Below are positions 1-64,000 of a stretch of DNA of 64,000 nucleotides, in pieces. Within the stretch, counting starts at the first letter, position 1, and each line of letters begins with the position of its first letter. Source of the DNA: Escherichia phage MN01. The stretch is taken from the sequence record MT129652.1; one strand, written 5' to 3'. The position numbers were made by a program, and so were the translations under genes. The notes under the pieces were generated by a model that worked only from the letters and a program-made list of their open reading frames with translations, did no database searches and was not told the DNA's origin.

Positions 1-272
1 ATAACCATAACCAACCAGATCTTCTGGCCGCAGTAAAAGAAATCCATGAAGCCATTCGCCGTGCTGAGGAAATTGCAGACAAATATGAGACTCATTTTAA
101 TATATACCCTGCTCGCGGTATGGGCGGTGACTATTATTCTCCTGGCGCCTTGAAAGCTGACCTTGCTCATTGGGAAGAAGATGGTCATCCTGAATGGGCC
201 ATTGTTAATACTCATGACTACACAACCGACCTGGAAAATGGCGGTTGGGTGTCCTCTTCTTCTGAATGTTAA
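1..272 (+). CDS. Partial CDS (3-prime end); small protein ending GWVSSSSEC, first member of a tandem paralog family
   Basis: Open frame from window edge to TAA at 270-272; C-terminal W-x-SS-x-C motif shared with the next three ORFs; AAGGAA SD for next gene follows. Confidence 0.5.
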   Translation, partial: NHNQPDLLAAVKEIHEAIRRAEEIADKYETHFNIYPARGMGGDYYSPGALKADLAHWEEDGHPEWAIVNTHDYTTDLENGGWVSSSSEC

Positions 273-280
273 GGAATTAT

Positions 281-478
281 ATGTCTCGTGAATTAGATTG
301 TGCAATCCGTACTGCCGCAGCAGCTATTGAAAACGTTATCCAGATTTGCAAAGAAGAACGCGAAGAAGCTGATATCTATATCGATGGTGTTCGTGACCTA
401 GACCGACATATTACGCTTTATAATGGTTGTATTACTATTAGTGGTACCTCTTGGGTGTCCTCCTCTTACGAATGCTAA
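281..478 (+). CDS. Hypothetical small protein, W-x-SS-x-C C-terminal family
   Basis: ATG at 281 with AAGGAA 5 nt upstream; ends SWVSSSYEC; the C-terminus-plus-SD DNA block is repeated at 449-490 and 677-718. Confidence 0.55.
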   Translation: MSRELDCAIRTAAAAIENVIQICKEEREEADIYIDGVRDLDRHITLYNGCITISGTSWVSSSYEC

Positions 479-487
479 GGAAATAAA

Positions 488-706
488 ATGACTACTAAAA
501 CTGTTAAAGAAATCGAAGACCAAATCCGTGCACTAATCTGTGAAGGTCTGACTGCGGCGGATGAAACCGGCGAACACTTCCGCGCCGGTGGCGAAGAATA
601 TATTCCAGCTTCTAGCCCGGAATATGACGATTATGAATGGGTTCGTGATGAATATTGTATTCCAGAAGGTGAAGGTTTCTGGTTTAACTCCTCTATGTCT
701 TGCTAA
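488..706 (+). CDS. Hypothetical small acidic protein, W-x-SS-x-C C-terminal family
   Basis: ORF track 72 aa; ends FWFNSSMSC; SD AAGGAAA upstream. Confidence 0.55.
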   Translation: MTTKTVKEIEDQIRALICEGLTAADETGEHFRAGGEEYIPASSPEYDDYEWVRDEYCIPEGEGFWFNSSMSC

Positions 707-715
707 GGTGATAAA

Positions 716-949
716 ATGACTACTACTGTTGAACATGCTGAATTAGAAAAAGCTGCCCTTGAACTGGCCGCGCTGTATAAGAAAGTAAAAGATATGGCTT
801 TTGCTCAAGATTTCGGTGTCGAGCTTGATGATTATGACGGCGAAGTCCGTCTTGAAGACTGGTTGAACAGCTCTTGTTATGGTGAAGAAGCTGGGCGTAC
901 CTTCGTTGCTCGTGCCGATGGTAAAATCTGGTACCCAAGTTCATGTTAA
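716..949 (+). CDS. Hypothetical small protein, W-x-SS-x-C C-terminal family
   Basis: ORF track 77 aa; internal DWLNSSC and terminal IWYPSSC motifs. Confidence 0.55.
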   Translation: MTTTVEHAELEKAALELAALYKKVKDMAFAQDFGVELDDYDGEVRLEDWLNSSCYGEEAGRTFVARADGKIWYPSSC

Positions 950-1170
950 AATTAAAGAAAAGATATATTCGTAAAATAAATGGTCTTCGTGATTACGCCA
1001 AAGGTTGGCCGTTAAGTATTATTATGGCTGATAGACATCCACGTTACAATACCGAGTTGACTTATTACAAAAAGTATGATTCGTATTGTCGGTCTAAAGC
1101 GGGTCGTTTAGATGGTTCCTATGAAGAATATTTCGGTAAAAAACCTACTCGTATTTCGTTAGGAAAATAA
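943..1170 (+). CDS. Hypothetical basic protein
   Basis: 75 aa ORF overlapping previous stop; lysine/arginine rich; no recognisable motif. Confidence 0.3.
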   Translation: MLKLKKRYIRKINGLRDYAKGWPLSIIMADRHPRYNTELTYYKKYDSYCRSKAGRLDGSYEEYFGKKPTRISLGK

Positions 1171-1273
1171 TTTAATCACAAGGATGTGATAGGAGGACTT
1201 ATGCGCAGAAATTTAGTGTACAAGCTCAAAGAAACGTAGTATCATTATCTTGTCAACTAATGAGGAAACCATT

Positions 1274-1504
1274 ATGTGGTATTATGCCCCAATGGCTGAT
1301 GAGCCTGTAAAAATTAGCCGTGCTAAGTTTACAAAGATTTACGGTCTCGTTTATAAAAAGTCTGATTACGGTGTGCGTTTTGAAGATGCACACTGTATCA
1401 ACGACCCTTATAATGAAGACCTCTATGGCAAATTGGTTCCTATCGTTAAGGGGTCCGCCTCTGAGATGATAGATGAATCTAATATATCTGCTGCTGAAAT
1501 TTAA
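1274..1504 (+). CDS. Hypothetical protein
   Basis: Second in-frame ATG of ORF 1250..1504 has GAGGAAA SD; promoter-leader cassette (GTGTACA ... ATCATTATC) directly upstream. Confidence 0.45.
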   Translation: MWYYAPMADEPVKISRAKFTKIYGLVYKKSDYGVRFEDAHCINDPYNEDLYGKLVPIVKGSASEMIDESNISAAEI

Positions 1505-1523
1505 GTTATCTGAGGAAAATATT

Positions 1524-2483
1524 ATGATGTTAGTTATTGGTTCTCGTGCATTACATAACGCTGGCCTGATTGAAAGTCAGAAAATTGAAAACTCTGATTG
1601 GGACTTCATCGCTGACCAAGGTTCCTGGAACCACTTTAAAGCACGTATGTTCGGTGCTCATGTTCCTGTGGATAACCCTGATGTCCAAGCTTTTAAATGT
1701 ATGTACAATGGCAAAGAAACTTATTTTGAAGCTTATATTGTCCGTGCCCTGACCAACGTACGAGAAATTACTGGTGAGCTTCAAGACGAAGATTTCACCT
1801 CAAGTTATCGTCTCTTGAAATACGCTGAAAATCATATTAAGAAAGACCGTCTTACAGGTTTCTATTGGGCAACTCCTGATATTTGTCTGGCAATTAAACT
1901 GTCTCATCGTTACCTGAAGAACAATCCATTCTTCCTGAAGACCATGAGCCATATTAATTACCTTCGTAATAAGGGTGTTGTTCTTAATGATGAACTGCAG
2001 AAAATCATGCTGCAACGGCAGGCAGAAACACTGTCATACAGCCACCCTAAACTAGACGTGGGCAAGAAAACTTTCTTTAATGATACAATCTATACCCTTG
2101 ACCATGACTCCATCCACGAGGCCGTGGCGCTTGCTGATAAGCCTGCATATAAGTTCTATATGAAGGATGATTCAGAAGTCATGACCTCGCGTGAAAAATT
2201 TGAAGCACTCCCTGATGTTATTAAACTGGCAGGTGTTTATGAAGAAGCATGTGTACTTGCTCTGGAGCGTTCGCAGGTTCCCAATGAGTTTAATATCTCT
2301 CCATCCGTGAGCTTCCATATTGCTCTGGAAAAAGTCTGCACCTCCATTACTTCTGGATGGTTCCGTGAGTATGCCTGGGAACATTACCAGGAAGTGGTTA
2401 ATATGTACAACACCCTGGGTCGCGAAGACTATGTTAAACGTTTCAAGGCTAACCAACATTTAATTCGTCCTTTCACAAAATAA
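1524..2483 (+). CDS. Hypothetical protein (319 aa)
   Basis: Internal ATG at 1524 preceded by GAGGAAAAT SD; long open frame typical of phage coding density. Confidence 0.6.
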   Translation: MMLVIGSRALHNAGLIESQKIENSDWDFIADQGSWNHFKARMFGAHVPVDNPDVQAFKCMYNGKETYFEAYIVRALTNVREITGELQDEDFTSSYRLLKYAENHIKKDRLTGFYWATPDICLAIKLSHRYLKNNPFFLKTMSHINYLRNKGVVLNDELQKIMLQRQAETLSYSHPKLDVGKKTFFNDTIYTLDHDSIHEAVALADKPAYKFYMKDDSEVMTSREKFEALPDVIKLAGVYEEACVLALERSQVPNEFNISPSVSFHIALEKVCTSITSGWFREYAWEHYQEVVNMYNTLGREDYVKRFKANQHLIRPFTK

Positions 2484-2542
2484 GTGTGTACATCCAAGTG
2501 GGACTATGACACAATGGTCCCACAATCAATGAGGAAAATATT

Positions 2543-3229
2543 ATGAACGGTCCAAAAACTTTTAATTCTCAAGCTCATGCAGTAGGCAGTTTCGCTGGTA
2601 AAATTTCTAATGATAAAATCAAAAACGAAACTATGTTCTTTAACAGCTCATTGGCTTTCGCTTTTGACAATGGTGGCCCTATTACTCGTAGCTTTATCAT
2701 GAGTCTGCCGGATGATTGGAACACTGACCAGGTTGTATTTGATTCTCGGGTTCATATGCTTATGCCTGGTTGGTATCCTGCTATCCCAGGTTATCACCAT
2801 GATGATGTACCACGCCCGGATATTCCGGTTGGTCAACACTTTATTACTGCAGGGCAACCTGATTATGATAATCCTCGTTACCATTCTGAACATATTCTTG
2901 GTCTTGTTAACGCTGATGTGTGTCCTACTTATTTTGCAACCGGAACTGCGCAATTTAGTCAGATTCCTGAAGGCGAACTTATCTATCGCCAGTGGCATAA
3001 AGAAGTTCTGGAAAAAATTGAGTCCAATGAATTAACCAAGTGGGATGCTCCTGACCGCACGTTGCTCCAGTTTGATTGGCAGACATGGCATACAGGTTCT
3101 CGCGCAGTAAGTAATGGTTGGCGCTGGTTTGGTCGTGTGTCTCGTAATACTGACCGTGTTAAAAAGATTACAAATGAAATCCGCGTCAATGCTCAAGTAT
3201 ATCTGGAATTCCCTATGGAGGGCTGGTAA
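2543..3229 (+). CDS. Hypothetical protein, possible 2OG-Fe(II) oxygenase/cupin-like
   Basis: 228 aa; His/Asp cluster GYHHDD followed later by WHTGSR...RVSR, resembling an HxD...H...R triad; promoter-leader with inverted repeat upstream. Confidence 0.55.
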   Translation: MNGPKTFNSQAHAVGSFAGKISNDKIKNETMFFNSSLAFAFDNGGPITRSFIMSLPDDWNTDQVVFDSRVHMLMPGWYPAIPGYHHDDVPRPDIPVGQHFITAGQPDYDNPRYHSEHILGLVNADVCPTYFATGTAQFSQIPEGELIYRQWHKEVLEKIESNELTKWDAPDRTLLQFDWQTWHTGSRAVSNGWRWFGRVSRNTDRVKKITNEIRVNAQVYLEFPMEGW

Positions 3230-3816
3230 TGGCCCTTTATGAACCCGGCTGCATGGGTGTTGATGTAAACTTCATCCGCCGGGCAGAAAATACAGGTATA
3301 ATTGTATCAAGAGACGAATTTATGATTACCAAAAAATATTGGGCGAACCTTGATGATGGTGATGAAGGAATCAAGGTGGAAAATGTTGATTGGTCGCGAT
3401 GCAATCGTCATGTGAAAGAGCTTTTAATTAAGGAATATAAAATGGGATACATCATTAATGGGCATCAACCAGAACCGCTCAAAGAACAGACACCCGACCC
3501 ATTAATTTCTTATAGCAAGAAATATGGATTTCGTACCTGGAGTGATGAATTTGATAAGTTGATTTGTTCCAGGTTTTATGCCTGGGCTGGAATCTTATTT
3601 TTACCATTCCTGTGGTTTTTCTTGACAGGCAAAAATGAAGCACCCGTAGCTGTAATGGGCGCGTGCTTTTCTACTGCTCTTGCTGGGCTTATTGCATCAT
3701 TTTTATGGACTATGGTTATTGAAGTACCTTTTCGTATTTCTAAAGTTAAAAAGGTATATGACGATATCACTAAGAAAAATACATTGAACTCCTTTATTGA
3801 GGAATGCCGTAAATGA
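3229..3816 (+). CDS. Hypothetical membrane protein
   Basis: 195 aa; TAATG overlap with upstream stop; C-terminal hydrophobic helices (WAGILFLPFLWFFL, ALAGLIASFLWTMVI). Confidence 0.55.
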   Translation: MALYEPGCMGVDVNFIRRAENTGIIVSRDEFMITKKYWANLDDGDEGIKVENVDWSRCNRHVKELLIKEYKMGYIINGHQPEPLKEQTPDPLISYSKKYGFRTWSDEFDKLICSRFYAWAGILFLPFLWFFLTGKNEAPVAVMGACFSTALAGLIASFLWTMVIEVPFRISKVKKVYDDITKKNTLNSFIEECRK

Positions 3817-4049
3817 GTATTGCAATTTATATTAAATCCGAGTCATGTGATTCTTATCTGTATTCCTATGACACTGGAACACCAGAAGAGAAAATCAAAG
3901 ATGATTTAGAAACTGATTTAGATATGTTCCGCCCGATTTCTGAATACAGAATTCAAACTTCTGATAGTGAATCTCCTTCATTGGAAAACAGACTTGAATT
4001 TTTAATGAGTGATATTTTTAACCAATCATGGAAACGTGACGATGAGTAA
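3813..4049 (+). CDS. Hypothetical acidic protein
   Basis: 78 aa; ATGA start/stop overlap with upstream gene. Confidence 0.45.
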   Translation: MSIAIYIKSESCDSYLYSYDTGTPEEKIKDDLETDLDMFRPISEYRIQTSDSESPSLENRLEFLMSDIFNQSWKRDDE

Positions 4050-4500
4050 GAAAAACAAGGTGAAAGAATTATCTGCTGGCATTATTTTCATGACTGAAGA
4101 TAAAGAGTTATTCATGGGTCGTGTGACTGGTTCTCGTAAACCAGGTATGCCTGCACACAAATGGGACATCCCTAAAGGTCATGTTGAAGCTGGTGAATCC
4201 CCGATTGAAGCGGCTATCCGTGAAACCGAAGAAGAAACCGGGTTTACTCAATACGACCCGGCATTCTTAAAGGACCTGGGCGAATTCCGTTATTCAGATA
4301 ACAAAAATCTTCACCTGTTTTTGTACACGGTTCCGGTCGAGCATGAGCAGTTCAGACATAGTAAATGCTCTGCCTATCATACCTTCCCGGATGGTAGTTC
4401 GATTCCAGAGTTCGATGCATTTGCTCTGATTAAACCAAGTCAATGGCAGTATGTGATGGGCAAATCGATGTACAAGGTACTGACTCAAATTTTCGGATAA
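4042..4500 (+). CDS. nudE: Nudix hydrolase NudE (e.1)
   Basis: Nudix box GHVEAGESPIEAAIRETEEETGF; position immediately upstream of lysozyme as in T4. Confidence 0.8.
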   Translation: MSKKNKVKELSAGIIFMTEDKELFMGRVTGSRKPGMPAHKWDIPKGHVEAGESPIEAAIRETEEETGFTQYDPAFLKDLGEFRYSDNKNLHLFLYTVPVEHEQFRHSKCSAYHTFPDGSSIPEFDAFALIKPSQWQYVMGKSMYKVLTQIFG

Positions 4501-4526
4501 TAAATACCCCTATATAAGGGGGTATT
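4497..4526 (+). promoter_or_regulatory. Late-promoter-like TAATAAATA plus hairpin sequestering the lysozyme SD
   Basis: AATACCCC (4503-4510) pairs with GGGGTATT (4519-4526); SD AGGGGG sits in the 3-prime arm; ATG at 4527. Confidence 0.5.
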
Positions 4527-5018
4527 ATGAATATATTCGAAATGTTACGCATAGATGAAGGTTGTAAGTTGGATTTGTATAAAGATACTGAAGGCTATTG
4601 GACCATTGGTATCGGGCAACTGATAACTAAGAACCCATCAAAAGATGTTGCTCGTGCCGAGCTCGACAAACTCATGGGTCGCGTCTGTAATGGTCGCATA
4701 ACCCAGCACGAAGCTGAAACATTGTTTAACCGTTCGGTCGAAAAAGCTAAAGCCGGAATCTTGAGACACCCTGTCTTAAAACCTGTTTATGATGTGCTAG
4801 ATGAAGTTCGTCGTTGTGCACTCATTAATATGGTATTCCAGATGGGTGTTGCTGGTGTTGCTGGTTTTCCTAAGGGTATGCGACTTCTGAAGTCTAAATC
4901 ATGGGAAGCAGCTGCTAAGGAACTGGCGGACTCAAGATGGTATAAAGTCCAGACTCCGAACCGAGCCAAACGAGTTATAGAAACGTTCCGTACTGGAACT
5001 TTTAGCGCATACAAATAA
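4527..5018 (+). CDS. e: Endolysin (T4 lysozyme e, muramidase)
   Basis: N-terminus [12 protein letters not shown]...[13 protein letters not shown] and [12 protein letters not shown]...PNRAKRVI closely match T4 lysozyme. Confidence 0.95.
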
Positions 5019-5026
5019 GGTAAAAT

Positions 5027-5329
5027 ATGAAAACGTATAAAGAATTTATCACCGAAGCGCGCGTAAGTGCAGGTAAATTAGAAGCCGCTGTAAATAAAAA
5101 GGCCCATTCATTTCATGATTTACCAGATAAAGACCGTAAGAAACTTGTAAGCCTTTATATTGACAAAGAGCGTATTCTAGCTCTCCCTGGCGCTAACGAA
5201 GGTAAACAGGCCAAGCCTTTGAATTCTGTCGAAAAGAAAATTGATAACTTTGCTTCTAAGTTCGGCATGTCTATGGATGACCTTCAGCAAGCGGCTATCG
5301 AAGCAGCTAAAGCAATTAAAGGTAAATAA
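5027..5329 (+). CDS. Internal head protein (IPIII/IPII-like) with capsid-targeting sequence
   Basis: Starts [11 protein letters not shown], matching the T4 internal-protein CTS MKTYQEFIAE with an I-x-E protease site; 100 aa; adjacent to e as in T4. Confidence 0.7.
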
Positions 5330-5331
5330 CA

Positions 5332-5384
5332 GTTTACTTCCACGATACGTGTGATATAATGTTCTCCTACAAACATAGGAGAAC
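5332..5384 (+). promoter_or_regulatory. Sigma70-type early promoter followed by SD-sequestering hairpin upstream of denV
   Basis: GTTTAC (5332-5337), 17-bp spacer, TATAAT (5355-5360); then GTTCTCCT/AGGAGAAC inverted repeat (5361-5384) containing the SD. Confidence 0.5.
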
Positions 5385-5388
5385 AAAC

Positions 5389-5805
5389 ATGACTCGCATT
5401 AATTTGACCCTGGTATCTGAACTTGCTGACCAACATCTTATGGCCGAATATCGTGAACTTCCTCGCGTGTTTGGCGCTGTTCGTAAGCATGTGCAAAATG
5501 GTAAAAAGGTTTCTGACTTTAAAATCCCATCATCTTTTCTTTTAGGGACTGGTCATGTCACCTTCTTTTATGATAAGCTTTTGTTCCTTAAAAACCGACA
5601 TCAAGAACTTATTGCGGAATGTTTAAAGCGAGGGTTTAACATAAAAGATATTTCTACCCAAGACTTAACTGATATTCCTGATGAATGGAAGAATGATTAT
5701 CAACCATCAATCTGGTCAATTGAAATCAGTCAAGCTAGGCTGAATGAGAAAATTTCTCAAAAGCCCGCTTGGTACAAATACTATGGGAAAGCTGTGTACG
5801 CTTAA
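5389..5805 (+). CDS. denV: Endonuclease V (pyrimidine-dimer DNA glycosylase)
   Basis: [35 protein letters not shown]... near-identical to T4 endonuclease V; 138 aa. Confidence 0.92.
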
Positions 5806-5853
5806 CTACAAAGGTTGTATAATGATTTTATCAACCAAACAATGGAATATAAA

Positions 5854-6153
5854 ATGAAAACTTATCAAGAATTTATTACTGAAGCCAAAGCTCCTAAAGC
5901 ATTTCAAATTGGGGTTCAGGGTAATTTAGACCAACAATATGTTGATGCTATTGTAGCAAGCCTCGGTAAACAGGGTGTACAAGTGGATTTGGTTGATTTT
6001 ACTAAAGGTAATACTTTTAATATTGTTACATCTAAAGGTTCTTTAGCTAAAGTTAAAAAGGCCTTTGGTGTAGCACAAGCATACGAAATCGACCATTCTG
6101 AATTAGAAAATAAAGGTCGCCAGAACACAATTAAAGGTTCTGGTTCTTTCTAA
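5854..6153 (+). CDS. Internal head protein (IPII-like) with capsid-targeting sequence
   Basis: Internal ATG gives MKTYQEFITEAKAPKAF...; CTS identical in pattern to T4 IP proteins; 99 aa. Confidence 0.7.
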   Translation: MKTYQEFITEAKAPKAFQIGVQGNLDQQYVDAIVASLGKQGVQVDLVDFTKGNTFNIVTSKGSLAKVKKAFGVAQAYEIDHSELENKGRQNTIKGSGSF

Positions 6154-6313
6154 TAAAGGCAAGCCGGCCCTCTCCTCATGAACGTCGCGTCCTCTGAGTG
6201 ATGGACCTTTCCCTACCTGTAATAAGGTCGAGCCCAAGTGCGGTAAAGGGTTTACATACGGATACATGGATGAATTATGTGCCAAGGAACGGCCCCACAA
6301 TTAAGAGACAACT

Positions 6314-6841
6314 ATGAAATTTTTAACTCCAATTTATCTAACCTTAATGCACGCCTTCGCTGAACGCGCCATTGAACGCTTAGATTCAGACCAATACGCC
6401 TGGTATGAACCCGCTTCAAGAATGCAAGAGTTTGGTACTCTTAGACTTGATGGTGGAAGACAAACGGGTAAAACAAGTGCCATTGCGCAGTTTGCTGCGG
6501 ATTGGGTTTCTAAGGGTAATGATGTGATTGTTATGTCAAGTTCTTCGCATCGCTCACGAGAAATCTGTGATATAATAAAGCGGGTTTCTAAGGCACAGCC
6601 GCATCTTAATGTTGAACGACCTGGTTTTGTTGTATATGATACTGTTCGTTCATTTTTAGATGAAGATCATTTTCACAAGTATCGTGGACTGTCTGTTACC
6701 CGATTATTGATTATTATTGAAGAGCCTATTCGTCTCCCAGCGATGGATAAGTTCTATGAAGCTTATCAGACAATGATGAATAAATTTATGCGTCAGGGTT
6801 CTAAACCTCTGCCACTGTTCTTTGTGGTAGGAATGCAATGA
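6314..6841 (+). CDS. Hypothetical P-loop protein
   Basis: 175 aa; Walker-A-like GGRQTGKTS. Confidence 0.5.
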   Translation: MKFLTPIYLTLMHAFAERAIERLDSDQYAWYEPASRMQEFGTLRLDGGRQTGKTSAIAQFAADWVSKGNDVIVMSSSSHRSREICDIIKRVSKAQPHLNVERPGFVVYDTVRSFLDEDHFHKYRGLSVTRLLIIIEEPIRLPAMDKFYEAYQTMMNKFMRQGSKPLPLFFVVGMQ

Positions 6842-7137
6842 TGACTGATGAAGAACTTTTTGACAAAATCTACTTTATTCCAAAGGTTAGGTCTGAAGAT
6901 TTCGTAAAGAACTATGAAATCTTTAATAAAGCTAATTTCTTTGAGTATGTGTTTTTGTCTGGGCCTTTTATTGGGTCCAGATTTCGTTGCACTGCTCCGA
7001 GTATTCGCTTGATGAAGTTGGTTCCTTACTTTACTCTGGAATTTATTTCTGGACCGTGTAAGGGTATTATCACTCGTAGCCTCCTGACCTATGACCAGGA
7101 TGTGCGATTAATTAGTGACTGGAAAAAATATGTCTAA
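6838..7137 (+). CDS. Hypothetical protein
   Basis: 99 aa ORF; ATGA overlap with upstream stop. Confidence 0.45.
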   Translation: MMTDEELFDKIYFIPKVRSEDFVKNYEIFNKANFFEYVFLSGPFIGSRFRCTAPSIRLMKLVPYFTLEFISGPCKGIITRSLLTYDQDVRLISDWKKYV

Positions 7138-7344
7138 ATTGACTATTGAAGGTTCTGAAGAAGCTCTGAAGATGTTTGTTGACTGGTTCCACGAACAGGG
7201 CGAACAAGGCTTTATGGAATGTTGGGACGGCGGCCAATGGAATGGTAAAGAAATTGTTTACCCAACTACGTATATCTCCGTGCAAGGTTTGACTGAAGGC
7301 CTTCGTTTGGTAGAATACGATATCGCAACTGGCGAGGAAGTGAA

Positions 7345-7348
<4 letters not shown>
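7130..7348 (+). CDS. Hypothetical acidic protein
   Basis: Internal ATG at 7130 after GGAAAAAAT; 72 aa. Confidence 0.45.
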
Positions 7349-7928
<580 letters not shown>

Positions 7929-7984
7929 TGTACAAGCAGATTGAAATGAGTTATGATTATCCCATCAAACAAAAGGAGATAATC

Positions 7985-8443
7985 ATGACTACTATCGATT
8001 CAAGTGTTTACATTCGCCGCAATAAACTTCGTCGCATTTTTGAAACGGAGTTCCTCAAAATTAATAATGCTATCAACAAGGCTTGTAAAGAAGCAGGCCT
8101 TGAAGCATTCTTCATTAAGTACAGTCCGCACCTGTTGGACCGTGCAATCCAACGTGAAATTGATGAACAATATGTTTTTGACTTGTTTGGAAAAATCACA
8201 CCACATGTAAAAGAAATCGTTGAATTCCTGGAGATGAAACCACTCCCGGAAGTTGAAGCACAAATTGACCCGAATGTGAACTACCGTCCACTTCGTCTGG
8301 AAATCACAGACAAGAACCTGTGGTTAGGAATGACAGTTAACCCGGCTCTTCCTGGGAAGTCTCCAACCATGTGTTGTCGTATGGCGTTTGTTAACTCTAA
8401 TCGTCTGGAAGGAAAAATTAGCACAAAAGTAATTTATATCTAA
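7985..8443 (+). CDS. regB: Probable RegB-like sequence-specific endoribonuclease
   Basis: MTTIDSSVYIRRNKLRRIFETEF... resembles the remembered T4 RegB N-terminus; 152 aa vs 153 aa in T4; lies between denV and tk as in T4; AAAAGGAG SD. Confidence 0.5.
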   Translation: MTTIDSSVYIRRNKLRRIFETEFLKINNAINKACKEAGLEAFFIKYSPHLLDRAIQREIDEQYVFDLFGKITPHVKEIVEFLEMKPLPEVEAQIDPNVNYRPLRLEITDKNLWLGMTVNPALPGKSPTMCCRMAFVNSNRLEGKISTKVIYI

Positions 8444-8453
8444 TGGGGAATTC

Positions 8454-8996
8454 ATGAAAAAAGTAATCGCCACCTTACTATTGACAGTTAGTATGTCTGC
8501 CCATAGCGTAGAGCCTACTTTCAGTAATGAACAAATGGGAAACCTCCAATATGCTTATGCGTTTGGAGAACAGTTCCAGAAAAATGGTAAGTACAAAGAA
8601 AATCCGCACCAACATAATGGTTTGGGATATATCATGGCTGGTTTAGCCTGGCAGGAAAGTTCTGCCGGGATTAATACTGGATTAAATAAAGATAAGCACC
8701 ATGCATATGGTATATTCCAAAATTATCTTCCAACCATTCGCGAACGCGTGAAACAGGTTGGGTGGACAATGACAGATAAAGAAATAATCAAGATGATAAG
8801 CAAGAGAGAGAACAGCGCACGTTGGGCTTACATTGAGCTTTCATACTGGTTGAATATTCATAAGGGGGATATAAGAAAAACACTATCATCATATAACGCA
8901 GGGTGGAATGTGAAAGCTGGTAATACGTATGCTTCGCAGGTCCTAGAAAAAGCTAACTACTTAAAATCACGAGGCCTATTAAAAACGGTGGATTAA
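8454..8996 (+). CDS. Secreted lytic-transglycosylase-like protein
   Basis: N-terminal signal peptide MKKVIATLLLTVSMSAHS; motifs GLAWQESS, YGIFQ, SYNAGWN resemble family-1 lytic transglycosylase E-S / GLMQ / AYNxG. Confidence 0.55.
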   Translation: MKKVIATLLLTVSMSAHSVEPTFSNEQMGNLQYAYAFGEQFQKNGKYKENPHQHNGLGYIMAGLAWQESSAGINTGLNKDKHHAYGIFQNYLPTIRERVKQVGWTMTDKEIIKMISKRENSARWAYIELSYWLNIHKGDIRKTLSSYNAGWNVKAGNTYASQVLEKANYLKSRGLLKTVD

Positions 8997-8998
8997 AA

Positions 8999-9358
8999 AT
9001 GGTAAGAGTTATCACTTTAGCCATAGGGTTAGTATTCAGCATGGGAGGAATAGCTTCAGTACAGAGCGACGACAACAACAGCATCATAGAATATGCAACG
9101 AGGACGGCTAAAGATTATTGCGCAGCAAGCAATGTGGATTGTGTAATCCAGTTCAGCGCCAAGCTCACCGCAGCCTATAAAGACGGCCAAAATGATGTTG
9201 AACACACGCTTTTGAAAAAGAATGTATTGTCCAACAAATATGAAAAGAAATTATTTGAAATGGATTGCATTCTGTCAAGTGCAAAATATAAGGCGGCCTG
9301 CACCAGTATGGTGGACAGGTTAGTGGATTCATATAATAGAGGATTGAACTCTAAATGA
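8999..9358 (+). CDS. Secreted hypothetical protein
   Basis: 119 aa; signal-peptide-like N-terminus MVRVITLAIGLVFSMGGIASVQS; several Cys. Confidence 0.5.
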   Translation: MVRVITLAIGLVFSMGGIASVQSDDNNSIIEYATRTAKDYCAASNVDCVIQFSAKLTAAYKDGQNDVEHTLLKKNVLSNKYEKKLFEMDCILSSAKYKAACTSMVDRLVDSYNRGLNSK

Positions 9359-9828
9359 TTACCCAGTATATTAAGGGCGATATCGTCGCCCTCTTTCTTC
9401 AAGGCAATATTATTGCACATGGTTGCAACTGCTTCCACACAATGGGTTCTGGCGTAGCTGGACAGTTGGCGAAGGCTTATCCAAAAGTTTTAGAAATAGA
9501 TAAAACCACTACTGAATACGGTTCCAGAGAAAAACTCGGTGATATGTCTATTGTTTTTAAACATAAACCTATTGGGTTTGGTATGTGCTATAATTTGTAC
9601 ACCCAATATGAACCGGGCCCTAATCTTGATTATGGTGCTTTAGTAAATTGTATGATAGAATTAAATCTACAGGCAGAAACCCTTTTGTTTAAACCTGTAA
9701 TTTATATTCCTCGTATTGGTTGTGGTATTGCCGGTGGGGATTGGGAAAAGGTCTCTGTATTAATTGACATGTTTACTCCTGACATTGATTTAATAGTGGT
9801 GGATTATGAGCCAAGCTCGAATTCTTAA
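9355..9828 (+). CDS. Macro-domain (ADP-ribose binding/processing) protein
   Basis: Motifs AHGCNCFHTMGSGVAGQLAKAYP and IPRIGCGIAGGDW match the OARD1/TARG1-type macro-domain signature. Confidence 0.65.
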   Translation: MITQYIKGDIVALFLQGNIIAHGCNCFHTMGSGVAGQLAKAYPKVLEIDKTTTEYGSREKLGDMSIVFKHKPIGFGMCYNLYTQYEPGPNLDYGALVNCMIELNLQAETLLFKPVIYIPRIGCGIAGGDWEKVSVLIDMFTPDIDLIVVDYEPSSNS

Positions 9829-10012
9829 AACGGCCAAATGTGAAAAATGCGAATGGCCAGTAATCGCAGCTTTATGCAACGATGAAATGAATTGCGAATA
9901 TGATTACTGGTGGTACTGTTCTAATAAAGGATGTTCTAATCATAAGGGTGAAGGTTTTCATTCTGGTTATTGCGAACATCCTAAATTTGTGCGATATGGT
10001 GAACCGAAATGA
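9806..10012 (+). CDS. Hypothetical Cys-rich small protein
   Basis: 68 aa; CEKCEW...C...CEYDYWWYCSNKGCSNHKGEGFHSGYCEH suggests metal binding. Confidence 0.4.
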   Translation: MSQARILKTAKCEKCEWPVIAALCNDEMNCEYDYWWYCSNKGCSNHKGEGFHSGYCEHPKFVRYGEPK

Positions 10013-10194
10013 GTTTAAGTATTAGTCAGAAAAGTAGATTATTTGAGCTTATTCATGAGCTTTTGGATGAGCATGCAGAAGCAAACGCTTTTTACGATGA
10101 ATATGGCCCGATAGATGCCGAACATCAGGAAGAATTTGCTAATCGATTTGATGAGAAAGAAAACGAATTAATAGCTTATGTGAATACACTTTAA
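10009..10194 (+). CDS. Hypothetical acidic small protein
   Basis: 61 aa; ATGA overlap with upstream gene. Confidence 0.4.
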   Translation: MSLSISQKSRLFELIHELLDEHAEANAFYDEYGPIDAEHQEEFANRFDEKENELIAYVNTL

Positions 10195-10203
10195 GAAGGT
10201 GAT

Positions 10204-10776
10204 ATGGCGAGTTTAATTTATCATTACGCAGCAATGAATGCAGGCAAAACAGCTTCATTGCTGACTGCAGCTTATTCCTATAAAGAGCGTGGAATGAGTG
10301 TGCTTTTGCTAAAACCTGTTATTGATAATCGGGACTCGGAATCTGAAATTAAATCACGCATCGGTATTAGCCAGGAAGCAAACCTGGTAACGGCCGACAT
10401 GAACCTGTTTGAATTCTATAAATGGGCCGAGTCTCAAAAGGATATCCATTGTGTCCTGGTCGATGAAGCTCAATTTTTGTTACCAGAGCAAATTGACCAG
10501 TTAGCTCAAGTGGTTGATAATTACAATATCCCCGTTATGTGTTACGGGCTAAGAACAGATTTTCGGGGCCAATTATTTCCCGGTTCGGCCAGACTTCTGG
10601 CTATTTCAGATAAACTGGTTGAATTAAAAGGCGTCTGTCATTGCGGCCGGAAAGCAACCATGACCGCTCGAGTAATCGACGGTGCTGCTGTAAAGGACGG
10701 CGAGCAAGTATTGGTCGGTGGGAATGAATCGTACGTATCTTTATGCAGAAAACATTGGCTCGAATTAACAAGCTGA
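10204..10776 (+). CDS. tk: Thymidine kinase
   Basis: MASLIYHYAAMNAGKTASLL...KERGMSVLLLKP with P-loop and C-terminal CxxC...CRKH zinc site; 190 aa; matches T4 Tk. Confidence 0.92.
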   Translation: MASLIYHYAAMNAGKTASLLTAAYSYKERGMSVLLLKPVIDNRDSESEIKSRIGISQEANLVTADMNLFEFYKWAESQKDIHCVLVDEAQFLLPEQIDQLAQVVDNYNIPVMCYGLRTDFRGQLFPGSARLLAISDKLVELKGVCHCGRKATMTARVIDGAAVKDGEQVLVGGNESYVSLCRKHWLELTS

Positions 10777-10783
10777 GGTTCGC

Positions 10784-11059
10784 ATGGTATACAAGGTTTG
10801 GACGTATATCTCTATTTTGATATTTCTGGTTCTGGTTTTTGTTCCTATGCAACAGGACCAGGAAAGGTATGAGCGCGAAGTCGAAATCGTGGCAAGTACC
10901 TATCACTCGTTCAATAAAGAGTGTCCTAATAAAAATGGAATAAGCCTGCAACAAGCATACTATTTGTCAACGGTCACCAGTCCAAAACAACGGGTCTGGG
11001 TCGAACGTAATTTTGCAAGTTTATTTTCAGAGTACTGCTTTAATTTTAAACGTTTATAA
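10784..11059 (+). CDS. Hypothetical membrane protein
   Basis: 91 aa; N-terminal hydrophobic helix ISILIFLVLVFVP; late-promoter-like TATAAATA at 11055-11062 at its 3-prime end. Confidence 0.45.
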   Translation: MVYKVWTYISILIFLVLVFVPMQQDQERYEREVEIVASTYHSFNKECPNKNGISLQQAYYLSTVTSPKQRVWVERNFASLFSEYCFNFKRL

Positions 11060-11131
11060 ATACAGTTGCTAACTAGTATTCCGCTATGTTAAGGCTGCAA
11101 AGCGTAATCATGACCAACAATAGGAGTCCTT

Positions 11132-11425
11132 ATGGACCTTATTCGAGGACTTTCATTAAGTCTAATAATCCTGGGCTGTTTAGGTCCAAATCTGTCCTCT
11201 GCAGCAGAGGGGAAGTTTACCCAATATGCAGATAGTGCGATGAAGATTTATTCGCAATTCAAAGAACCAAGCGTACATCAATCCGAACAGTTCTGGGCAT
11301 TTATCAAGACTGAATGGAACAACAAAAGCCAATGCGAAACCGAAATCACCTGCAAAAGCGATGGTAAAGCTGCGGCGAGAGAGTATGCTAAATTAATGAA
11401 GGTAAAATTGGAAGATGAAATTTGA
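11132..11425 (+). CDS. Secreted hypothetical protein
   Basis: 97 aa; signal-peptide-like LSLSLIILGCLGPNLSSAAEG. Confidence 0.5.
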   Translation: MDLIRGLSLSLIILGCLGPNLSSAAEGKFTQYADSAMKIYSQFKEPSVHQSEQFWAFIKTEWNNKSQCETEITCKSDGKAAAREYAKLMKVKLEDEI

Positions 11426-11798
11426 TGATTTCGTAACGGGTCGTGGGTCTGAGGTGGATTCATACATTGGGTGGTTGTTAGTCTCTTTGGCTTATTTTAA
11501 GTCTGCCCATCTTGAAACCAAAAGTTACGCCCGCCATAAAGCTTATGATTTCTACTTCACAGAAATCCAAGGTCCACTCGACCAGTTCAGTGAGCAATGG
11601 TTAGGTTACAGCGGGAAACAATACAAAGCTGCATTACCGTCCGCCTCGGACTTGCCGAAAGATACAATTTTGTTTTTAGATGAAATGATTAAAAGCTCGG
11701 AAAGAGTCTATAAAGTTGTACCCAAGGCTATTCAATCGACTCTGGACGATATCGTTGGAGTTTTCTTTCAGACTAAGTATCTGTTAACACTAGAGTAA
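11415..11798 (+). CDS. Hypothetical protein
   Basis: 127 aa; followed by an intrinsic terminator. Confidence 0.5.
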   Translation: MKFDDFVTGRGSEVDSYIGWLLVSLAYFKSAHLETKSYARHKAYDFYFTEIQGPLDQFSEQWLGYSGKQYKAALPSASDLPKDTILFLDEMIKSSERVYKVVPKAIQSTLDDIVGVFFQTKYLLTLE

Positions 11799-11803
11799 TT
11801 CAA

Positions 11804-11832
11804 AAGGTCTGCCTTCGGGTGGACCTTTTTTC
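11804..11832 (+). terminator. Rho-independent terminator
   Basis: AGGTCTGCCTTCGGGTGGACCT hairpin (UUCG loop) followed by TTTTTT. Confidence 0.6.
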
Positions 11833-11899
11833 ATTTAGGGGGTTTACATCCTCATAAAAAGGGTGTACTATTATCCCATCAACTACTGAGGAGAACACA

Positions 11900-12103
11900 A
11901 TGAGAATTAAAAATATTAAGATTGATGCAGTTAATACTGGTGATGAGGTTGTTATCTATCTTAATGATTATGCAATCTTTATGGACAGTGCCACTGATGA
12001 AGAAGTGGTTGAACTCTTACAGAAAGCTCCATTTGAACTGTGTGAAGAAGATGCTACTCATCTTTCATCAGCAATTTTCTCATTATCATATGTGGTGGAA
12101 TAA
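11900..12103 (+). CDS. Hypothetical protein
   Basis: 67 aa; promoter-leader cassette (ATCCCATCAACTACTGAGGAG) immediately upstream. Confidence 0.5.
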   Translation: MRIKNIKIDAVNTGDEVVIYLNDYAIFMDSATDEEVVELLQKAPFELCEEDATHLSSAIFSLSYVVE

Positions 12104-12339
12104 TGAAACTTACAAATACCATGGTTTCATTGGAATATGAAACCAATAATCATATTCTTGAAATTAAGATATTTGATGACGGAAGCATATTTGCTGATTA
12201 CCGCGGATATAGAATTCGTCTGGAAAAGGACGAGCTCAAAGAGCCATGGCTCCTTAAAGACACTTTAAAGGGTTGTGGGTGTAAGCTGAAGACCACTCAA
12301 GCCCAAGAATTAATTTCTACCATCAAAAAATACTGGTGA
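12103..12339 (+). CDS. Hypothetical protein
   Basis: 78 aa; TAATG overlap with upstream gene. Confidence 0.5.
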   Translation: MKLTNTMVSLEYETNNHILEIKIFDDGSIFADYRGYRIRLEKDELKEPWLLKDTLKGCGCKLKTTQAQELISTIKKYW

Positions 12340-12343
12340 TATT

Positions 12344-12526
12344 ATGTTAACTACTGAACAGATTGAACAAATCCTTAAACTTGCTACTGCTATTGAACGC
12401 GATTCTTATGATAGTGCAGTAGAACATTGTGAAGGCTATTCATATTCCGGAATAGAGCAGTGTAAACGAGATTTAGCGAATTCTAAAGCAGCATTGGTTG
12501 AGTATCTGAATGAGTTGAAAGAATAA
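12344..12526 (+). CDS. Hypothetical protein
   Basis: 60 aa ORF; compact spacing. Confidence 0.45.
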   Translation: MLTTEQIEQILKLATAIERDSYDSAVEHCEGYSYSGIEQCKRDLANSKAALVEYLNELKE

Positions 12527-12783
12527 TGGCTGTTGGATTTGCAAAAGATGGTGCTGAACAGTTAGAGATGGAAGCGGTTGTACAAGCCGCTATCATCCAT
12601 GCGAGAGCACAGGTTACAGTTGAAAGGGAGTCTGCTGAATTCTGCTTTGACTGCGACGAAAAAATTCCTGAAGCGCGGAGACAAGCGATTAAAGGTGTGA
12701 TATATTGTGTTGGTTGTCAATCAATGCATGATGAAATTTTTAAACGTGAGCCACGTAACTGCTGGCATAGGAGCATGAGATGA
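12526..12783 (+). CDS. TraR/DksA-family C4 zinc-finger protein
   Basis: CFDCDEKIPEARRQAIKGVIYCVGCQ: CxxC-x17-CxxC spacing and IPE-ARR motif typical of TraR/DksA. Confidence 0.6.
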   Translation: MAVGFAKDGAEQLEMEAVVQAAIIHARAQVTVERESAEFCFDCDEKIPEARRQAIKGVIYCVGCQSMHDEIFKREPRNCWHRSMR

Positions 12784-12874
12784 TTTACTATCTTGAACCT
12801 TGGGCTTGGCTTACAATGCTTATTGGTCCAGTTTTAATAGGTTTATTCTTTTCATGGTTAGCGAGGAAACTGTA

Positions 12875-13072
12875 ATGTTATACGACCCAAGTGGTAATTC
12901 TGAAGACGGTATTATTGTCCTTTTGGCAGATGTTGAAGAGTCTGACGATGACATTTTTGTTAAAGATTGGGAAGAAAAAGGCGGAATAACAATCCAGCAA
13001 GAAAATGATATGATTTGTCTGAATGCGAGCCAAGTCGAAGAACTGTACAGTATTTTAAAACACAACCGTTGA
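12875..13072 (+). CDS. Hypothetical acidic protein
   Basis: Internal ATG at 12875 after GAGGAAA SD; 65 aa. Confidence 0.4.
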   Translation: MLYDPSGNSEDGIIVLLADVEESDDDIFVKDWEEKGGITIQQENDMICLNASQVEELYSILKHNR

Positions 13073-13082
13073 GGAACAGAAA

Positions 13083-13643
13083 ATGATTATTGAAACAACT
13101 GAATTGTTTGGCGAACTGACCGCTGAAGTAGTTAATAATGCAATTGAGCTTTGTCAAGAAGACGATAAAATCGTACTGACTATCCAAGATATTAAACCAC
13201 TTTATGATTTAAAGGTTTTGGATAAAGATGAATATCTTAGCGGTAGTTTTAGTGGTGTATTTGATATTAACGATGATGTATGTGCTCGCATTTATAAGAA
13301 CGATGGCGGGTTTAATATTGAAACAGATGAAAAATGCCTGAGCATTAGTAATTCTGATAAATTCTTTAAATGTATTTTCAAACTGTTCCAGGAAGAATGC
13401 AAGCCAGAAGTCGAATGGAAAGTCCCTGGACAAGATGCACTGATTCGCTCTAGTGAAACCTTTGACGGTGACGAAGAGGAATTGAATTATAATACCGAAC
13501 TGACTGTTGTTCAACATGACGGTCGTGACCAACTATGTATTACCCAAGTACACGATGGTTTTAATGAAGTGGTATTTACTAAAGACGAGCTAAAAGTTTT
13601 AGTCTCTTATCTGAACTCTGTTATCCCAACTATGAACTCTTAA
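13083..13643 (+). CDS. Hypothetical acidic protein
   Basis: 186 aa ORF. Confidence 0.55.
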   Translation: MIIETTELFGELTAEVVNNAIELCQEDDKIVLTIQDIKPLYDLKVLDKDEYLSGSFSGVFDINDDVCARIYKNDGGFNIETDEKCLSISNSDKFFKCIFKLFQEECKPEVEWKVPGQDALIRSSETFDGDEEELNYNTELTVVQHDGRDQLCITQVHDGFNEVVFTKDELKVLVSYLNSVIPTMNS

Positions 13644-13653
13644 GGAAAATATT

Positions 13654-14106
13654 ATGATTATCAATTCAAACTCTTGGCACGTTAAATTACACGACCGTTT
13701 TTATGACCGTCATTCTCGACCACACTCTTTGTGTGCTTATTTCTGGAAAATGATTTGGGCTTGTTTTGCTTGTGCTATTGTTGCAGGTAGTACGCTTTTT
13801 GGATTAACTGTTGCAGGCGCTGGTGTATTAGAACATTTCTTTGTATTAAGTACTCCTGTTCTGTTGAGTCTAGGGTTTGTTTTAGGGTTGGCTGCAATAG
13901 CTCTTATTATTGCGCTATCCATTGGTTTGGCATTAGGTGCGATGAATTTACACGCATGGTATGATGCACGTATAGAAGAAAAGGAATGGCAACGTATTCA
14001 AGCTGAGCGGGAAGGCCGAGAAATTAAAGAAAATATCGTTATTCAATACATTAAAGCTCGTAAATCTAAGATGTGCCCGGTAATCCATTTTGAGGCGAAG
14101 AAATGA
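13654..14106 (+). CDS. Hypothetical membrane protein
   Basis: 150 aa; two or three hydrophobic helices (MIWACFACAIVAGSTLFGLTVAGAG; VLLSLGFVLGLAAIALIIALSIGLALG). Confidence 0.5.
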   Translation: MIINSNSWHVKLHDRFYDRHSRPHSLCAYFWKMIWACFACAIVAGSTLFGLTVAGAGVLEHFFVLSTPVLLSLGFVLGLAAIALIIALSIGLALGAMNLHAWYDARIEEKEWQRIQAEREGREIKENIVIQYIKARKSKMCPVIHFEAKK

Positions 14107-15113
14107 GAACAGTTATGAAAGGCTACTTCGGTAGCCATCTTTATGGGACAAGTACTCCGGAATCTGATGTCGATTTTAAAGAAATCTTTGTTCCTCATCC
14201 GCGAGATATCCTGCTCGGAACCGCGATGAACCATACCAACCTGAACACAAATAACACGGCTACCAAAAATACAAAAGATGATGTTGACCATGAACTTTAT
14301 AGCCTGAAATATTTCTTTAAACTGGCAGCCGAAGGTGAAACCGTTGCCCTGGATATGATTCACACACCGGCTGACCTGGTAGTCAAATCCGATTTACCAG
14401 ATGTATGGAAGTTTATTCAAGACAACCGTTCGCGGTTCTATACAACTAACATGAAAGCCTATTTGGGGTATGTCCGTAAGCAAGCTTCCAAATATGGTGT
14501 TAAAGGTTCTCGATTGGCTGCACTGCGTGGTGTACTGGCAATCGTTAACCAGATTCCTGAACAGTGGGTCGACTATCAAGAAGGAATCCCTGATAAACTT
14601 CGTCGTACTAAGGTAGAAGATATCAAACATCGACTTCCTGAAAACGAGTTCTGTGAATGGGTATTCCATAACCATGAGAAAACAGGTCCTCAAACGTTCT
14701 ATACTGTCCTCGGACGTAAGTACCAAACTACTCTGTCATTGGTCGAGCTTAAGCAATCTCTGAATAAACTTGATGCCGAATATGGCGAACGTGCTCGTAA
14801 GGCTGAAGCTAATGAAGGTATTGACTGGAAAGCACTGAGCCATGCATATCGTGCAGGGTATCAATTGATGGAAATCTACCAAACAGGTGACTTGGTATTC
14901 CCATTGCGTGAAGCCTCTATCATTAAGCTGATTAAAGCTGGTGAATTACCATTTAAAGAAGTTCAAGAACTTCTTGAAGATACTGTCGATTTAGTTGAAG
15001 TTCTGGCCATCCAGGCTGCTAAGAATGGTATGCCTGCGAAGGTGGACATGAAGTTCTGGGACAAGTTTGTTGAAGAGGTATACCTTGACAACCACAATTC
15101 CTATTATCGTTAA
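14103..15113 (+). CDS. Pol-beta-superfamily nucleotidyltransferase-fold protein
   Basis: GS-x10-DxD motif (GSHLYGTSTPESDVDF) and downstream acidic VALDMIH; 336 aa with helical C-terminal domain. Confidence 0.6.
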   Translation: MRTVMKGYFGSHLYGTSTPESDVDFKEIFVPHPRDILLGTAMNHTNLNTNNTATKNTKDDVDHELYSLKYFFKLAAEGETVALDMIHTPADLVVKSDLPDVWKFIQDNRSRFYTTNMKAYLGYVRKQASKYGVKGSRLAALRGVLAIVNQIPEQWVDYQEGIPDKLRRTKVEDIKHRLPENEFCEWVFHNHEKTGPQTFYTVLGRKYQTTLSLVELKQSLNKLDAEYGERARKAEANEGIDWKALSHAYRAGYQLMEIYQTGDLVFPLREASIIKLIKAGELPFKEVQELLEDTVDLVEVLAIQAAKNGMPAKVDMKFWDKFVEEVYLDNHNSYYR

Positions 15114-15309
15114 CAAAGAAATCAAGGTCTTCTTATCATACGGAAGACCTCATAAAGGCCGCCGATGGTATCTCGAAGCAGTCTGTCGAGAAACTGGTCG
15201 TCGAATCAATATCAAGTACACATGCAAACCAACACCCAAGCAAACTCGCAGGTTTGCTAATTGGGCTATCAATAATATCAGATTCCATAATTTTTGGAGT
15301 GCAATCTAA
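15067..15309 (+). CDS. Hypothetical basic protein (uncertain)
   Basis: 80 aa ORF overlapping the previous gene by 47 nt; no alternative in-frame ATG; ends just before a terminator. Confidence 0.3.
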   Translation: MLKRYTLTTTIPIIVNKEIKVFLSYGRPHKGRRWYLEAVCRETGRRINIKYTCKPTPKQTRRFANWAINNIRFHNFWSAI

Positions 15310-15332
15310 GGACCCTTCGGGGTCCTTTTTTA
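15309..15332 (+). terminator. Rho-independent terminator
   Basis: GGACCCTTCGGGGTCC hairpin followed by TTTTTT. Confidence 0.65.
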
Positions 15333-15393
15333 TTTTAAAGGTGTACAAACTTGTCTCTGTTGATGCATAATGAATTTTTACTAAGGAGCCATT

Positions 15394-15570
15394 ATGAATC
15401 ATATGAGACCTCGCGTATCCAAACAAACGCGAGAAGAAGCGATTGAACATTTTAAACGCCATCATGGAAGTCAATCATGCGAGGTGATTGTTGGTATCGA
15501 CATAGAAAAGATGAAGGAAACTGCCAAGCACTACCAGGGCAGGATTGATATTAAAAATTATATAAAGTAG
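15394..15570 (+). CDS. Hypothetical small protein (58 aa)
   Basis: ATG at 15394 with AAGGAG SD 7 nt upstream; below the ORF-track size cut-off. Confidence 0.4.
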   Translation: MNHMRPRVSKQTREEAIEHFKRHHGSQSCEVIVGIDIEKMKETAKHYQGRIDIKNYIK

Positions 15571-15639
15571 TGTACATCAGTATGGGGATAGACGTATAAT
15601 GTTCCCATACTGAGTTACCAAATAAAAACGGAGAATAAA
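15567..15639 (+). promoter_or_regulatory. Promoter-leader cassette, family A (GTGTACA...TATAAT in hairpin loop...CATACTGAGTTACCAAATA)
   Basis: Near-identical copy at 16154-16223; AGTATGGG/CCCATACT inverted repeat brackets the -10 TATAAT. Confidence 0.5.
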
Positions 15640-15846
15640 ATGTTAGAATTAATCAAAGCTGCTGGTGAAAAAGGTCTGATGGTTAACACTCGTGACCCTG
15701 AACAACGTCAAGCATTTGGTGAGTTAAAAGCTAAAGGTCTGGTTAAAGCATCCCTTGGTATTGGTAATGCTTTGCGTGTGACTTTGACCCCTGCTGGTAA
15801 AGCAATGTTCTTCCCTAAACCATTACCAAAACGTCGTCGCAAGTGA
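15640..15846 (+). CDS. Hypothetical small basic protein
   Basis: 68 aa; C-terminal PKPLPKRRRK. Confidence 0.5.
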   Translation: MLELIKAAGEKGLMVNTRDPEQRQAFGELKAKGLVKASLGIGNALRVTLTPAGKAMFFPKPLPKRRRK

Positions 15847-15852
15847 GGAATT

Positions 15853-16155
15853 ATGAAAAAGTATGAACTTGACATGATTGACGCATGTCTGAAATCTGCT
15901 GACCATTTTAAGTTGAAAATGCACAAGTTAAGAGGAATGGTCAAAACTCCAGAAGAGAAGAAGCGTTATGCTCTGAAGGAGAAATGTAAAGCTCTTATCA
16001 TGATGGATAAGATGCAAATGGTCGCCGCAGAAGCTCACAGAACACGTAAAGCTGAGGCCCTTGGTGTTTATATGGCGGAGCAGCTCCATCGCGCCCAGCA
16101 AGCCGTTAAGAGCGTCTGGTTCAGCGGTGAAAATACTGAAAGAACTTTTAATTAA
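15853..16155 (+). CDS. Hypothetical protein
   Basis: 100 aa; bracketed by the two family-A cassettes. Confidence 0.5.
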   Translation: MKKYELDMIDACLKSADHFKLKMHKLRGMVKTPEEKKRYALKEKCKALIMMDKMQMVAAEAHRTRKAEALGVYMAEQLHRAQQAVKSVWFSGENTERTFN

Positions 16156-16223
16156 ATGTGTACATAGTATGGGGATAGACGTATAATGTTCCCATACTGA
16201 GTTACCAAATACTGGAGAATAAA
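16154..16223 (+). promoter_or_regulatory. Promoter-leader cassette, family A (second copy)
   Basis: GTGTACATAGTATGGGGATAGACGTATAATGTTCCCATACTGAGTTACCAAATA; differs from the 15567 copy at only a few positions. Confidence 0.5.
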
Positions 16224-16748
16224 ATGGAAGCCAAATCAATCTTTAATCTGATTAATTACAATAATGGTAATTTTAAATCAGAAGCACAAAGCAAGTTCTT
16301 TAATGATGTTGCTTGTGCAGGTGAGATTACAGTATCAGGTGGCCAAACTTATAAAAACGCCTGGAACTGGATTGTGACTGTTGATTCAGTTGGTATTGTT
16401 GATGTGTATAAAAACACCAATAAAAACCGCTCTTTGTTCTGGTCAAGAGAGACTAATGCTGAGTATCAGGCAACAAGAGCAAAGAAAAATATGCCTACTG
16501 AATCTGATGTACAAAACATCAAATCAGATATCCAGTATTATGATGGTCTGATTGCTGAACAACAAGCGGTGCTTGATAAGTTCAATGAAATCAAAGCATG
16601 CAAAGAAATTCCTGAATTCATGCGGGAATCAGTTAATGAACAATACAATCTCACTTCAGAGCGTATTGAAACCTATACCAAACAAAGAGCAGAGCGCCAG
16701 GTACTCCTTCAGAAGTTTGAAGAGCGTTTAAAGACGGTTCTCGCATAA
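16224..16748 (+). CDS. Hypothetical protein
   Basis: 174 aa ORF. Confidence 0.55.
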   Translation: MEAKSIFNLINYNNGNFKSEAQSKFFNDVACAGEITVSGGQTYKNAWNWIVTVDSVGIVDVYKNTNKNRSLFWSRETNAEYQATRAKKNMPTESDVQNIKSDIQYYDGLIAEQQAVLDKFNEIKACKEIPEFMRESVNEQYNLTSERIETYTKQRAERQVLLQKFEERLKTVLA

Positions 16749-16811
16749 ACGCTTTATACCAAGGATGGTATAATGGTTCTGACCTTTGATTAATCTATTG
16801 AGGAAATTATT

Positions 16812-17660
16812 ATGTCACAAGCAATTAATGAAATTCGTTCTGAAGTTAAAAAAGCTATTAAATTTGGTCGTATTCCAAGCACCAAAGATGTGGTTTTAAA
16901 TGTTCTATATATGATGTGGAATAAGTTCAATGTTTGTACTAATTCCGCTGAATTCACTAAAATCTTTGAAAAGACCACTGGCCTTCTTACATTAGAAGAC
17001 CGAGTCATGAAAACTCTTCATCGTTCAGGTATGTTGTCTCGTGCTAATGCCAAAATTTTACTTAAAAATTATAACAAAGGCTATGACCTTTATGGTCGTG
17101 CGATTAGCACCATGACGTTTGATGAAGTGGTTAAAGACCTTTGGAAAAACCAGCGTCGTTTACTGGCATTAGGTGCTCGTTTAGCAAGCGGTCAAGATAA
17201 ACAAATGACCTTTAAAACCAATAATTCTTTAGATTATAAACTATTTAATGTTATTAAAGGTCAAAAAGAAGGCGAATACAGTATTTCTTCTTTTAGTGGC
17301 TGCCAATATGATAATTGGAAGTTCCATCTTCGTTTAGCATTGTCTGAACTGGAATGCCAGGGTGTTCTTACCTTTTATGATGTTCAAACTGGAGGTGTCC
17401 AGCGTATTAAATTATGTCAAATTAAAGACCAAGTTGAAGTCGAGAGCCCCATTGAACAAGCTCCTAAAATGGAACCTGTTCCAGTGCGAAGCAATGAAAA
17501 ATATTCAGAGCAAATTGAGCTTTTCACTAAACAGATTGAAGAGCTTAATATCACCATCCAGCAACAAGATGATGAAATTTTCCGTCTGGCGGGACTGAAT
17601 AACGCGGCGAAAGCCGAACGTCAGAAACTGATGAACGTTATTGAATTGCTTAAGGATTAA
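16812..17660 (+). CDS. Hypothetical protein with C-terminal coiled coil
   Basis: 282 aa; heptad-like C-terminus EQIELFTKQIEELNITIQQQDDEIFRLAG... Confidence 0.55.
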   Translation: MSQAINEIRSEVKKAIKFGRIPSTKDVVLNVLYMMWNKFNVCTNSAEFTKIFEKTTGLLTLEDRVMKTLHRSGMLSRANAKILLKNYNKGYDLYGRAISTMTFDEVVKDLWKNQRRLLALGARLASGQDKQMTFKTNNSLDYKLFNVIKGQKEGEYSISSFSGCQYDNWKFHLRLALSELECQGVLTFYDVQTGGVQRIKLCQIKDQVEVESPIEQAPKMEPVPVRSNEKYSEQIELFTKQIEELNITIQQQDDEIFRLAGLNNAAKAERQKLMNVIELLKD

Positions 17661-17744
17661 TAATGGAATGGCTTGCTGTTCTTGGTTATGTAATCGTCGC
17701 CACAGGTATTCTGTGGCTTATATTCTCAAATATTGTAGGTTAAT

Positions 17745-17960
17745 ATGACCATTTTGAGTATCAGTATTATTTTTGGCTATCTTGTGGTAGGATTTATTAC
17801 TACCCTGTTGCTCCACAAGTTTGATAGTCCCTACGAAAGTGGGGACGAGTATGATGCGGCGTTCACAACATTTTGCTGGCCTATATTCTGGGTAGTCGCT
17901 GTTATAATGTGTGTGACCTGGCCTATTGCTAAATTCTATGAAAAATTATTTGGACTATGA
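17745..17960 (+). CDS. Hypothetical membrane protein
   Basis: 71 aa; two hydrophobic helices. Confidence 0.45.
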   Translation: MTILSISIIFGYLVVGFITTLLLHKFDSPYESGDEYDAAFTTFCWPIFWVVAVIMCVTWPIAKFYEKLFGL

Positions 17961-17961
17961 T

Positions 17962-18861
17962 ATGAAAATTAAAACTCGTGCTGAATATGCTAGTAGTTAT
18001 GAACCACATGACGGTCGTGTGACTCGTCTTATCGCAATGAATTCTTTGGTTAACTTTGGCAAAATCAAATCAGGTTCTGCTACCCAGGGGTATGGTCAAC
18101 GTATTGTAAGAATTAACTCTCTGAATGATTACTGCCGCCGCCCAGCGTTTTTGTTTGGTGCCACGGTTCGTAAGAGTATCAAGGAAATTCTGGCCGGCGG
18201 ATTTCGTATTCGCAAAGCTCCGGTTAACATCAAGAACTATAATTTTAACTCTGACAACTTGATTATCAATATCAAGAATGATGGTGTACAGATTAAGTTC
18301 AAACCAACCACCAAGGGCGATGTTGCTCTTTGTCATAACTTTAAAGAGGTTATGGGTATTGCGCTGTTTTATATGCGCCATGCTGTTGAATCGTACACGT
18401 TTGATGAAGATACAAATTATATCCACCAAACGGAAAAATTCCTCAAAACTATAGCTATTGATATTAAATTAACTAAAGAATATCTTTTGTCTTATGCTCC
18501 TTATCAAGAGAAAAATGAACCAGAAGATAAAAAGGAACCAGAAATGGAACGTATCCCTACCGCATCATATGGCCCAGCATTTGCAGGTCAGTTTAAATCT
18601 TACGACCAGACTAAAATTTCACCACTGGAAGTTAAAAATATGTATCAATGGAAAATCCAGCCCGACAGCTCTCTTGAAATCTTTAACCCACCAATGAAGC
18701 CTATTGAGAGCTATCATGCTGATGCTATCCGGGAATCGGTTAACCGCTTAAATGGTCTGATTGAAGATGAGAAAAAGGGTATCCAGGATGTTCTGAATCG
18801 CATCAAGAATATGGAAAAACAACGCAATAAATTGCAAGCTGCAATCAAAGCATTAAAATAA
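17962..18861 (+). CDS. Hypothetical protein with C-terminal coiled coil
   Basis: Internal ATG at 17962 directly after upstream stop; 299 aa; C-terminus IQDVLNRIKNMEKQRNKLQAAIKALK. Confidence 0.55.
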   Translation: MKIKTRAEYASSYEPHDGRVTRLIAMNSLVNFGKIKSGSATQGYGQRIVRINSLNDYCRRPAFLFGATVRKSIKEILAGGFRIRKAPVNIKNYNFNSDNLIINIKNDGVQIKFKPTTKGDVALCHNFKEVMGIALFYMRHAVESYTFDEDTNYIHQTEKFLKTIAIDIKLTKEYLLSYAPYQEKNEPEDKKEPEMERIPTASYGPAFAGQFKSYDQTKISPLEVKNMYQWKIQPDSSLEIFNPPMKPIESYHADAIRESVNRLNGLIEDEKKGIQDVLNRIKNMEKQRNKLQAAIKALK

Positions 18862-18862
18862 T

Positions 18863-18892
18863 GTTTACTTCCAAGGATGGAGGGAGTATAAT
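18863..18892 (+). promoter_or_regulatory. Sigma70-type early promoter
   Basis: GTTTAC, 18-bp spacer, TATAAT; upstream of gene 18920. Confidence 0.45.
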
Positions 18893-18919
18893 GAATTCCT
18901 ACTTTATGAGGAGAACACT

Positions 18920-19912
18920 ATGACGCGTAACGAATATATCCAGGCCTTTAATACCACTATTGATGCAAAAGTAAAACCATTAATAGGTGAATCGGCTATC
19001 CTTTTAATTATCAATTACTGGTTAAATCAGATTGACTCGACGATTGTTGCATCCGGTCGCTTCAAGAAAGACATTGCGACTATTGCGAGTCGTGCCGGTA
19101 AAGATGATATCAAGAAAACTTTTAAAGGTTCCCGAGTCCTGGCATACCTAGTTAATAAAGACCTTCTTAATAAGTTTGGTGTTGAATCCAGACGTGGTAA
19201 AGGTACAATTGGATATCATTGGTTTGGTGATGTTGAAAAATACTACCTTGATAATCAAGGCTATACTGTTTCTGAATTCGCAAATTGCTGGGCTCGTGAA
19301 TTCAGAGATAACAAAATGTCTATCATCAAATCAGCGACAAAATTGATGGGTGGCGATTATCGCACTATCTCCCATTTGGCTGAGCACATGATAAAGGTTA
19401 AAGAGTCTGGTGCAAACCAGGTAATTATTACAGCTAAGTATGGATTCTTTACGCCAGTGGCTACCCCAGAAAATGTCAAAAAGTATTTTGATGCTGCAAG
19501 TACGCTTACTTCACAGATGCAGTGTGCCCTTAATTATATGCGTACTGTTGAAAAAATTAAAGTAGACCCTATCACCAGTACTCATGGTTGGAAAGGTTGG
19601 AAAATTGTGGTGACATTACGCGAAGTTAAATGTGCAAAGCAACCAACTGTTGCAGAAATCCATAAAAAGAAAAATGAGGAAATTATGAACGCTCCGCATG
19701 AAGTTACCACCCTTGAAGACCTGATTGATAATCTGAATAATGAGCCAGTGAAACAAAAAGCGCCTGAAATTGTTGCCCTGGAAACAGCGTATAATGAAGC
19801 TCTTGCTGTTAATAAAAAAGCAACTGAAGACTATACAAAAGCCAAGCGACTTTGGGAAGAATCAACCAATCGTCTGGATAAACTGGAACAGGCCCTGGAG
19901 CTGCTGAAATGA
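18920..19912 (+). CDS. Hypothetical protein with C-terminal coiled coil
   Basis: 330 aa; C-terminus ...ESTNRLDKLEQALELLK. Confidence 0.55.
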   Translation: MTRNEYIQAFNTTIDAKVKPLIGESAILLIINYWLNQIDSTIVASGRFKKDIATIASRAGKDDIKKTFKGSRVLAYLVNKDLLNKFGVESRRGKGTIGYHWFGDVEKYYLDNQGYTVSEFANCWAREFRDNKMSIIKSATKLMGGDYRTISHLAEHMIKVKESGANQVIITAKYGFFTPVATPENVKKYFDAASTLTSQMQCALNYMRTVEKIKVDPITSTHGWKGWKIVVTLREVKCAKQPTVAEIHKKKNEEIMNAPHEVTTLEDLIDNLNNEPVKQKAPEIVALETAYNEALAVNKKATEDYTKAKRLWEESTNRLDKLEQALELLK

Positions 19913-20247
19913 AACAACGTTTAGCTGAAGATATTGCAGAAACTGCATTTCCAGAATGGACCCCCGCTGTGGGGGTTAATAAAGGTCTTTTAAAATTTAT
20001 TGAAAACGCCGAAGGCGAAGACCTTGTACAGTTAGGAAAGATTCATGGCTGTGATGATTATAGTCAGGTTCCCGATTGGGATATGGTAATGGCTATGGTT
20101 CGCCGCCGTGAACGCGCTTCTAAGAGCGTTCCAAACTGTCCAGAATGCGGAACTGAACAGGTCCAGTTGGTCCATTGGCAGACTAGCAATCTTCGTTATA
20201 AATGCAGACATTGTAAACACAAATTTGAGCGAGAAGAAAATGATTAA
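19909..20247 (+). CDS. Hypothetical zinc-ribbon protein
   Basis: 112 aa; CPECG-x17-CRHCKHKF zinc-ribbon pattern. Confidence 0.5.
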   Translation: MKQRLAEDIAETAFPEWTPAVGVNKGLLKFIENAEGEDLVQLGKIHGCDDYSQVPDWDMVMAMVRRRERASKSVPNCPECGTEQVQLVHWQTSNLRYKCRHCKHKFEREEND

Positions 20248-20419
20248 TTTAGACGAATTAAAAAAGCTTAAAGAAAAATGTGCTTTGGATATAAATGACT
20301 TCGCAAAACAAATTTGTGAAGTCCAGCCCATGCCGGATAATTTAGTGTCAGACATCCTGGAAGCACTTGATGGTAAATCACTTGTAATCAGTCCGCGAGA
20401 AGAAAATGGCAAAGCGTAA
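20240..20419 (+). CDS. Hypothetical small protein
   Basis: Internal ATG at 20240; 59 aa. Confidence 0.35.
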
Positions 20420-20648
20420 AGAATATCTTGAGACTGCTGATAAGGTGGTCCGTGAATTAACTCTGGCCTATTATAAAGAACACGGTAAACTTCCGGATAG
20501 TTATTCAGTATTGAAATCTGCTTTAACTCGTTCATATAATAATATGCGTTCAGAAGTTTATGGTATTATGGTCAAACATAAAGAACAAACCGGTCAATAC
20601 CCCGATTATACTGAGACCTTCAAACAAGTATTAGGAATTAAGGAATAA
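20406..20648 (+). CDS. Hypothetical protein
   Basis: 80 aa ORF. Confidence 0.45.
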
Positions 20649-20649
20649 T

Positions 20650-20913
20650 ATGTTTAAAGTATATGGTTATGATTCATCTATTCATCGCTGCGTTTTCTGC
20701 GATAATGCAAAACGTCTACTTGACGTTAAAAAACAACCTTACGAATTCATCAATGTTATGCCGGAAAAAGGTGTGTTTGATGATGAGAAGATTGCTCAAC
20801 TCCTGGCTGCACTTGGTCGCGAATCCCAAATTGGTTTGACCATGCCGCAAGTATTTGCCCCTGACGGAAGTCATATTGGTGGCTTCGACCAACTGCGAGC
20901 ATATTTCAAATGA
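20650..20913 (+). CDS. nrdC: Thioredoxin/glutaredoxin NrdC
   Basis: MFKVYGYDSSIHRCVFCDNAKRLL...TMPQVFAPDGSHIGGFDQLRAYFK closely matches T4 NrdC; CVFC active site; 87 aa. Confidence 0.92.
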   Translation: MFKVYGYDSSIHRCVFCDNAKRLLDVKKQPYEFINVMPEKGVFDDEKIAQLLAALGRESQIGLTMPQVFAPDGSHIGGFDQLRAYFK

Positions 20914-21077
20914 TTGAATTATTGTTGGGTATTTTGTATCTTATCATCGGTATTGGTTATGCTAAGACCCTAGCTAAATTAGATGATTTCGGTGCAGGTG
21001 ACTTTTGCTGGTGGCTAACGTCTATGATTTGTTGGCCTTTATTTCTGGTTGGTGCTTCATTCTGGAACTTTAAATGA
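20910..21077 (+). CDS. Hypothetical small membrane protein (55 aa)
   Basis: ATG overlapping the nrdC stop; two hydrophobic segments; below ORF-track cut-off. Confidence 0.35.
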   Translation: MIELLLGILYLIIGIGYAKTLAKLDDFGAGDFCWWLTSMICWPLFLVGASFWNFK

Positions 21078-21099
21078 TTGACAAATTTATGGTGGAATT

Positions 21100-21408
21100 A
21101 TGAGTGAATTAGACGGACAAACAATTTATCTGGGTGACGGTAAAGAAGACGACCTGGAATATAAACTATACGAATACATGGTAGCCCTGGCAAAGGAAGA
21201 AGGTATTGACTTTGCTGTGGCTAACCCGTATGGTGAGAACACTGTTGTAATTGGCGGCACTGCTTATGAAGTCCAATGGCAATACGTTGGCCTTGAATCT
21301 GAAGTATATGAAGAAGATAAGCATGGCGATTGGCATCCCATGGGCCCTTGGTACTGGGACGACGGCGAGCCTGATTTTGAAGTATCAAGCTATTGGAGTG
21401 ACCAATGA
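21100..21408 (+). CDS. Hypothetical acidic protein
   Basis: 102 aa ORF. Confidence 0.5.
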   Translation: MSELDGQTIYLGDGKEDDLEYKLYEYMVALAKEEGIDFAVANPYGENTVVIGGTAYEVQWQYVGLESEVYEEDKHGDWHPMGPWYWDDGEPDFEVSSYWSDQ

Positions 21409-21725
21409 CTATTGAAAATGAATTAGATGTTGATGCTGTTTTAAGCGAAATCATTGAAGACCATGATGCGTTTACTGAATCATACGAGTTTGAATTTTCG
21501 GACTACCTGGTTCCGGTTGAATTAGGCGAATGGACACAAACCGGCAAATACCAATATCGCCAAGCAATTTATTTCAGCAAGAAACATAACGTGCATGTGG
21601 CCGTAAACGAAACTCGTACTGGTTCTTATCATACTGACTGGGACCATATGGTCCCGACTGTTGAACTGGTCAAGCTCCAAGAACGTGTCGTAACCCAAAC
21701 TATCAGAGAATGGATTACGCTATAA
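21405..21725 (+). CDS. Hypothetical acidic protein
   Basis: 106 aa; ATGA overlap. Confidence 0.5.
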   Translation: MTIENELDVDAVLSEIIEDHDAFTESYEFEFSDYLVPVELGEWTQTGKYQYRQAIYFSKKHNVHVAVNETRTGSYHTDWDHMVPTVELVKLQERVVTQTIREWITL

Positions 21726-21772
21726 AACCATGGTATACCGCTCGATGGGAAACCGTCGAGCCAGAGGAACCT

Positions 21773-21802
21773 GTTTACAACGATTCCGAAATAGATTATA
21801 AT
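21773..21802 (+). promoter_or_regulatory. Sigma70-type early promoter
   Basis: GTTTAC, 18-bp spacer, TATAAT. Confidence 0.4.
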
Positions 21803-21840
21803 GAACCTTCAAACAATGATTTAATCGATATGGAGTTTGG

Positions 21841-22014
21841 ATATGAGTACCAAAATTGAAATCGGCCGTCATAAAGGCCGTCTGATTGAACATTCGCTTT
21901 ATGAATTGTCGGATTCTCGTAAGTTACCCGATGAAGAATCTGCTTTGATTTTTGCCGCAGCTGACTACATTCATTGGCTTGAAGCCCAACTCCGCTTTTC
22001 TGATGAGGCCTTCT
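21841..22014 (+). CDS. Hypothetical small protein (57 aa)
   Basis: ATG at 21841; stop overlaps next ATG (TGATG). Confidence 0.35.
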
Positions 22015-22015
22015 G

Positions 22016-22318
22016 ATGAATTTATTTGAATTTGAAGGTAAAACTATTCGTATTACTGAAGAAGATGTCGACCATTATGTTGACTGGCCTGAATTAAACG
22101 GCAATCGCGGTTTTGAGTCAGGCGAGCTCTGTGAAGGTGCTGAAGTTAAAATCTTGAAGGTGGAGATTTCTCCATGGGGCAATCCTGAAATCATTGGCGT
22201 AACTGCTATCGAATTCAATGGTAAGGTATACGAATACACTAAAGAAATGTTTGAAGATACTAAAGCTTCATTCTGGTGTTTTTGGACTAACGATGATAAT
22301 GAATTTGAGGTCGCATGA
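22016..22318 (+). CDS. Hypothetical acidic protein
   Basis: 100 aa ORF. Confidence 0.5.
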   Translation: MNLFEFEGKTIRITEEDVDHYVDWPELNGNRGFESGELCEGAEVKILKVEISPWGNPEIIGVTAIEFNGKVYEYTKEMFEDTKASFWCFWTNDDNEFEVA

Positions 22319-22491
22319 AAACTGCATTAGTCTATACCGAAAAGTTAAACGGTGACAAGGTCTGGAAACTTCTTATCAAAGGAAGCCCTACTGACCAGTT
22401 TATGGCCACCTGTGTGGGATTGTATACTCGTCCTACCAAAAAGATGATTCGTCAATTTAAACGGTTGCACCGTTCGTTCTACGGGGTCTGA
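22315..22491 (+). CDS. Hypothetical small protein (58 aa)
   Basis: ATGA overlap with upstream stop; basic C-terminus. Confidence 0.35.
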   Translation: MKTALVYTEKLNGDKVWKLLIKGSPTDQFMATCVGLYTRPTKKMIRQFKRLHRSFYGV

Positions 22492-22582
22492 TATGGATGC
22501 TCTTATTACGGTATTTTGGGTCGGAGTTGTTTTATTCGGATTGTTGTTAGTGCTAAGTTGCACTGCTAAACTATTAGGATAT

Positions 22583-22620
22583 TAATAAATACCCTTATCT
22601 AATAATGGTAAGGGTTTATT
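22583..22620 (+). promoter_or_regulatory. Late-promoter-like TAATAAATA plus hairpin sequestering the gene 49 start region
   Basis: AATAAATACCCTTA pairs with TAAGGGTTTATT immediately 5-prime of the ATG at 22621; same TAATAAATACCC motif as upstream of e. Confidence 0.5.
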
Positions 22621-23094
22621 ATGTTGTTGACTGGCAAATTATACAAAGAAGAAAAACAAAAACTTTATGATGCACAAGCTGGTAAGTGTCCAATTTGCCA
22701 CCGTGATTTGGACTCTGATGTTCAGGCCAACCATCTTGACCATGACCACGAATTGAACGGGCCAAAAGCCGGTAAGGTTCGCGGGTTACTATGCAATCTG
22801 TGCAATGGAACAGAAGGGCAAATGAAGCATAAGTTCAGCCGTTCGGGTCTGAAAGGTCGTGATGTTGACTACCTGGAATGGTTAGAGAGTTTGCTTGTCT
22901 ATCTGAAATCTGATTATACCGAAAACAATATTCACCCTAATTTTGTGACAGACAAAGCTAAAGAGTTCGGTCGCCTGGGGAAAGAAGAAATGATTCAGGA
23001 AATGCTTTTGAACGGCATGACTTATAATGAATCTGATACGAAGCCTAAACTACAAGCTTCATTTAAAAAACAACTGAGGAAATCGCTTAAATGA
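22621..23094 (+). CDS. 49: Endonuclease VII (Holliday junction resolvase)
   Basis: MLLTGKLYKEEKQKLYDAQAGKCPICHRDL...HLDHDHELNGPKAGKVRGLLCNLCN...KKQLRKSLK closely matches T4 gp49; 157 aa. Confidence 0.93.
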   Translation: MLLTGKLYKEEKQKLYDAQAGKCPICHRDLDSDVQANHLDHDHELNGPKAGKVRGLLCNLCNGTEGQMKHKFSRSGLKGRDVDYLEWLESLLVYLKSDYTENNIHPNFVTDKAKEFGRLGKEEMIQEMLLNGMTYNESDTKPKLQASFKKQLRKSLK

Positions 23095-23179
23095 TTAATT
23101 TTTATGGAATTATTGTATATTGTATTGGCGAAGCTATAAACAATTTAATACGATTGATGGGTGAGGAGTATCCTTCTCA

Positions 23180-23431
23180 ATGGCTATTCCTCGTAACCAA
23201 TACAGGACCTTTCTAATGAACAAATTTCGTAATGCTGTTTCTGATATCCTGGCCAATATTACATTTGTCTTGTTTATTGTGTGCCTTTTAATTCTGGTCG
23301 TCCCATTTGGATTGCTGTTTGTGATGATTGGCGCCCTGAGTACTGAAAAGGGCCTTGAAGGGTCTGAGTTCGACAAACGAATCCAGGCTGTCCATAGTGT
23401 TATTGCTAAAATGATGAAGGTGAAAGAATGA
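23180..23431 (+). CDS. Hypothetical membrane protein
   Basis: 83 aa; central hydrophobic helix ITFVLFIVCLLILVVPFGLLFVMIGAL. Confidence 0.4.
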   Translation: MAIPRNQYRTFLMNKFRNAVSDILANITFVLFIVCLLILVVPFGLLFVMIGALSTEKGLEGSEFDKRIQAVHSVIAKMMKVKE

Positions 23432-23727
23432 AACGTTTTGAAGAATATGTAGCTACTAATTGGACTGCATGGGACAAGTTCGGTGATGAATGGTACTTCC
23501 ACGACTGTGACCTGGACCCGAAATTCTTTGCTGATAAAGAAGAAGACCTTAAAGATATCTATGCTCTATCTGAGATTCATGGAATCAAACCGACGGTTTA
23601 TTTCTCTTTCGATGACACAGGTTTCCTTATTCAGATTTATGTCCCGTACGCAACTTCCAGCGATGAAGAAGTTATTAAAACCTGGAACTACCAAGGAGTG
23701 ATTTCCTGTGGGCCAAAACTCGACTAA
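23428..23727 (+). CDS. Hypothetical acidic protein
   Basis: 99 aa; ATGA overlap. Confidence 0.5.
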   Translation: MKRFEEYVATNWTAWDKFGDEWYFHDCDLDPKFFADKEEDLKDIYALSEIHGIKPTVYFSFDDTGFLIQIYVPYATSSDEEVIKTWNYQGVISCGPKLD

Positions 23728-24025
23728 GATTGAAATCTATGGTATTCCCGAAGAAGTCGGTCGATGCCCAGGTTGTATGCACGTCAGGAGCCTTCTGGGC
23801 TCCTTAAACCTTCCTTATACATTCTATTCAGTCCTTAACAAACAAGGCTCTGAAATCGCTTATGACAGGCCTTTAATCGTGTCTCTGGCCAAGCGTGCTG
23901 GATATCCTACCCTTAACATTCGTTACCCGGTGATTTTTGTCAATGATGAAAAAATGACCAATATTCCTGCCTTTAAAACAAAACTGATATCCCTGGGGTA
24001 TGACCAGGACTTAATTGAAGATTAA
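23708..24025 (+). CDS. Glutaredoxin/NrdH-like thiol-disulfide oxidoreductase
   Basis: GTG start with AAGGAG SD; KIEIYGIP-x5-CPGC active-site pattern and later YPVIFVND resemble a glutaredoxin fold. Confidence 0.55.
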   Translation: MGQNSTKIEIYGIPEEVGRCPGCMHVRSLLGSLNLPYTFYSVLNKQGSEIAYDRPLIVSLAKRAGYPTLNIRYPVIFVNDEKMTNIPAFKTKLISLGYDQDLIED

Positions 24026-24030
24026 AAAGG

Positions 24031-24092
24031 GGTGTACAAGCCCCTTTGAATGATGTATCATTATCCCATCAACTACTGATGAGGAAAACATA
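24031..24092 (+). promoter_or_regulatory. Promoter-leader cassette, family B (GTGTACA in hairpin loop, TATCAT -10, ATCCCATCAACTACTGATGAGGA leader)
   Basis: GGGG-TGTACAA-GCCCC hairpin; leader motif recurs at about 11862, 43640, 50280, 54410 and in degenerate form elsewhere. Confidence 0.5.
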
Positions 24093-24269
24093 ATGACTAT
24101 CCAAGATAAAGAAATTAAAGTCAACCAGTATTATTCAATCAACGGCAAAGCTGTTCTAGTAACTGAAATATCTAGCCTGGATGTGTGGTATACCATAATT
24201 GACCTTAATATTAAAATGATTTGTGACCGTGGTGTATTTTGTTCGATAGCTAAGGAAATTAAATTATGA
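24093..24269 (+). CDS. Hypothetical small protein (58 aa)
   Basis: ATG at 24093 directly after the family-B leader; stop overlaps next ATG. Confidence 0.4.
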   Translation: MTIQDKEIKVNQYYSINGKAVLVTEISSLDVWYTIIDLNIKMICDRGVFCSIAKEIKL

Positions 24270-24520
24270 GCCTGAAATTACACTCAATGAAAAATATCAT
24301 TACCCTTAATCTGGATGATGAGCGCCTAATTTTTCTCACCGTCACTGATAAGAATATTGAAATTGCAAATGGTCCTAAGACTTATTGCTGCCCAGTGAAG
24401 AATTGGAAGCATGTAACCTTTTTGACCCTGTGTGACCGTCTGAAAGACCTTAAGTTGGATTTGGATGTCAAAGATATCCAGTACATTAAAAATCTTATTG
24501 GATACAAACTGTTGAGGTAA
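24266..24520 (+). CDS. Hypothetical protein
   Basis: 84 aa ORF. Confidence 0.45.
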   Translation: MSLKLHSMKNIITLNLDDERLIFLTVTDKNIEIANGPKTYCCPVKNWKHVTFLTLCDRLKDLKLDLDVKDIQYIKNLIGYKLLR

Positions 24521-24522
24521 CT

Positions 24523-24816
24523 ATGGGTAAAACTATTCGTCGTAAAGATTTGTCTTCTAAAGATTTTAATTGCATAGCTAGACGTAAAGCGCCTGATGGT
24601 GTATCAGAAGAAACTTTAAACGAAAATATCTTCCGTTCAGACAAATGGAAGCGCATGAGCGGTGTTGATTCTGAAGTTAAGAATGAAATGAATCGTCAAC
24701 TGCGTAAAGAAGTTCGTCAGTTGAAAAAAGATGTATACGTTGAGGATGATTTGGATTATAATACTTCTCACCGTGTTGCAAAGCGTAAATCAAACGAATG
24801 CTATCGTTACAGCTGA
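24523..24816 (+). CDS. Hypothetical basic protein
   Basis: 97 aa; lysine/arginine rich. Confidence 0.45.
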   Translation: MGKTIRRKDLSSKDFNCIARRKAPDGVSEETLNENIFRSDKWKRMSGVDSEVKNEMNRQLRKEVRQLKKDVYVEDDLDYNTSHRVAKRKSNECYRYS

Positions 24817-24823
24817 GGAAAAT

Positions 24824-24955
24824 ATGAATATCAAACGTATGCTTTTTAAACAAGGGTTATACACTTTAAATTCTGCTCCAAAAGGCGATACAACCAAGTG
24901 GTCAGTAAATGACTGGATTGAATTTATTGATGAAAACGGTAACTGGAAAATTTAA
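24824..24955 (+). CDS. Hypothetical small protein (43 aa)
   Basis: ATG at 24824 after GAGGAAAAT SD. Confidence 0.3.
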   Translation: MNIKRMLFKQGLYTLNSAPKGDTTKWSVNDWIEFIDENGNWKI

Positions 24956-24956
24956 A

Positions 24957-25154
24957 ATGAATCCACAATCTAAATTGTCACAACGTATTGCAGAAGAACG
25001 TGCCAAATTTTTCCAGAACATGAAACACTCTGGCATTGAGGATGAAGTTTTTCTGAACTGGTTTTGGAATAATAAGTATGCAGCATGTGAAGGCGCACTG
25101 CTTTTGTCCGTTGCAATGATGTATGAAGGCTGGAAAGCGGCTAAAGCGCAATAA
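24957..25154 (+). CDS. Hypothetical small protein
   Basis: Internal ATG at 24957 directly after upstream stop; 65 aa. Confidence 0.4.
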   Translation: MNPQSKLSQRIAEERAKFFQNMKHSGIEDEVFLNWFWNNKYAACEGALLLSVAMMYEGWKAAKAQ

Positions 25155-25226
25155 AAACCAACGGGGTCATGGTATAATGACCCCAGGATAATAAAATTTT
25201 AATTTAATGAGACTGAGGAATATATC

Positions 25227-25553
25227 ATGACTGCATCTATCACTAACATCATCGCTAATTTCGCATTTGCTAAAGTTAACACTCTGATGAAATCTGGTTT
25301 TGTTACCCCTGAGATTCTGGACCAGTGGGAAGGCGATGTACAGAAACTGATTATTGCGGAAGGTCAGACAATGGGTAAAGCGCGTATTCGTGAAAGCCTT
25401 GTCCAGTATATCCTGAATGAATTTGATGTAGTAGCGTTTGGTTTACCGCTTCTGCGTGAAAACAAAGAAGTTTCTGATAAAGCTATCAAGCGTATGAAGT
25501 CCCAACGCAAGAAGGGGTTTGTTGACCTGAAAATTGTTAAGGGTGCAAAATGA
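25227..25553 (+). CDS. Hypothetical protein
   Basis: 108 aa; upstream GGGGTC-ATGGTATAAT-GACCCC hairpin with TATAAT in the loop. Confidence 0.5.
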   Translation: MTASITNIIANFAFAKVNTLMKSGFVTPEILDQWEGDVQKLIIAEGQTMGKARIRESLVQYILNEFDVVAFGLPLLRENKEVSDKAIKRMKSQRKKGFVDLKIVKGAK

Positions 25554-25813
25554 TGTGCCCTGCTATTGAATTACCTGAAGGTGTTGCGGTAATAGTATCT
25601 TACAAACATACGTATGCTAATGGAATTCGCCGAGCTCATAAAATTAGTCACGGTTACTATTTACAAAGGACTTTAAATTATTTCATTTCAATGGGATATG
25701 AATTCAGAATCTATCCTATGTGTACTAAAACCAAGTACACTAAAATCGATGCTTGGGAAGCTTGGGCGGAAGGCATGACATTAGACGAATTCCTGGACTA
25801 CTTAAATGATTAA
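25550..25813 (+). CDS. Hypothetical protein
   Basis: 87 aa; ATGA overlap. Confidence 0.45.
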   Translation: MMCPAIELPEGVAVIVSYKHTYANGIRRAHKISHGYYLQRTLNYFISMGYEFRIYPMCTKTKYTKIDAWEAWAEGMTLDEFLDYLND

Positions 25814-26072
25814 AATAAAACTCTCTAATTACGATAAAAACCTGGAAATGATTACTATGAAAGAAGAACTCCTGAATGATGTCCGCTTTACGGGTTATGC
25901 AGTTCAATTTAATAATGCTGGTGTTCTCCAGATTGAAGGTGACCACTTTATTATCGAATATGAATTTAAACAGTATTGGTTGTATGCCAAAGATGAAGTA
26001 GGTGGGATTGATTATGTTGACCAGTTTGATAAGCTTGACGATGTTTTAGAAGCTGCTCAGATGGTGTACTGA
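25806..26072 (+). CDS. Hypothetical acidic protein
   Basis: 88 aa ORF. Confidence 0.45.
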   Translation: MIKIKLSNYDKNLEMITMKEELLNDVRFTGYAVQFNNAGVLQIEGDHFIIEYEFKQYWLYAKDEVGGIDYVDQFDKLDDVLEAAQMVY

Positions 26073-26338
26073 TGCACATCAATCATACAATGATATCCAT
26101 CCAGGACCTGGGAACGTTTTGTGTGGATGAATTCATGAAAATAACATTCTTCCCGCATGCAGAAGGATATGGCTCTTGGGAGTCTCATATCGGCATGTTG
26201 AATGAAGGACAATACCGCAACGAGCATGACCGTCTGATGGAATTCATTAGTGATGCCGAGGTTATTCCTTATATTGACATTCATGAATTTAAGGCAATTA
26301 TGGAGAAGGTCTTTCAGGCTTACTGTTTACTTCGCTAA
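26072..26338 (+). CDS. Hypothetical protein
   Basis: 88 aa ORF. Confidence 0.45.
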   Translation: MHINHTMISIQDLGTFCVDEFMKITFFPHAEGYGSWESHIGMLNEGQYRNEHDRLMEFISDAEVIPYIDIHEFKAIMEKVFQAYCLLR

Positions 26339-26386
26339 TGCTTTGTATCAAGGATGATATAATATTCATATACTAAGTGAGGCGAT

Positions 26387-26944
26387 ATGAACGAAATTAA
26401 ATTAACTAAGAATAACTATGTAAATAATAAAGAGCTTTTGAAAGCTATTTCGGAGTGGAAACAGAAGCTGAATGCGAACACCGACCCGAATAAAATTATT
26501 CGCCAGAACGATGTTATTGGTCTGGCAATTATGCTTATAGCCGAAGGTCTTAGCAAACGTTTCAACTTCTCCGGATATACCCAATCTTGGAAGCAAGAAA
26601 TGATTGCAGACGGAATTGAGGCCGCAATAAAAGGTCTTCACAACTTCGACGAAACAAAATACGATAATCCACATGCTTACATAACAATGGCTTGCTTCAA
26701 TGCTTTCGTTCAGCGTATCAAAAAAGAACGTAAAGAAATGGCAAAGAAATATAGCTACTTCGTCCATAACGTGTATGATTCACGTGACGACGATATGGTG
26801 GCTCTGGCTGATGAAACATTTATCCAGGACATCTATGACAAAATGACACAGTACGAATCCTCTTTAGTTAAAGCGCCAGGGTCTGATAAGAGCGCCAAAG
26901 ATAAAGAAGGTGATTTGGATTTTTTATATGGAACATCAATTTGA
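26387..26944 (+). CDS. 55: Late-transcription sigma factor gp55
   Basis: [16 protein letters not shown]...[40 protein letters not shown]... near-identical to T4 gp55; 185 aa. Confidence 0.93.
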
Positions 26945-27161
26945 TATTACCGATTTTTTAGATAAAATCGAGGAAGACTTTACTGCGCTCCCATATTTCA
27001 TTAAACTTTATCTGCGAGACATAAAAGGTCTTCCAATTGATATCGACCCTTTAAACGTCCGGAATCTGGAATTTACTTCACCGGATAATAACGTTGATTA
27101 CCGTTATCATGTGGATAATGCTAATCTATATTTTACAATTGAGTTAACTCCCAAGGATTAA
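26928..27161 (+). CDS. Hypothetical protein
   Basis: Internal ATG at 26928 overlapping the gp55 end; 77 aa. Confidence 0.4.
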
Positions 27162-27162
27162 T

Positions 27163-27474
27163 ATGCAAGCTCCAGATATTTCTCAACTGACCGATAAGCA
27201 GATTGAAGAAGCACAGGAACGTCTCGAAGAAGCGAACGCGCTCGAAGCACAGAGTCAAGCAGCAAAGATTCTGAAAAAGAATGCTCGTGAAATTGCACGA
27301 CTGAATAAGCATGCTCAAGGGGCAGTGCTGGAAAACAATTTTGAAGCATACAAATACGCTTTAGCTAAACTGCGTGGGATTTACCGCCAACCCGTTACGG
27401 AAGACCTGATTAAGTTGATGTGGGATTCTACTCGCAAACAAATTTGGGAAATCGTAAATGGCATTAGTAAATAA
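27163..27474 (+). CDS. Hypothetical protein
   Basis: 103 aa; helical, Ala/Glu rich. Confidence 0.5.
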   Translation: MQAPDISQLTDKQIEEAQERLEEANALEAQSQAAKILKKNAREIARLNKHAQGAVLENNFEAYKYALAKLRGIYRQPVTEDLIKLMWDSTRKQIWEIVNGISK

Positions 27475-27658
27475 ACCCTTTAAACGGCTTCTTATTGGAG
27501 CCGCTTTCAGACTTCGCTCATATGGTAATATCTGTATCAAGCAGACTGAAACCGAATATAAAATGGTTGGGCAGTATTCCGATGAAATTTTTCGGATTGA
27601 ACCTGTGGCCAAGGTTTGGGTGGATTCACATCAACTTAAGAAGTGGTGGCAACGATGA
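27458..27658 (+). CDS. Hypothetical basic protein
   Basis: 66 aa ORF. Confidence 0.35.
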   Translation: MALVNKPFKRLLIGAAFRLRSYGNICIKQTETEYKMVGQYSDEIFRIEPVAKVWVDSHQLKKWWQR

Positions 27659-27748
27659 TAACGTGGACAGGTGGCTAATGAAAGACGAACATCCGGATTT
27701 TTAAGCTTATGAATGACGAATACGAAAAAGTTTAAGAGGTCATATGAA

Positions 27749-27922
27749 TGACGAATTCGACGGATTTTGATAAGATTAAATCTGACAAAAATGAGATGAT
27801 ACTTCAATTTGAAGCCGCTCGCATTAAAGCAGAAAATGAAGGTACTATTACCTATAAGCCTATCAAGTTCAGGTCTTCTCATGAACCTCTGTATGGTGTA
27901 TTAATTGGAAAGGAAGCCTAGT
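27749..27922 (+). CDS. Hypothetical small protein (57 aa)
   Basis: ATG at 27749 after AAGAGG; preceded by a short duplicated pseudo-start ATGAATGACGAAT. Confidence 0.3.
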
Positions 27923-27958
27923 GCTTCCTTTTTTGCTTTATATTCGGGATGATAAAAT
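27911..27958 (+). promoter_or_regulatory. Terminator hairpin immediately followed by a MotA-box middle promoter
   Basis: GGAAGC-CTAGT-GCTTCC + TTTTTT; then TTTGCTTTA, 12 nt, TAAAAT. Confidence 0.5.
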
Positions 27959-27978
27959 GAACCAACTGAGGAGATTAT

Positions 27979-28122
27979 ATGGAATTATTTTTAGGATATG
28001 TTGTGTTATTCATGGCATTCTACACATTCACACGAGCTTGTTGGATAGGATTCTTTTCTACTCCTGACGGGTTCATTTCAATAATTTTATTTTGCACTGC
28101 GATAACGGCGCTTGGCTTATGA
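27979..28122 (+). CDS. Hypothetical small membrane protein (47 aa)
   Basis: ATG after GAGGAG SD; hydrophobic; stop overlaps the gene 47 start (ATGA). Confidence 0.35.
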   Translation: MELFLGYVVLFMAFYTFTRACWIGFFSTPDGFISIILFCTAITALGL

Positions 28123-29138
28123 AAATTTTAAATTTAGGTGATTGGCACTTGGGTGTCAAAGCTGACGACCCATGGGCTCAAAACATTCAACGTGATGGTA
28201 TTTTACAGGCGATTGCATATTCCAAAGCGAATGGAATTAAAGTCTGGATTCAATATGGTGATATTTTTGACGTCCGTAAGGCCGTAACGCATAAGACGAT
28301 GGAATTCAGCCGTGAGATTATGGAACTCCTTCGTGAAGCAGGAATTACTATGCACACGATAGTCGGGAACCATGACATGAATCTGAAGAATAAGATTCAT
28401 CCTAATGCTATCACTGAACTCCTGAATAAGTATGACCATGTTAAAATCTACGACAAGCCAACGACTGTTGATTTTGACGGTTGTCAGATTGATATGATTC
28501 CATGGATGTGTGACGAGAACGCGACTGACATTCATCAACACATCAAAACTTCTGGTGCCGAATATTGCATCGGTCACTGGGAATTAACCGGGTTTTATTT
28601 CTATAAAGGATTGAAATCCCACGGGCTTGAGCCTGATTTCCTTAAGAAGTACAAGCAGGTTTGGTCTGGACACTTCCATACCATTTCAGAAGCTGCAAAC
28701 GTTAAGTACATCGGGACACCATGGACATTAACGGCAGGTGATGAGAACGACCCGCGCGGGTTCTGGGAATTTGATACCAAAACCGAAGAGATGAAATTTA
28801 TTCCGAATGAAACCACCTGGCATCGGAAGATTTTCTATCCAAACGAAACTATTAACTACGACGACTTCAAAGACTTATCAGTCCGTGTTATTGTAGAAAA
28901 AGTCGATAAAGACCTGACCAAGTTCGAATCCGAATTAGAAAAGCGTGTGCATGAATTGCGTGTTGTCAATAAGGTTGATAACAGTGTTGATACGACTGAC
29001 TCCGAAGAAGAGTTAGATATAAAACGCTTAACTGATATGATGGCAGAATATATCGATGCATTACCTGACGCCAATGAGAAAGAATCAAAAGCTCTCAAAG
29101 CATTGGCCAACAAATTATACCTTGAGGTGCAACCATGA
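28119..29138 (+). CDS. 47: Recombination nuclease subunit gp47 (Mre11/SbcD-like)
   Basis: MKILNLGDWHLG phosphoesterase motif I, GDIFD, GNHD motifs; 339 aa as in T4. Confidence 0.92.
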   Translation: MKILNLGDWHLGVKADDPWAQNIQRDGILQAIAYSKANGIKVWIQYGDIFDVRKAVTHKTMEFSREIMELLREAGITMHTIVGNHDMNLKNKIHPNAITELLNKYDHVKIYDKPTTVDFDGCQIDMIPWMCDENATDIHQHIKTSGAEYCIGHWELTGFYFYKGLKSHGLEPDFLKKYKQVWSGHFHTISEAANVKYIGTPWTLTAGDENDPRGFWEFDTKTEEMKFIPNETTWHRKIFYPNETINYDDFKDLSVRVIVEKVDKDLTKFESELEKRVHELRVVNKVDNSVDTTDSEEELDIKRLTDMMAEYIDALPDANEKESKALKALANKLYLEVQP

Positions 29139-29398
29139 GACTTTATGATTTTAATGAAGCGGGGCTTGAGCATATCCGCGAATGTGATGTGGTTGACGAC
29201 GATAATCAACCGAATACTATTAAGTATTGGTTTGAAGCTATCACTGACCGGGAAACCGGTCAACTTATCAAAGTCTATGTAGTCACCGATTGGGCCGTGG
29301 AATTTAGCTTTAATGTAATGGAAGATGATACTCCAGAGACATTAATTCATATGGCTGAATCATGCATCAAGGATGCTTATTATGATGAAGACTTTTGA
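29135..29398 (+). CDS. Hypothetical acidic protein (46.2 position)
   Basis: 87 aa; ATGA overlap; synteny between 47 and 46. Confidence 0.5.
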   Translation: MRLYDFNEAGLEHIRECDVVDDDNQPNTIKYWFEAITDRETGQLIKVYVVTDWAVEFSFNVMEDDTPETLIHMAESCIKDAYYDEDF

Positions 29399-29591
29399 AT
29401 TTAATCTTGACGATGAATTTGTAGCAAATATTGATTATACCGAAGAAGATTCTAGATATATCGGAATAATTTATATCACATCAAAAACGGCGCAGGGAGT
29501 GGTTTGCATGGCTGAATTTGATGAATGCTTTTTAGATTATGATGATATGATAGAATGGTCTAAAAGATACATTAAAAGGAATCTTTTGTGA
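29373..29591 (+). CDS. Hypothetical acidic protein (46.1 position)
   Basis: 72 aa ORF. Confidence 0.45.
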   Translation: MLIMMKTFEFNLDDEFVANIDYTEEDSRYIGIIYITSKTAQGVVCMAEFDECFLDYDDMIEWSKRYIKRNLL

Positions 29592-31270
29592 AGACTTTTA
29601 AGCTTAAGAAAGTTATCTATAAAAATATTATGTCGGTTGGTGCTCAACCGATTACTGTTGAACTGGATAAAGTCCAGAAAACTCTGGTCACCGGCAAGAA
29701 TGGTGCGGGTAAATCTACGTTCCTTGAAGCGGTTACTTTTGCTATGTTCGGTAAGCCTTTCCGTGATGTAAAGAAAGGCCAGTTGATTAACTCGAGCAAC
29801 AAAAAAGATATGCTCGTTGAATTGTGGATGGAATATGATGGAAAAGAATACTATATCAAACGCGGGCAAAAACCCAATGTTTTTGAAATCTCTTGTGGCG
29901 GTAAACGTCTTGATGAATCTGCCAGCAGTAAAGACTTCCAAGCGGAATTTGAACAGCTTATCGGAATGTCATACGCCAGTTTCAAACAAATCGTCGTACT
30001 CGGCACAGCTGGATATACCCCTTTTATGGGCCTATCCACTCCTGCAAGAAGAAAACTCGTCGAAGACCTGTTAGAGGTTTCTGTACTGGCCGATATGGAT
30101 AAGCTGAACAAATCTCTTATCCGCGAAGTCAATAGCCAAATCCAGGTTATGGATGTACAGCATGACGGTATCGTTCAACAGATTAAAATCTATCAGGACA
30201 ATGAAGACCGTCAAAGAAAATTGTCAGGTGATAATCTGTTGCGACTGCAAACGATGTATGATGAACTTGCCACAGAAGCACGTGGAATCAAGGCAACTAT
30301 CGAAGAAGCAACGACAAGACTGACTGAAATAATCTTGGGAGAAGACCCCGAGCATGAACTCACGAAGTTAAAGCAGGAATCATTCCTGATTAAATCGAAG
30401 ATTGACGATTATCGAAAGGTTGTCAGCCTGTACGAGAAAGGTGGTTGTTGTCAGACTTGTGCTAGTCAGTTGCATCCAGGAGACCCTATTGTCGCCAGGA
30501 TTGAGTCAAAGATTGAAGAATGTAATGCATCGGCTGATAAGCATAAAGCTCGTCAGAATGCTGTTCAGGAGCAATTTGATACGTATTCTGCTGCAAGACA
30601 AAACCAGCGTACAATAGCACAAGACATTCAAACTAAGAAACAAACCTTAGTCCAGACTGTCGAAAAGGCTAAAAAGGTTAAAGCATTAATCGAGCAAGCC
30701 AAGTCAGAATTCATTGACCACGCAGCAGACATTAAAATGCTTCAAGACCAGCTTGATAAAATAGTCAAACAGAAATCTGACCTTGTGATGGAAAAATATC
30801 AACGTGGTATCCTAACGGATATGTTGAAAGATTCTGGTATTAAGGGCGCGATTATTAAGAAATATATTCCTATCTTTAATAAGCAGATAAACGCTTATCT
30901 TAAAGTTATGGAAGCTGATTATAGCTTTACGTTAGATGAAGAGTTCAACGAAACGATTAAATCTCGTGGTCGTGAAGACTTCAGCTATGCATCATTTAGC
31001 CAGGGTGAAAAAGCTCGTATCGATATTGCATTGCTGTTTACATGGCGCGATATTGCTGCAAAAGTATCTGGTGTGCAAATTAGTACGTTGATTCTGGATG
31101 AGGTCATGGATTCAGCCACTGACGCCGAAGGCATCAAAGCTATCCAGGCAATTATCAATAAATTGGAAGGTCAAAACGTGTTTATCATCAGTCACCGAGA
31201 CCATGACCCAGAAGCATATGGACAGCATCTTCAAATGAAAAAAGTCGGTCGATTTACTGTTCTGGAATGA
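29588..31270 (+). CDS. 46: Recombination ATPase gp46 (Rad50/SbcC-like)
   Basis: GTG start; Walker A TGKNGAGKST, central coiled coil with CxxC zinc hook (GGCCQTCASQ), signature SQGEKARI, Walker B LILDEV; 560 aa as in T4. Confidence 0.93.
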   Translation: MKTFKLKKVIYKNIMSVGAQPITVELDKVQKTLVTGKNGAGKSTFLEAVTFAMFGKPFRDVKKGQLINSSNKKDMLVELWMEYDGKEYYIKRGQKPNVFEISCGGKRLDESASSKDFQAEFEQLIGMSYASFKQIVVLGTAGYTPFMGLSTPARRKLVEDLLEVSVLADMDKLNKSLIREVNSQIQVMDVQHDGIVQQIKIYQDNEDRQRKLSGDNLLRLQTMYDELATEARGIKATIEEATTRLTEIILGEDPEHELTKLKQESFLIKSKIDDYRKVVSLYEKGGCCQTCASQLHPGDPIVARIESKIEECNASADKHKARQNAVQEQFDTYSAARQNQRTIAQDIQTKKQTLVQTVEKAKKVKALIEQAKSEFIDHAADIKMLQDQLDKIVKQKSDLVMEKYQRGILTDMLKDSGIKGAIIKKYIPIFNKQINAYLKVMEADYSFTLDEEFNETIKSRGREDFSYASFSQGEKARIDIALLFTWRDIAAKVSGVQISTLILDEVMDSATDAEGIKAIQAIINKLEGQNVFIISHRDHDPEAYGQHLQMKKVGRFTVLE

Positions 31271-31275
31271 GCCTC

Positions 31276-31992
31276 TTATTGAGGCTTCATTTTGCAGTTA
31301 TCAAAATGCCAACGTTTCATATTAGCTGGCATACCGACTACATTACAGTGTGGACACTGAATTTTGGGGTCCACCTTTTTCTTCCGGTTTGGATTGGATT
31401 TGCAGAATTGTTGGTGAGTGGATATAACACACTTTTTACCTTCAAGCCCGCAAAATTCACAATTTAAAATTTCATGTTTAGCTTGTTTTAAACCTACTGA
31501 AATTTTTTGCTTTTGCTTTTCCGGAATAGTATGAACAACCTTGTTTGGACCTTTGGAACAGTTATCAAAATGCCAACGATTCATATTGCCAGCGAGACCG
31601 GTTTTTCCACAGTGTGGACATTCGACTCTCGGTTTTAATTTGGCGGATTCTGACATTTTCTTTCTGGTTTCATCGGAGAAAATTTTATTTTGTTGAGCTT
31701 CCAAGTTTTTACGACGAAGCCATCCAAATAATTTGTTTTTGCTTCTGTCGGCATTTGGTGCAGAAACTGTCATCATGCGCGCGGCATAGACCAAAGAAGC
31801 GTTATTTGGATGCATTTTGACCAACAGTTGATGGCAAACGAAATGTTCCTCGGGAGTTAAATCAACAAGATTTGAAGCGTCGTCAGCCCCACCCATACAA
31901 CGGGGTATAATGTGATGGCTTTCAGAGTATGTGGTTAATTTGCGATTCAATGCTCTGCTAATAAGCTTTTGGTAAATGATGTTATAATTCAT
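31276..31992 (-). CDS. HNH homing-endonuclease-like protein with duplicated C-terminal zinc fingers
   Basis: Only long minus-strand gene in the region; HNH core SESHHIIPRCMGGADDASNLVDLTPEEHFVCH; repeats CPHCGKTGLAGNMNRWHFDNC and CPHCNVVGMPANMKRWHFDNC; start taken at internal ATG (MNYNIIYQ). Confidence 0.7.
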   Translation of the reverse strand: MNYNIIYQKLISRALNRKLTTYSESHHIIPRCMGGADDASNLVDLTPEEHFVCHQLLVKMHPNNASLVYAARMMTVSAPNADRSKNKLFGWLRRKNLEAQQNKIFSDETRKKMSESAKLKPRVECPHCGKTGLAGNMNRWHFDNCSKGPNKVVHTIPEKQKQKISVGLKQAKHEILNCEFCGLEGKKCVISTHQQFCKSNPNRKKKVDPKIQCPHCNVVGMPANMKRWHFDNCKMKPQ

Positions 31993-32005
31993 ATCAGACC
32001 CTTGT

Positions 32006-32224
32006 TTGATACTGCAACGGATAATATTATTTATGAGCAATTTTTTAACCGGGCAGCATTTACTGGCTGTCCCTGAAATTAAACGGTATGTGTTAGTTAA
32101 TACCTTTTCGAAAGATGAACACCTTGTCACTGAACGTGACTTGCAAAACGCTTTCGGTGAAGAATATGTTAAAATAATCGCGAACAGACACAATGCCTGG
32201 TTCGCATATGAATACTTTGATTAA
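32006..32224 (+). CDS. Hypothetical protein (uncertain; 45.2 position)
   Basis: 72 aa ORF between the HNH gene and rpbA; no motif. Confidence 0.3.
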   Translation: MILQRIILFMSNFLTGQHLLAVPEIKRYVLVNTFSKDEHLVTERDLQNAFGEEYVKIIANRHNAWFAYEYFD

Positions 32225-32248
32225 TTGATAATGAATAGAGAGAATATT

Positions 32249-32656
32249 ATGAACAACGTAACTGCTAAAGATATCCAAGTTAAAACCATCCGCACTGACG
32301 CTAACCCGCATAACCAAAACCGTGTGCGCAAATCCTGGGTTCTGGCCTGTGATGAAGCATCTGCTACCCGTCTGCAGTCTCTGCCGCAAGAAATTAAATT
32401 CATGCTGTACGGTGTGATTGATACTGATGTATCTGATAAGTGGATTGAACTGATGCGTAATCACTACAACGATTCACTGGCTGCTGGTGCTAAACTGGTT
32501 ATCGACCGTGACGGTTCCGAACGTCTTGAAGATGATTATTGCGTTAACTCTGACGACCATCTGGTGCAAGCTGGTTCTATTATTGCTGCACAACTTCCAG
32601 AGTATATTGAATCTCTTCCGGAAGCTATCCGCAAACAAATGGCAGTTGTTGCTTAA
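32249..32656 (+). CDS. rpbA: RNA polymerase-binding protein RpbA
   Basis: Synteny between 46 and 45; about 135 aa; internal ATG after AGAGAGAAT SD. Confidence 0.55.
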   Translation: MNNVTAKDIQVKTIRTDANPHNQNRVRKSWVLACDEASATRLQSLPQEIKFMLYGVIDTDVSDKWIELMRNHYNDSLAAGAKLVIDRDGSERLEDDYCVNSDDHLVQAGSIIAAQLPEYIESLPEAIRKQMAVVA

Positions 32657-32686
32657 TTAATTTTGATTTGAATAAAAGGTAATTAA

Positions 32687-33382
32687 ATGAAATTCTCTAA
32701 AGACACTATCGCAGTTCTGAAAAACTTCACTTCCATTTACTCTGGCATTATGCTTAAGCCAGGTAATACCATCCTGACTCGTTCCGTAACTGGAGCGTCA
32801 TATGGCGAATCTGAAATCAATGATACAATTGACTTTGAAGCTGCGATTTATGACCTGAACGGCTTCTTAAGTATCCTGGGCCTGGTAACTGACCAAGCTG
32901 AAGTATCTCTGGCTGAAGACGCATCAAACATCATTATCAAAGACCAACGTTCAACGATTCACTGGCCTGCAGCAGACCCGAGCACTATCGTGTTCCCTGC
33001 TAAGAAGATTCCTTTCCCGGTAGCTAAGGTTATCTTCGACCTGAAAGGTAGTGACCTGCAGCAGCTTCTGCGCGTGGCTGGTGGTTTGTCTCTGGATACT
33101 TTTGCAATCACCAACAAAGACGGTAAGATTGTTATCCATGGTTATAATCAGCTCGAAGATAAAGAGTTGGCGCGTCCATTGTATTCCCTGGTGTGTGGCG
33201 ACTACGAAGGCGATGCAGCGTTTAAATTTATCATTAACAAACTGAACATGAAAATGATTCCGGCTGATTACCGTGTTATGCTTTGGGCGAAAGATGATAA
33301 ATTTGCTACGAAGTTTGAAGGCACACAAGCAAGCTATGTGATTGCAATGGAACAAGGCTCTAGCCACGAATTCCAAGATTAA
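32687..33382 (+). CDS. 45: Sliding clamp gp45
   Basis: MKFSKDTIAVLKNFTSIYSGIMLKPG...TIHWPAADPSTIVFP...LLWAKDDKFATKFEG closely matches T4 gp45. Confidence 0.95.
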   Translation: MKFSKDTIAVLKNFTSIYSGIMLKPGNTILTRSVTGASYGESEINDTIDFEAAIYDLNGFLSILGLVTDQAEVSLAEDASNIIIKDQRSTIHWPAADPSTIVFPAKKIPFPVAKVIFDLKGSDLQQLLRVAGGLSLDTFAITNKDGKIVIHGYNQLEDKELARPLYSLVCGDYEGDAAFKFIINKLNMKMIPADYRVMLWAKDDKFATKFEGTQASYVIAMEQGSSHEFQD

Positions 33383-33405
33383 TAAATGGGGCTTCGGCCC
33401 CATGG
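33383..33405 (+). promoter_or_regulatory. Intercistronic RNA hairpin between 45 and 44
   Basis: TGGGGC-TTCG-GCCCCA stem-loop with no trailing T-run. Confidence 0.4.
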
Positions 33406-33438
33406 AGTACAAAGTAGAAACTAATATGAGGAAAATAT

Positions 33439-34398
33439 ATGTTAACGGTTAATGACAAAGAATTCATGTGGGAACAAAAATACCGCCCAGGTACATTATC
33501 AGAGTGTATTCTTCCTGCTCATGATAAAGAAACATTAGAGGCGATTGTTAAAAAAGGTTTGATTCCTAACTTGATTCTGGTCAGTAGTTCCCCTGGTACT
33601 GGTAAGACAACAGTTGCGAAAGCTATGTGCGCGGATACAAATTCTGATATGCTGTTTGTTAACGGCTCCGATTGCCGAATTGACTTTGTGCGTAATGAAT
33701 TGACTCGCTTTGCATCGTCCAAATCAATCGAAGGACGCCGCAAGGTAATCGTTATCGATGAGTTTGACCGTGCAGGTCTGGCTGAATCACAACGACACCT
33801 TCGCAGCTTTATGGAAGCTTATTCAAGCAACTGTTCAATCATTATGACCGCGAACAATATCGATGGCATCATCACTCCGTTGCAGTCTCGTTGTCGCGTA
33901 ATTAAGTTTGGTGAAGCAACTCCGGCTGACCAGACTACTATGATGAAAGAGATGATTCATCGCGCAGTCGCGGTATGTAAAAATGAAGGCGTTGAAATCG
34001 AAGACCTGAAAGTTGTTGCTGCTCTGGTTAAGCATAACTTCCCGGACCTGCGTAAGACAATTAACGAACTTGACCGTTACTCTGCAAAGGGTGTTATCGA
34101 TTCCGGTATTCTGAGTATCGTGACAAACAATCGCACGCCAATTGATGATGTGATTGATGCCCTTAAGGACCGCAACTTTAAAGTTCTCCGTGGTCTGGCT
34201 CCTAAGCATGCAAATGATTATTCAAACTTCATTGCAAAGCTGGCTGATGAAATGTACGGCAAACTGACTGGTGCAAGCATTATCCGTATGTATGAGATTG
34301 TGGGTGAGAATAATCAGTACCATGGCATTGCAGCCAATACCGAAGTTCACTTGACTTATCTGTTTGCTCAACTGGCTGGGGAAATGAAATGGCTGTAA
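33439..34398 (+). CDS. 44: Clamp loader large subunit gp44 (AAA+ ATPase)
   Basis: Walker A SPGTGKTT, Walker B VIVIDEFD, SRC motif; closely matches T4 gp44; 319 aa. Confidence 0.95.
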   Translation: MLTVNDKEFMWEQKYRPGTLSECILPAHDKETLEAIVKKGLIPNLILVSSSPGTGKTTVAKAMCADTNSDMLFVNGSDCRIDFVRNELTRFASSKSIEGRRKVIVIDEFDRAGLAESQRHLRSFMEAYSSNCSIIMTANNIDGIITPLQSRCRVIKFGEATPADQTTMMKEMIHRAVAVCKNEGVEIEDLKVVAALVKHNFPDLRKTINELDRYSAKGVIDSGILSIVTNNRTPIDDVIDALKDRNFKVLRGLAPKHANDYSNFIAKLADEMYGKLTGASIIRMYEIVGENNQYHGIAANTEVHLTYLFAQLAGEMKWL

Positions 34399-34967
34399 GT
34401 CTCTTTGATGATGACGTTCAATTAAACGAACATGAGGTTGCGTGGAAATCACGCGACTTTAACAAAATTCAGGAATTGTCCGATTCATACAAAGAGAAAG
34501 CAGAAAATGAATTGTTCGCGATTCTTAATGACATAACCGTTAGCAAAAAACCACGGAACCTGATTCAATCGGAAAACTACAATAAATTCTGGTTGGAAAA
34601 CGCATTGAGTCAACATGTCGATTGCATTATGCAGGTGAATGTGATGAACTTAATCGGTTCCGGGTTAACAGACCAACAGCATTATAATTATTTGCTGCAT
34701 GCAGTTCCACAAGGCAAGCGTTATGGCAAATGGGCAAAGGCTGAGCCGGATGTGGTCAACGTCCAGCTTGTGTTAAAGCTTTTAATGAAATATTATACAA
34801 TTAATGCAGATGATGCTTTGATGTATATGGAAACATTGAAAGTCAAAGGTAGTCTTAAAGATGTTTTGAAAAAGACAAAAGGTCTGGTAACGGATGAATT
34901 CTTAAAGACCGTTACCAGTAATGTGAAAGAACAAAAAGAAATTAAAAAACAAATATTGGAATGGTAA
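34389..34967 (+). CDS. 62: Clamp loader small subunit gp62
   Basis: QLNEHEVAW...KRYGKWAK...GLVTDEFLK...VKEQK matches T4 gp62; overlaps the gp44 stop. Confidence 0.9.
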   Translation: MAVSLFDDDVQLNEHEVAWKSRDFNKIQELSDSYKEKAENELFAILNDITVSKKPRNLIQSENYNKFWLENALSQHVDCIMQVNVMNLIGSGLTDQQHYNYLLHAVPQGKRYGKWAKAEPDVVNVQLVLKLLMKYYTINADDALMYMETLKVKGSLKDVLKKTKGLVTDEFLKTVTSNVKEQKEIKKQILEW

Positions 34968-34968
34968 A

Positions 34969-35337
34969 ATGATTGAAATTACATTAAAGCAACCTGAAGA
35001 CTTCCTGAAAGTTAAAGAAACTCTGACCCGTATGGGCATCGCAAATAATAAAGACCGTGTACTGTACCAGAGCTGCCACATCCTCCAGAAGCAAGGTCGT
35101 TACTATATTGTTCACTTCAAAGAAATGCTGCGTATGGATGGTCGTCAGGTGGATATTGATGGCGAAGACTATCAGCGCCGTGATTCCATCGCTCAACTGC
35201 TCGAAGACTGGGGCTTAATCGCTATCAAAGAAGAAGAGCATAATGAATTGTTCGCAGTAACAAACAACTTCCGTGTTATCTCCTTTAAACAAAAAGACGA
35301 CTGGAAGCTCGTAGCCAAATATACAATTGGTAATTAA
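34969..35337 (+). CDS. regA: Translational repressor RegA
   Basis: MIEITLKQPEDFLKVKETLTRMGIANNKD...; 122 aa as in T4; between 62 and 43. Confidence 0.9.
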   Translation: MIEITLKQPEDFLKVKETLTRMGIANNKDRVLYQSCHILQKQGRYYIVHFKEMLRMDGRQVDIDGEDYQRRDSIAQLLEDWGLIAIKEEEHNELFAVTNNFRVISFKQKDDWKLVAKYTIGN

Positions 35338-35346
35338 TTTAAAGCA

Positions 35347-35367
35347 AAGGGACTTCGGTCCCTTTTG
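35347..35367 (+). terminator. Rho-independent terminator (followed by TATAAT)
   Basis: GGGAC-TTCG-GTCCC + TTTT, then GTAGTATAAT. Confidence 0.55.
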
Positions 35368-35427
35368 TAGTATAATAGCGTCAAGTCATAAAACAAAAGT
35401 CAATCACTCGACTATAAAGGAAACCAA

Positions 35428-38142
35428 ATGCAAGAATTTTATTTAACTATCGAACAAATCGGTGACAATCTGCTCGAACGATATATTGACAAGAACGGTC
35501 ATGAACGTGTTCGTGAAATCCCTTATGCTCCATGCTTGTTTATGCACGCCCGCGAAGACCAGGCTGCAAAGTATACAGACATCTATAATAAAGGTTGTGT
35601 GAAAAAAGAATTCGATTCCATGCGTGATGCATCCCAGTGGATGAAGCGAATGAATGAAATGGGTCTCGAAGCTATGGGTATGGATGACTTTAAACTCGCA
35701 TACTTGTCCGACCGTTACCCGCACGAAATCAAATACGATTCAAGTAAAATCCGTGTGGCTAACTTCGATATCGAGGTGACATCTCCTGATGGGTTCCCTG
35801 AGCCGTCTGAAGCACGTCACCCTATTGATGCCCTGACACACTATGATTCGGTAGACGATAAATTCTATGTCTTTGACCTTTTGAGCTCACCATACGCCAC
35901 TGTGGAGCAATGGTCTATCGATATTGCTGCCAAGCTGCAAGAAGATGGCGGCGATGAAGTCCCTGAAGAAATCCTGGAAAAAATTGTTTATATGGCTTTC
36001 GATTCAGAAGAAGAAATGCTCCAGCAGTATTTGGTATTCTGGAACGAGAAAACTCCGGTTATGTTAACTGGTTGGAACATCGAGAAGTTTGATATTCCAT
36101 ATATCTACAACCGCCTTAAAAATGTATTTGGTGAAGCTACGGCAAAACGTCTGAGTCCACATCGTCGTACAAAAGTTAAGGTCATTAACAACGGTTTCGG
36201 TGAAGAACAAGAAATCATTCAGATTCTGGGTATCTCTGTTCTGGATTATCTGGACCTGTATAAAAAGTTCAGCTTCACAAACCAACCGTCTTATTCGTTG
36301 GATTATGTTGCGGAATCTGAACTGGGTGTTGGTAAACTCCCGTATGATGGTCCGATTTCTAAACTGCGTGAATCAAATCACCAGCGGTATATTTCTTATA
36401 ACATCATTGACGTTTATCGTGTTGTGCAGATTGACCGTAAGCGGCAGTTTATTAACCTGAGTCAGTCAATGGGTTATTACGCAAAAATGCAGATTCAGTC
36501 TGTATTCAGCCCAATCAAAACTTGGGATGCGATTATCTTTAACAGCCTGAAGACTCAAAACAAAGTCATTCCGGAAACCAAATCGCATGTTCGTCAATCG
36601 TTCCCTGGTGCATTTGTTAAGGAACCGATTCCGAACGCATACAAATATGTAATGAGCTGTGACTTAACATCTCTGTATCCGAGCATCATCCGACAGATTA
36701 ACATCAGTCCAGAAACGATTGCCGGGTCATTTACACCAGCGCCGATGTATGAATACATTGCAGGAACTGCTGACCGCCCATCTGATACATTTAGTTGTGC
36801 TCCAAACGGTATGATGTATTTTAAAGATGTTGCGGGTATTATTCCGACAGAAGTCACCAAGGTGTTTAATCAGCGTAAAGAGCACAAAGGTTATATGCTT
36901 GCGGCTCAACGTAATGGTGAACTGATTAAGGAAGCCCTGCGTAATCCAGGAACTGGTACAACCGAGCCTGAAGTTGATTATCGTTATGACTTCGATGACA
37001 ATATGAAAACAACCTTGCACGGTCTGAATCAAACAGTTCTGAATGGTATGTTGTACAAAGCGCAGATGGAAGAAGTTGCAGGCATGACCGCACAGATTAA
37101 CCGTAAACTGCTTATCAACAGTTGTTATGGCGCTCTGGGTAATATCTGGTTCCGTTACTTTGACCTGCGAAATGCAACCGCGATTACATCTTTCGGACAA
37201 CTTGCATTGCAGTGGATTGAGCGTAAAGTTAACGAATATTTTGATAGTGTTTGCGGTACAAGTGGTGAAACATATGTATTCTATGGTGATACTGACTCCA
37301 TTTATATCCAGTGCGATAACCTGATTAAAAAGGTTGGTGGTGAATCTAAATTCCGCGATACAAACCACCTGGTTGACTTCATGGACAAGTTTGCGAAAGA
37401 CCGTTTGGAACCGGCAATCGATAAAGCTTTCCGTGAGCTGGCTGAATACATGAACAACAAACAGCACCTTATGTTTATGGACCGTGAAGCGATTGCATGT
37501 CCTCCGCTTGGTTCTAAAGGTGTTGGTGGATTCTGGACAGCGAAGAAGCGTTATGCTCTGAACGTGTACGATATGGAAGGCACACGATATGCTGTTCCGA
37601 AACTGAAAATCATGGGTCTGGAAACTCAAAAGTCGAGCACACCAAAAGCATGTCAGAAAGCTCTGAAAGAATGTATCCGCCGTATGTTGCAAGAAGGTGA
37701 AGAATCTCTGCAGACATACTTCAAGGAATTCAATAAGGAATTTAATGAGCTTAACTACATGACCATTGCAGGTGTATCATCGGTTAACAACATCCAGAAA
37801 TATAATGAAGGTGGTTTCCCTGGATTTAAGTGTCCGGCTCATATCAAAGGCGTGCTCGCTTACATGCGTGCAACCAAAGGGTTGAAGACTGTTCCACAAA
37901 TCATGGAAGGGGAAAAGGTGTATGTGCTTCCTCTTAAAGTTGGTAACCCGTTTGGCGAAACCGTGATTGCATGGCCATCAGGGATTGAACTCCCGATTGA
38001 AATTCGTGACCAAGTCTTGCAATGGATGGACTACAACACACTGTTCCAGAAGACTTTTGTTAAGCCATTGACAGGGTTCTCTGAAGCAGCTAAGGTTGAT
38101 TACGAGAAAAAAGCATCTCTTTTTGATATGTTTGACTTTTAA
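35428..38142 (+). CDS. 43: DNA polymerase gp43 (family B, with 3-5 exonuclease)
   Basis: Exo motif FDIEV, polymerase motifs SLYPSII and YGDTDS; 904 aa; strong similarity to T4 gp43. Confidence 0.97.
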   Translation: MQEFYLTIEQIGDNLLERYIDKNGHERVREIPYAPCLFMHAREDQAAKYTDIYNKGCVKKEFDSMRDASQWMKRMNEMGLEAMGMDDFKLAYLSDRYPHEIKYDSSKIRVANFDIEVTSPDGFPEPSEARHPIDALTHYDSVDDKFYVFDLLSSPYATVEQWSIDIAAKLQEDGGDEVPEEILEKIVYMAFDSEEEMLQQYLVFWNEKTPVMLTGWNIEKFDIPYIYNRLKNVFGEATAKRLSPHRRTKVKVINNGFGEEQEIIQILGISVLDYLDLYKKFSFTNQPSYSLDYVAESELGVGKLPYDGPISKLRESNHQRYISYNIIDVYRVVQIDRKRQFINLSQSMGYYAKMQIQSVFSPIKTWDAIIFNSLKTQNKVIPETKSHVRQSFPGAFVKEPIPNAYKYVMSCDLTSLYPSIIRQINISPETIAGSFTPAPMYEYIAGTADRPSDTFSCAPNGMMYFKDVAGIIPTEVTKVFNQRKEHKGYMLAAQRNGELIKEALRNPGTGTTEPEVDYRYDFDDNMKTTLHGLNQTVLNGMLYKAQMEEVAGMTAQINRKLLINSCYGALGNIWFRYFDLRNATAITSFGQLALQWIERKVNEYFDSVCGTSGETYVFYGDTDSIYIQCDNLIKKVGGESKFRDTNHLVDFMDKFAKDRLEPAIDKAFRELAEYMNNKQHLMFMDREAIACPPLGSKGVGGFWTAKKRYALNVYDMEGTRYAVPKLKIMGLETQKSSTPKACQKALKECIRRMLQEGEESLQTYFKEFNKEFNELNYMTIAGVSSVNNIQKYNEGGFPGFKCPAHIKGVLAYMRATKGLKTVPQIMEGEKVYVLPLKVGNPFGETVIAWPSGIELPIEIRDQVLQWMDYNTLFQKTFVKPLTGFSEAAKVDYEKKASLFDMFDF

Positions 38143-38211
38143 GTGTTTACAACGGCAAAGGACTGCCGTATGATTACTCCATCAACTGATGATTAAATTA
38201 AGGATATTAAA

Positions 38212-38454
38212 ATGGAAACATTAATTGCAGGTACTGTTGTTCTTGGCGCTGGTTCTTTCTTCCTGGCTGCACTGGCATATTTTCTGCCGTGGATTATCGC
38301 ACTACTGCGAGGAACCAAAAGTAATTGCGGAATCTTCTTTGTTAACCTCCTGTTAGGTTGGACAATGGTCGGATGGTTTATTGCATTTATCTGGGCACTC
38401 GTTGCTGAGCGTAAATCAAACGCACAAGTAATTATCATCAAGGAAACCAAATGA
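38212..38454 (+). CDS. imm: Imm-like superinfection immunity membrane protein
   Basis: 80 aa, two TM helices, LLGWTMVGWFIAFIWAL motif; immediately downstream of 43 as in T4. Confidence 0.55.
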   Translation: METLIAGTVVLGAGSFFLAALAYFLPWIIALLRGTKSNCGIFFVNLLLGWTMVGWFIAFIWALVAERKSNAQVIIIKETK

Positions 38455-38594
38455 AGATAATTACAATTATTGTACTGACTGCATTTTTTAGTATGTCAAT
38501 CTATTGGGCAATAATGACTCCGCATATGATTCCAACTTTAATTTTGGGTTGGGTATTTTTGGGACTCCAAGCTCGCTATGAATGTTTTAATTGA
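38451..38594 (+). CDS. Hypothetical small membrane protein (47 aa)
   Basis: ATGA overlap with the imm stop; hydrophobic. Confidence 0.3.
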   Translation: MKIITIIVLTAFFSMSIYWAIMTPHMIPTLILGWVFLGLQARYECFN

Positions 38595-38604
38595 GGAAAA
38601 TACA

Positions 38605-39108
38605 ATGAAAAAGTTAGCTATCGCAGCTGTTATGCTGCTATCTGGTTGTGCTTACCAGGGTGATGTTGTTAATGCCAACGAGATTGGTAAAGCGCGAATT
38701 GCTGCAGACCGTCAGGTGCATAATGGTTCCTTTGATTTCAAAGGTGGTACTGGACTTATCTACAAACGCGACAACAATCAATGTGGAAATAACTGCGCGA
38801 AATATGCTCAACGTGAAGTTGAATATCAGCGTGAACAAGCCGCGAAGCATGATGAAGTAATCGCTAAATTGGAAGCAGAAACCAAGCGACAAAATGACCT
38901 GGATACTGTTAACCAGATTTCACAGGTCTGCATGTCATATATCAATATGCAGATAAACATCATGCGTGCAGAAGCTTATCAGGCAGCGGAGACGGGTTCT
39001 CCAAAAGCCAATGAGTATCGCGATATGTATCAGCGTTCTGCTCAAAACCGTCTGAGCTATATTAATAAATGTGTAGCTAAAGAGAAAGCACGCCAAGGTA
39101 TTAACTGA
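38605..39108 (+). CDS. Putative lipoprotein
   Basis: Signal peptide with lipobox MKKLAIAAVMLLSGC after GAGGAAAAT SD; helical/coiled C-terminal region; 167 aa. Confidence 0.55.
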   Translation: MKKLAIAAVMLLSGCAYQGDVVNANEIGKARIAADRQVHNGSFDFKGGTGLIYKRDNNQCGNNCAKYAQREVEYQREQAAKHDEVIAKLEAETKRQNDLDTVNQISQVCMSYINMQINIMRAEAYQAAETGSPKANEYRDMYQRSAQNRLSYINKCVAKEKARQGIN

Positions 39109-39215
39109 TGCTATTATTACTTCTGATTGTTGGAACAGTAATTGGTTTGCTGCTATTAGAAAAGCGTAATAAGCATTTGGCTGAAGAAAACTGGAAACGT
39201 GGAAACGTTTACTAA
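39108..39215 (+). CDS. Hypothetical single-pass membrane peptide (35 aa)
   Basis: MLLLLLIVGTVIGLLLL... ; ATG overlaps the lipoprotein stop. Confidence 0.3.
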   Translation: MLLLLLIVGTVIGLLLLEKRNKHLAEENWKRGNVY

Positions 39216-39242
39216 ATTACTCTGAACTGCGAGAAAAATATT

Positions 39243-39371
39243 ATGATTGGTACGCTATTGATTAGTCTGTGGCTGTTGTCTGCATTTGGTATTGGTTTTA
39301 TGTACTGGTGGGACAAACGTCAGACCCGGAAGATTGTTGAACGTGCAATTAATCGTGGATTCAATCGTTAA
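39243..39371 (+). CDS. Hypothetical single-pass membrane peptide (42 aa)
   Basis: MIGTLLISLWLLSAFGIGFMYWW... hydrophobic N-terminus, basic C-terminus. Confidence 0.3.
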   Translation: MIGTLLISLWLLSAFGIGFMYWWDKRQTRKIVERAINRGFNR

Positions 39372-39450
39372 TTGCTCTAAAAATACAGTGATATAATTAT
39401 CCTATCTTAAACCTGTGAGAAAAATATAATGGTGCCTATGGAAAAAATGA

Positions 39451-40629
39451 ATGTCTATTGCAGATTTGAAATCCCGTTTGATTAAAGCTTCTACATCTAA
39501 AATGACTGCGACTCTTACCAAGTCCAAGTTTTTTAATGATAAAGATGTAGTTCGTACAAAAATCCCGATGCTGAACATTGCAATCAGCGGTGCACTAGAT
39601 GGTGGTATGCAGTCAGGTTTGACTATTTTTGCTGGTCCGTCAAAACACTTTAAATCCAATATGGGTTTAACGATGGTCTCTGCATATATGAACAAATACC
39701 CCGATGCAATCTGTTTGTTCTATGATTCAGAATTTGGTATCACAGAAGCATATCTTCGTGCAATGAAAGTAGACCCGGAACGTGTTATCCATACACCAAT
39801 CCAGTCGGTTGAACAATTGAAAGTTGATATGGTTAACCAGCTTGAAGCAATTGAGCGTGGTGAAAAAGTCATTATCTTTATTGACTCAATCGGTAACATG
39901 GCGTCGAAAAAAGAAACAGAAGATGCGATGAACGAAAAAGTCGTTGGCGATATGACTCGTGCTAAATCCCTGAAATCTCTGTTCCGTATTGTTACCCCAT
40001 ATTTTAGTATCAAGGATATTCCTTGTGTCGCGGTTAACCATACAATCGAGACGATTGAGATGTACAGCAAAACCGTTATGACCGGTGGTACAGGTGTTAT
40101 GTATTCTGCGGACACAGTATTCATTATCGGCAAACGCCAGATTAAAGAAACTGGTAAAGAACTTGAAGGTTTCCAATTTGTTCTGAACGCCGAAAAATCT
40201 CGTATGGTCAAAGAGAAAAGTAAATTCTTCATTGATGTAAAATTCGATGGTGGTATTGACCCGTATTCTGGTCTGCTTGATATGGCAATGGAAATCGGAT
40301 TTGTGGTGAAACCGAAAGTTGGTTGGTATAACCGTGAATATCTTGATGTTGAGACCGGTGAAATGGTCCGCGAAGAAAAATCATGGCGTGCAAAAGATAC
40401 TAACTGCACCGAATTCTGGGGTCCGTTGTTCAAGCACGAACCTTTCCGCGATGCAATCAAACGCCATTACCAACTGGGTGCAATCGATAGCAATGCTGTT
40501 GTTGATGCCGAAGTTGATGCGCTTATTGCCTCCAAGGTTGAAAAATACTCTGCTCCTGAAGGTAAGACAAAACCGTCTGCTGCAGATATCGAAAACGATT
40601 TAGATATGATGGAAGACCTTGATGAATGA
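39451..40629 (+). CDS. uvsX: Recombinase UvsX (RecA-like)
   Basis: MSIADLKSRLIKASTSKMTATLTKSKFFNDKDVV..., Walker A GPSKHFKS; 392 aa vs 391 in T4. Confidence 0.95.
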   Translation: MSIADLKSRLIKASTSKMTATLTKSKFFNDKDVVRTKIPMLNIAISGALDGGMQSGLTIFAGPSKHFKSNMGLTMVSAYMNKYPDAICLFYDSEFGITEAYLRAMKVDPERVIHTPIQSVEQLKVDMVNQLEAIERGEKVIIFIDSIGNMASKKETEDAMNEKVVGDMTRAKSLKSLFRIVTPYFSIKDIPCVAVNHTIETIEMYSKTVMTGGTGVMYSADTVFIIGKRQIKETGKELEGFQFVLNAEKSRMVKEKSKFFIDVKFDGGIDPYSGLLDMAMEIGFVVKPKVGWYNREYLDVETGEMVREEKSWRAKDTNCTEFWGPLFKHEPFRDAIKRHYQLGAIDSNAVVDAEVDALIASKVEKYSAPEGKTKPSAADIENDLDMMEDLDE

Positions 40630-40963
40630 TATCGATTTATCTGATTTAGATAATTTCGAGAAAGATGCGGAGGGAGCTAAGGCTCCTTCTGTACCTTACT
40701 ACGAAAAAAGTTTGGAGATTATCCGGCAATCCATGGGAACTGTACGACAGGAAATTCTGTTATCACTCCCTGATGGGTCCAGTCACATCGTGTACGTAAC
40801 CGGAATTAAAATTGAACCATCTGGAAAAGTTTCAGTTGATTTCGGCACCCCTTCTGAAGACCGCAAAGCGGAGCTTGCAGTGCATGTAGAAAAGTGTGTT
40901 ACAATGCAAATACAAGATGAAATTGATAAGATTAAAATGAAAAAGAGGTGGTGGAAGTGGTAG
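40619..40963 (+). CDS. 40: gp40-like protein (head vertex assembly chaperone position)
   Basis: 114 aa; synteny between uvsX and 41. Confidence 0.55.
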   Translation: MMNDIDLSDLDNFEKDAEGAKAPSVPYYEKSLEIIRQSMGTVRQEILLSLPDGSSHIVYVTGIKIEPSGKVSVDFGTPSEDRKAELAVHVEKCVTMQIQDEIDKIKMKKRWWKW

Positions 40964-42387
40964 AAACTATTTTATCCCAGCTACTCTTTAACAAGGAATA
41001 TTTTGTTAAAGTCTGGCCATATCTGAATAACACATATTTTGAAAAGGGTCCAGCGAAGACCCTTTTCAATACGATTAACGAACACGTAAAAGAATATCAA
41101 GCGGTACCAACTAAGACTGCACTTGATATCGCGCTCGACAGCTCTGACCTTTCTGAAGTCGAATATGAAGGCACAAAGAAACTCTTAGGAGTCCTGGCCG
41201 ATACTCCAGAAGACCAGGAATGGTTGGTTAAAGAAACCGAGAAGTATGTACAGAAGTCTGCGATGTTCAATGCCACATCCAGGATTATCGAAATTCAGAG
41301 CAATGCCGAACTTCCGAAAGATAAACGTGATAAACGAATCCCGGATATTGGTGCTATCCCTGATATCATGCGGGATGCATTATCTATCTGTTTTGACTCT
41401 GCCCTGGGCCATGACTGGTTAAACGATTACGAAGCTCGATTCCAGACTTATCTGAACAAATCGAAAAAGGTTCCGTTTCGCATTAACATCCTGAATAAAA
41501 TCACGAAGGGTGGAGTTGAGTATGGTACAGAGAACGTTTTACTGGCCGGGACAAACGTCGGGAAATCTCTAGGACTTTGTTCATTAGCCGCTGACTATCT
41601 TCAGACTGGTCATAATGTGCTTTATATAAGCATGGAAATGGCTGAAGAAGTATGTGCCAAACGTATTGATGCCAACTTGCTGGATGTGTCTCTGGATGAT
41701 ATTGATGAAGGTCATATATCATGGGCGGAATATAAAGCTAAGATGGAAAAATGGCGTGCTTCCGGGACTCTTGGGACTCTGAAGATAAAACAATATCCAA
41801 CTGGTGGTGCTCATGCGGATACCTTCCGCGCATTGCTGAATGAATACAAACTGAAGCAGGGGTTTGTACCGGATGTGATTATTGTTGACTACCTGGCAAT
41901 CTGCGCAAGCTCAAGACTGAAAACGTTTACCGAAAATAGTTACGGTCTGATTAAGATGGTTGCAGAAGAACTTCGTGGTCTGGCAGTCGAGAAAAATGTG
42001 GTTCTATGGACCGCGGCGCAGACAACCAGGGGCGCGAACGTTGCAGCTGAGATTGATATGGCTGATATCGCAGAATCCTTTGGTATTGCTCACACGGCTG
42101 ACTTTATGTTGGGTGTTGTTGAGACCGAAGAATTCGCTCAAATGGGGCTGCAGTTAATCAAACAGCTTAAGTCTCGTTATGGCGATAAGAACTACTATAA
42201 TAAATTCAAGATGGGCGTTAAGAAAGGCAATCAGCGCTGGTATGAGGTTGATGATGATTCGGCTCCTAAACAAGGCCCTACGGTTAAAGAAGCCACCGGT
42301 GAGATGAATCGCCAGGCTGAAATGAATAGACAAACCAGGGTCAACAGGAGCGACCTGGACGACCTCGCTGCTCAAATGAAATTTTAA
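40957..42387 (+). CDS. 41: Replicative DNA helicase gp41 (DnaB-like)
   Basis: GTG start (40948, 40951 or 40957; T4 begins MVEIILS); Walker A GTNVGKS; strong similarity along the whole length. Confidence 0.95.
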   Translation: MVETILSQLLFNKEYFVKVWPYLNNTYFEKGPAKTLFNTINEHVKEYQAVPTKTALDIALDSSDLSEVEYEGTKKLLGVLADTPEDQEWLVKETEKYVQKSAMFNATSRIIEIQSNAELPKDKRDKRIPDIGAIPDIMRDALSICFDSALGHDWLNDYEARFQTYLNKSKKVPFRINILNKITKGGVEYGTENVLLAGTNVGKSLGLCSLAADYLQTGHNVLYISMEMAEEVCAKRIDANLLDVSLDDIDEGHISWAEYKAKMEKWRASGTLGTLKIKQYPTGGAHADTFRALLNEYKLKQGFVPDVIIVDYLAICASSRLKTFTENSYGLIKMVAEELRGLAVEKNVVLWTAAQTTRGANVAAEIDMADIAESFGIAHTADFMLGVVETEEFAQMGLQLIKQLKSRYGDKNYYNKFKMGVKKGNQRWYEVDDDSAPKQGPTVKEATGEMNRQAEMNRQTRVNRSDLDDLAAQMKF

Positions 42388-42403
42388 AATATTTTTAAAA
42401 AAG

Positions 42404-42485
42404 GGGTGTACAAGCCCCTTGTCTTAGGACATAATGATTCCGTACTGAGTTACACAATAAACCAACTGTTAAAAAGGAAAACCAT
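42404..42485 (+). promoter_or_regulatory. Promoter-leader cassette (GGGG-TGTACAA-GCCCC hairpin, CATAAT -10, CGTACTGAGTTACACAATA leader)
   Basis: Hybrid of the family A leader with the family B style hairpin. Confidence 0.45.
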
Positions 42486-42788
42486 ATGTTTAATCAAACC
42501 GATATGAACCGTTACTATTTTGGTCAGTTCGCTCGCCGTGATGAAAACTGTGCTGCTCTTATCGCATCAGGCATTCAAACTGGTAAATTAATAAAGCTCA
42601 AAAGCGATGTTCAACCTTCATCTGTTCGCAGCTCTCTTCGTGAGTATCTGCTTGCAGGCGGTGAAGTATATGTTATCGCTGAACCTTTTGTTAACGTGTG
42701 TGATGATTACACAATTAGTGTGACTGTTATGCACCCAACTACTGGGAAAATTCGTTGTCTGACTATGCACAACTATGAGTTGGCGTAA
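42486..42788 (+). CDS. Hypothetical protein
   Basis: 100 aa; terminator follows. Confidence 0.5.
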   Translation: MFNQTDMNRYYFGQFARRDENCAALIASGIQTGKLIKLKSDVQPSSVRSSLREYLLAGGEVYVIAEPFVNVCDDYTISVTVMHPTTGKIRCLTMHNYELA

Positions 42789-42795
42789 GTGAACA

Positions 42796-42818
42796 AAGGG
42801 GCTTACAGCCCCTTTTTC
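42796..42818 (+). terminator. Rho-independent terminator
   Basis: GGGGC-TTACA-GCCCC + TTTTT. Confidence 0.6.
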
Positions 42819-42856
42819 TTATGTTATAATGACTCTATCAACTACTGGAGAATAAA

Positions 42857-43174
42857 ATGAAAACCATTGATTGCAAGGCAGAATACAAAGTTTATTATCA
42901 TGGGTCAAGCTCTAATGCTGGAATCCAAAATATGCTTTGTCCTCCTGATGCAACTGGTGTTCTGTCAGAAGTTGGACGTAAGAAAAATTTAGGGCGTGTG
43001 TTTTTTACTGAAGATATTGGTTTGGCGCGTATCTATGCAGGAAGAGCAGCTCGCTCATATGGAGGAGAACCCCGTCTTTATCGTGTGATTGCACCGGTTG
43101 ACGTGGTTTGTTTAAATGATACTAAAGGCGCAACAGTTTATCACGCTGCCTGGGCCTTTTGTGAGGAAATCTAA
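42857..43174 (+). CDS. Hypothetical protein
   Basis: 105 aa ORF. Confidence 0.5.
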   Translation: MKTIDCKAEYKVYYHGSSSNAGIQNMLCPPDATGVLSEVGRKKNLGRVFFTEDIGLARIYAGRAARSYGGEPRLYRVIAPVDVVCLNDTKGATVYHAAWAFCEEI

Positions 43175-43378
43175 ATGTATAAATTAGAGAACGTAGTGTT
43201 TATTGGTTGGTTTGAAAATGGTAATATGTTTACCAAAGAAACCGCCCTGGATGTCAGTGACAAAAATATGATTGAATGGGTTACAGTGCAGTATGCAGAA
43301 GTGAATAATGCGCTGGTTAAAGCCTTTGTTAATGACAATAAAGTTTTTGAATATGATGCCCGCATTGAGGAAATTTAA
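43175..43378 (+). CDS. Hypothetical protein
   Basis: 67 aa; TAAATG junction. Confidence 0.45.
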   Translation: MYKLENVVFIGWFENGNMFTKETALDVSDKNMIEWVTVQYAEVNNALVKAFVNDNKVFEYDARIEEI

Positions 43379-43618
43379 ATGAATATCGCATTAATGAAAC
43401 CTACCCCTAGTTCTTTTTGGAATAAATCTTTTGGTAAGCATAATATGTTTATCCAACGCACCGTAAGCAGCTGGGAACTAGTTCTTTCAGTCGGCCACAA
43501 TGATTATGAACAAGAATACGTAGAGTTCTTCGATTTTCCTGTGAAACCTACCAAGCGTCAGATTCGTCAGACAAAACGCAAATTCCGCAAAATTTATCTG
43601 GAAGATGCATTAAAATAG
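43379..43618 (+). CDS. Hypothetical basic protein
   Basis: 79 aa ORF. Confidence 0.45.
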   Translation: MNIALMKPTPSSFWNKSFGKHNMFIQRTVSSWELVLSVGHNDYEQEYVEFFDFPVKPTKRQIRQTKRKFRKIYLEDALK

Positions 43619-43675
43619 TGTACAACAAAGGGATAATGCTGTATATTATCCCTATCAACTACTGAGGAGATTGAA

Positions 43676-43969
43676 ATGAAAAAGTTATTAATCGCGGCAA
43701 TTCTTACCGTAGCATCATGTGGTACAGCTCCAGTTACTGCTGGACTTGATAAAGACCTTTGTGAGTGGTCTATGACTGCCGACCAGACTGATGTTGAACA
43801 TCAGATTTATGCTGATATCATGAACATAACTAAACGTGACCGCCCTGATATGGTTAAAGAAGTATCTGACCAATTGACTTCTGGTGACGTTATGCAGTAT
43901 AACTATGTTCTGTATTGCGATGCTTCATTTGACAATAGCAAAATTGTTCAATGGGTTACAGGTGAATAA
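43676..43969 (+). CDS. sp: Spackle-like periplasmic protein (possible superinfection exclusion)
   Basis: 97 aa with signal peptide MKKLLIAAILTVASCGTAPVTA; same size and position (between 41 and 61) as T4 Spackle. Confidence 0.5.
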   Translation: MKKLLIAAILTVASCGTAPVTAGLDKDLCEWSMTADQTDVEHQIYADIMNITKRDRPDMVKEVSDQLTSGDVMQYNYVLYCDASFDNSKIVQWVTGE

Positions 43970-43970
43970 A

Positions 43971-44408
43971 ATGATTAACAGAAATTTAGTTATCAAAAAA
44001 CTTCGCTGTAAAAATCCAAATGCACAGGCATACCGGGTGTTTTGGAGCGATGAAATTCAATACCTGGGTTATTTTCTTGTTGATAGTGATGACAGAATTA
44101 CGTTTGCTCATAAGCTTCTTAACAAAGAATTAAACCATTGGCAAGAACTTATTGCAGTCAAGTCTAAATTATTTTCGCGCAATACAATGCACCAATTGGT
44201 TTATTTTTTCGCTGATGGTATTCCTGACAAGGTTGAATTTGATGGGTTTGAATTTAAAGACATCAACCCTGACAATGAATTGAATGACAGTATTGTTAAT
44301 ATGGGTATCCCAGGTAAGTACATTAAAAACAGTCTTTTGAAACTTCTGGAAACCCCTGTATATTCAGTAGACGACCAAATTTTTAATGCCTTTATGAAGC
44401 GAGATTAA
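43971..44408 (+). CDS. Hypothetical protein ending DDQIFNAFMKRD
   Basis: 145 aa; C-terminal 11 codons plus junction repeated at the end of the next gene. Confidence 0.5.
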   Translation: MINRNLVIKKLRCKNPNAQAYRVFWSDEIQYLGYFLVDSDDRITFAHKLLNKELNHWQELIAVKSKLFSRNTMHQLVYFFADGIPDKVEFDGFEFKDINPDNELNDSIVNMGIPGKYIKNSLLKLLETPVYSVDDQIFNAFMKRD

Positions 44409-44409
44409 T

Positions 44410-44778
44410 ATGTATATTCAAAGCGATTTATCTTATCTGAATTTTGAATTAGTTAAAAATAATGATGGTAATGCTCATTATGAATTCCGTGAACCCAGGT
44501 TTAATCAGGCGATTGGTTATATCATCGTTAAAGATGATGTTATCATAAAGGCTCGCTCATTTATGGTAATGAATGGGCCTTATGAAGATACTCGTGGCTA
44601 TCCATTTGATAAAAAGAATGTACGCGATTGTGCAGCATGGATAACCGGAAACCCTGAAATTGGGGTCATGTTATCTACTGAAGCAAATGACATTCTGGAT
44701 GCTGGCTGGGTTAAAGCTCAAGAACCGCCTACTGATATTGATGACCAGATTTTTAATGCTTTCATGAAGCGAGGTTAA
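44410..44778 (+). CDS. Hypothetical protein ending DDQIFNAFMKRG
   Basis: 122 aa; shares only the C-terminal block with the upstream gene. Confidence 0.5.
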   Translation: MYIQSDLSYLNFELVKNNDGNAHYEFREPRFNQAIGYIIVKDDVIIKARSFMVMNGPYEDTRGYPFDKKNVRDCAAWITGNPEIGVMLSTEANDILDAGWVKAQEPPTDIDDQIFNAFMKRG

Positions 44779-44779
44779 T

Positions 44780-44971
44780 ATGACTGCAATGTGTACGGGC
44801 TCTAAGATTTCGGTCTTCCAGATTTTTGAAGAATATGAAATCGTGTCGCAAGACCAAGAAGCAATCCATGTTATTGCTGATGATGGGGTTACCTGGATTA
44901 TTCCGTTGTATCATGAAGACACTTATGAAGTGACTGATGCAAATGGTGATAAAGCTATCTTCGTTGTATAA
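44780..44971 (+). CDS. Hypothetical small protein
   Basis: 63 aa ORF. Confidence 0.4.
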   Translation: MTAMCTGSKISVFQIFEEYEIVSQDQEAIHVIADDGVTWIIPLYHEDTYEVTDANGDKAIFVV

Positions 44972-44974
44972 ATA
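44967..44974 (+). promoter_or_regulatory. Late promoter (TATAAATA)
   Basis: Exact T4 late-promoter consensus 17 nt upstream of the ATG at 44991. Confidence 0.45.
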
Positions 44975-44990
44975 GCGGAAAGGGGGTGTT

Positions 44991-45158
44991 ATGAAAACAT
45001 TCAAAGATTTTATCAACGAAGATATGGTTGCCGGTGATGCAGGCGGAAACCCAACTAATATCGCAACAGGTACCACTTCCGGGGCAGTTGTCAATAAAGG
45101 CCCTGAACAAATCCCATCAAAAAAGCGTAAGAACAAAGACGATAAACCTACAGTATAA
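44991..45158 (+). CDS. Hypothetical small protein with CTS-like N-terminus (MKTFKDFINED)
   Basis: 55 aa; N-terminus resembles the internal-protein capsid-targeting sequence; late promoter upstream; reading frame depends on the A-run at 45117-45124. Confidence 0.35.
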   Translation: MKTFKDFINEDMVAGDAGGNPTNIATGTTSGAVVNKGPEQIPSKKRKNKDDKPTV

Positions 45159-45190
45159 TGGTCCTTCGGGGCCATTGAAATGAGGAAACT

Positions 45191-46219
45191 ATGTCATATA
45201 TTGATAAAGAATTTGCAGTCAGAGCTTTATCGTATCAACCACGTTATAGAGAAGTCACCGGGAGCACATTTAAGGCAAACTGTCGTTGCAAGGTTTGCGG
45301 TGACTCTCAGAAAGATTCACACAAGGCCCGATTCTGGGCGTATACCAATCCGGCTGACGGTGCGGTTTACGTGAAATGTTTTAACTGTGACTACTCCACG
45401 CATATAAGCAAATACATAAAAGAGTTTGAGCCTGATTTACATCGGGAATATATGGTTGAGAAGTATAAGGAGAATGCCTTTGGCAGACAACGTAATGAAG
45501 TTGCAGAAACTCCGAAAGAACCAGAAAAAACTCCGGTTATTGAGCAACTTGCTTTTTGCGAAAGAATCGATACTTTACCAGAAGCGCATCCGATAGTTAA
45601 GTATGTAAAAAGTCGGTGTATTCCGAGCAATGTTTGGAACCGGTTATGGTTTACAAACAAATGGCCTGCATTAGTTAACTCCGTTAATCCTGGGACGTAT
45701 AAGAATGAAACGAATGAACCACGCTTGGTTATTCCTATCTTCAACGGCAAAAAAGAAATCGAATCTTTCCAAGGACGAGCTCTTCGCAAAGATGCACCAC
45801 AAAAATATATCACAATCAAAGCCCACCCAGAAGCTTCCAAAGTCTATGGTGTAGACAAGATTGACGAACGCAAGCGCGTGTGGGTAATGGAAGGTCCGAT
45901 TGATAGTTTGTTTATCCCTAACAGCATTGCGATAACCGGTGGAACATTAGCATTGGAAGCCGTTCCTTATGCAGAAACCCGAGTATGGGTAATGGACAAC
46001 GAGCCAAGACATCCTGATACGATTAAACGTATGAAGAAACTTGTTGAAGCCGGTGAAGCCGTTATGTTCTGGGACAATGCACCATGGCATACGAAAGACA
46101 TAAATGAGATGGTTAAATCAGAGGGTGCAACCCCTGAACAAATCGAATCATATATGGCCGATAACGTTACTCAAGGGCTGCTGGCGAGAATGCGACTTTC
46201 GAAGTACGCAAAAGTTTAG
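45191..46219 (+). CDS. 61: DNA primase gp61
   Basis: N-terminal zinc-binding CRCKVCGDS...CFNC, TOPRIM-like core; 342 aa as in T4. Confidence 0.9.
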   Translation: MSYIDKEFAVRALSYQPRYREVTGSTFKANCRCKVCGDSQKDSHKARFWAYTNPADGAVYVKCFNCDYSTHISKYIKEFEPDLHREYMVEKYKENAFGRQRNEVAETPKEPEKTPVIEQLAFCERIDTLPEAHPIVKYVKSRCIPSNVWNRLWFTNKWPALVNSVNPGTYKNETNEPRLVIPIFNGKKEIESFQGRALRKDAPQKYITIKAHPEASKVYGVDKIDERKRVWVMEGPIDSLFIPNSIAITGGTLALEAVPYAETRVWVMDNEPRHPDTIKRMKKLVEAGEAVMFWDNAPWHTKDINEMVKSEGATPEQIESYMADNVTQGLLARMRLSKYAKV

Positions 46220-46416
46220 GAAGGGATTCCGGTAAAGTAACCGATGATGGAATGGATATGTTCCATTGTGACCTGGGGTAAGTGTACCCCTTGTGATGCA
46301 GCGATAGGCACAACCAGTAAGTTCCACAGAAAAACATCAAGAGCTAAAAAGCCCATGATTAGTTTTTTGTCTTTCTTACTGGTTAATTTCCAAATCTGAT
46401 AGAATAATGTTCCCAT
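46216..46416 (-). CDS. Hypothetical small membrane protein, minus strand (paralog 2)
   Basis: 66 aa; GGTGG SD on the minus strand; LWNLLVVPIAASQG motif shared with the neighbouring minus-strand gene. Confidence 0.45.
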   Translation of the reverse strand: MGTLFYQIWKLTSKKDKKLIMGFLALDVFLWNLLVVPIAASQGVHLPQVTMEHIHSIIGYFTGIPS

Positions 46417-46424
46417 AGTTCCAC

Positions 46425-46622
46425 CTATACAAGGCCGATTAATGCCAGTGAAACATCTACAACCGATTCGAGCGCGACGACTGGTAATATAATACCATAT
46501 GTCAATGCAACAGGAGCAACAATGAAGTTCCAGAGTAGAACTGAACAGAGCACCGAAAGGACCAGAATCGTTCGCTTACGACTGCCTTTGATGGCTTGAA
46601 TTAGACTAGATAGTTTTAGCAT
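46425..46622 (-). CDS. Hypothetical small membrane protein, minus strand (paralog 1)
   Basis: Start at internal ATG with AGGAGG SD 6 nt upstream (minus strand); LLWNFIVAPVALTYG motif; 65 aa. Confidence 0.5.
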   Translation of the reverse strand: MLKLSSLIQAIKGSRKRTILVLSVLCSVLLWNFIVAPVALTYGIILPVVALESVVDVSLALIGLV

Positions 46623-46706
46623 ATATCCTCCTTTCTTGTATTTATGCTTCAAACCAATACGATATAATTAACATACAAATAACATGAATTGATAAGGAAA
46701 AATATA

Positions 46707-47225
46707 ATGGCTCATTTTAACGAGTGTTCTCAACTGATTGCGGGTGTTGATAAAGCTGAAGAAGCTTATGACAATGCAATTATCGAAGGTACTGACCCGC
46801 TGCAGATTATGCTTGATATGCAGAAATCTTTGCAGGTCCGGTTGGCTACTGAAAAACCAGAATATAACTCACATCCAGATGAATTGGCTACTGCAGGTGA
46901 TGTTGTTACCTGGCTCCGCAACCAGAAAGATTATATTGATGATGAATTCCGCGAACTGATTACTGCATTAGGTGGCATGTCCAATGGCGAGAAAGCTGCC
47001 TCGGCCGTATGGAAACCATGGAAAGCACAACATGGTGAAATGCAGCAAACCCTGATTAACGATTTGTCTCCTGAAGACCAGCTCGAAATTAAATTCGAAA
47101 TGATTGATATCCTGCACTTTGTTCTGAACATGTTCCATGGTCTTGGTCTATCTGCAGAAGAAATCTTTAAACTGTATTACCTGAAAAACGCTGAGAACTT
47201 TGCTCGTCAGGACCGAGGTTATTAA
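46707..47225 (+). CDS. 56: dCTP pyrophosphatase gp56 (MazG-like)
   Basis: MAHFNECSQLIAGVDKA...DPLQIMLDMQ...EDQLEIKFEMIDILHFVLNMF...NFARQDRGY closely matches T4 gp56. Confidence 0.9.
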   Translation: MAHFNECSQLIAGVDKAEEAYDNAIIEGTDPLQIMLDMQKSLQVRLATEKPEYNSHPDELATAGDVVTWLRNQKDYIDDEFRELITALGGMSNGEKAASAVWKPWKAQHGEMQQTLINDLSPEDQLEIKFEMIDILHFVLNMFHGLGLSAEEIFKLYYLKNAENFARQDRGY

Positions 47226-47506
47226 TGGCTCGTTTAAATAAACGTCAGCTTAAGAAAGCTCGTAAGAAGCATATTAATGATATAATTGAAAACGCTAATG
47301 TTGAAATCTTTGTAGAACTTTTAGCCAATCAACTAAAAAATTTATCTAAACAAGAAATTGCTATGAATACTGAAAATGCTAAAAATGTAATCGAAACTCA
47401 TAATGTTTTTGCCCAAGCTACTGCTGAATACATTGCTAATCCTACTGCTGAAAATCTAGCTAAAATGACCGAAGCCAATAAAGCAGTCCAAGCCGCCAAA
47501 TTGTAA
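47225..47506 (+). CDS. Hypothetical protein
   Basis: 93 aa; basic N-terminus. Confidence 0.5.
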   Translation: MARLNKRQLKKARKKHINDIIENANVEIFVELLANQLKNLSKQEIAMNTENAKNVIETHNVFAQATAEYIANPTAENLAKMTEANKAVQAAKL

Positions 47507-47508
47507 GT

Positions 47509-47516
47509 TATAAATA
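47509..47516 (+). promoter_or_regulatory. Late promoter (TATAAATA) for soc
   Basis: Exact TATAAATA about 32 nt upstream of the soc ATG. Confidence 0.55.
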
Positions 47517-47547
47517 CACCTGTAATTAAACATCAAAGGAGATAATT

Positions 47548-47781
47548 ATGGGTGGTTTCGTTAATATCAAAACCTTTACGCATGCAGCTGGTGAAGGTAA
47601 AGAAGTTAAAGGTACTGAGGTTTCAGTTCCATTTGAAATCTATTCTGATGCGCATCGTATTGCTAATGCTCATTATCAGACTTTCCCTTCGGCCGTTGCA
47701 GCCTATTCTACTGTAGTGACTGATGCTGCTGACTGGAAGACCAAGAATGAGGCAATGTTTACGCCGACCGATATTGTTTAA
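47548..47781 (+). CDS. soc: Small outer capsid protein Soc
   Basis: GFVNIKTF...EVSVPFEIYSDAHRIANAHYQTFPSAVAAYSTV matches T4 Soc; 77 aa. Confidence 0.85.
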   Translation: MGGFVNIKTFTHAAGEGKEVKGTEVSVPFEIYSDAHRIANAHYQTFPSAVAAYSTVVTDAADWKTKNEAMFTPTDIV

Positions 47782-47785
47782 TTAT

Positions 47786-47832
47786 AGGGACTCTTCGGAG
47801 TCCCTTTTTGCTTTTAATAGAAGCGGTATAAT
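47786..47832 (+). promoter_or_regulatory. Terminator hairpin followed by a MotA-box middle promoter
   Basis: AGGGACTC-TTCG-GAGTCCCT + TTTTT; then TTTGCTTTT, about 11 nt, TATAAT (47827-47832). Confidence 0.55.
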
Positions 47833-47857
47833 TATTTCAATTACAGAGGAGAATACT

Positions 47858-48055
47858 ATGTTAAACCGTTGGATTAAACCAAATAAAGCTTTAGATGAAA
47901 TTATTGCTCATGATGTCCATTTTAAGTATGGATTGGGTGTGTTTGATGAGGTTATCGTACATTCATTCATGATGCATGACGATGACTCTTTAGAATTCAA
48001 TATTGAAATCCGATGTGATGATGGTAAAGTTGAATTTAAACGAGGTTTCCTATGA
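47858..48055 (+). CDS. Hypothetical protein
   Basis: Internal ATG at 47858 after GAGGAGAAT SD; 65 aa. Confidence 0.4.
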   Translation: MLNRWIKPNKALDEIIAHDVHFKYGLGVFDEVIVHSFMMHDDDSLEFNIEIRCDDGKVEFKRGFL

Positions 48056-48393
48056 TTAGTTGGCTCAAGAATTTATTCAAGACTAAACCTGGTGAGGGTG
48101 TGGTTCCAGTTAACGTGCCAGATGTTAAGCTAAGAGAATATGTTTACATGGGCGACGGCATGATGGAAGAAGTGGTCAAATCGAAATCAAAAGACCTATA
48201 TTCTACAATGTCAGAAGAAGACTTACAAAAACGTTTAACTCGACTGCAAGAACAAAGAGCTCAAGCGCAAAGCAGTATCGATACTACTTCGATTGTGGTC
48301 ACCGCTGCTGCAGTCAGTTCGTGGACCGGTGATTCGTCTTATTCCTCCTATGATTCGGGAAGCTGTGATTCGTCTTCCAGCTCGTGTGATTAA
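48052..48393 (+). CDS. Hypothetical protein with Ser-rich C-terminus
   Basis: 113 aa; C-terminal SSWTGDSSYSSYDSGSCDSSSSSCD. Confidence 0.45.
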   Translation: MISWLKNLFKTKPGEGVVPVNVPDVKLREYVYMGDGMMEEVVKSKSKDLYSTMSEEDLQKRLTRLQEQRAQAQSSIDTTSIVVTAAAVSSWTGDSSYSSYDSGSCDSSSSSCD

Positions 48394-48588
48394 ATGAGAA
48401 TTACAAGTTGGCTTAAAGATTGGTTGGTTACTCCAGGGATTGATGATTCCTGGGTGGCCAGAGCCGAGGAAGAAATGCAGCGCGAAGCCGAAGAATGGGC
48501 CGTTAACGGGCTTAAAGCCATGCAGGAAAAGAAGACCGAACGAGCAGCGCTTAAACTGATGCGTGATATCTACGGAGATAAATCATGA
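48394..48588 (+). CDS. Hypothetical protein
   Basis: 64 aa; N-terminus [10 protein letters not shown] resembles MISWLKNLFK of the upstream gene. Confidence 0.4.
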
Positions 48589-48734
48589 CACAAGAAGACG
48601 CTGAACGCCGGGCAAAAGAAGCGCTGGATTTGCTTTTGAAAATTGGCAGTAAAATGATGGAAGAAAACGAAAAGTACATCAAGGAAAATAAAGTTCCTGA
48701 TGGTCCATTAGTTGGTAAGAGGAAATCATTATGA
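48585..48734 (+). CDS. Hypothetical small protein (49 aa)
   Basis: ATGA overlaps at both ends. Confidence 0.35.
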
Positions 48735-49219
48735 AAGTATATGAATTAGAATTCTATGTCCGTGATTCCGCTGGACAGACACGACCTTACGATGCTACCG
48801 CATGCCTTATCATGGTTTACAATGGCATGGATTCGGTCACTGCATTGGAAACAAAATTAATGAACCTGACGATGCCAGAAAACGTTATGCTGAAAGTATT
48901 TCATAGAAAAAACGTTAATGTGGCCGAAGGGTGCCCGTTTACTGTTTCCGAAGCTCTGCACATCAAAGGCTATCGTTATCCGGACCATTATGCAGAAGGA
49001 ACCGCGGATATTTTCTATAAAGATACTGATAAAAATTCCAATGAACGTCTTCAGGGTCGCACTTATCTGATTTCTGCACCTGAAGACCTTACTGAAGTCG
49101 AACGTCAGATTTGGAAACACTTTGATATCGGCTTGCGCTTTACTTTAACAGAAGAAGCTCTGCGCGATACTAAAATGCGTGCTCGTATGTATGGTTACGG
49201 TCCTATCGGTGGTTACTAA
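48731..49219 (+). CDS. Hypothetical protein (mrh position)
   Basis: 162 aa; position between soc and the modA/modB-like genes. Confidence 0.5.
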
Positions 49220-49398
49220 TGGATTTATTTGAACTTTTTGAAGAGCCTAAAGCTCCTACGGAAGCCCGTGTTGACCTAGTTGACGAACTTGATGCGATTA
49301 TACAGAAGCACGGTTTTAGCCTCCCAATGGAAGTTCTACGCGACCTGGCCTCATATTATGACGACCCACCTCCATGGGCACCATGGGTGAAACAATGA
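49219..49398 (+). CDS. Hypothetical small acidic protein (59 aa)
   Basis: TAATG overlap; ends PPPWAPWVKQ. Confidence 0.35.
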   Translation: MDLFELFEEPKAPTEARVDLVDELDAIIQKHGFSLPMEVLRDLASYYDDPPPWAPWVKQ

Positions 49399-49649
49399 AC
49401 TGGTTAACAAATATTCCCACATCGGCGCTGGATATCGACCGTAAACATGCTCATAAGGAAATCGAGCAACAAAAAATTAATCGGTTACAAAGGCTTAAGA
49501 CTGAATCCGAGACAATTAAAGCCGAACGACCGACAGAATCGAAAAGTTCTTACTCATCATATCAATCTCCTAACTCATCATATCAATCTCCTATTGGCAT
49601 GGCCGTAGACATTGCAGTCTTTGGCGTTCCACTTGGAGTGTTTAAGTAG
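49395..49649 (+). CDS. Hypothetical protein with SSYSSYQSPNSSYQSP repeat and hydrophobic tail
   Basis: Internal ATG at 49395; 84 aa. Confidence 0.35.
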   Translation: MNWLTNIPTSALDIDRKHAHKEIEQQKINRLQRLKTESETIKAERPTESKSSYSSYQSPNSSYQSPIGMAVDIAVFGVPLGVFK

Positions 49650-49705
49650 TTTACTTACTCCCCTCCTAATGACATAATGGTCTTTCTTACAACAGAGAGA
49701 CCATT

Positions 49706-50266
49706 ATGAACATCATCAAATCTGATACCGAACCCAACCAGTTAAAATTTAGTGAAATGGAGATAGCTTCATTATTTGAATGCCGCACATCAAAGGTTGA
49801 TAAGACCTTGCATTCAAATGTCAACTCAATCATCAAGTCAAGGTTGTCTATACCCGATACAGTCTTGTGGCGCGGAGTAACCCAGCAAGAGATTGATTTG
49901 TTAGATGAAGCAAAAGAATCAATGCAACCTTTTGAATTTGGACGGGTAACCTCCTTTACAGAAGACTATGGTATTGCCAGGGATTTTGCTGCAATGGAAT
50001 ATGTGACTAGGACTATCGTCAGATTGAATCAGACCAAAGCTTTTTGTTACCATGATGCGATGCGCAAAATCGCGCTTGACGTTCCACTGGAATTCTTCAA
50101 TACAGCTTCTGGTTCCGCCCGGGCAGCTACATTAAGGCGCGAAGAATACATGGACATGATTGATTCTGAGCTTGAATGGTTTGTTCCAGTTGACCAGAAA
50201 TTCGTGGTAGTTGACGCTGGATTTGTTGGTGATTATTATGTTCTTGACTGTGTACAAGAGCAATAA
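49706..50266 (+). CDS. ADP-ribosyltransferase, ModA/ModB-like (first copy)
   Basis: R-S-ExE triad candidates LWRGVT, TSFT, ELEWFVP; 186 aa; tandem with a paralog. Confidence 0.6.
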   Translation: MNIIKSDTEPNQLKFSEMEIASLFECRTSKVDKTLHSNVNSIIKSRLSIPDTVLWRGVTQQEIDLLDEAKESMQPFEFGRVTSFTEDYGIARDFAAMEYVTRTIVRLNQTKAFCYHDAMRKIALDVPLEFFNTASGSARAATLRREEYMDMIDSELEWFVPVDQKFVVVDAGFVGDYYVLDCVQEQ

Positions 50267-50310
50267 GACACGTTAAGATGTTCCTATCAACTACTGATGA
50301 GGATAATAAA

Positions 50311-50925
50311 ATGCTGTACACTGATGACGTTTTGAATGGAATTATTGACACTGCCGCTTCTAGCGAGTCTTTTCGTGACCAATGTCAAGCTGAGATTGAT
50401 GCTCTTTATACAGATAATGAGCAATCAGTACTCTGGCAGTGTATGGAAAATAAACCCGACCTGATTCAAGAAGACTTGTCCAGGATTATCCGCAACAATC
50501 TGAATACTGCACCGCCGGCAGCATTGTTCCGTGGTATATCAAAGAAAACCATGGAATACCTGGAAGATTTAAGATATGTTGGTGCAATAATTGAGTTCAA
50601 CCGTGTGATGAGTTTTTCCAGAGACTGGCAGGTTGCAAGAAATTTTGCATCATACAGTTTCTATGGCACAAGGAACATTTTCTGTATAAACAATGCACCA
50701 TATGCGTATAACTATCAGGAAGCAATCTTCAAAATGATTTGCGGTGCTCCTCCCGAAGAGTTCAATGGTGCATATCCAGAAGCAACCAGGAAGTCAAACC
50801 TACACCTGGTTAATGATGAGGATGAGTTTATGTTTCCCGCTGGGACTACGCTTCGCGTAGACTTGATTGAAACTCACCCATTGAATAACCTTTATACTGT
50901 TTGGCATTTGACTGTTTTGAACTAA
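50311..50925 (+). CDS. ADP-ribosyltransferase, ModA/ModB-like (second copy)
   Basis: LFRGIS, MSFS, DEDEFMFP motifs; 205 aa; family-B leader upstream. Confidence 0.6.
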   Translation: MLYTDDVLNGIIDTAASSESFRDQCQAEIDALYTDNEQSVLWQCMENKPDLIQEDLSRIIRNNLNTAPPAALFRGISKKTMEYLEDLRYVGAIIEFNRVMSFSRDWQVARNFASYSFYGTRNIFCINNAPYAYNYQEAIFKMICGAPPEEFNGAYPEATRKSNLHLVNDEDEFMFPAGTTLRVDLIETHPLNNLYTVWHLTVLN

Positions 50926-50982
50926 CCAAAGACCTTAGAACCATTATACGCAGTAAAAATAAAAGCGTTAAAGGTGAAAAAG

Positions 50983-51060
50983 TAGTGTACATGAAAGATG
51001 AACAGTGTATAATAATTTCATACTGAGTTACCAAATCGTCCGTAAGATGAGAAAAATAAC
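50983..51060 (+). promoter_or_regulatory. Promoter-leader cassette, family A variant
   Basis: GTGTACATGAAAGATGAACAGTGTATAATAATTTCATACTGAGTTACCAAAT. Confidence 0.45.
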
Positions 51061-51804
51061 ATGAATATGTCAAAAGAAGAGTTTGAATTAAAAGTTTACA
51101 AACGTCGCGAGCATACCAAAACGTCTGCAAAACGTCGTAACAAGGATTTCAATCTGTCTAGTAAGTATATTGCTAATCTTTTGAAACAAGAATTCTGTGC
51201 GTATTCTGGTGAACGTTTTGATGAAAATTCAACTCAAGATAAAGTTTCCTTTGAACGCTTTAACAATGATATAGGTTATATTGAAGGCAATGTTATCCCT
51301 GTCAAAACTAAGTACAACGGTTTACGTGCTGATTTATCTCTTGATGAACTTAAACGTGCACAGACTCGTTTGGCGGTGCGTATTAATGGCGGTTCTAAGA
51401 TGCCCAATAGTTTTAAAGTAACTCCTGATGGCTATTATAAAATTCGCAAAATTGTTAAAAATATTAAAGATACTGAACGTGGAATCAAGAAGCGTCAAAA
51501 ACATTTAAAAGAGCTTTATAAAAGTGGCGCTAAAGATACCACCCCTTCTGTGATTGCAGTCAAGGCTCGTATACATGGACAAATGGCTTCCATTGGAACT
51601 AGTCAACGTGGACTGAAAATGGTTATGGGTGGTCCTGACTGGCGTCTGAAAATGAAATCATCTGACGCTGAAACGCGTTACGATATGTATGATAAAATTA
51701 TTCAAGGTCTGGAGCGTTTAGATAAGTTGTCATTCATTGACCGTCTTAAACTGAAACGTGGCCTGCCTTTGAACGCGTCAATTTTTAAACTGATTAGAGG
51801 TTAA
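51061..51804 (+). CDS. srd: Srd-like protein
   Basis: 247 aa basic protein at the T4 srd position (between the modA/modB-like genes and dda.1/dda); no motif confirmed. Confidence 0.4.
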   Translation: MNMSKEEFELKVYKRREHTKTSAKRRNKDFNLSSKYIANLLKQEFCAYSGERFDENSTQDKVSFERFNNDIGYIEGNVIPVKTKYNGLRADLSLDELKRAQTRLAVRINGGSKMPNSFKVTPDGYYKIRKIVKNIKDTERGIKKRQKHLKELYKSGAKDTTPSVIAVKARIHGQMASIGTSQRGLKMVMGGPDWRLKMKSSDAETRYDMYDKIIQGLERLDKLSFIDRLKLKRGLPLNASIFKLIRG

Positions 51805-51805
51805 T

Positions 51806-52105
51806 GTGATGTACTACGCATATGTGCTGGTCCACAAAGATAAAGATGGTTTTGAACACCCATTGGAGTATAATGGAAAGGTTACCTTATACACCACAAA
51901 AGCGGGCGCAGAATATGAACTTGCCAACTATTCATATACTACAAACCGATATTTAAGTATGGGACGTATTGAAACCAGTTACATTCCCAGGAAGTGGTGG
52001 TTTGATAAACGGGAAACAAAAACAGTTTTTCCTACTGAAGAACACGCACGAGAATTGAAACAGGTTTTATATACTTTATATGTTAAGCGAGTAAAATTGG
52101 CATGA
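51806..52105 (+). CDS. Hypothetical protein (dda.1 position)
   Basis: 99 aa; ATGA overlap with the dda start. Confidence 0.5.
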   Translation: MMYYAYVLVHKDKDGFEHPLEYNGKVTLYTTKAGAEYELANYSYTTNRYLSMGRIETSYIPRKWWFDKRETKTVFPTEEHARELKQVLYTLYVKRVKLA

Positions 52106-53430
52106 TTAAATTTGAAGACTTGAACACAGGACAAAAAGAAGCTTTTGATTATATCACTGAAGCTATTCAGCGACGTTCAGGGGAATGTATCACTCTGAAT
52201 GGTCCAGCTGGCACAGGTAAGACCACTCTGACAAAATTTGTCATTGACCACTTAGTGCGTAATGGAGTTATGGGAATTGTGCTCGCTGCACCAACTCACC
52301 AGGCGAAAAAAGTTTTATCTAAATTGTCTGGTCAAACAGCGAATACAATCCATAGTATCTTGAAGATTAACCCGACCACATATGAAGACCAAAACGTTTT
52401 TGAACAGCGCGAAATGCCTGACATGTCAAAATGTAATGTTCTGGTTTGCGATGAAGCAAGTATGTATGACGGGTCTCTGTTTAAGATTATTCTTAACTCT
52501 GTTCCTGAATGGTGTACTATTCTTGGGATTGGTGATATGCACCAGCTGCAGCCGGTTGACCCAGGAAGTACACAACAAAAGATAAGTCCATTCTTTACGC
52601 ATCCTAAGTTCAAACAGATTCATTTGACTGAGGTCATGCGAAGCAATGCTCCTATCATTGAAGTGGCGACAGAAATTCGCAATGGTGGTTGGTTCCGCGA
52701 CTGTATGTATGAAGGTCATGGCGTGCAAGGTTTCACCTCACAAACTGCTTTAAAGGATTTCATGGTAAACTATTTCAGTATTGTAAAAGATGCTGATATG
52801 TTGATGGAAAACAGGATGTATGCATACACGAATAAATCAGTTGAAAAACTGAACAATATTATTCGTCGCAAGCTATATGAAACGGATAAAGCATTTTTAC
52901 CGTATGAAGTCCTGGTTATGCAAGAGCCGCACATGAAAGAGCTGGAATTTGAAGGTAAGAAATTCAGCGAAACCATTTTTAATAATGGTCAGTTGGTTCG
53001 CATCAAGGATTGCAAATACACTTCCACCATTCTCCGTTGTAAAGGCGAATCGCACCAGTTAGTGATTAATTACTGGGACCTGGAAGTTGAGTCAATTGAT
53101 GAAGATGAAGAATATCAGGTTGACCGCATTAAAGTTTTACCAGAAGACCAGCAACCAAAATTCCAGGCATATCTGGCGAAAGTTGCTGACACATACAAAC
53201 AGATGAAAGCCGCTGGTAAACGTCCAGAGTGGAAAGACTTCTGGAAAGCGCGCAGGACCTTTTTGAAAGTTCGTGCTCTTCCGGTCAGTACAATCCACAA
53301 GGCCCAGGGCGTTTCAGTGGACAAAGCATTCATCTATACTCCATGCATCCATATGGCCGAAGCTTCATTAGCGAGCCAGTTGGCTTATGTTGGAATCACA
53401 CGAGCGAGGTACGACGCATATTATGTATAA
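52102..53430 (+). CDS. dda: DNA helicase Dda (SF1B)
   Basis: Walker A GPAGTGKTT; LAAPTHQAKKVLSKLSG...; C-terminal TIHKAQGVSVDKAFIYTP; strong match to T4 Dda; 442 aa. Confidence 0.95.
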   Translation: MIKFEDLNTGQKEAFDYITEAIQRRSGECITLNGPAGTGKTTLTKFVIDHLVRNGVMGIVLAAPTHQAKKVLSKLSGQTANTIHSILKINPTTYEDQNVFEQREMPDMSKCNVLVCDEASMYDGSLFKIILNSVPEWCTILGIGDMHQLQPVDPGSTQQKISPFFTHPKFKQIHLTEVMRSNAPIIEVATEIRNGGWFRDCMYEGHGVQGFTSQTALKDFMVNYFSIVKDADMLMENRMYAYTNKSVEKLNNIIRRKLYETDKAFLPYEVLVMQEPHMKELEFEGKKFSETIFNNGQLVRIKDCKYTSTILRCKGESHQLVINYWDLEVESIDEDEEYQVDRIKVLPEDQQPKFQAYLAKVADTYKQMKAAGKRPEWKDFWKARRTFLKVRALPVSTIHKAQGVSVDKAFIYTPCIHMAEASLASQLAYVGITRARYDAYYV

Positions 53431-53668
53431 AGTACATAAAGAAGATTTAGATAATCTTATCTATGGTATTCAGGACGCGGTTGAATTTTTCGAAGATAAT
53501 CCGACTATCGTCGTGCAGGGTAATTACGTTTTGCTGGAACTGAATCTTATTCGGAAACGTATGGCCGCGATTGAATATTTTAACAATGAAGAGCCAGGGA
53601 TTTTTATCTCCGACTATGTTGCTGGTGAAATTCAGAAATTAAAAGAGATGTGCGATGGTTGCTGGTGA
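53423..53668 (+). CDS. Hypothetical protein (dexA.1 position); C-terminus altered by tandem duplication
   Basis: Internal ATG at 53423; reading frame runs into the second copy of the 40-bp repeat and ends ...EMCDGCW. Confidence 0.45.
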   Translation: MYKVHKEDLDNLIYGIQDAVEFFEDNPTIVVQGNYVLLELNLIRKRMAAIEYFNNEEPGIFISDYVAGEIQKLKEMCDGCW

Positions 53669-53697
53669 AATTCAAAAATTAAAAGAGATGTGCGATG
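53618..53697 (+). repeat. 40-bp tandem direct duplication (2 copies, 1 mismatch)
   Basis: GTTGCTGGTGAAATTCAGAAATTAAAAGAGATGTGCGATG at 53618-53657, repeated at 53658-53697 with CAG to CAA; spans the upstream stop and the dexA ATG. Confidence 0.9.
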
Positions 53698-54378
53698 ATT
53701 GATGCTATTATTGACTTTGAAACTCTGGGAAACGGCTCGAAGGGAGCCGTTATTGACCTGGCTCTGATTACATTCGAATCTGACCCTGCTATTGTGGAAT
53801 CATTCGAAACCCTGGTTAATCGCGGCAAACGTATTAAGTTCAGTCTCGAATACCAAAAAGGTAAGCGGTTGTTCGACACAACAACCATGGGTTGGTGGAA
53901 AAAGCAATCAGCGGAAGCCCGTGTTAACTTGGCTCCTTCTGCACAAGATGTTGATACTCTGACCGGTATCCAACAAGCAATTGATTATCTGAATGGTAAT
54001 GGAATTAACAAATACGAAAGCCTTATGTGGTGTCGTGGAATGTCTTTTGACTTCCCGTTGTTTGTTGACCTTATCCGCGACCTGCAACGCAATGAGGGGA
54101 TTCCTGAGCGCGAATTGAATACCTATGACCTGGAGCCGGTTGTATTCTGGAACCAGCGAGATATCAGGACAGCCATCGAAGCCCTATCACTCGTCCGTAA
54201 GATGTGTGAAACTCCATTACCGAAGGGGACTTTAGATGGATTTGTGGCGCATGATTCGGTGCATGACTGCGCGAAAGATATTTTGATGTTGAAGTATGCC
54301 CAGCGCTATGCTCTTGGTTTAGATGAAGTTCCTTCCGAAGAAGATGCAGACCCATTATCTTTACCGAAAAAACGATAA
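53695..54378 (+). CDS. dexA: Exonuclease A (DexA, DEDD family)
   Basis: MIDAIIDFETLG...WCRGMSFDFP...GFVAHDSVHDCAKDILMLKYA matches T4 DexA; 227 aa. Confidence 0.92.
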   Translation: MIDAIIDFETLGNGSKGAVIDLALITFESDPAIVESFETLVNRGKRIKFSLEYQKGKRLFDTTTMGWWKKQSAEARVNLAPSAQDVDTLTGIQQAIDYLNGNGINKYESLMWCRGMSFDFPLFVDLIRDLQRNEGIPERELNTYDLEPVVFWNQRDIRTAIEALSLVRKMCETPLPKGTLDGFVAHDSVHDCAKDILMLKYAQRYALGLDEVPSEEDADPLSLPKKR

Positions 54379-54445
54379 AAAGTAGTGTACAAGGCCAATG
54401 GAAAGAGACATAATTATCTCATCAACTACTGATGAGGATAACAAA

Positions 54446-54703
54446 ATGATTACTTCTTTTGAAATTGGCCAACAATATGAAATGTCTGCTCTTCAAGCTG
54501 CTGAAGCAGGTCTGACTAAAGCGTTTGAATGTGCATTTACAAATATTCGTGGTAAAATCTTTACTGTCAATAAAATTGCGGTATATGATAAAGAAACAGA
54601 CATGAACAAAGGCATCTACTTGAACGTGTCAAACGCAAAAGGTCGTCGTGAAATTATGGTTGTACAACCTAACCAACTGGCGATGTTCAATAAGGTTGCA
54701 TAA
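54446..54703 (+). CDS. Hypothetical protein
   Basis: Internal ATG right after the family-B leader; 85 aa. Confidence 0.45.
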   Translation: MITSFEIGQQYEMSALQAAEAGLTKAFECAFTNIRGKIFTVNKIAVYDKETDMNKGIYLNVSNAKGRREIMVVQPNQLAMFNKVA

Positions 54704-55458
54704 TGAAACCAGAATTTATTGACTTTGATGTTGTAAGCATGTATGTTCGCCCAATTAAACCATTAAAACTTGAGAAACAAAATATGACTATTGAAATTAA
54801 CAAAACTTATCAACTGATTGAACCTATTATTCAAAACGCAGCTATGGTTTCTGGGTATAATACTCTGACTGATGCTTTAGGCGAAGGTGAATTTATTGTT
54901 GAAACTTTTGTAAAAAGTAACTGGTTTGATAAAGCATATATTCTACATGCACGTCGCCTTGATACAAATGAAGTAGAAAAAATTACGGTTTATGAAGCTG
55001 AGATTGAACTCTTCAAAGAAGTTGAAGAAACTCCTATCAAAGTTGGTAAAACCTATCAGCTTATTGAAGATGCTAGTCAGTTTGGAAAGACCGTTGCAAT
55101 GCATGCTGGTTGGCGCGTACTGAAAGGTATTTTTGGATTTGCTCCATTTACCGTTAAAACAGTTAAGTACCACAATCACCAAAGCATCTTTGAATTTACT
55201 GCGGTCAATGAATCAGGTGACAATCTTGAAGCTATCCTTTATCCGCGTGAATCTGTACTGCTGGAAGAAGTTAGCGAACTGGGTGACCCTATTGACTTGC
55301 TGTGTAAACCAGTTCAAATCAAACGCCCATTTAACAGTTCCATTTGTGGTTGGGTAACAGACCAGTGGATTGAAGAGGGTGTTGAACTCCTGAACGTTGT
55401 TCATGCTGGTGAATTTACTGTTGTACCACGTTCCATGGTTGTTGAAATTTTTAATTAA
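54703..55458 (+). CDS. Hypothetical protein with internal repeat; paralog of 55538..56098
   Basis: 251 aa; repeated NKTYQLIEPIIQNAAMVSG / GKTYQLIEDASQFGKTVAMHAG; C-terminal GWVTDQWIEEGVELLNVV...FTVVPRS shared with the next gene. Confidence 0.55.
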   Translation: MKPEFIDFDVVSMYVRPIKPLKLEKQNMTIEINKTYQLIEPIIQNAAMVSGYNTLTDALGEGEFIVETFVKSNWFDKAYILHARRLDTNEVEKITVYEAEIELFKEVEETPIKVGKTYQLIEDASQFGKTVAMHAGWRVLKGIFGFAPFTVKTVKYHNHQSIFEFTAVNESGDNLEAILYPRESVLLEEVSELGDPIDLLCKPVQIKRPFNSSICGWVTDQWIEEGVELLNVVHAGEFTVVPRSMVVEIFN

Positions 55459-55537
55459 ATTTAAAGTGTACAAACTCTTGGGGTCGGAGTATAATGACCC
55501 CACTGGAGAATAAACTTATTAACCAAGAGAGAAAATT

Positions 55538-56098
55538 ATGAAAGTTGAAGCTGGCGAAATCGTTCGCGTATCCAAAAAATCTCGTTCAAGAGCTGCTGGA
55601 CGTTTTGTTGAGGTTGTCAGTATTCGTGCTGATATTTTTGTTGACCATCCTGATAATGAAGTAAAGGTGCGTATCATTCCCAAAAATGGTCAGACTGAAA
55701 CTCAATTCGCTTATGTACGTGCTAAATTCCTGGAATCAACTGCTATCACTGCCACCAACCTCCCTGTGGTTGAAGAAGTTGAATCCCATGATGGATATGT
55801 GTGCGAAAGCAATGATATTCGTGGCGTAATTGCTCAAGACGTTGAAACCATTGACCAGTCTCATGTTGGGGTTGATTTTAAATGGAAATTGGGCAAAGGT
55901 GTCTTTTTTGTTTCACCTAAACCGTTTGAATATGTTGACGAACCTTTTGGTACTTATGAAACCACTAGCATGTCTGGTTACATCACAGACCAGTGGGTTG
56001 AAGAAGGCGTTAAGCTCTATAACATCGTGTTCCTTGGAACCTTTAAGGTGGTTCCTGAAAGCTTTATCGTTGAGTATGCTGATATTCATCGTGCCTAA
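55538..56098 (+). CDS. Hypothetical protein; paralog of 54703..55458
   Basis: 186 aa; C-terminal GYITDQWVEEGVKLYNIVFLGTFKVVPES. Confidence 0.55.
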   Translation: MKVEAGEIVRVSKKSRSRAAGRFVEVVSIRADIFVDHPDNEVKVRIIPKNGQTETQFAYVRAKFLESTAITATNLPVVEEVESHDGYVCESNDIRGVIAQDVETIDQSHVGVDFKWKLGKGVFFVSPKPFEYVDEPFGTYETTSMSGYITDQWVEEGVKLYNIVFLGTFKVVPESFIVEYADIHRA

Positions 56099-56146
56099 AT
56101 TATAAAAATGATAGGGTAATTTTGCCCTATCAATGAGGAGAATATT

Positions 56147-56371
56147 ATGTTTAATGAAGATTGTGTAACCACTTCCCTGACCGCTGAAGAGTTTTGGGAT
56201 ACTGCTGAAAGTGATAAAGTGATTGTGAAGAAAAACATCAATGAATTTCTTTGCACCACTGATATCATTTATGTGTATGCAGACAAAGACGCAGAACTAC
56301 CTAGCTATGCACTGTTCCGCGAAGAATCAGAAAATGGTACAGATTTTTGGAAGGAGATTTATAATGTCTAA
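56147..56371 (+). CDS. Hypothetical acidic protein
   Basis: 74 aa ORF. Confidence 0.4.
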   Translation: MFNEDCVTTSLTAEEFWDTAESDKVIVKKNINEFLCTTDIIYVYADKDAELPSYALFREESENGTDFWKEIYNV

Positions 56372-56735
56372 ATTTGAAACTGATAAGTGGTATTATTTTA
56401 AAGATAATGTTGCTGAAAGCAGATTCCGTTTGTTATGCTCTGATAATGATAATATAGCCAATGCTATAATCAATGGCGAGGGATTTAGACCAGTCAGAAT
56501 TGAAGATGGTGATGTGTATAAAATGGAATTATCAACTGGTGAATTTGTGAGCCTATTCATAAAGGAAGATGAATTCCGTTTCTTTGAAGAAGAAAAAGAT
56601 GACGATACTGAAGATGAATGCGAAGACGCAGCTCCATCTGAGCCAAGCGAATTCCCTTTGACTAAAATCACCATCTCTAATAACTCCGAAGCCTGGACCG
56701 TTTACCAGATGTTGAAAGCACACTTTAAGGAATAA
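56364..56735 (+). CDS. Hypothetical acidic protein
   Basis: Internal ATG at 56364 after AAGGAG SD; 123 aa; Asp/Glu-rich stretch. Confidence 0.45.
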   Translation: MSKFETDKWYYFKDNVAESRFRLLCSDNDNIANAIINGEGFRPVRIEDGDVYKMELSTGEFVSLFIKEDEFRFFEEEKDDDTEDECEDAAPSEPSEFPLTKITISNNSEAWTVYQMLKAHFKE

Positions 56736-56736
56736 C

Positions 56737-56913
56737 ATGCCACTTTATGATTACAAATGTCAATCTGATGACTGCGCGAAAGAATACGAAAAAATCAAGA
56801 AAATCTCTGAAAGAGATAATGATGTTTGTCCTGATTGCCATCGGCTGGCTGTTCGGTTAGTCTCGGCTCCTAAACATGTTAATGGCGGTTTTTACGACCT
56901 GCTGACTAAGTGA
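56737..56913 (+). CDS. FmdB-like zinc-ribbon small protein (58 aa)
   Basis: MPLYDYKCQSDDC...CPDCH pattern typical of the FmdB/regulatory zinc-ribbon family. Confidence 0.45.
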   Translation: MPLYDYKCQSDDCAKEYEKIKKISERDNDVCPDCHRLAVRLVSAPKHVNGGFYDLLTK

Positions 56914-56919
56914 GAAATT

Positions 56920-57180
56920 ATGAAATACATTAATCGTTCTATTGCCGCGCTGGTGCTGGCGGTTTCATTGGCTGGTTGTACTGATGCAGATAACGCCATT
57001 CGTGTATTAGATGCAAACGGCTATGAGCAAATCCAAATCACCGGTTATAACTGGTTGGGTTGCTCTGAAGATGATTTTCAGCATACTGGTTTTACAGCCG
57101 TAGGCCCAACTGGTAAGAAAGTTAAAGGAACTGTTTGTTCTGGTTTGCTGTTTAAGAATTCAACCATCCGATTTGAATGA
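56920..57180 (+). CDS. Putative lipoprotein
   Basis: Signal peptide with lipobox LAVSLAGC; 86 aa. Confidence 0.45.
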   Translation: MKYINRSIAALVLAVSLAGCTDADNAIRVLDANGYEQIQITGYNWLGCSEDDFQHTGFTAVGPTGKKVKGTVCSGLLFKNSTIRFE

Positions 57181-57592
57181 GGCTATTATGTTTAAAATTG
57201 GAAAGAGTTATTGCATTAAAGATTTAGATGGCTTCCTTAAACATGTCGGTATGCCCGGTAGCATTTTGAACCAACAAGGAACCTCTATTATTGATTTGGT
57301 TACTACCAAAGAGTTTTCAGTCACTAAGATGGAAGCAAATGTTGTTACGGAATTTAGTACTATCGATGGAACTGGATTTTCTTTCCATAGTCGTAATGGA
57401 ACCGGTCTTATTTTTGGTGATGAATTTAAATATTTTGAAGAAACCCCGATAAAGGAATGTGATTCTGAAATAACCGAACAGGAATCAAAAGAGGATATCG
57501 TTGTTACCGGTGGCGATGTTATTATTACGGTTAAAACTGAAGTCGGACGCCTACAAGCTATTAAAATGTTAGAGCAGCTTCGATTCAAATAA
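57173..57592 (+). CDS. Hypothetical protein
   Basis: 139 aa; terminator follows. Confidence 0.45.
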   Translation: MNEAIMFKIGKSYCIKDLDGFLKHVGMPGSILNQQGTSIIDLVTTKEFSVTKMEANVVTEFSTIDGTGFSFHSRNGTGLIFGDEFKYFEETPIKECDSEITEQESKEDIVVTGGDVIITVKTEVGRLQAIKMLEQLRFK

Positions 57593-57635
57593 AAGGCCTT
57601 CGGGCCTTTTTGCTTTAAAATATGTGACTTATAAT
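57593..57635 (+). promoter_or_regulatory. Terminator hairpin followed by a MotA-box middle promoter for gene 39
   Basis: AGGCC-TTCG-GGCCT + TTTTT; TTTGCTTTA, 12 nt, TATAAT (57630-57635). Confidence 0.55.
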
Positions 57636-57657
57636 ACCTCCATACACAAGAGGAAAG

Positions 57658-59490
57658 ATGATGATTAATAATGAAATTAAAGTACTCTCGGACGTTGAGC
57701 ATATCAAAAAACGTTCCGGGATGTATATTGGTTCCAGTTCAAATGAAGCGCATGAGCGATTCTTGTTTGGTGAATATAAGTCCGTAAGCTATGTTCCTGG
57801 TATTGTAAAACTGATTGATGAAATTATCGATAACTCTGTTGATGAAGCAATTCGCACCAGTTTTAAATTTGCCAATAAAATTGATGTCCAAATTAAAGAT
57901 AATCAGATTTCGGTTTCCGATAATGGCCGTGGTATTCCACAGGCAATGGTTACAGACCAAAACGGTGAACAAATCCCTGGCCCTGTTGCAGCATGGACTA
58001 TTCCAAAAGCTGGTGGTAACTTCGGCGATGATGCTGAACGTAAAACTGGCGGGATGAACGGCGTCGGGTCTTCTCTGACCAATATTTTCTCTGTATTGTT
58101 TACCGGGATTACCGCTGATGGTGCAAATGAAATCACCGTTAACTGCTCCAATGGTATGGAAAACAAATGTTGGTCGACTAAGAAATCAAAAGGTAAAGGT
58201 ACGACTGTTATATTTATTCCAGACTTTAGTCACTTTGAAGAAAATAGTCTGTCCCAGATTTATCTGGATATTACATTGGACCGTCTGCAGACTCTTGCGG
58301 TTGTTTATCCGGATATTCAGTTTACCTTTAATGGTAAAAAGGTTGATGGTAATTTCAAAAAGTTTGCCAAGCAATTCGGAACCGAAGTTGTTATCCAGGA
58401 AACTGATACAGTATCGATGGCCTTTACGACTAGTCCGGATGGTTTCCGTCAGTTGACTTATGTCAACAACATTCATACAAAGAATGGTGGGCACCACGTT
58501 GAATGTGTTATGGATGATATCTGTGAACATCTTCAACCAGCCATTAAACGCAAATATAAAGGCATTGAGGTGACCAAGGCACGAGTTAAAGAATGTCTCA
58601 CCATGCTTATGTTCATCCGCGATATGAGCAACATGCGATTTGATTCCCAGACTAAGGAGCGATTGACTTCTCCGGCTGGTGAAATTCGAAATCACATTAA
58701 GATTGATGCCAAGAAAATCGCGCAAGCTATTCTGAAAAATGAACCGCTGATTATGCCGATTGTTGAAGCTGCATTAGCCCGTAAATTGGCAGCAGAGAAA
58801 GCAGCAGAGACAAAGGCGAATAAGAAAGCTTCGAAGGCCAAGGTGCAGAAACATATCAAGGCAAACGAATGGGGTAATGATAAACTGGAAACGACTCTGT
58901 TCCTGACCGAAGGTGATTCCGCAACCGGTCCATTTATCAAGGTTCGCGACCGTGAATTGCAAGGTGCTTATCCGTTACGCGGTAAGTTCAAAAACACATG
59001 GGGTCTGAAAGCTGTTGACGTTATGAAGAACGCCGAAGCCTTTGATGTGTGTGCGATTACTGGTTTAACGATTGGACAACCGGCCGAGAATATGAATTAC
59101 CGAAACATTGCTATCATGACAGATGCGGATGTGGATGGTGTCGGTAGTATCTATCCATCGTTATTGGCGTTTTTCAGTAACTGGCCAGAGTTGTTCCATG
59201 AAGGACGAATTCGCTTTGTGAAAACTCCTGTTATTATTGCGCAGCTCAAAGATAAACAAGAATGGTTCTATTCTCTTCCTGACTATGAAGAAGCTAAGGA
59301 TAAACTTCCGAAGCACACCATCCGATATATCAAGGGGCTTGGTTCTCTGGAAGATGCCGAGTACAAACGCGTATTGCTCGAACCGGTATTCGAAGTTGTT
59401 GAATTACCTGACAACTGGAAAGAACTGTTCGAAATGCTCTTCGGTAAAGATTCCCAGCAGCGTAAAGATTGGATGAATGCGACACTATAA
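57658..59490 (+). CDS. 39: DNA topoisomerase II large subunit gp39, fused with the gene 60 portion
   Basis: GHKL ATPase motifs (IDNSVDEA, DNGRGIP, GGMNGVGSS) and C-terminal TOPRIM region in one 610 aa frame; close match to T4 gp39. Confidence 0.95.
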   Translation: MMINNEIKVLSDVEHIKKRSGMYIGSSSNEAHERFLFGEYKSVSYVPGIVKLIDEIIDNSVDEAIRTSFKFANKIDVQIKDNQISVSDNGRGIPQAMVTDQNGEQIPGPVAAWTIPKAGGNFGDDAERKTGGMNGVGSSLTNIFSVLFTGITADGANEITVNCSNGMENKCWSTKKSKGKGTTVIFIPDFSHFEENSLSQIYLDITLDRLQTLAVVYPDIQFTFNGKKVDGNFKKFAKQFGTEVVIQETDTVSMAFTTSPDGFRQLTYVNNIHTKNGGHHVECVMDDICEHLQPAIKRKYKGIEVTKARVKECLTMLMFIRDMSNMRFDSQTKERLTSPAGEIRNHIKIDAKKIAQAILKNEPLIMPIVEAALARKLAAEKAAETKANKKASKAKVQKHIKANEWGNDKLETTLFLTEGDSATGPFIKVRDRELQGAYPLRGKFKNTWGLKAVDVMKNAEAFDVCAITGLTIGQPAENMNYRNIAIMTDADVDGVGSIYPSLLAFFSNWPELFHEGRIRFVKTPVIIAQLKDKQEWFYSLPDYEEAKDKLPKHTIRYIKGLGSLEDAEYKRVLLEPVFEVVELPDNWKELFEMLFGKDSQQRKDWMNATL

Positions 59491-59517
59491 ATAGATACGG
59501 GAGAATATTCTCCCGTC
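59486..59517 (+). promoter_or_regulatory. Late promoter (TATAAATA) overlapping the gene 39 stop, followed by a hairpin
   Basis: TATAAATA at 59486-59493; inverted repeat ACGGGAGAATATTCTCCCGT at 59498-59517. Confidence 0.4.
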
Positions 59518-59532
59518 TTATAGGAGAAGTCC

Positions 59533-59685
59533 ATGAAAAAGTGGTGGGTTACGTTGTCAAATGGCGAATACGGTTATCTGTGGGCCGATACTAAACCTCT
59601 GTTTGCATCCTTTGTCACCATTATGTGCGAGACTTGGGATGGCGAATACTATACCGCATATGGGCAAGTCTATAAAGTTGAGTAG
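59533..59685 (+). CDS. Hypothetical small protein (50 aa)
   Basis: ATG after AGGAGAAG SD; Trp/Tyr rich; terminator follows. Confidence 0.3.
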   Translation: MKKWWVTLSNGEYGYLWADTKPLFASFVTIMCETWDGEYYTAYGQVYKVE

Positions 59686-59688
59686 CCA

Positions 59689-59711
59689 AAAGGACCTTCG
59701 GGTCCTTTTTT
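59689..59711 (+). terminator. Rho-independent terminator
   Basis: GGACC-TTCG-GGTCC + TTTTTT. Confidence 0.65.
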
Positions 59712-59761
59712 ATTATGTACAAGCCACAAAAATTACGTTAAGATATCCTTGAGGTGAACAT

Positions 59762-60061
59762 ATGATTATGTCTGACGGAAGTTTAGTTAATCTGCAGAAT
59801 GTTGCACGTTGTATTATGGAAGCTGGTCTGAGGAAGGTACAGGAGCTCCCAGATAGCGACAGGAAGCGAAGTTACTTGTTGGCTGTAAGAGCATCAGCCA
59901 TGAGCATTAAGGCTGGCCAGAAGGTTCCTGAGGAGCGAATTGAAGCACTCCTTGCATTGATATACCATGGCCAAGAACATAAAGCTACCATGCGTAGTAT
60001 GAGAAAAATATTGCAGGAGATTGGAAATGACAAACTTCAAAGTGAATATGGAACTGTTTGA
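59762..60061 (+). CDS. Hypothetical protein
   Basis: 99 aa ORF. Confidence 0.45.
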   Translation: MIMSDGSLVNLQNVARCIMEAGLRKVQELPDSDRKRSYLLAVRASAMSIKAGQKVPEERIEALLALIYHGQEHKATMRSMRKILQEIGNDKLQSEYGTV

Positions 60062-60230
60062 TAAGGCTATCCATAAAGAATACCGTGTTATCCAACGATT
60101 TTTTGATATAAGAGAAGCTGAAGAGTTTAAAGAACGCTTCAAAGAAATCCGTATTAAAATAGCTTCAGACACCGCAACAAAGGATGAACTTCTTGAAGTT
60201 GCAGAATTAATCAAACGTAACATAAAGTGA
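60021..60230 (+). CDS. Hypothetical protein (start uncertain)
   Basis: 69 aa ORF overlapping the previous gene; alternative ATG at 60048. Confidence 0.35.
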   Translation: MEMTNFKVNMELFDKAIHKEYRVIQRFFDIREAEEFKERFKEIRIKIASDTATKDELLEVAELIKRNIK

Positions 60231-60237
60231 GAAAAAC

Positions 60238-62472
60238 ATGATTTTAGAAACTGAAAAGGAAACAATCCTTGGTAATGGTGCCAAGGCATCAGCATTCACA
60301 ATCCAGGCATCTCCAAAGGTGTTTAAGATTCTGACCAGCGACCTTTACACAAATAAGGTGCGTGCAGTTGTTCGTGAGCTGATTACCAATATGATTGATG
60401 CTCATATGCTCAATGGCTGTCAGGATAAATTCATTGTCCAAGCTCCTGGTGAACTGGACCCACGTTTTGTGTGTCGTGACTTTGGTCCGGGTATGAGTGA
60501 TTTCCAGATTCGTGGTGATGAAAATACTCCAGGTCTGTATAACAGTTTCTTTGCATCATCCAAGGCTGAATCCAATGATTTTATTGGTGGCTTTGGTCTG
60601 GGTTCTAAATCTCCGTTCAGTTATACAGAGACGTTTAGCCTGATTTCGTATCATGATGGCCAAGTTAATGGTTATGTCGCTTATATGGATGGCGATGGTC
60701 CACAGATTAAGCCGACCTTTAGCGAACCAATGAAACCCGGTGACCGTACGGGGATTGAAGTTGTTGTCCCGGTTGATAGTAATGATTTTGGTAAGTTCCG
60801 CCACGAGATTTCATATATCATGCGCCCATTTGCTGGACTGGCTGAAGTACAAGGCGTAGGCGAAATTAATTACTTCCCGGAATTTGATGATTATTATGCT
60901 CCAGAGCGTATTGATTATAGCAGCCCAGAACGTTATGGTCTTTATGCAATTTACGGTGGAATTGTTTATCCAATTGCCGACGGTTATACAAAGAAAACCT
61001 GGATGACCGCCAAAAATGATGTTGTCTTTATTAAGTTCCCGATGGGTTCGTTGGATATTGCACCTTCTCGCGAAGCATTATCACTGGATAAACGTACGGT
61101 CGCAAATATCGTTGAACGTATTGAATCCCTTGATAAGAAAGTCATGGAAGATGATTGTAAGAAATGGCAGGAATCAGAATGTATCCGCCACACGTATCGC
61201 GAATTACAGAGTCTGAGTTATGAAGCTCGTAATTTTCTGAAAGCTCGTAATGCTGAAACGAAATTTACGAAATCGCAATTGACCTTTAACCAGATGTATG
61301 AAATGTTCGAGCTGGACAAAGACCTTATTAATGCCGGGGTTGTCTATGATATCTATAGCACTACCCGTCTGAAACGTCTGCGTAACTCAAGCTCGAACAC
61401 GAATACTGCAAGCCTGACGAGCATGTTTGGTATTCAGAATAATACCTTGAACATTGTTATTGACGATGCTAAAGGGCGAATTGCGATGATTCGGGGCATC
61501 AGTTCAATGCTGTATGACACCAGCGCGAAAGCCAAAAAGCTCAAAGCATCTGGTAAAGTCCCGACTGTACAAGGTAGTAGTCTATTGTTCGTTGACCCAA
61601 CCAGCGAAATTCAAACACGTCTGATGGTTCAACTTCAAGAACGATTTAAAGGCGATACAGTTAATATCTATCGTACGTCTGAACTGACCGCCCTTGTAAA
61701 AGACTGGATTCCGGTTGCTGACCCGAAAGCGCGCGTTAAGTCAAAGACTCCATCATTGATTCGTTGGACTAAAACTAATGGCAAATGGCAGTCTGTTGAA
61801 GAATTTACATGTGCAGCTGATGCAGAGGAAATCGATGGTTATGCTGTATTCATTAACCGCAGTAGCATTTCCCCGTTGAATCAAGAATATGGCACCACGA
61901 CCTTCGGGACCCAGACATTGTGTAAACTGGCAAACCTGTTGGAAATCAATGAATTCTGTGTTATTCGTCCACAGCTTCAGAAAAAGGTTACCAAGCTGGC
62001 GCAGTGTGATTGTTTGATTGAAGCTGCAGTCAATCGTTATGTGGAATTGATTGATTCAGTTGATGCGGACCAGTACATTGCCGCTTCAAGCCGTTCGCGT
62101 TATTATATTCCTATCCTGTCTGAATATGCGGAACTGAATTTTATGTTCAAGTATTTTTATGCAAAAGATGTTCAGAAAGATGTGAATACTGACTATGCCG
62201 AACTAATGCAGTTCAATAAGTTCTTTGCTTATAACGCATATAACAGTGGAACGGTTGATAAGACCATGCAGGAAACTCTGGTCCTTTGTAATAAGATTTA
62301 TGACGACCTGACCAAAAACGCTTCGGTAACAAGTGATAAAATGGTTTTTGAATTTGAAAAGAATCACCCGATTGTTTCACACTTTTTATATAACCGTAAC
62401 GCCATGTCAACTGAACAAGTACAGAACGTTGCTCAAATCATGAAGGCCGTGGAAGCGGCCAATAAGGAATAA
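60238..62472 (+). CDS. rIIA: rIIA protein (membrane-associated, GHKL-type ATPase domain)
   Basis: N-terminal N-box ELITNMIDAH and G-box DFGPGMS; 744 aa (T4 rIIA about 725 aa); followed directly by an rIIB-like gene. Confidence 0.8.
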   Translation: MILETEKETILGNGAKASAFTIQASPKVFKILTSDLYTNKVRAVVRELITNMIDAHMLNGCQDKFIVQAPGELDPRFVCRDFGPGMSDFQIRGDENTPGLYNSFFASSKAESNDFIGGFGLGSKSPFSYTETFSLISYHDGQVNGYVAYMDGDGPQIKPTFSEPMKPGDRTGIEVVVPVDSNDFGKFRHEISYIMRPFAGLAEVQGVGEINYFPEFDDYYAPERIDYSSPERYGLYAIYGGIVYPIADGYTKKTWMTAKNDVVFIKFPMGSLDIAPSREALSLDKRTVANIVERIESLDKKVMEDDCKKWQESECIRHTYRELQSLSYEARNFLKARNAETKFTKSQLTFNQMYEMFELDKDLINAGVVYDIYSTTRLKRLRNSSSNTNTASLTSMFGIQNNTLNIVIDDAKGRIAMIRGISSMLYDTSAKAKKLKASGKVPTVQGSSLLFVDPTSEIQTRLMVQLQERFKGDTVNIYRTSELTALVKDWIPVADPKARVKSKTPSLIRWTKTNGKWQSVEEFTCAADAEEIDGYAVFINRSSISPLNQEYGTTTFGTQTLCKLANLLEINEFCVIRPQLQKKVTKLAQCDCLIEAAVNRYVELIDSVDADQYIAASSRSRYYIPILSEYAELNFMFKYFYAKDVQKDVNTDYAELMQFNKFFAYNAYNSGTVDKTMQETLVLCNKIYDDLTKNASVTSDKMVFEFEKNHPIVSHFLYNRNAMSTEQVQNVAQIMKAVEAANKE

Positions 62473-62473
62473 T

Positions 62474-63451
62474 ATGTTTAATATCAAATGTATGTCTAAA
62501 GCCGAACAAGCTGATGTGGTCCAGATGTATTCAACGGGCAATTATACCCAGCCTGAATTGGCAGAATATTTTGCTGTGTCCGTTGACACCATTCGCCGCG
62601 TTTTGAAAAATGATAAAGAATCAAAATTAGCTAGAACCATTTCCGCATCACTGAAAGCAGCTGTTGGTGTGGCGATTAATGCTCCGGTGACAGTAACGGT
62701 TGAAGTCCCGGTTGCTGATACAATCGGCGGTAGCCGCCCGGAAATCGTATGGAACGCATCAAGCAAATTCGTTTCCATCACCGAAGGCCGCACGGTCTGG
62801 AACGCAACAAAAGACCATAAACACTTTGATGATATTATTCAGGCATTGATTGAATTCCGGTATGAAGATGCTATCGAGTTTATCTCTATCAAAGCTGCAG
62901 TGCAAAAATATGTGAAAGGTGATGTGCGTATTGAAGGTGGTAGCCTGTTCTATCAGGGAATTGAACTGCGCTCTGGTTTGGTTACTCGTATCATCGATTC
63001 AATGCAAAATGGCGAAGACTTTGAATTCTATCTGCCATTCCTTGAAAATCTCCTTGAGAACCCGAGTGAGAAAGCTGTACAGCGTTTGTTTGACTTCTTG
63101 GTTGCTAACGATATCGAAATCACCGAAGATGGCCATTTCATCGCCTGGAAAATGGTTCGTTCAACCTACAAAGATTGCCACTCAAATACATTCGACAACA
63201 GCCCTGGTCAATATGTTAAAATGCCGCGCTCTCGTGTGAATGACAATGACGAACAGACCTGTTCAACTGGGCTGCACGTTTGTTCTAAAGGTTATATCGG
63301 AAGTGGCTTTGGTCATGGTGATGGGCGCATCGTATCCTGTAAAGTTCACCCGCGCGATGTTGTAAGCATCCCGGTGGATTATTCCGATAGTAAGATGAGG
63401 GTTTGCGGTTACCTGGTTCTTGAAGATGTGACCGAACGTTTCAATGATTAA
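62474..63451 (+). CDS. rIIB: rIIB protein
   Basis: 325 aa directly downstream of rIIA with N-terminal helix-turn-helix-like segment (ELAEYFAVSVDTIRRVL); synteny. Confidence 0.7.
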   Translation: MFNIKCMSKAEQADVVQMYSTGNYTQPELAEYFAVSVDTIRRVLKNDKESKLARTISASLKAAVGVAINAPVTVTVEVPVADTIGGSRPEIVWNASSKFVSITEGRTVWNATKDHKHFDDIIQALIEFRYEDAIEFISIKAAVQKYVKGDVRIEGGSLFYQGIELRSGLVTRIIDSMQNGEDFEFYLPFLENLLENPSEKAVQRLFDFLVANDIEITEDGHFIAWKMVRSTYKDCHSNTFDNSPGQYVKMPRSRVNDNDEQTCSTGLHVCSKGYIGSGFGHGDGRIVSCKVHPRDVVSIPVDYSDSKMRVCGYLVLEDVTERFND

Positions 63452-63935
63452 ACAAACAATTGCTAAAGATGGCTCGGCTCGTGGTATTGTCCACGGGCTA
63501 GGTCACACGCCTGAATACATTGTATGGATTGGCATGAAAGCTCGGTGTTGCAATCCAACACATATTAGTTATTCTCGATATGGCGGTCGGGGTATCACTG
63601 TTTGCGATGAATGGCTGCATGATTTTGAAAGATTTTATACAGATATGGGGCCACGACCCACTGACAAACATCAACTTGACCGAACAGATAACGATAAAGG
63701 GTACTCTCCCGATAACTGCAGATGGGTTAGTCCAGGCGAGAATGCTTTAAATAAGCGCCCGTATAATAACAACAAGTCTGGATTTAAAGGAGTCTCGTTT
63801 GATAAACGAGCTTTGAATAAACCATGGCGAGCCACTATTATGCGAAATAAAAAACAAATTCAAGTCGGAGCTTTTGCAACTCCAGAAGAAGCAAATGAAG
63901 CTCGATTAAAATATATGGAAGAACACAATGTCTAA
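63444..63935 (+). CDS. HNH endonuclease domain protein with C-terminal AP2-like DNA-binding domain
   Basis: YSPDNCRWVSPGENALNK (HNH_3-like) followed by NKSGFKGVSFDKRALNKPWRA...GAFATPEEANEA (AP2-like); 163 aa. Confidence 0.6.
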   Translation: MIKQTIAKDGSARGIVHGLGHTPEYIVWIGMKARCCNPTHISYSRYGGRGITVCDEWLHDFERFYTDMGPRPTDKHQLDRTDNDKGYSPDNCRWVSPGENALNKRPYNNNKSGFKGVSFDKRALNKPWRATIMRNKKQIQVGAFATPEEANEARLKYMEEHNV

Positions 63936-64000
63936 AGAAATGTTAGGTTTCCAAGCACGTGTAGTTGAAGAATATGACCAGCTGGTTTTGAAAATCAATG
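63928..64000 (+). CDS. Partial CDS (5-prime end), hypothetical
   Basis: ATG overlapping the upstream stop; open to the window edge (MSKEMLGFQARVVEEYDQLVLKIN...). Confidence 0.35.
   Translation, partial: MSKEMLGFQARVVEEYDQLVLKIN

Follow-up and report, generated by a model that had tools for sequence, protein, structure and literature searches.

Bacteriophage T4 makes an early, sequence-specific endoribonuclease, RegB, that cuts single-stranded RNA at GG^AG and, rarely, at GG^AU (PMC1702504, PMC3014915). The enzyme is stimulated by the host ribosomal protein S1, and the target is an 11-nt single-stranded RNA, GGAGRAYARAA, whose optimum is GGAGAAUAAAA (Durand 2006, PMC1702504). In this RegB/S1 rule the 7-nt tail is A-rich (RAYARAA) and excludes C at positions 5, 6, and 9, and nothing located 5′ of the GGA is needed (PMC1702504). 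A C at position 9 has been linked to the poor cutting of the T4 denV message (Durand 2006, PMC1702504). Variation in the fourth base is poorly tolerated in T4: of 30 intergenic GGAU sites only two, those of ORFs 55.2 and motB.2, are cut, each followed by a strict A-rich tail, and GGAA is cleaved very poorly even when followed by a perfect tail (PMC1702504). T4 regB is subject to auto-control, which is conserved in 35 phages (Uzan & Miller 2010, PMC3014915), and in vivo cleavage has been reported for the RegB of RB69 (PMC1702504, PMC3014915). Our literature search found no transcriptome-wide mapping of RegB sites.

T4-type phages also carry PeSLs, which are composite cassettes of an early promoter, a stem–loop, and a Shine–Dalgarno (SD) sequence (Arbiol 2010, PMC2839356; Comeau 2014, PMC4122927). 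Crossovers have been mapped between the −10 element and the ATG of such cassettes (Arbiol 2010, PMC2839356). When used as a search term, "RegB" does not occur in either of these two papers (PMC2839356, PMC4122927).

The DNA analyzed here, called the window below, is a stretch of 64,000 nt from Escherichia phage MN01. It shares ∼96% identity with three phages of the genus Gaprivervirus (Tevenvirinae), namely Escherichia phage ECML-359, Yersinia phage vB_YenM_P8, and vB_EcoM_RZ, without matching any of them exactly, and its source is classed by similarity as a Gaprivervirus-like T4-type phage (Tevenvirinae). The best overall explanation of the features described below, which we consider likely, is that the phage encodes a T4-type RegB together with early leaders that carry RegB/S1 sites, in keeping with T4 regulatory logic.

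The regB gene and its own leader

The predicted product of the regB ORF (Table 1) matches the Pfam family REGB_T4 (PF10715) with an E-value of 3.8e-72 and a score of 241.6 bits over profile positions 1–147 of 148. This full-length match lies above the curated family threshold of 27 bits and places the protein in the family. Matches were also obtained to PHROG 1323 "endoribonuclease" (E=3.7e-72) and to PDB 2hx6, the structure of T4 RegB H48A (E=2e-49). The first-pass annotation had compared this protein to T4 RegB on the basis of its N-terminus and map position, and both likenesses were borne out. The segment VYIRRNKLRRIF aligns with VFIRRNKLRRHF in T4, and the IRRNKLRR it had pointed to belongs to an N-terminal block with little or no variation across the RegB family. 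The gene order vs.4, vs.3-position ORF, regB, vs.1, vs, tk.4 is as in T4 and RB69. Moreover, the alignment with T4 RegB that it had proposed as a check reveals similarity over the full length, with 58%–60% identity; identity to RB69 RegB is 65%. Gaprivervirus proteins annotated as regB or site-specific RNA endonuclease (UPEC01, VR25, VR26) are 99%–100% identical to the window protein. By homology, ORF 7985–8443 is a full-length, ordinary T4-type RegB orthologue of a Gaprivervirus-like coliphage.

Annotation transferred from vB_EcoM_RZ places regB in a run of + strand genes: nudE, e, denV, vs.4, regB, vs.1, vs, tk.4, tk, rI, nrdC, 49, 55, 47, 46, 45, 44, 62, regA, 43, imm, uvsX, 40, 41, dmd, sp, 61, mrh, modA, modB, srd, dda, dexA, motB, cef, 39, rIIA, and rIIB. 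Within this run regB has its own early-type promoter, whose −35 hexamer directly abuts the TAG stop codon of the upstream gene. The SD sequence contains GGAG at positions 7975–7978 (GGAGATAATCA) in the arrangement AAGGAG-N6-ATG, and this GGAG is a presumed auto-cleavage site of the regB mRNA. Its A-rich tail matches just three of seven consensus positions and is poorer than that of T4 regB (GGAGAATAACA). Of 28 distinct sequences upstream of regB in viral contigs, 26 have GGAG and one has GGAU, almost all just 3′ of an early promoter, which agrees with the published auto-control (PMC3014915).

Early promoter–leader units and candidate RegB/S1 sites

A generic σ70 scan around regB revealed no excess of promoter-like sites (14 vs. 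15.8 expected) and was dropped; real units stand out only when the T4-type pattern T[GT]TACA-N16-18-TAnnnT is required together with an intergenic position. The T4-type pattern has 38 + strand and 17 − strand matches in the window, and half of the + strand matches (19/38) have their −10 element in intergenic DNA, which makes up 6% of the window. Curation yielded 22 intergenic early-type promoters, each with a gene start within 90 nt. The anatomy of these cassettes is TGTACA-N17-TATAAT, a predicted leader of 16–36 nt, an SD sequence, and ATG, where transcription is assumed to start at the end of the −10 element plus 7. The leaders form at least two families, one with ATCAACTACTGA... (about nine members, degenerate ones included) and the other with ATACTGAGTTACCAAAT... 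(15609, 16196, 42444, and 51022). Representative units are presented in Table 1.

Table 1. Features of the regB locus and of early promoter–leader cassettes in the window
Feature	Positions	Strand	Details
regB neighbourhood	7345-9355	+	Starts: vs.4 7345, vs.3-position ORF 7623, regB 7985, vs.1 8454, vs 8999, tk.4 9355
regB promoter and leader	7929-7984	+	−35 TGTACA 7929-7934, N17, −10 TATGAT 7952-7957; predicted start near 7964 (ATCAAA)
regB coding sequence	7985-8443	+	ATG 7985, stop 8443; 152 aa plus stop; AAGGAG six bases upstream of ATG
denV cassette	5333-5391	+	Candidate site GGAGAACAAAC 5378-5388 (6/7)
denV SD hairpin	5361-5368 with 5377-5384		8 bp, GTTCTCCT can pair with AGGAGAAC; 5′ arm mostly upstream of predicted transcription start
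Terminator hairpin	11802-11829		Just 5′ of mobD.5-position cassette
mobD.5-position gene cassette	11843-11902	+	TTTACA-N17-TACTAT; leader ATCAACTACTGAGGAG; predicted site GGAGAACACAA 11890-11900 (6/7); ATG 11900
Cassette of second leader family, ATACTGAGTTACCAAATA...	15571-15642	+	Perfect match GGAGAATAAAA 15630-15640; stem–loop encloses −10 hexamer
Second copy of ATACTGAGTTACCAAATA... family	16159-16226	+	Perfect match GGAGAATAAAA 16214-16224
Cassette with GAGGAGAACACTATG	18864-18922	+	Candidate site GGAGAACACTA 18910-18920 (5/7)
55.6 cassette	24033-24095	+	ATCAACTACTGATGAGGAA; GGAAAACATAA 24083-24093 (GGAA); −35 hexamer in loop of hairpin GGGGTGTACAAGCCCC
imm cassette	38146-38214	+	Leader ATCAACTGATGA...; GGATATTAAAA 38202-38212 (GGAU, 6/7)
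Cassette with leader ATCAACTACTGGAGAATAAAATG	42802-42859	+	Perfect T4 consensus match GGAGAATAAAA 42847-42857
sp cassette	43619-43678	+	Leader ATCAACTACTGAGGAG; candidate site GGAGATTGAAA 43666-43676 (5/7); ATG 43676
modB cassette	50251-50313	+	Leader ATCAACTACTGATGAGGAT without GGAG; GGATAATAAAA 50301-50311 (GGAU, 7/7); probable ATG 50311
motB.2-position cassette	54386-54448	+	ATCAACTACTGATGAGGAT; GGATAACAAAA 54436-54446 (GGAU, 7/7); probable ATG 54446; gene named by map position (between dexA and motB-like gene)
motB cassette	55467-55540	+	GGAGAATAAAC 55505-55515 near leader 5′ end, 33 nt before ATG

To compare initiation regions, 140 + strand gene starts were used that were either transferred from vB_EcoM_RZ by tblastn or called by us. 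Two of these starts were corrected by hand (50278 to 50311 and 54398 to 54446), and the set is imperfect, with at least three starts wrong or doubtful, including that of a small ORF upstream of gene 47 (the 47.1 position). GGAG is present in the SD sequence of 10 of the 22 promoter-proximal genes vs. 12 of the 118 others (Fisher p=2e-4), and GGA[G/U] followed by a tail matching at least six of seven positions is present in 8 of 22 promoter-proximal initiation regions vs. 0 of 118 others (p=1e-7), where both p-values are inflated because the cassettes are paralogous and represent roughly six independent leader lineages. When the tail is relaxed to at least five of seven matches, the counts are 10/22 and 4/118.

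Tails with at least six matches follow GGAG at 5378, 11890, 15630, 16214, 42847, and 55505, and GGAU at 38202, 50301, and 54436; the candidate site at 11890 has C at position 9. Exact matches to GGAGRAYARAA number three (15630, 16214, 42847) where 0.47 are expected, and all three read GGAGAATAAAA and begin 10 nt before the start codon (ATG). Other promoter-proximal genes (12/22) lack GGAG, and the hard-wiring of RegB sensitivity into the leaders is therefore partial.

The T4 leaders that we checked have GGAG or GGAU at the same genes, even though the intergenic DNA of T4 and the window has otherwise diverged. These T4 sequences are GGAGAATAACA at regB, GGAGAACACTA at denV, GGAGAACATCA at mobD.5, GGAGATTATCA at sp, GGATAATAAAA at motB.2, and GGAGTATAAAA in the motB leader, the last of these at the same place, near the leader 5′ end, as GGAGAATAAAC in the window. 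The T4 sp leader carries the same block (aACTACTGAGGAGATTATCATG) as the sp cassette here, and the T4 motB.2 leader (gCTACTGAGGATAATAAAATG) matches the leader around 54436 in both block and type of site. The T4 motB.2 GGAU is cleaved experimentally and is one of just two GGAU sites found to be cut in T4 (PMC1702504).

The predicted leaders are weakly structured, with minimum free energies between −2 and −14 kcal/mol under the assumed starts, all but two being weaker than −8.5. In the same folding predictions, which also depend on the assumed starts, GGAN is unpaired with a mean probability of 0.22 to 0.87, depending on the leader. Most candidate sites would be largely unpaired in the short leaders, which is compatible with accessibility. 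Masking of the site by a stem–loop in read-through transcripts was tested across the cassettes and is clear for denV only.

The best-supported scheme for these features follows T4. The ∼22 early promoters in the window would drive very short leaders, and a subset of these, including that of regB itself, would place a RegB/S1 site in the SD region such that the 11th base of the site is the A of the AUG. RegB, expressed from an immediate-early promoter and made in the first minutes of infection, would act with S1 to cut the SD sites, and this cutting would destroy the ribosome-binding site, end translation, and trigger decay. In this way RegB would silence a defined subset of immediate-early mRNAs along with its own, and middle and late messages, which lack the full site, would be spared. 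From homology, conserved residues, synteny, promoter–leader anatomy, site statistics, and T4 correspondence, which constitute the demonstrated basis, we infer the enzyme activity, the S1 requirement, the cutting of the sites, and the positions of the transcription starts.

A sequence block shared among leaders

It had also been proposed that many early leaders carry a conserved block that contains the GGAG cut by RegB. The exact block, ACTACTGA[G/T]GAG, has five copies in the window, all on the + strand (11882, 24072, 43658, 50290, and 54425), compared with 0.13 expected, and none of 100 shuffles reaches five. "Many" overstates the frequency of the exact block, but the word does suit the wider set of ∼22 early promoter–leader units, whose SD sequence contains GGAG in 10 cases. 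Likewise, GGAG is contained in two of the five copies (11882 and 43658, which read GAGGAG) but not in the three GATGAGGA copies, which read GGAA (24083) or GGAT (50301 and 54436). Taken alone, GATGAGGA is marginal: Five occurrences were found vs. 2.0 expected, five is reached in 6 of 100 shuffles, and only three of the five are leader copies.

All five blocks are located 3′ of an early-type promoter, and each ends 7–10 nt 5′ of a start codon. The block makes up the 3′ portion of an extended unit composed of an upstream stop codon, TGTACA or TTTACA, 17 nt, TAnnAT, TATCCC, ATCAACTACTGA, an SD sequence, 6–8 nt, and ATG. An nhmmer profile of this 85-nt unit recovers the five copies and the regB upstream region with E-values from 1e-13 to 4e-20, as well as weaker relatives, and all of its matches are on the + strand in front of genes.

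RegB/S1 requires GGA and 7–8 nt on its 3′ side, and the block is located 5′ of this sequence; the block itself is therefore not the RegB determinant. More probably, ACTACTGA[G/T]GAG is the transcribed 5′ part of one cassette family and frames the SD sequence. The conserved ATCAACTACTGA is better explained, judging from its sequence and position, as a 5′ segment, free of G and unstructured, that the members of a single family of PeSL-type cassettes have in common. The proposal that RegB sensitivity is built into the early leaders thus survives at the sequence level, as the tail counts and the matching T4 orthologous leaders indicate, but it applies to part of the leaders and does not operate through the ACTACTGA block.

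The published PeSL parts are found in the 22 intergenic units, where an upstream stop codon abuts the −35 element and is accompanied by an AT-rich upstream stretch, σ70-like hexamers 17 nt apart, and then an SD sequence and ATG. Many units, though not all, have a stem–loop that encloses the −35 or −10 element. Examples are GGGGTGTACAAGCCCC (24029 and 42403), CAGTATGGGGA...TCCCATACTG (15578–15612), GGGATAAT...ATTATCCC (43630s), and GGGGTC...GACCCC (55480s). When the window is compared with vB_EcoM_RZ, at least 6 of the 21 indels have a breakpoint on or beside a cassette edge (1277, 5378, 15336/15570, 42389–42405, and 43613). This pattern is consistent with the published recombination role of PeSLs, but the enrichment does not settle the matter: a whole-ORF indel can only break in intergenic DNA, and cassettes make up ∼40% of that DNA.

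Given these features, we assign an even chance to an explanation in which the promoter–leader block is not specific to RegB. The block would be PeSL-type shared sequence kept alike by recombination between copies and by selection that favors an efficient early promoter, a 5′ leader free of G and of structure, and a strong SD sequence. GGAG would then be a ribosome-binding site, and RegB sensitivity a by-product. In addition to the PeSL parts, the indels at cassette edges, and the crossovers mapped by Arbiol 2010, this explanation accommodates the conservation of ATCAACTACTGA 5′ of the GGA, where RegB/S1 has no known requirement, and the lack of GGAG in three of five block copies. Avoidance of SD-like sequence in genes also fits. 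We had considered the avoidance of GGAG in genes as a signature of RegB and rejected it: GGAG occurs at 0.56 of the synonymous-shuffle expectation, but GAGG (0.65) and AGGA (0.80) are likewise depleted, which indicates a general avoidance of SD-like tetramers rather than an effect of RegB. Furthermore, GGAG with an A-rich spacer is a sequence to be expected wherever an AT-rich phage has a strong ribosome-binding site, and such a spacer favors translation.

What recombination and ribosome binding leave unexplained is the RegB/S1 site. The A-rich tail of at least six matches is confined to promoter-proximal regions, the tail is perfect at both GGAU variants of the block, which is the condition for GGAU cutting in T4, and T4 has GGAG or GGAU at the same genes despite diverged intergenic DNA. 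The two explanations are compatible and can both be true, with shared PeSL-type sequence accounting for the block and RegB for the site.

The block is distributed beyond the window. A 71-nt cassette recurs three to seven times in each of 33 Gaprivervirus genomes (blastn). Although the 71-nt query matched these Gaprivervirus records only, a genus-specific leader is ruled out by the presence of the short block in T4 and RB69-like leaders. The segment ATCAACTAC[T/A]G(A)GGAG recurs at T4 sp, with close variants at T4 denV and motB.2. RB69-like regB leaders carry it too, and so do several viral contigs of T4-like or RB69-like type, in which the next bases are AATAAAATG, AATAACATG, or AATATCATG. Exact 14–15-mer scans of viral contigs return mostly chance matches in unrelated contigs, and the 14 matches from T4-like contigs are the informative ones.

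A more tentative idea, which we regard as rather doubtful, is that an invariant, G-free 5′ leader AUCAACUACUGA, a RegB/S1 site, and a start codon together form a portable "early on, then off" module that is conserved across Tevenvirinae genera and is kept by selection at the RNA level, not only by recombination. The range of AUCAACUACUGA comprises Gaprivervirus, T4 (at sp, with the close variants at denV and motB.2), and T4-like and RB69-like contigs. If this idea is true, then any ORF landing behind a PeSL-type cassette would gain immediate-early expression along with RegB-mediated shut-off, and PeSL gene shuffling would be linked to post-transcriptional control. That PeSL-type cassettes carry predicted RegB/S1 sites is, in itself, a small synthesis and not a discovery.

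Active-site residues and comparison with known systems

Residues equivalent to T4 His48, Arg52, and Glu19 are all conserved in the window protein (His49, Arg53, and Glu20, respectively). In an alignment of 24 RegB family members, the Arg52 position is invariant and the His48 position is nearly so, the sole exception being the H48A PDB chain. The T4 allele R52L is a null that has served as a control (Durand 2006, PMC1702504). The second catalytic histidine is absent here: The T4 His68 position is occupied by Gly69 (8189–8191). This position is His in 9 of the 24 family members and Asn, Lys, Gly, Glu, Arg, or Ser in the others. Similarly, the T4 His42 position is Phe43 in the window protein, and His42 tends to co-vary with His68 across the family. 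In this alignment His68 is a feature of the T4/RB69 subgroup and does not define the family, and Gly69 is a caveat for the predicted activity of the protein, not for its homology.

These substitutions could mean that the RegB encoded here is catalytically weakened or altered in specificity (His68 to Gly69, His42 to Phe43), such that GGAG leaders are cut inefficiently. A review describes the catalytic histidines of T4 RegB as His48 and His68, and RB69 RegB, which is reported to be active in vivo, retains His68 in the alignment. We know of no tested RegB that lacks this residue. However, the variation within the family at the His68 position contrasts with strong conservation elsewhere in the protein (33 invariant columns), which argues for purifying selection on a working protein. 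The phage has also retained the early promoter and GGAG-containing SD sequence of regB along with the target-like sites. We view a weakened or altered enzyme as unlikely.

Finally, chance recurrence of SD-like sequence, which the count of GATGAGGA alone (five vs. 2.0) might suggest, is refuted as a source of the repeated block by the 12-mer count (five vs. 0.13, 0/100 shuffles), the nhmmer E-values (1e-13 to 4e-20), and the recurrence in 33 Gaprivervirus genomes, and we give it almost no credence.

The notion of RegB sensitivity encoded in the early leaders is correct in substance, as far as sequence can tell, and is already established T4 biology (PMC3014915, PMC1702504). Both the gene and its regulatory logic are known, and the importance of this locus beyond correct annotation is small. 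At the level of sequence, the T4 scheme of an early nuclease that shuts off immediate-early messages, including its own, extends to Gaprivervirus, and the T4 rules (GGAG or GGAU with an A-rich tail) cleanly single out early leaders in this genome. By-products of the analysis are a list of predicted cleavage sites and corrected start codons for two genes. In addition, the "catalytic" His68 of T4 proves not to be conserved in most of the RegB family.

Several known systems resemble the one described here to differing degrees. RelE and YoeB, which are ribosome-associated mRNA interferases, are reported in the literature to share the fold of T4 RegB and to cut after the second base of a triplet, but they are not known to have sequence similarity to RegB, and their active-site layout is reportedly different. 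The cassettes resemble PeSLs in having the same parts in the same order, in their placement in variable early regions, and in some indel breakpoints at their edges. They differ in that the −35 consensus here is TGTACA/TTTACA and in that one leader family has an invariant ATCAACTACTGA 5′ segment, which is also present in T4, T4-like, and RB69-like genomes. The sites resemble the RegB/S1 consensus, with three exact GGAGAATAAAA sequences, two perfect-tailed GGAU sites, and several sites with six of seven matches, all in early leaders; the 11th base of the predicted sites is the A of the ATG in all except the motB-leader site. The protein resembles T4 RegB in length, identity, the His48, Arg52, and Glu19 equivalents, neighboring genes, possession of its own early promoter, and a GGAG-containing SD sequence, and differs from it in having Gly for His68 and Phe for His42, a pattern that is common to a sizeable RegB subgroup. 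By these comparisons, nothing in the window appears to depart from the T4 scheme.

RegB and its target tetramers

RegB, a T4-type endoribonuclease that in T4 cuts GGAG (rarely GGAU) in early-gene SDs, carries Gly69 (8189-8191) in alignment with T4 His68, a residue with a reported catalytic role, and Phe43 (8111-8113) in alignment with T4 His42. Only nine of the 24 RegB homologues have His at the T4 His68 position, and all nine of these also have His42. The alignment suggests that the family is divided into His/His and non-His subgroups.

When all plus-strand coding sequence in the window is considered, the sense strand carries fewer SD-like tetramers than synonymous codon shuffling predicts (GGAG 0.56, GAGG 0.65, AGGA 0.80), whereas the complement CTCC exceeds the prediction (1.33). 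GGAG occurs 88 times on the plus strand of the whole window versus 136 times on the minus strand.

Leader structures and start codons

A perfect 8-bp inverted repeat, GTTCTCCT / AGGAGAAC at 5361-5384, takes in the denV SD. The computed unpaired probability of the SD and its GGAG is 0.00 in read-through RNA versus 0.35 in promoter-proximal RNA. Because most of the 5′ arm precedes the start predicted for the proximal promoter, both elements would be concealed in read-through RNA but partly accessible in the promoter-proximal RNA.

Another leader family, ATACTGAGTTACC/ACAAAT..., is conserved at 15609, 16196, 42444, and 51022, in each case downstream of an early promoter. The units at 15571 and 16159 form a 12-14 bp stem with the −10 hexamer in its loop. 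The promoter-like unit before the ORF at 25227 is arranged like the motB leader, with GGATAATAAAA at 25186 immediately after its GACCCC. The unit lacks an evident −35 and could be a middle promoter.

The starts annotated for modB and the motB.2-position gene in the relative vB_EcoM_RZ (RZ) map to ATGs at 50278 and 54398 in the window, which lie inside the early promoter, either upstream of the −10 or within it. The alternative ATGs in the table are more likely to be the true starts.

In the GATGAGGA leader variant, an additional ATG begins a mini-ORF of 4-5 codons (24078-24092 and 54431-54449), whose stop overlaps the true start codon (TAATG at 24093, ATGA at 54446). The third copy (50297) departs from this pattern. 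The mini-ORF has no SD in front of it.

Upstream of gene 47, the small ORF with SD GAGGAG probably occupies the 47.1 position. The GGAG of T4 47.1 is moderately cleaved.

Features located in the window
Feature	Position	Strand	Description
modB, alternative start	50311		ATG 7 nt after SD GAGGAT
motB.2-position gene, alternative start	54446		ATG 7 nt after SD GAGGAT
Promoter-like unit	25160-25196		GGGGTC-ATGGTATAAT-GACCCC, −10 in loop; precedes ORF at 25227
Region upstream of gene 47	27910-27982		Terminator-like hairpin GGAAGC...GCTTCC and T run, then MotA-box-like TGCTTTA, then small ORF with SD GAGGAG (GGAGATTATAT)
238-aa ORF	31276-31992	−	Inserted after gene 46
Small-ORF insertions, replacements, or deletions versus RZ	1277-1510, 5012-5377, 15336-15569, 42389-42405, 43358-43613		

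Gene content relative to RZ

At 23092-23215 the window lacks nrdD and nrdG, the genes for anaerobic ribonucleotide reductase. In RZ they take up 2.4 kb, with gene 49 on one side and the next small ORF on the other; here the stretch from gene 49 (22621-23094) to the ORF at 23216 measures only 124 nt. After gene 46, the window holds 773 nt versus 46 nt in RZ. Over its N-terminal ∼98 residues, the ORF inserted there shares 38% identity with a protein that the RZ annotation lists as a homing endonuclease at another locus.

The breakpoints of the small-ORF changes in the table lie at or adjoin the edges of cassettes (early promoter, short leader, SD, and ATG). This placement is compatible with the pattern described for shuffling mediated by PeSL, the published promoter/stem-loop/SD unit of T4-type phages.

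What the first reader, a model, noticed from the sequence alone, without database searches (positions are those of the whole stretch)
8454..9828. Cluster of two signal-peptide proteins (one lytic-transglycosylase-like) and a macro-domain protein upstream of tk
The macro-domain signature (HGCNC...MGSGVAG and IPRIGCGIAGGDW) marks an ADP-ribose binding or hydrolysing enzyme. The phage also encodes ADP-ribosyltransferases (modA/modB-like) and a Nudix hydrolase. A phage macro domain could reverse host ADP-ribosylation-based defence, or tune the phage's own ADP-ribosylation of host proteins. The adjacent secreted muramidase-like protein suggests an envelope-directed accessory function.
Basis: partly seen in the sequence, partly recalled or inferred. 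Interest (0 to 1): 0.65.

Follow-up and report, generated by a model that had tools for sequence, protein, structure and literature searches.

The report
T4-type anti-DarT macrodomain gene with neighbours
These are three ordinary, already catalogued accessory genes of a T4-like phage (vs.1, vs and tk.4); the macro-domain gene is the counterpart of T4 tk.4/AdfM, recently shown to protect T4 from the DarTG2 defence that ADP-ribosylates DNA.

Summary
Three co-directional ORFs lie at 8454-8996, 8999-9358 and 9355-9828, between regB and tk. They are the syntenic orthologues of T4 vs.1, vs and tk.4 (65%, 45% and 56% identity).

My own addition is that the T4-type protein is not a true DarG. It scores 30.6 bits against a cut-off of 250, has no DarT-binding domain, and carries an invariant Gln84 where DarG, TARG1 and PhiKZ AdfM have the catalytic Lys. 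SCO6735, a proven thymidine-ADP-ribose DNA hydrolase, has the same Gln.

Vs.1 is an exported lytic-transglycosylase-fold protein with an invariant Glu68. The second "signal-peptide protein" is Vs, the classical valyl-tRNA synthetase modifier. Its conserved export signal and four cysteines do not fit a cytoplasmic role, and this remains unexplained.

The three genes differ in phyletic distribution, so they are neighbours and not a module.

The parts
8454..8996 (+). vs.1 orthologue: Sec-exported protein with a family-1 lytic transglycosylase / goose-type-lysozyme fold. Signal peptide is about residues 1-18 (MKKVIATLLLTVSMSAHS). Putative catalytic Glu68 lies in WQESS; the GxFQ (86-89) and SYNAG (146-150) motifs are present.
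8999..9358 (+). vs orthologue ('valyl-tRNA synthetase modifier'). The N-terminus resembles a signal peptide (about residues 1-19/20). Four conserved cysteines (C41, C48, C90, C101). Invariant C-terminal SMVDRLVDSYNRGL.
   Evidence: 45% identity to T4 Vs and syntenic. PHROG 1256 at 1.4e-32. Homologues carry PF26829. Alignment and conservation. Hydropathy, cysteine counts and a mature mass of about 11.1 kDa.
9355..9828 (+). tk.4/AdfM orthologue: a stand-alone macro domain of the ALC1-like class (TARG1/DarG/SCO6735). Conserved Asn25, Gln84 at the position of the catalytic Lys, and a GCGIAGGDW diphosphate loop (122-130).
9374..9392 (+). Stable 8-bp RNA hairpin (AGGGCGAUAUCGUCGCCCU) 20 nt inside the macro ORF. 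Role unknown.
   Evidence: Terminator-like hit. Free energy -12.6 kcal/mol, z -4.5. Conserved in T4, a Dhakavirus and a Krischvirus, and annotated there as 'terminator'. Absent in four more distant lineages.
7928..8443 (+). regB (endoribonuclease), the upstream flank that fixes the synteny. The true start is probably the ATG at 7985.
   Evidence: Pfam REGB_T4 at 5.7e-72, with the match starting at residue 23 of the listed ORF. T4 gene order.
9806..10776 (+). Downstream flank: tk.3-like zinc-binding ORF (9806-10012), tk.2-like DUF7438 ORF (10009-10194) and thymidine kinase (10204-10776). There is no tk.1.
   Evidence: Pfam Phage_zn_bind 1.4e-29, DUF7438 7.4e-16 and TK 5.7e-58. T4 gene order.

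Best explanation
The window comes from a Gaprivervirus-like T4 relative. The region holds three adjacent but functionally separate early accessory genes, orthologous to T4 vs.1, vs and tk.4.

(1) The 157-aa macro-domain protein is the orthologue of T4 Tk.4/AdfM. When a host DarT2 toxin ADP-ribosylates thymidines in single-stranded phage DNA and blocks replication, this enzyme most likely binds the ADP-ribose and hydrolyses the thymine-ribose bond, restoring the DNA. It acts as an 'orphan antitoxin'. Its chemistry is probably that of SCO6735 and not that of DarG: there is no catalytic lysine, and an invariant Gln84 positions the distal ribose for water-mediated cleavage.

(2) Vs.1 is exported to the periplasm, where its single catalytic Glu68 would cleave peptidoglycan glycan strands in the lytic transglycosylase manner. 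Its biological purpose is unknown.

(3) Vs is the classical modifier of host valyl-tRNA synthetase, important for T4 in minimal medium.

What is shown: orthology, folds and conserved residues (here), and the DarTG2 phenotype of T4 tk.4 and the M9 phenotype of T4 vs (literature). What is inferred: enzymatic removal of ADP-ribose by the T4-type protein, transfer of the phenotype to this 56%-identical allele, and export and activity of Vs.1.
For: Identity of the phage: 97.5% DNA identity to vB_EcoM_RZ and Yersinia P8, and 96.6% to SP18, a Gaprivervirus.

Orthology: the gene order regB-vs.1-vs-tk.4-tk.3-tk.2-tk is the same as in T4, with full-length identities of 65%, 45% and 56%.

Macro fold and class.

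T4 genetics:
- tk.4 was the single significant hit on a DarTG2 host, a clean deletion is sensitised, and the gene was named adfM.
- Raw numbers: 288.0 to 45.3 reads, log2FC -2.64, adjusted p = 0, with modA, modB and nudE unchanged (alt is unchanged only in the LB-vs-M9 sheet that I read).

Gln-type chemistry:
- Q84 is invariant in 64 homologues.
- It aligns with TARG1 K84 in a profile alignment and in MAFFT, and with PhiKZ AdfM K78 in hhalign.
- SCO6735 has Gln85 at this position, Q85A/E mutants are dead, and SCO6735 removes DarT-made thymidine-ADP-ribose efficiently.
- The GCG[IL]AGGxW loop is shared with SCO6735 and BT1257.

A phage macrodomain removing T-ADP-ribose from DNA has been demonstrated biochemically for PhiKZ AdfM.

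Vs.1. Vs; M9 phenotype.
Against: - No biochemical assay exists for any T4-type Tk.4 protein; the T4 evidence is genetic only.
- The window allele is only 56% identical to T4's and differs in the diphosphate loop (GCGIAGGDW here, GAGIGKGNW in T4).
- SCO6735's Lys34 and its extended Lys-bearing mobile loop, which help DNA binding, appear not to be conserved. The loop is shorter than in BT1257 (by 3-6 residues depending on the alignment).
- SCO6735 also inhibits DarT without catalysis, so protection could be partly non-enzymatic.
- The window protein falls below Pfam's SLT cut-off for Vs.1, and a sequence profile found no solved SLT structure.
- Vs carries an export signal that does not fit a cytoplasmic target.
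Confidence: 0.75

Rival explanations
1. The macro domain is a small-molecule 'phosphatase/deacetylase' that clears ADP-ribose-1''-phosphate or O-acetyl-ADP-ribose, as many database annotations say (Poa1p-like). On this view it is a metabolic clean-up enzyme and not a counter-defence enzyme.
Against: These labels are transferred by homology only. The sequence match to Poa1p with the single protein covers residues 4-62 only. The sole phenotype found for T4 tk.4 across the conditions tested is DarTG2 sensitivity. No pathway in T4 infection is known to me that generates Appr-1''-p (own knowledge).
Confidence: 0.08
2. The macro domain reverses or tunes the phage's own ADP-ribosylation of host proteins by Alt, ModA and ModB.
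For: ModA/ModB-like genes are in the same window, so writers and a putative eraser coexist in one genome.
Against: Alt, ModA and ModB are arginine-specific. To my knowledge, arginine-ADP-ribose is removed by ARH/DraG-type hydrolases and not by ALC1-like macrodomains. T4 tk.4 insertions are neutral without DarTG2 (log2FC -0.07 to -0.19). Homologues occur in 2753 phage records across many lineages, which I did not check for ARTs.
Confidence: 0.04
3. Protection is mainly non-catalytic. The protein binds and blocks DarT2, or shields ADP-ribosylated DNA, and the Lys-to-Gln change reflects loss of hydrolase activity.
For: Catalytically dead SCO6735 Q85A, DarG K80A and TARG1 K84A still inhibit DarT in vitro. 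The DarG-type catalytic Lys is absent.
Against: Gln at this site is compatible with high activity in SCO6735, and is required there. All ADP-ribose-contacting motifs are invariant across 64 homologues, which argues for retained catalysis. The protein lacks the C-terminal DarT-binding domain of DarG.
Confidence: 0.1
4. The three genes form one functional module in which the exported proteins and the macro domain cooperate. The reader called this an 'envelope-directed accessory function' linked to ADP-ribose biology.
For: The genes are tightly packed and co-oriented, with a stop/start overlap. The order is conserved in Tevenvirinae.
Against: Distributions differ: macro in 2753 phage records, Vs.1 in 2067 and Vs in 797. 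Compartments differ: one protein is cytoplasmic and two carry export signals. T4 phenotypes differ: tk.4 responds only to DarTG2 and vs to minimal medium, and tk.4 is unaffected in M9.
Confidence: 0.03

Closest known systems
T4 Tk.4 = AdfM (anti-DarT factor macrodomain), bioRxiv 10.1101/2025.11.20.689424
   Same: It is the syntenic orthologue, about the same length (155 vs 157 aa), 56% identical with no gaps. All family-invariant residues are shared, including N25 and Q84, and so is the 5' hairpin.
   Different: It is a diverged allele, and the diphosphate loop reads GCGIAGGDW here but GAGIGKGNW in T4. The window-type allele (over 90% identity) is also found in some Tequatrovirus genomes such as teqdroes, so alleles move between genera. 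The anti-DarTG2 phenotype has not been tested for this allele.
Streptomyces coelicolor SCO6735 and Bacteroides BT1257 (Gln-type ALC1-like macrodomains; PDB 5E3B, 2FG1/2AFC)
   Different: Identity is only about 30%. The phage family has a mobile loop shorter than BT1257's (by 3-6 residues depending on the alignment) and lacks the Lys-rich insertion. The residue aligned with BT1257 Lys33 is Ser/Ala. These are cellular proteins under DNA-damage control, not phage proteins.
DarG antitoxin of DarTG2 (M. tuberculosis, T. aquaticus, T. africanus; PDB 5M3I, 5M3E, 7OMU)
   Different: It scores 30.6 bits against the NCBIfam DarG cut-off of 250. It has no C-terminal DarT-binding domain and no adjacent darT, and the catalytic Lys80 is replaced by Gln.
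PhiKZ gp104 = chimallivirus AdfM (Cell Rep 2026, PMC13309987)
   Same: It is a stand-alone phage macrodomain that counters DarTG2, and removal of T-ADP-ribose from DNA has been shown biochemically.
   Different: It is only a remote relative: BLASTP gives fragments at E 0.001, and hhalign gives 96% probability at 24% identity. It is a true DarG-like protein (PADLOC DarG 132.9 bits vs 30.9 here) and keeps the catalytic Lys78. It is imported into the phage nucleus. The same name is therefore used for two separately derived lineages.
Family-1 lytic transglycosylases (Slt70, MltF, MltC, MltE, EtgA) and g-type lysozyme, as the reference for Vs.1
   Different: It is a minimal 160-residue domain with 12-18% identity to any solved enzyme. 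It falls below the Pfam SLT cut-off and is undetectable by a sequence profile against PDB. It is not a virion or lysis protein as far as is known, and its function in infection is unknown.

Membership tests
Macro domain (Pfam PF01661) | Profile score above the curated gathering cut-off | tested here: met
   32.4 bits against a cut-off of 22, covering residues 22-134.
Macro domain (Pfam PF01661) | Three-layer alpha/beta/alpha macro fold | tested here: met
Macro domain (Pfam PF01661) | ADP-ribose binding or hydrolysis | not testable with these tools
   Only the binding motifs can be seen: invariant N25, G31/G33 and G122-G128.
ALC1-like class (TARG1 / DarG / SCO6735 / Poa1p) | Closest structural neighbours belong to this class, with a gap to other macro classes | tested here: met
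DarG antitoxin (NCBIfam NF048014 equivalog; PADLOC PDLC02990) | Full-length match above the curated cut-off | tested here: not met
   30.6 bits against a cut-off of 250. PADLOC DarG 30.9 bits, against 132.9 for PhiKZ gp104.
DarG antitoxin (NCBIfam NF048014 equivalog; PADLOC PDLC02990) | C-terminal DarT-binding domain | tested here: not met
   The protein is 157 aa and matches only positions 3-150 of the 338-position model.
DarG antitoxin (NCBIfam NF048014 equivalog; PADLOC PDLC02990) | Catalytic lysine (Taq/Mtb K80, TARG1 K84) | tested here: not met
   Invariant Gln84 occupies that column.
DarG antitoxin (NCBIfam NF048014 equivalog; PADLOC PDLC02990) | Encoded next to a darT toxin gene | tested here: not met
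   The neighbours are vs and a tk.3-like zinc-binding ORF.
SCO6735/BT1257 Gln-type thymidine-ADP-ribose hydrolases | Gln at the catalytic-Lys position (SCO6735 Q85, essential) | tested here: met
   Q84 aligns with the BT1257 Gln in both a profile alignment and MAFFT. The equivalence of SCO6735 Q85 to K84/K80 is taken from PMC9411070.
SCO6735/BT1257 Gln-type thymidine-ADP-ribose hydrolases | PRIGCGLAGGxW substrate-binding loop | tested here: met
   IPRIGCGIAGGDW here, against LPRIGCGLAGGTW in SCO6735 and MPRIGCGLAGGKW in BT1257.
SCO6735/BT1257 Gln-type thymidine-ADP-ribose hydrolases | Extended, Lys-bearing mobile loop (about 5 residues longer than in DarG/TARG1) | tested here: not met
   The phage family has gaps relative to BT1257 in this loop (6 residues in the profile alignment, 3+3 in MAFFT), so its length resembles TARG1.
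SCO6735/BT1257 Gln-type thymidine-ADP-ribose hydrolases | Lys34 contacting DNA or the distal ribose | tested here: inconclusive
   The residue aligned with BT1257 Lys33 (GWGKGF) is Ser32 here and Ala in the family consensus. I could not align SCO6735 itself over this segment.
T4 Tk.4 / AdfM | Orthology: full-length similarity and conserved gene neighbourhood | tested here: met
   56% identity over 153 residues with no gaps. Gene order regB-vs.1-vs-tk.4-tk.3-tk.2-tk.
T4 Tk.4 / AdfM | Confers resistance to DarTG2 | not testable with these tools
   Shown only for T4.
SLT / family-1 lytic transglycosylase (Pfam PF01464), for Vs.1 | Profile score above the gathering cut-off | tested here: not met
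   The window protein scores 16.3 bits against 21.3. However, 29 of 30 family members match at E of 0.01 or better, best 1.3e-7.
SLT / family-1 lytic transglycosylase (Pfam PF01464), for Vs.1 | Lysozyme-like SLT fold | tested here: met
SLT / family-1 lytic transglycosylase (Pfam PF01464), for Vs.1 | Catalytic Glu in an E-S motif, plus GxxQ and AYNxG motifs | tested here: met
   E68-S69-S70, G86-x-F-Q89 and S146-Y-N-A-G150 are invariant or nearly so in 38 sequences.
Vs, valyl-tRNA synthetase modifier (PHROG 1256 / PF26829) | Sequence membership and synteny with T4 vs | tested here: met
   PHROG 1256 at 1.4e-32. 45% identity to T4 Vs. All 28 homologue clusters carry PF26829.
Vs, valyl-tRNA synthetase modifier (PHROG 1256 / PF26829) | Binds and modifies host ValRS in the cytoplasm | not testable with these tools
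   The sequence features (export signal, four conserved Cys) point to the periplasm. This is unresolved.

The most novel reading that the evidence does not exclude
Vs, annotated for decades as the cytoplasmic modifier of valyl-tRNA synthetase, may really be a Sec-exported, disulfide-bonded periplasmic protein that works with the adjacent lytic transglycosylase Vs.1, for example as its regulator or partner. On this reading the minimal-medium fitness defect of T4 vs mutants is an envelope phenotype, and the ValRS association is secondary or arises after lysis.

A smaller novelty on the macro side is that T4-type AdfM would be a separately derived, Gln-type DNA de-ADP-ribosylase and not a captured DarG.
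Probability: 0.15. Interest if true: 0.6.

Novelty: new member of a known kind. Interest (0 to 1): 0.3.

Why it matters
The practical value is correct annotation. Most records call this gene 'hypothetical protein' or 'phosphatase', but it should be read as a probable anti-DarTG2 factor. That bears on predicting host range for T4-like therapeutic phages on strains carrying DarTG2.

The residue-level result shows that 'AdfM' currently names two lineages with different active sites: Gln-type in T4-like phages and Lys-type in PhiKZ-like phages. Biochemistry done on PhiKZ AdfM or DarG therefore cannot simply be transferred. It also gives clear mutants to test, Q84A and N25A.

The mismatch between Vs's export signal and its textbook cytoplasmic role is a small, cheaply testable puzzle in a classic model phage.

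Tried and rejected
- **PDB sequence searches for the two exported proteins.** Single-sequence and profile searches for Vs.1 found no SLT structure. Only the fold comparison worked. The search for Vs gave only a chance hit.
- **Direct alignment to SCO6735 and DarG.** Querying PDB with a truncated protein recovered only the C-terminal loop for SCO6735. It also gave an ungapped, probably wrong, loop alignment to BT1257. I relied on the profile and MAFFT alignments instead.
- **Promoter and terminator scan of 7000-11500.** No more sites were found than in shuffled sequence: 11 promoters against 12.0 expected, and 4 terminators against 3.2. No operon boundaries are claimed.
- **Literature searches.** Two were wasted on over-broad terms. 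The T4 genome review (PMC150520) is not held, so the history of the vs gene assignment could not be checked.
- **The idea of a three-gene functional module.** Considered and rejected on distribution and phenotype grounds.
Full report
**What is there**

Window 8454-9828 holds three closely packed ORFs on the + strand: 8454-8996 (180 aa), 8999-9358 (119 aa) and 9355-9828 (157 aa). Upstream lies regB (Pfam REGB_T4, 5.7e-72). Downstream lie a phage zinc-binding ORF, a DUF7438 ORF and thymidine kinase.

The region is 97.5% identical to Escherichia phage vB_EcoM_RZ and Yersinia phage P8, and 96.6% to Shigella phage SP18, which is a Gaprivervirus of the Tevenvirinae. In T4 the same order reads regB, vs.1, vs, tk.4, tk.3, tk.2, tk.1, tk. 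The three window proteins match T4 Vs.1, Vs and Tk.4 over their full lengths at 65%, 45% and 56% identity. The 'cluster' is therefore the well-known vs.1-vs-tk.4 stretch of T-even genomes. The window only lacks tk.1.

**The macro-domain protein**

- Pfam Macro scores 32.4 bits against a cut-off of 22.
- A 64-sequence alignment gave an AlphaFold2 model with pLDDT 95.2 and pTM 0.90.
- A profile search of PDB sequences gives the same picture: BT1257 4.7e-19, TARG1 1.3e-16, SCO6735 1.3e-15, DarG 1.6e-11.

**What is known about its function**

A November 2025 preprint (HIDEN-SEQ, 10.1101/2025.11.20.689424) screened a saturated T4 transposon library on a host expressing DarTG2. It found tk.4 as the only significant hit, and a clean deletion became sensitive. 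The authors named the gene adfM, for anti-DarT factor macrodomain, and proposed enzymatic removal of ADP-ribose from DNA.

In their table, tk.4 falls from 288.0 to 45.3 reads (log2FC -2.64, adjusted p = 0), while modA, modB and nudE do not move. tk.4 is non-essential on plain K-12.

Independently, a distinct macrodomain of PhiKZ-like phages, also named AdfM, was shown biochemically to remove DarT2-made thymidine-ADP-ribose from DNA.

**What I can add: it is not a captured DarG**

- Against NCBIfam's DarG equivalog model the window protein scores 30.6 bits, with a cut-off of 250, and matches only the macrodomain half.
- PADLOC's DarG model gives 30.9 bits for the window protein and 36 for T4 Tk.4, but 132.9 for PhiKZ gp104.
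- The window protein and PhiKZ AdfM are only remote relatives.
- In 64 homologues down to 39% identity, Gln84 is invariant.
- Gln84 aligns with the catalytic Lys84 of TARG1 in an HMM alignment and in MAFFT, and with Lys78 of PhiKZ AdfM in hhalign.
- TARG1's second catalytic residue, Asp125, aligns with Ala126.

The same Lys-to-Gln replacement defines SCO6735 and BT1257. SCO6735 Gln85 is essential, and the enzyme removes DarT-made thymidine-ADP-ribose even more efficiently than DarG. A water-mediated mechanism has been proposed in which the Gln positions the distal ribose.

The window protein also shares the PRIGCG(L/I)AGGxW loop of SCO6735 and BT1257. It lacks their longer Lys-bearing mobile loop.

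I conclude that T4-type AdfM most likely works like SCO6735, as a Gln-type thymidine-ADP-ribose DNA hydrolase. It is a lineage separate from both DarG and PhiKZ AdfM. This is inference from residues; no T4-type protein has been assayed.

**Rival explanations for the macro domain**

- The 'phosphatase' and 'O-acetyl-ADP-ribose deacetylase' labels in databases are homology transfers.
- Erasing the phage's own Alt/ModA/ModB marks is unlikely. Those marks are arginine-linked, and to my knowledge ARH-type enzymes handle that linkage, not this macro class.
- A partly non-catalytic block of DarT cannot be excluded, because dead SCO6735 still inhibits DarT.

**Vs.1**

The first ORF has a classic export signal (MKKVIATLLLTVSMSAHS). 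The family's N-terminal hydrophobic core has median hydropathy 2.49 and no acidic residues in 37 of 38 members, against 0.95 for the macro control.

Glu68 in WQESS is invariant, as are the GxFQ and SYNAG motifs. 'Secreted lytic-transglycosylase-like' is therefore supported. What the protein does during infection is unknown.

**Vs, and an unresolved point**

The second ORF is the orthologue of Vs, the T4 factor that binds host valyl-tRNA synthetase. T4 vs is the most strongly depleted gene in minimal medium (log2FC -2.19, adjusted p = 0).

Yet every one of 23 family members has a signal-peptide-like N-terminus. Twenty of them have exactly four cysteines in the mature part, at conserved positions. 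The C-terminus SMVDRLVDSYNRGL is almost invariant.

After cleavage the protein would be about 11.1 kDa. That is close to the roughly 10 kDa I recall for the purified factor; this figure is from my own knowledge and was not checked here. An exported, disulfide-bonded protein binding a cytoplasmic enzyme is hard to reconcile.

In the T4 data, vs.1 and vs insertions are both 10- to 30-fold rarer than their neighbours. vs.1 also drops in M9 (log2FC -0.87, p = 0.0055, adjusted p = 0.155). That fits either a shared function or polarity of vs.1 insertions on vs. I leave this unexplained.

**Are the three genes a unit?**

Homologues of the macro protein occur in 2753 phage records, of Vs.1 in 2067 and of Vs in 797. 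The T4 phenotypes are separate. I treat them as neighbours in a variable early region and not as a module.

**Verdict**

The macro gene is a new member (a 56% allele) of a recently characterised anti-DarTG2 family. Interest is modest, apart from the active-site distinction and the Vs puzzle.

Noticed in passing
window 8999-9358 (also T4, L001:5387-5734 minus strand): Vs, annotated as the modifier of cytoplasmic valyl-tRNA synthetase, has a conserved Sec-type signal peptide, four conserved cysteines and an invariant C-terminal motif SMVDRLVDSYNRGL. The predicted mature size is 11.1 kDa. The predicted location conflicts with the textbook function.
   Followed up: partly
T4 vs.1 and vs (HIDEN-SEQ Extended Data Table 6, sheets S7/S8); equivalent to window 8454-9358: Transposon insertions in both vs.1 and vs are 10-30 times rarer than in neighbouring genes (LB: 22.6 and 26.6 against 289.6 for tk.4; M9Glc: 9.4 and 9.9 against 288). 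vs.1 also trends down in M9 (log2FC -0.87, adjusted p 0.155). This could reflect a shared function or polarity of vs.1 insertions on vs.
   Followed up: partly
window 9374-9392 (+), 20 nt inside the macro ORF: A stable 8-bp GC-rich hairpin (-12.6 kcal/mol, z -4.5) followed by a U-rich stretch. It is conserved in T4, a Dhakavirus and a Krischvirus, where one record annotates it as a terminator and a one-sided G-to-A change keeps the pair. It is absent in Karamvirus, Jiaodavirus, Acinetobacter and Aeromonas relatives.
   Followed up: partly
window 9355-9828 versus the phage collection: Identity of phage homologues to this protein is bimodal: 290 records at 90-95% and 2344 below 60%. The window-type allele (92%) occurs in Tequatrovirus teqdroes and teqhad, while T4 itself, of the same genus, carries a 56% allele. 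This suggests the counter-defence gene is exchanged between genera.
   Followed up: partly
literature; L002:12518-13006 (PhiKZ gp104) versus window 9355-9828: The name AdfM has been given independently to two only remotely related phage macrodomains: T4 Tk.4 (Gln-type, weak DarG match) and PhiKZ gp104 (Lys-type, strong DarG match).
   Followed up: yes
window 10194-10204: The tk.2-like ORF ends 9 nt before tk starts, so the T4 gene tk.1 has no counterpart here.
   Followed up: no
window 7928-8443: The mechanical regB ORF starts at a GTG at 7928, but the RegB profile match begins at residue 23. The real start is probably the ATG at 7985 (MTTIDSS...).
   Followed up: no
window 54703-55458 and 55538-56098: There are two adjacent ORFs with MotB (modifier of transcription) similarity. 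The first matches only through its C-terminal 37 residues.
   Followed up: no
window 4009-5805 and 49706-50925: Context genes confirmed: Nudix hydrolase (4009-4500), phage lysozyme (4527-5018), pyrimidine-dimer glycosylase (5359-5805), and two ModA/ModB-like ADP-ribosyltransferases (49706-50266, 50278-50925).
   Followed up: yes

Follow-up and report, generated by a model that had tools for sequence, protein, structure and literature searches.

A YbiI-like zinc-finger gene of the DksA/TraR family in a putative early gene cluster of a T4-like Escherichia phage

The zinc-finger gene and its surroundings

The window, by which we mean the whole 64,000-nucleotide stretch of Escherichia phage MN01 DNA under analysis, carries a gene for a zinc-finger protein of 85 amino acids, with the translation MAVGFAKDGAEQLEMEAVVQAAIIHARAQVTVERESAEFCFDCDEKIPEARRQAIKGVIYCVGCQSMHDEIFKREPRNCWHRSMR (Table 1). 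An earlier note on this DNA, made from the sequence alone, had proposed a phage-encoded protein with a CxxC-x17-CxxC finger and an IPE-ARR motif at 12526-12783, and both elements are present in the open reading frame (ORF), with cysteines at C40, C43, C61, and C64, exactly 17 residues between the two pairs, and the motif as I47-P48-E49-A50-R51-R52. The gene is also phage-borne as proposed, its region being 85 to 95% identical to the Gaprivervirus genomes SP18, VR7, VR20, and TH44, which are T4-like phages of E. coli and Shigella. Scans of the region for Rfam families and for repeats found no Rfam family and no notable repeat beneath the ORF. Purifying selection on the gene is evident from dN/dS ratios of 0.07 against SP18, 0.05 against EAWsc9, and 0.14 against Marfa.

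Read along the + strand, the gene is preceded by tk, a small membrane ORF, rI (antiholin), rI.-1 (DUF5856), mobD.5, phrog_10363, and mobD.3 (DUF7438), and is followed by a 31-residue hydrophobic ORF (phrog_12165), a DUF7189 gene, mobD.1, a membrane protein gene, and nrdC.11 (nucleotidyltransferase); the mobD.1 product corresponds to the T4 y05I-like "putative transcription factor." One base serves both the TAA stop of the mobD.3-like ORF upstream and the ATG start of the zinc-finger gene (TAATG), and the TGA stop of the latter overlaps the start codon of the ORF that follows (ATGA), a packing typical of T4-type early gene clusters. As a separate observation, the TraR homolog of phage VP882 acts in complex with a partner protein, QisA, and is switched off by another protein; the tightly coupled small neighbors of the zinc-finger gene are worth noting as conceivable partners of its product.

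A candidate promoter of the T4 early type stands about 650 nt upstream of the zinc-finger gene, ahead of a run of tightly packed, same-strand small ORFs to which the gene belongs and just beyond a strong hairpin resembling an intrinsic terminator (Table 1). SP18, T4, and Marfa all retain the hairpin, its T-run, and both promoter hexamers, and a search for MotA boxes found no middle-promoter box within positions 8,110 to 15,797. We consider this promoter the likely source of the gene's transcript, and the gene appears to lie within an early, sigma-70-dependent polycistronic unit, with expression presumably early in infection.

Table 1. Coordinates in the window of the zinc-finger gene, the upstream transcription signals, and the features of the encoded protein
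Feature	Coordinates	Strand	Remarks
Intrinsic-terminator-like hairpin ending the rI/rI.-1 unit	11802..11829	+	Directly upstream of the candidate promoter
Candidate T4-early-type promoter (GTTTAC, about 17 nt, TACTAT)	11842..11871	+	Between rI.-1 and mobD.5
YbiI/TraR-type zinc-finger gene	12526..12783	+	ATG start, 85 codons; from ORF reading
N-terminal tip, residues 1-12 (MAVGFAKDGAEQ)	12526..12561	+	F5-x-x-D8-x-A10; invariant in the phage clade
Long N-terminal helix (predicted), residues 8-29	12547..12612	+	AlphaFold2; overlay on 6N57_M
C4 zinc ribbon, C40-x2-C43-x17-C61-x2-C64 (CFDC-x17-CVGC)	12643..12717	+	Four Cys invariant in alignments A1, A2, and A3
I47-P48-E49-A50-R51-R52	12664..12681	+	Counterpart of TraR I44-P45-E46-A47-R48-R49
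Predicted C-terminal helix, residues 62-71	12709..12738	+	AlphaFold2; overlay on TraR
C-terminal tail, residues 76-85 (PRNCWHRSMR)	12751..12780	+	Invariant in the phage clade; without a counterpart in TraR

Family placement and distribution among phages

Profile searches bore out the proposal of a TraR/DksA-like zinc-finger protein. Residues 38-66 match the Pfam family PF01258 (zf-dskA_traR) with 36.2 bits (E 5.9e-9), above the gathering score of 24.9, and PHROG 54 ("DksA-like zinc-finger protein") is matched at E 4.6e-20. Among the sequences of solved structures, YbiI (2KGO) is matched over residues 1-69 at E 1.6e-9 and TraR (5W1S/6N57) at E about 1e-4. The best NCBIfam model is likewise of the YbiI type (NF008243/PRK11019), with 75.3 bits over residues 1-71 and thus below the equivalog cut-off of 96. 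TIGR02419, the model for phage/conjugal plasmid C4 zinc fingers of the TraR family, scores 52.2 bits and misses its cut-off of 59.7, the TraR equivalog NF010268 scores 29.4 bits and misses a cut-off of 108, and the DksA_like model gives E 0.11. When 1.84 billion cluster representatives were searched with a profile, 2,788 relatives were recovered at E <= 1e-3, the best 150 of which were overwhelmingly of the YbiI type. In alignments, an N-terminus of the form MAxG[FW]AxDGA is common to the phage clade and to bacterial YbiI-type proteins of 88 residues, and a feature of the branch that YbiI and the top cluster representatives have in common, MAxG[WF]..D.A about 31 residues before the zinc ribbon, is present in the MN01 protein as MAVGFAKDGA (the N-terminal and tail features of the branch were derived from alignments in the present analysis). 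By sequence, the protein is placed in the YbiI-like branch of the DksA/TraR family and not in TraR proper.

The top PHROG match, phrog_25948, was considered as a second family and set aside. In Mosigvirus ST0 only the last ~30 codons of the zinc-finger gene are left, joined to a duplicate of the opening ~25 codons of the DUF7189 gene that lies downstream, and this chimera is PHROG 25948; the odd top match arises because the chimera contains the end of the zinc-finger gene. A remnant of the gene is also found in metagenomic relatives.

A tblastn search found the protein in 762 phage records. Members of its own clade have identical first 12 and last 9 residues, and their identity to the MN01 protein runs from 93 to 98% in Gaprivervirus, through 66 to 80% in T4-like phages of Edwardsiella, Klebsiella, and Enterobacter, in Moon (P0008; 76%), in Marfa, and in Yersinia phages, to 63 to 66% in jumbo phages of ~350 kb such as Turkey5, slurp01, and Munch. 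More distant copies, with 36 to 46% identity, occur in Karamvirus, Slopekvirus, and Jiaodavirus and in T4-like phages of Aeromonas and Acinetobacter. Because the genomic position of these distant copies varies, lying beside rI, primase, or 57B, the gene evidently moves among plastic regions of T4-like genomes. In bacteria, the two YbiI-type genes whose context we examined were both standalone and shared no neighbors.

The earlier note knew of no counterpart of the gene in T4, and our searches and the literature agree. The T4 slot between mobD.3 and mobD.1 holds mobD.2a and mobD.2 alone, both unrelated, and a profile built from the family alignment, which scores the MN01 ORF at 145 bits, found nothing better than a fragment at E 2.8 (6 bits) in the six-frame translation of all 168,903 bp of T4. 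The sole CxxC-x15-20-CxxC instance in T4 sits in an unrelated protein. We also considered mobD.2a and mobD.2 as remnants of the zinc-finger gene and rejected them, as neither the reading of the slot nor the whole-genome profile search gave any trace. A published account of T4-like phages describes T4 as being without this gene (PMC4319498), a comparison of T4-like phages from 2006 had listed 44RRORF130c with this Pfam domain (PMC1524935), and GenBank names on near-identical proteins include "DksA C4-type domain-containing protein." That the protein belongs to this family, that T4-like phages carry it, and that T4 does not is thus already on record, both in two genome papers and in sequence annotation. 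Our contribution is its assignment to the YbiI branch, the finding that a [WF]xxDxA tip recurs systematically in the register of TraR, and the invariant tail that marks its clade. On the function of DksA/TraR proteins of T4-like phages and of YbiI, the literature holds only annotation-level mentions and one "data not shown" remark.

Protein features and predicted structure against TraR

Work of the Gourse and Darst laboratories assigns TraR-like function to three elements, namely an N-terminal helix whose DxxDxA tip lies by the active site, a C4 globular domain, and a C-terminal helix on the beta lobe/Si1 (PMC9239242; PMC6970531), and it is from these two papers that the TraR residue roles used below are taken. 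In the globular domain, TraR R48 touches the beta' rim helices and E46, R49, and K50 touch beta'Si3, and experiments have shown E46, R48, and R49 to be important for these contacts (PMC9239242; PMC6970531). All four cysteines of the MN01 protein are invariant in 58 homologs, as are I47, P48, R51, R52, G57, and Q65, with E49 conserved in at least 90%. The equivalents of TraR R48 and of E46/R49 are therefore present (R51 and R52 invariant, E49 nearly so), the K50 equivalent is Gln, and the most conserved positions outside the cysteines are those that match the RNA polymerase contacts of TraR. The earlier note had taken the finger and the IPE-ARR motif as characteristic of TraR/DksA proteins that bind RNA polymerase in its secondary channel. 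As a mark of family membership this stands, since the CxxC-x17-CxxC spacing and the IPEARR motif align with TraR, but the two features do not suffice for a role at the polymerase, because some C4 members of the family work unlike DksA and TraR; those cited are without the tip motif and the C-helix (PMC9239242).

At the N-terminus, F5-A-K-D8-G-A10 falls in the register of TraR D3-x-x-D6-x-A8, with equivalents of D6 and A8 present and Phe at the equivalent of D3, which leaves the DxxDxA motif incomplete in the MN01 protein. As MAFFT and HMMER alignments to TraR differ by 2 to 3 residues across the first 16 residues, we chose spacing to the first Cys for the tip register; this is 32 residues from the Asp in the MN01 protein and 31 in TraR (D6 to C37), and on this spacing we equate D8 with D6 and A10 with A8. 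The substitution is a property of the branch, in which the motif [WFY]xx[DE]xA occurs in 125 of 166 members with a modal distance of 31 residues from the acidic residue to the first Cys, as in TraR; 124 of these 125 open the motif with W or F, and none opens it with Asp. The MN01 protein and its branch also carry ~2 more residues N-terminal to the tip motif than TraR does. Both aspartates are required in TraR and in lambda Orf73 (D3 and D6; PMC9239242; PMC6970531), and TraR S2 lies 4.3 A from the catalytic Mg2+ (PMC6970531).

An AlphaFold2 model (mean pLDDT 73, with low confidence at both ends, including the C-terminal tail) has helices at residues 8-29, 49-54, and 62-71. It overlays RNA-polymerase-bound TraR (6N57_M) with an rmsd of 1.8 A over 69 columns and a target-normalized TM of 0.83, and also matches TraR 5W1S_M, whereas the match to DksA is much weaker (Foldseek E 0.14). 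The model thus supports a TraR-like fold. The long predicted helix corresponds to the N-helix of TraR (residues 2-27), which runs down the secondary channel (PMC6970531). The predicted C-helix overlays that of TraR, which spans residues 58-73 and touches the beta lobe/Si1 (PMC6970531), but is shorter and gives way to an unrelated conserved tail. This tail aligns at N78, R82, and R85 to the YbiI-branch tail YNRRGSKDSQLR; an intermediate form, HNRKVWHRSMR, occurs in one homolog (P0136), and the canonical YbiI tail is kept in the T4-like phages PG7, Matisse, KpV477, and DLP1. Judged from these alignments, PRNCWHRSMR appears to be a diverged form of the YbiI-branch tail.

Possible action on host RNA polymerase and relation to known systems

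On balance, we lean toward the MN01 protein being an early phage factor that, on the model of TraR and lambda Orf73, binds the secondary channel of the host RNA polymerase and alters transcription initiation with no need for ppGpp. Presumably a product of early infection by this virulent T4-like phage (Gaprivervirus), it would dock its zinc-ribbon domain where the channel opens, R51 lying on the beta' rim helices and E49 and R52 on beta'Si3, while the long N-terminal helix would reach down the channel and place the F5-x-x-D8-x-A10 tip next to the catalytic center. We favor this reading because of the TraR-like fold, the conserved contact positions, the helix length and the D-x-A register, and because of what is known of phage homologs and of YbiI. 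Five phage TraR homologs have been tested, among them Gp34 of Xenorhabdus bovienii, which lacks the first Asp, and every one binds RNA polymerase at the site used by DksA, inhibits rrnB P1 in the absence of ppGpp, and complements a strain null for dksA (PMC9239242); a rescue of dksA auxotrophy by overexpressed YbiI has been reported as data not shown (PMC2613031). Counting against it are the FxxDxA tip, the strong impairment of lambda Orf73 D3N, which loses most of its activity (PMC9239242), the lower activity of VHML Orf8 that has been suggested to stem from an N-terminal extension (PMC9239242), the existence of C4 family members that work unlike DksA, the missed NCBIfam cut-offs, an identity to TraR of 25 to 26%, the shorter C-helix and extra tail, and the moderate confidence of the model. 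Polymerase binding, the direction and size of the promoter effect, and the timing of expression are what we infer here, and the suggestion in the earlier note that the protein could reprogram host transcription, for example at rRNA promoters, seems reasonable by homology. Given the aromatic tip residue, the ~2 extra N-terminal residues, and the extra conserved tail, the protein may have an effect unlike that of TraR in strength or in nature.

We consider it unlikely that the protein binds the channel yet acts in a way unlike TraR, mainly as a plug that excludes host DksA/ppGpp signaling and GreA/GreB or that blocks the catalytic center directly, with no allosteric tuning of promoter kinetics. 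Conservation of the binding-surface residues alongside a changed effector tip, with the first Asp in none of the 125 branch members, fits such a plug; the tip aspartates of DksA are essential for function and not for binding, and Orf73 D3N loses most of its activity (PMC9239242). With S2 of TraR already so close to the catalytic Mg2+, additional residues at the N-terminus would extend to the active site or crowd it, and the phage clade shows no variation in the first 12 residues. Nevertheless, Gp34 is without the first Asp and still inhibits rrnB P1 and complements the dksA-null strain, and the reported rescue of dksA auxotrophy by YbiI, which has a similar tip, points to DksA-like activity instead of mere blockage.

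Also improbable in our view is a YbiI-type function apart from RNA polymerase, in which the ribbon and the conserved basic tail would bind some other partner, such as a nucleic acid, a ribosome-associated or stress-related factor, or a neighboring phage protein, and in which the resemblance to TraR would be only structural. Membership of YbiI in the sigma-S regulon, the invariant, branch-specific tail without a TraR counterpart, and the existence of C4 family members that work unlike DksA are consistent with such a role, and the complex of the VP882 protein with QisA makes partners plausible. However, the most conserved non-Cys positions are those of the polymerase contacts of TraR, the length of the N-helix and the register of the tip match TraR, and the MN01 protein keeps the D-x-A and a predicted C-helix, both of which the cited non-functional members are without; the bacterial genomic context offers no alternative lead. 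That the ORF is decaying or spurious and without function can be dismissed on the selection data and the pattern of conservation, since although T4 is without the gene, which is in that sense dispensable, and Mosigviruses hold just a 3' remnant fused to the start of another gene, dN/dS is 0.05 to 0.14, a full-length ORF of 84 to 86 residues is kept at 60 to 98% identity in Gaprivervirus, Moon, Marfa, and the Yersinia, Edwardsiella, and 350-kb jumbo phages, and the zinc ligands are all invariant.

More speculatively, and with a low probability in our view, the YbiI-like branch may be a functionally distinct class of channel effectors, with the aromatic-Gly tip MAxG[FW]xxDxA at the catalytic center, the conserved basic tail as an extra contact, and an activity unlike that of TraR or DksA (for instance, a general block of initiation or the exclusion of DksA and Gre factors), adopted by virulent T4-like and jumbo enterobacterial phages, whereas temperate phages carry the TraR type.

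Phages of the T4 type already have other means of shutting off host transcription, so it is not obvious what advantage they would gain by inhibiting rRNA promoters. T4 is known to take over RNA polymerase through ADP-ribosylation, AsiA/MotA, Alc, and the late sigma factor; binding of the secondary channel, if true, would be a further layer in T4-like phages and would give a first functional handle on the widespread YbiI branch. The absence of the gene from T4, the model system, may explain why it has been little studied, and the branch provides a natural test of the weight of the first Asp in the DxxDxA tip. As it stands, the finding is a routine family assignment and not a surprising one, and the protein is a reasonable experimental target because members from virulent phages lie outside the tested set and T4 cannot serve as the model.

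Among known systems, DksA (151 residues) has the same zinc-finger Pfam domain and is a secondary-channel binder whose acidic tip reads D-x-x-D-x-A, but it has a coiled coil instead of a single helix and needs ppGpp, and its structural match to the MN01 protein is weak. TraR of the F plasmid (73 residues; 6N57, 5W1S) resembles the MN01 protein in its N-helix, C4 globular domain, and C-helix (as predicted in the latter), in the conserved equivalents of E46, R48, R49, G54, and Q62, and in having D6 and A8 in register; the two differ in an identity of 25 to 26%, the Phe at the D3 equivalent, the ~2 extra N-terminal residues, the Gln at the K50 equivalent, and a C-helix that is shorter in the MN01 protein and followed by a 10-residue conserved tail. 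The tested phage homologs of TraR (lambda Orf73, P2 Orf82, VHML Orf8, VP882 Orf61 [TraR_VP882], and X. bovienii Gp34) are likewise small C4 proteins from phages and belong to the same Pfam family, and Gp34, like the MN01 protein, is without the first Asp. They are encoded by temperate phages or prophages in lysis-lysogeny or early regulatory regions, whereas the MN01 protein belongs to a strictly virulent T4-like phage and to the YbiI branch, and its identity to TraR is below that of every tested homolog (32 to 49%). The closest known protein, both as a solved-structure sequence match and by NCBIfam model, is YbiI of E. coli (88 residues; NMR structure 2KGO), which has the N-terminus MAxG[FW]AxD.A, the zinc ribbon with its IP[EQ]ARR motif, and an apparently homologous tail (N..R....R) in common with the MN01 protein. 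It differs in an identity of about 35% and in its tail, YNRRGSKDSQLR against RNCWHRSMR, and its gene is chromosomal and sigma-S-regulated, whereas that of MN01 is presumably an early gene of a virulent phage.

The zinc-finger gene and its neighbours

Upstream of the zinc-finger gene, a hairpin terminator is followed directly by an early-type promoter, and this pair is kept in SP18, T4 and Marfa (coordinates of all features are given in the table). On the downstream side, the stop of the zinc-finger gene is overlapped by a small hydrophobic ORF that carries no annotation in the SP18 RefSeq record and is conserved in Escherichia phage ST0, where it lies 3' of the remnant described below. The mobD.1 homolog is found three genes 3' of the zinc-finger gene, and the two apparently belong to one transcription unit. 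The window also encodes a second zinc ribbon, a C4 ribbon of another type that has no kinship with the DksA/TraR family; a homologous ORF is present in the nrdC.2 region of T4.

Features of the window and of the compared phage loci
Feature	Location	Strand	Details
Hairpin terminator, then promoter GGTTTAC-N17-TACTAT	window 11802..11871		between rI.-1 and mobD.5
Hydrophobic ORF	window 12780..12875	+	31 aa, MIYYLEPWAWLTMLIGPVLIGLFFSWLARKL; phrog_12165, E 1e-23
mobD.1 homolog	window 13083..13643	+	Pfam T4_y05I_N + T4_y05I_C ('putative transcription factor')
C4 zinc ribbon	window about 19,880-20,250	+	…NCPECGTEQVQLVHWQTSNLRYKCRHCKH…
mobD.2a region	T4 (L003) 494..666	-	mobD.2a, 38 aa
Intact ORF	ST0 (L004) 1272..1451		59 aa
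Chimeric ORF	ST0 (L004) 1459..1626		54-64 aa across ST0 (Mosigvirus) and the ORFs of the same type
Window-protein homolog	Turkey5 (L014) 1501..1758		351-kb Escherichia phage

A chimeric remnant in Mosigvirus

In ST0, a chimeric ORF joins ~25 N-terminal residues copied from the beginning of the DUF7189 gene, which lies downstream, to ~30 C-terminal residues from the end of the DksA/TraR-like gene, and is the leftover of the loss of the latter. ORFs of the same type occur among the compared homologs (P0048, P0049, P0056, P0059 and P0063), and PHROG 25948 is made up of this chimera alone. The 3' end of the lost gene may have been retained because it overlaps, through ATGA, the start codon of the next small ORF.

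Another ORF of ST0 shares LIEEYANAVSD near its start with T4 mobD.2a, whereas its C-terminal part (…DAHT.LQ…) lies in a different reading frame in T4. Judged from these sequences, mobD.2a looks like a frameshifted form of the ORF that is intact in ST0.

Copies in jumbo phages and other T4-like genera

Jumbo phages of ~350 kb, Turkey5 and similar, carry copies with 63-66% identity to the window protein whose first 12 and last 9 residues are identical to it, a pattern which suggests that the gene has been exchanged between unrelated virulent enterobacterial phages. Across the five T4-like loci compared for its position (PG7, Matisse, 44RR2.8t, KpV477 and Acinetobacter DLP1), the YbiI-type gene adjoins rI, primase/dUTPase or 57B depending on the genus, and the canonical bacterial tail YNRRGSKDSQLR is retained in all except 44RR2.8t (4/5). 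Together, the varied positions and the canonical tail point to repeated relocation or acquisition of the YbiI-type gene in T4-like phages.
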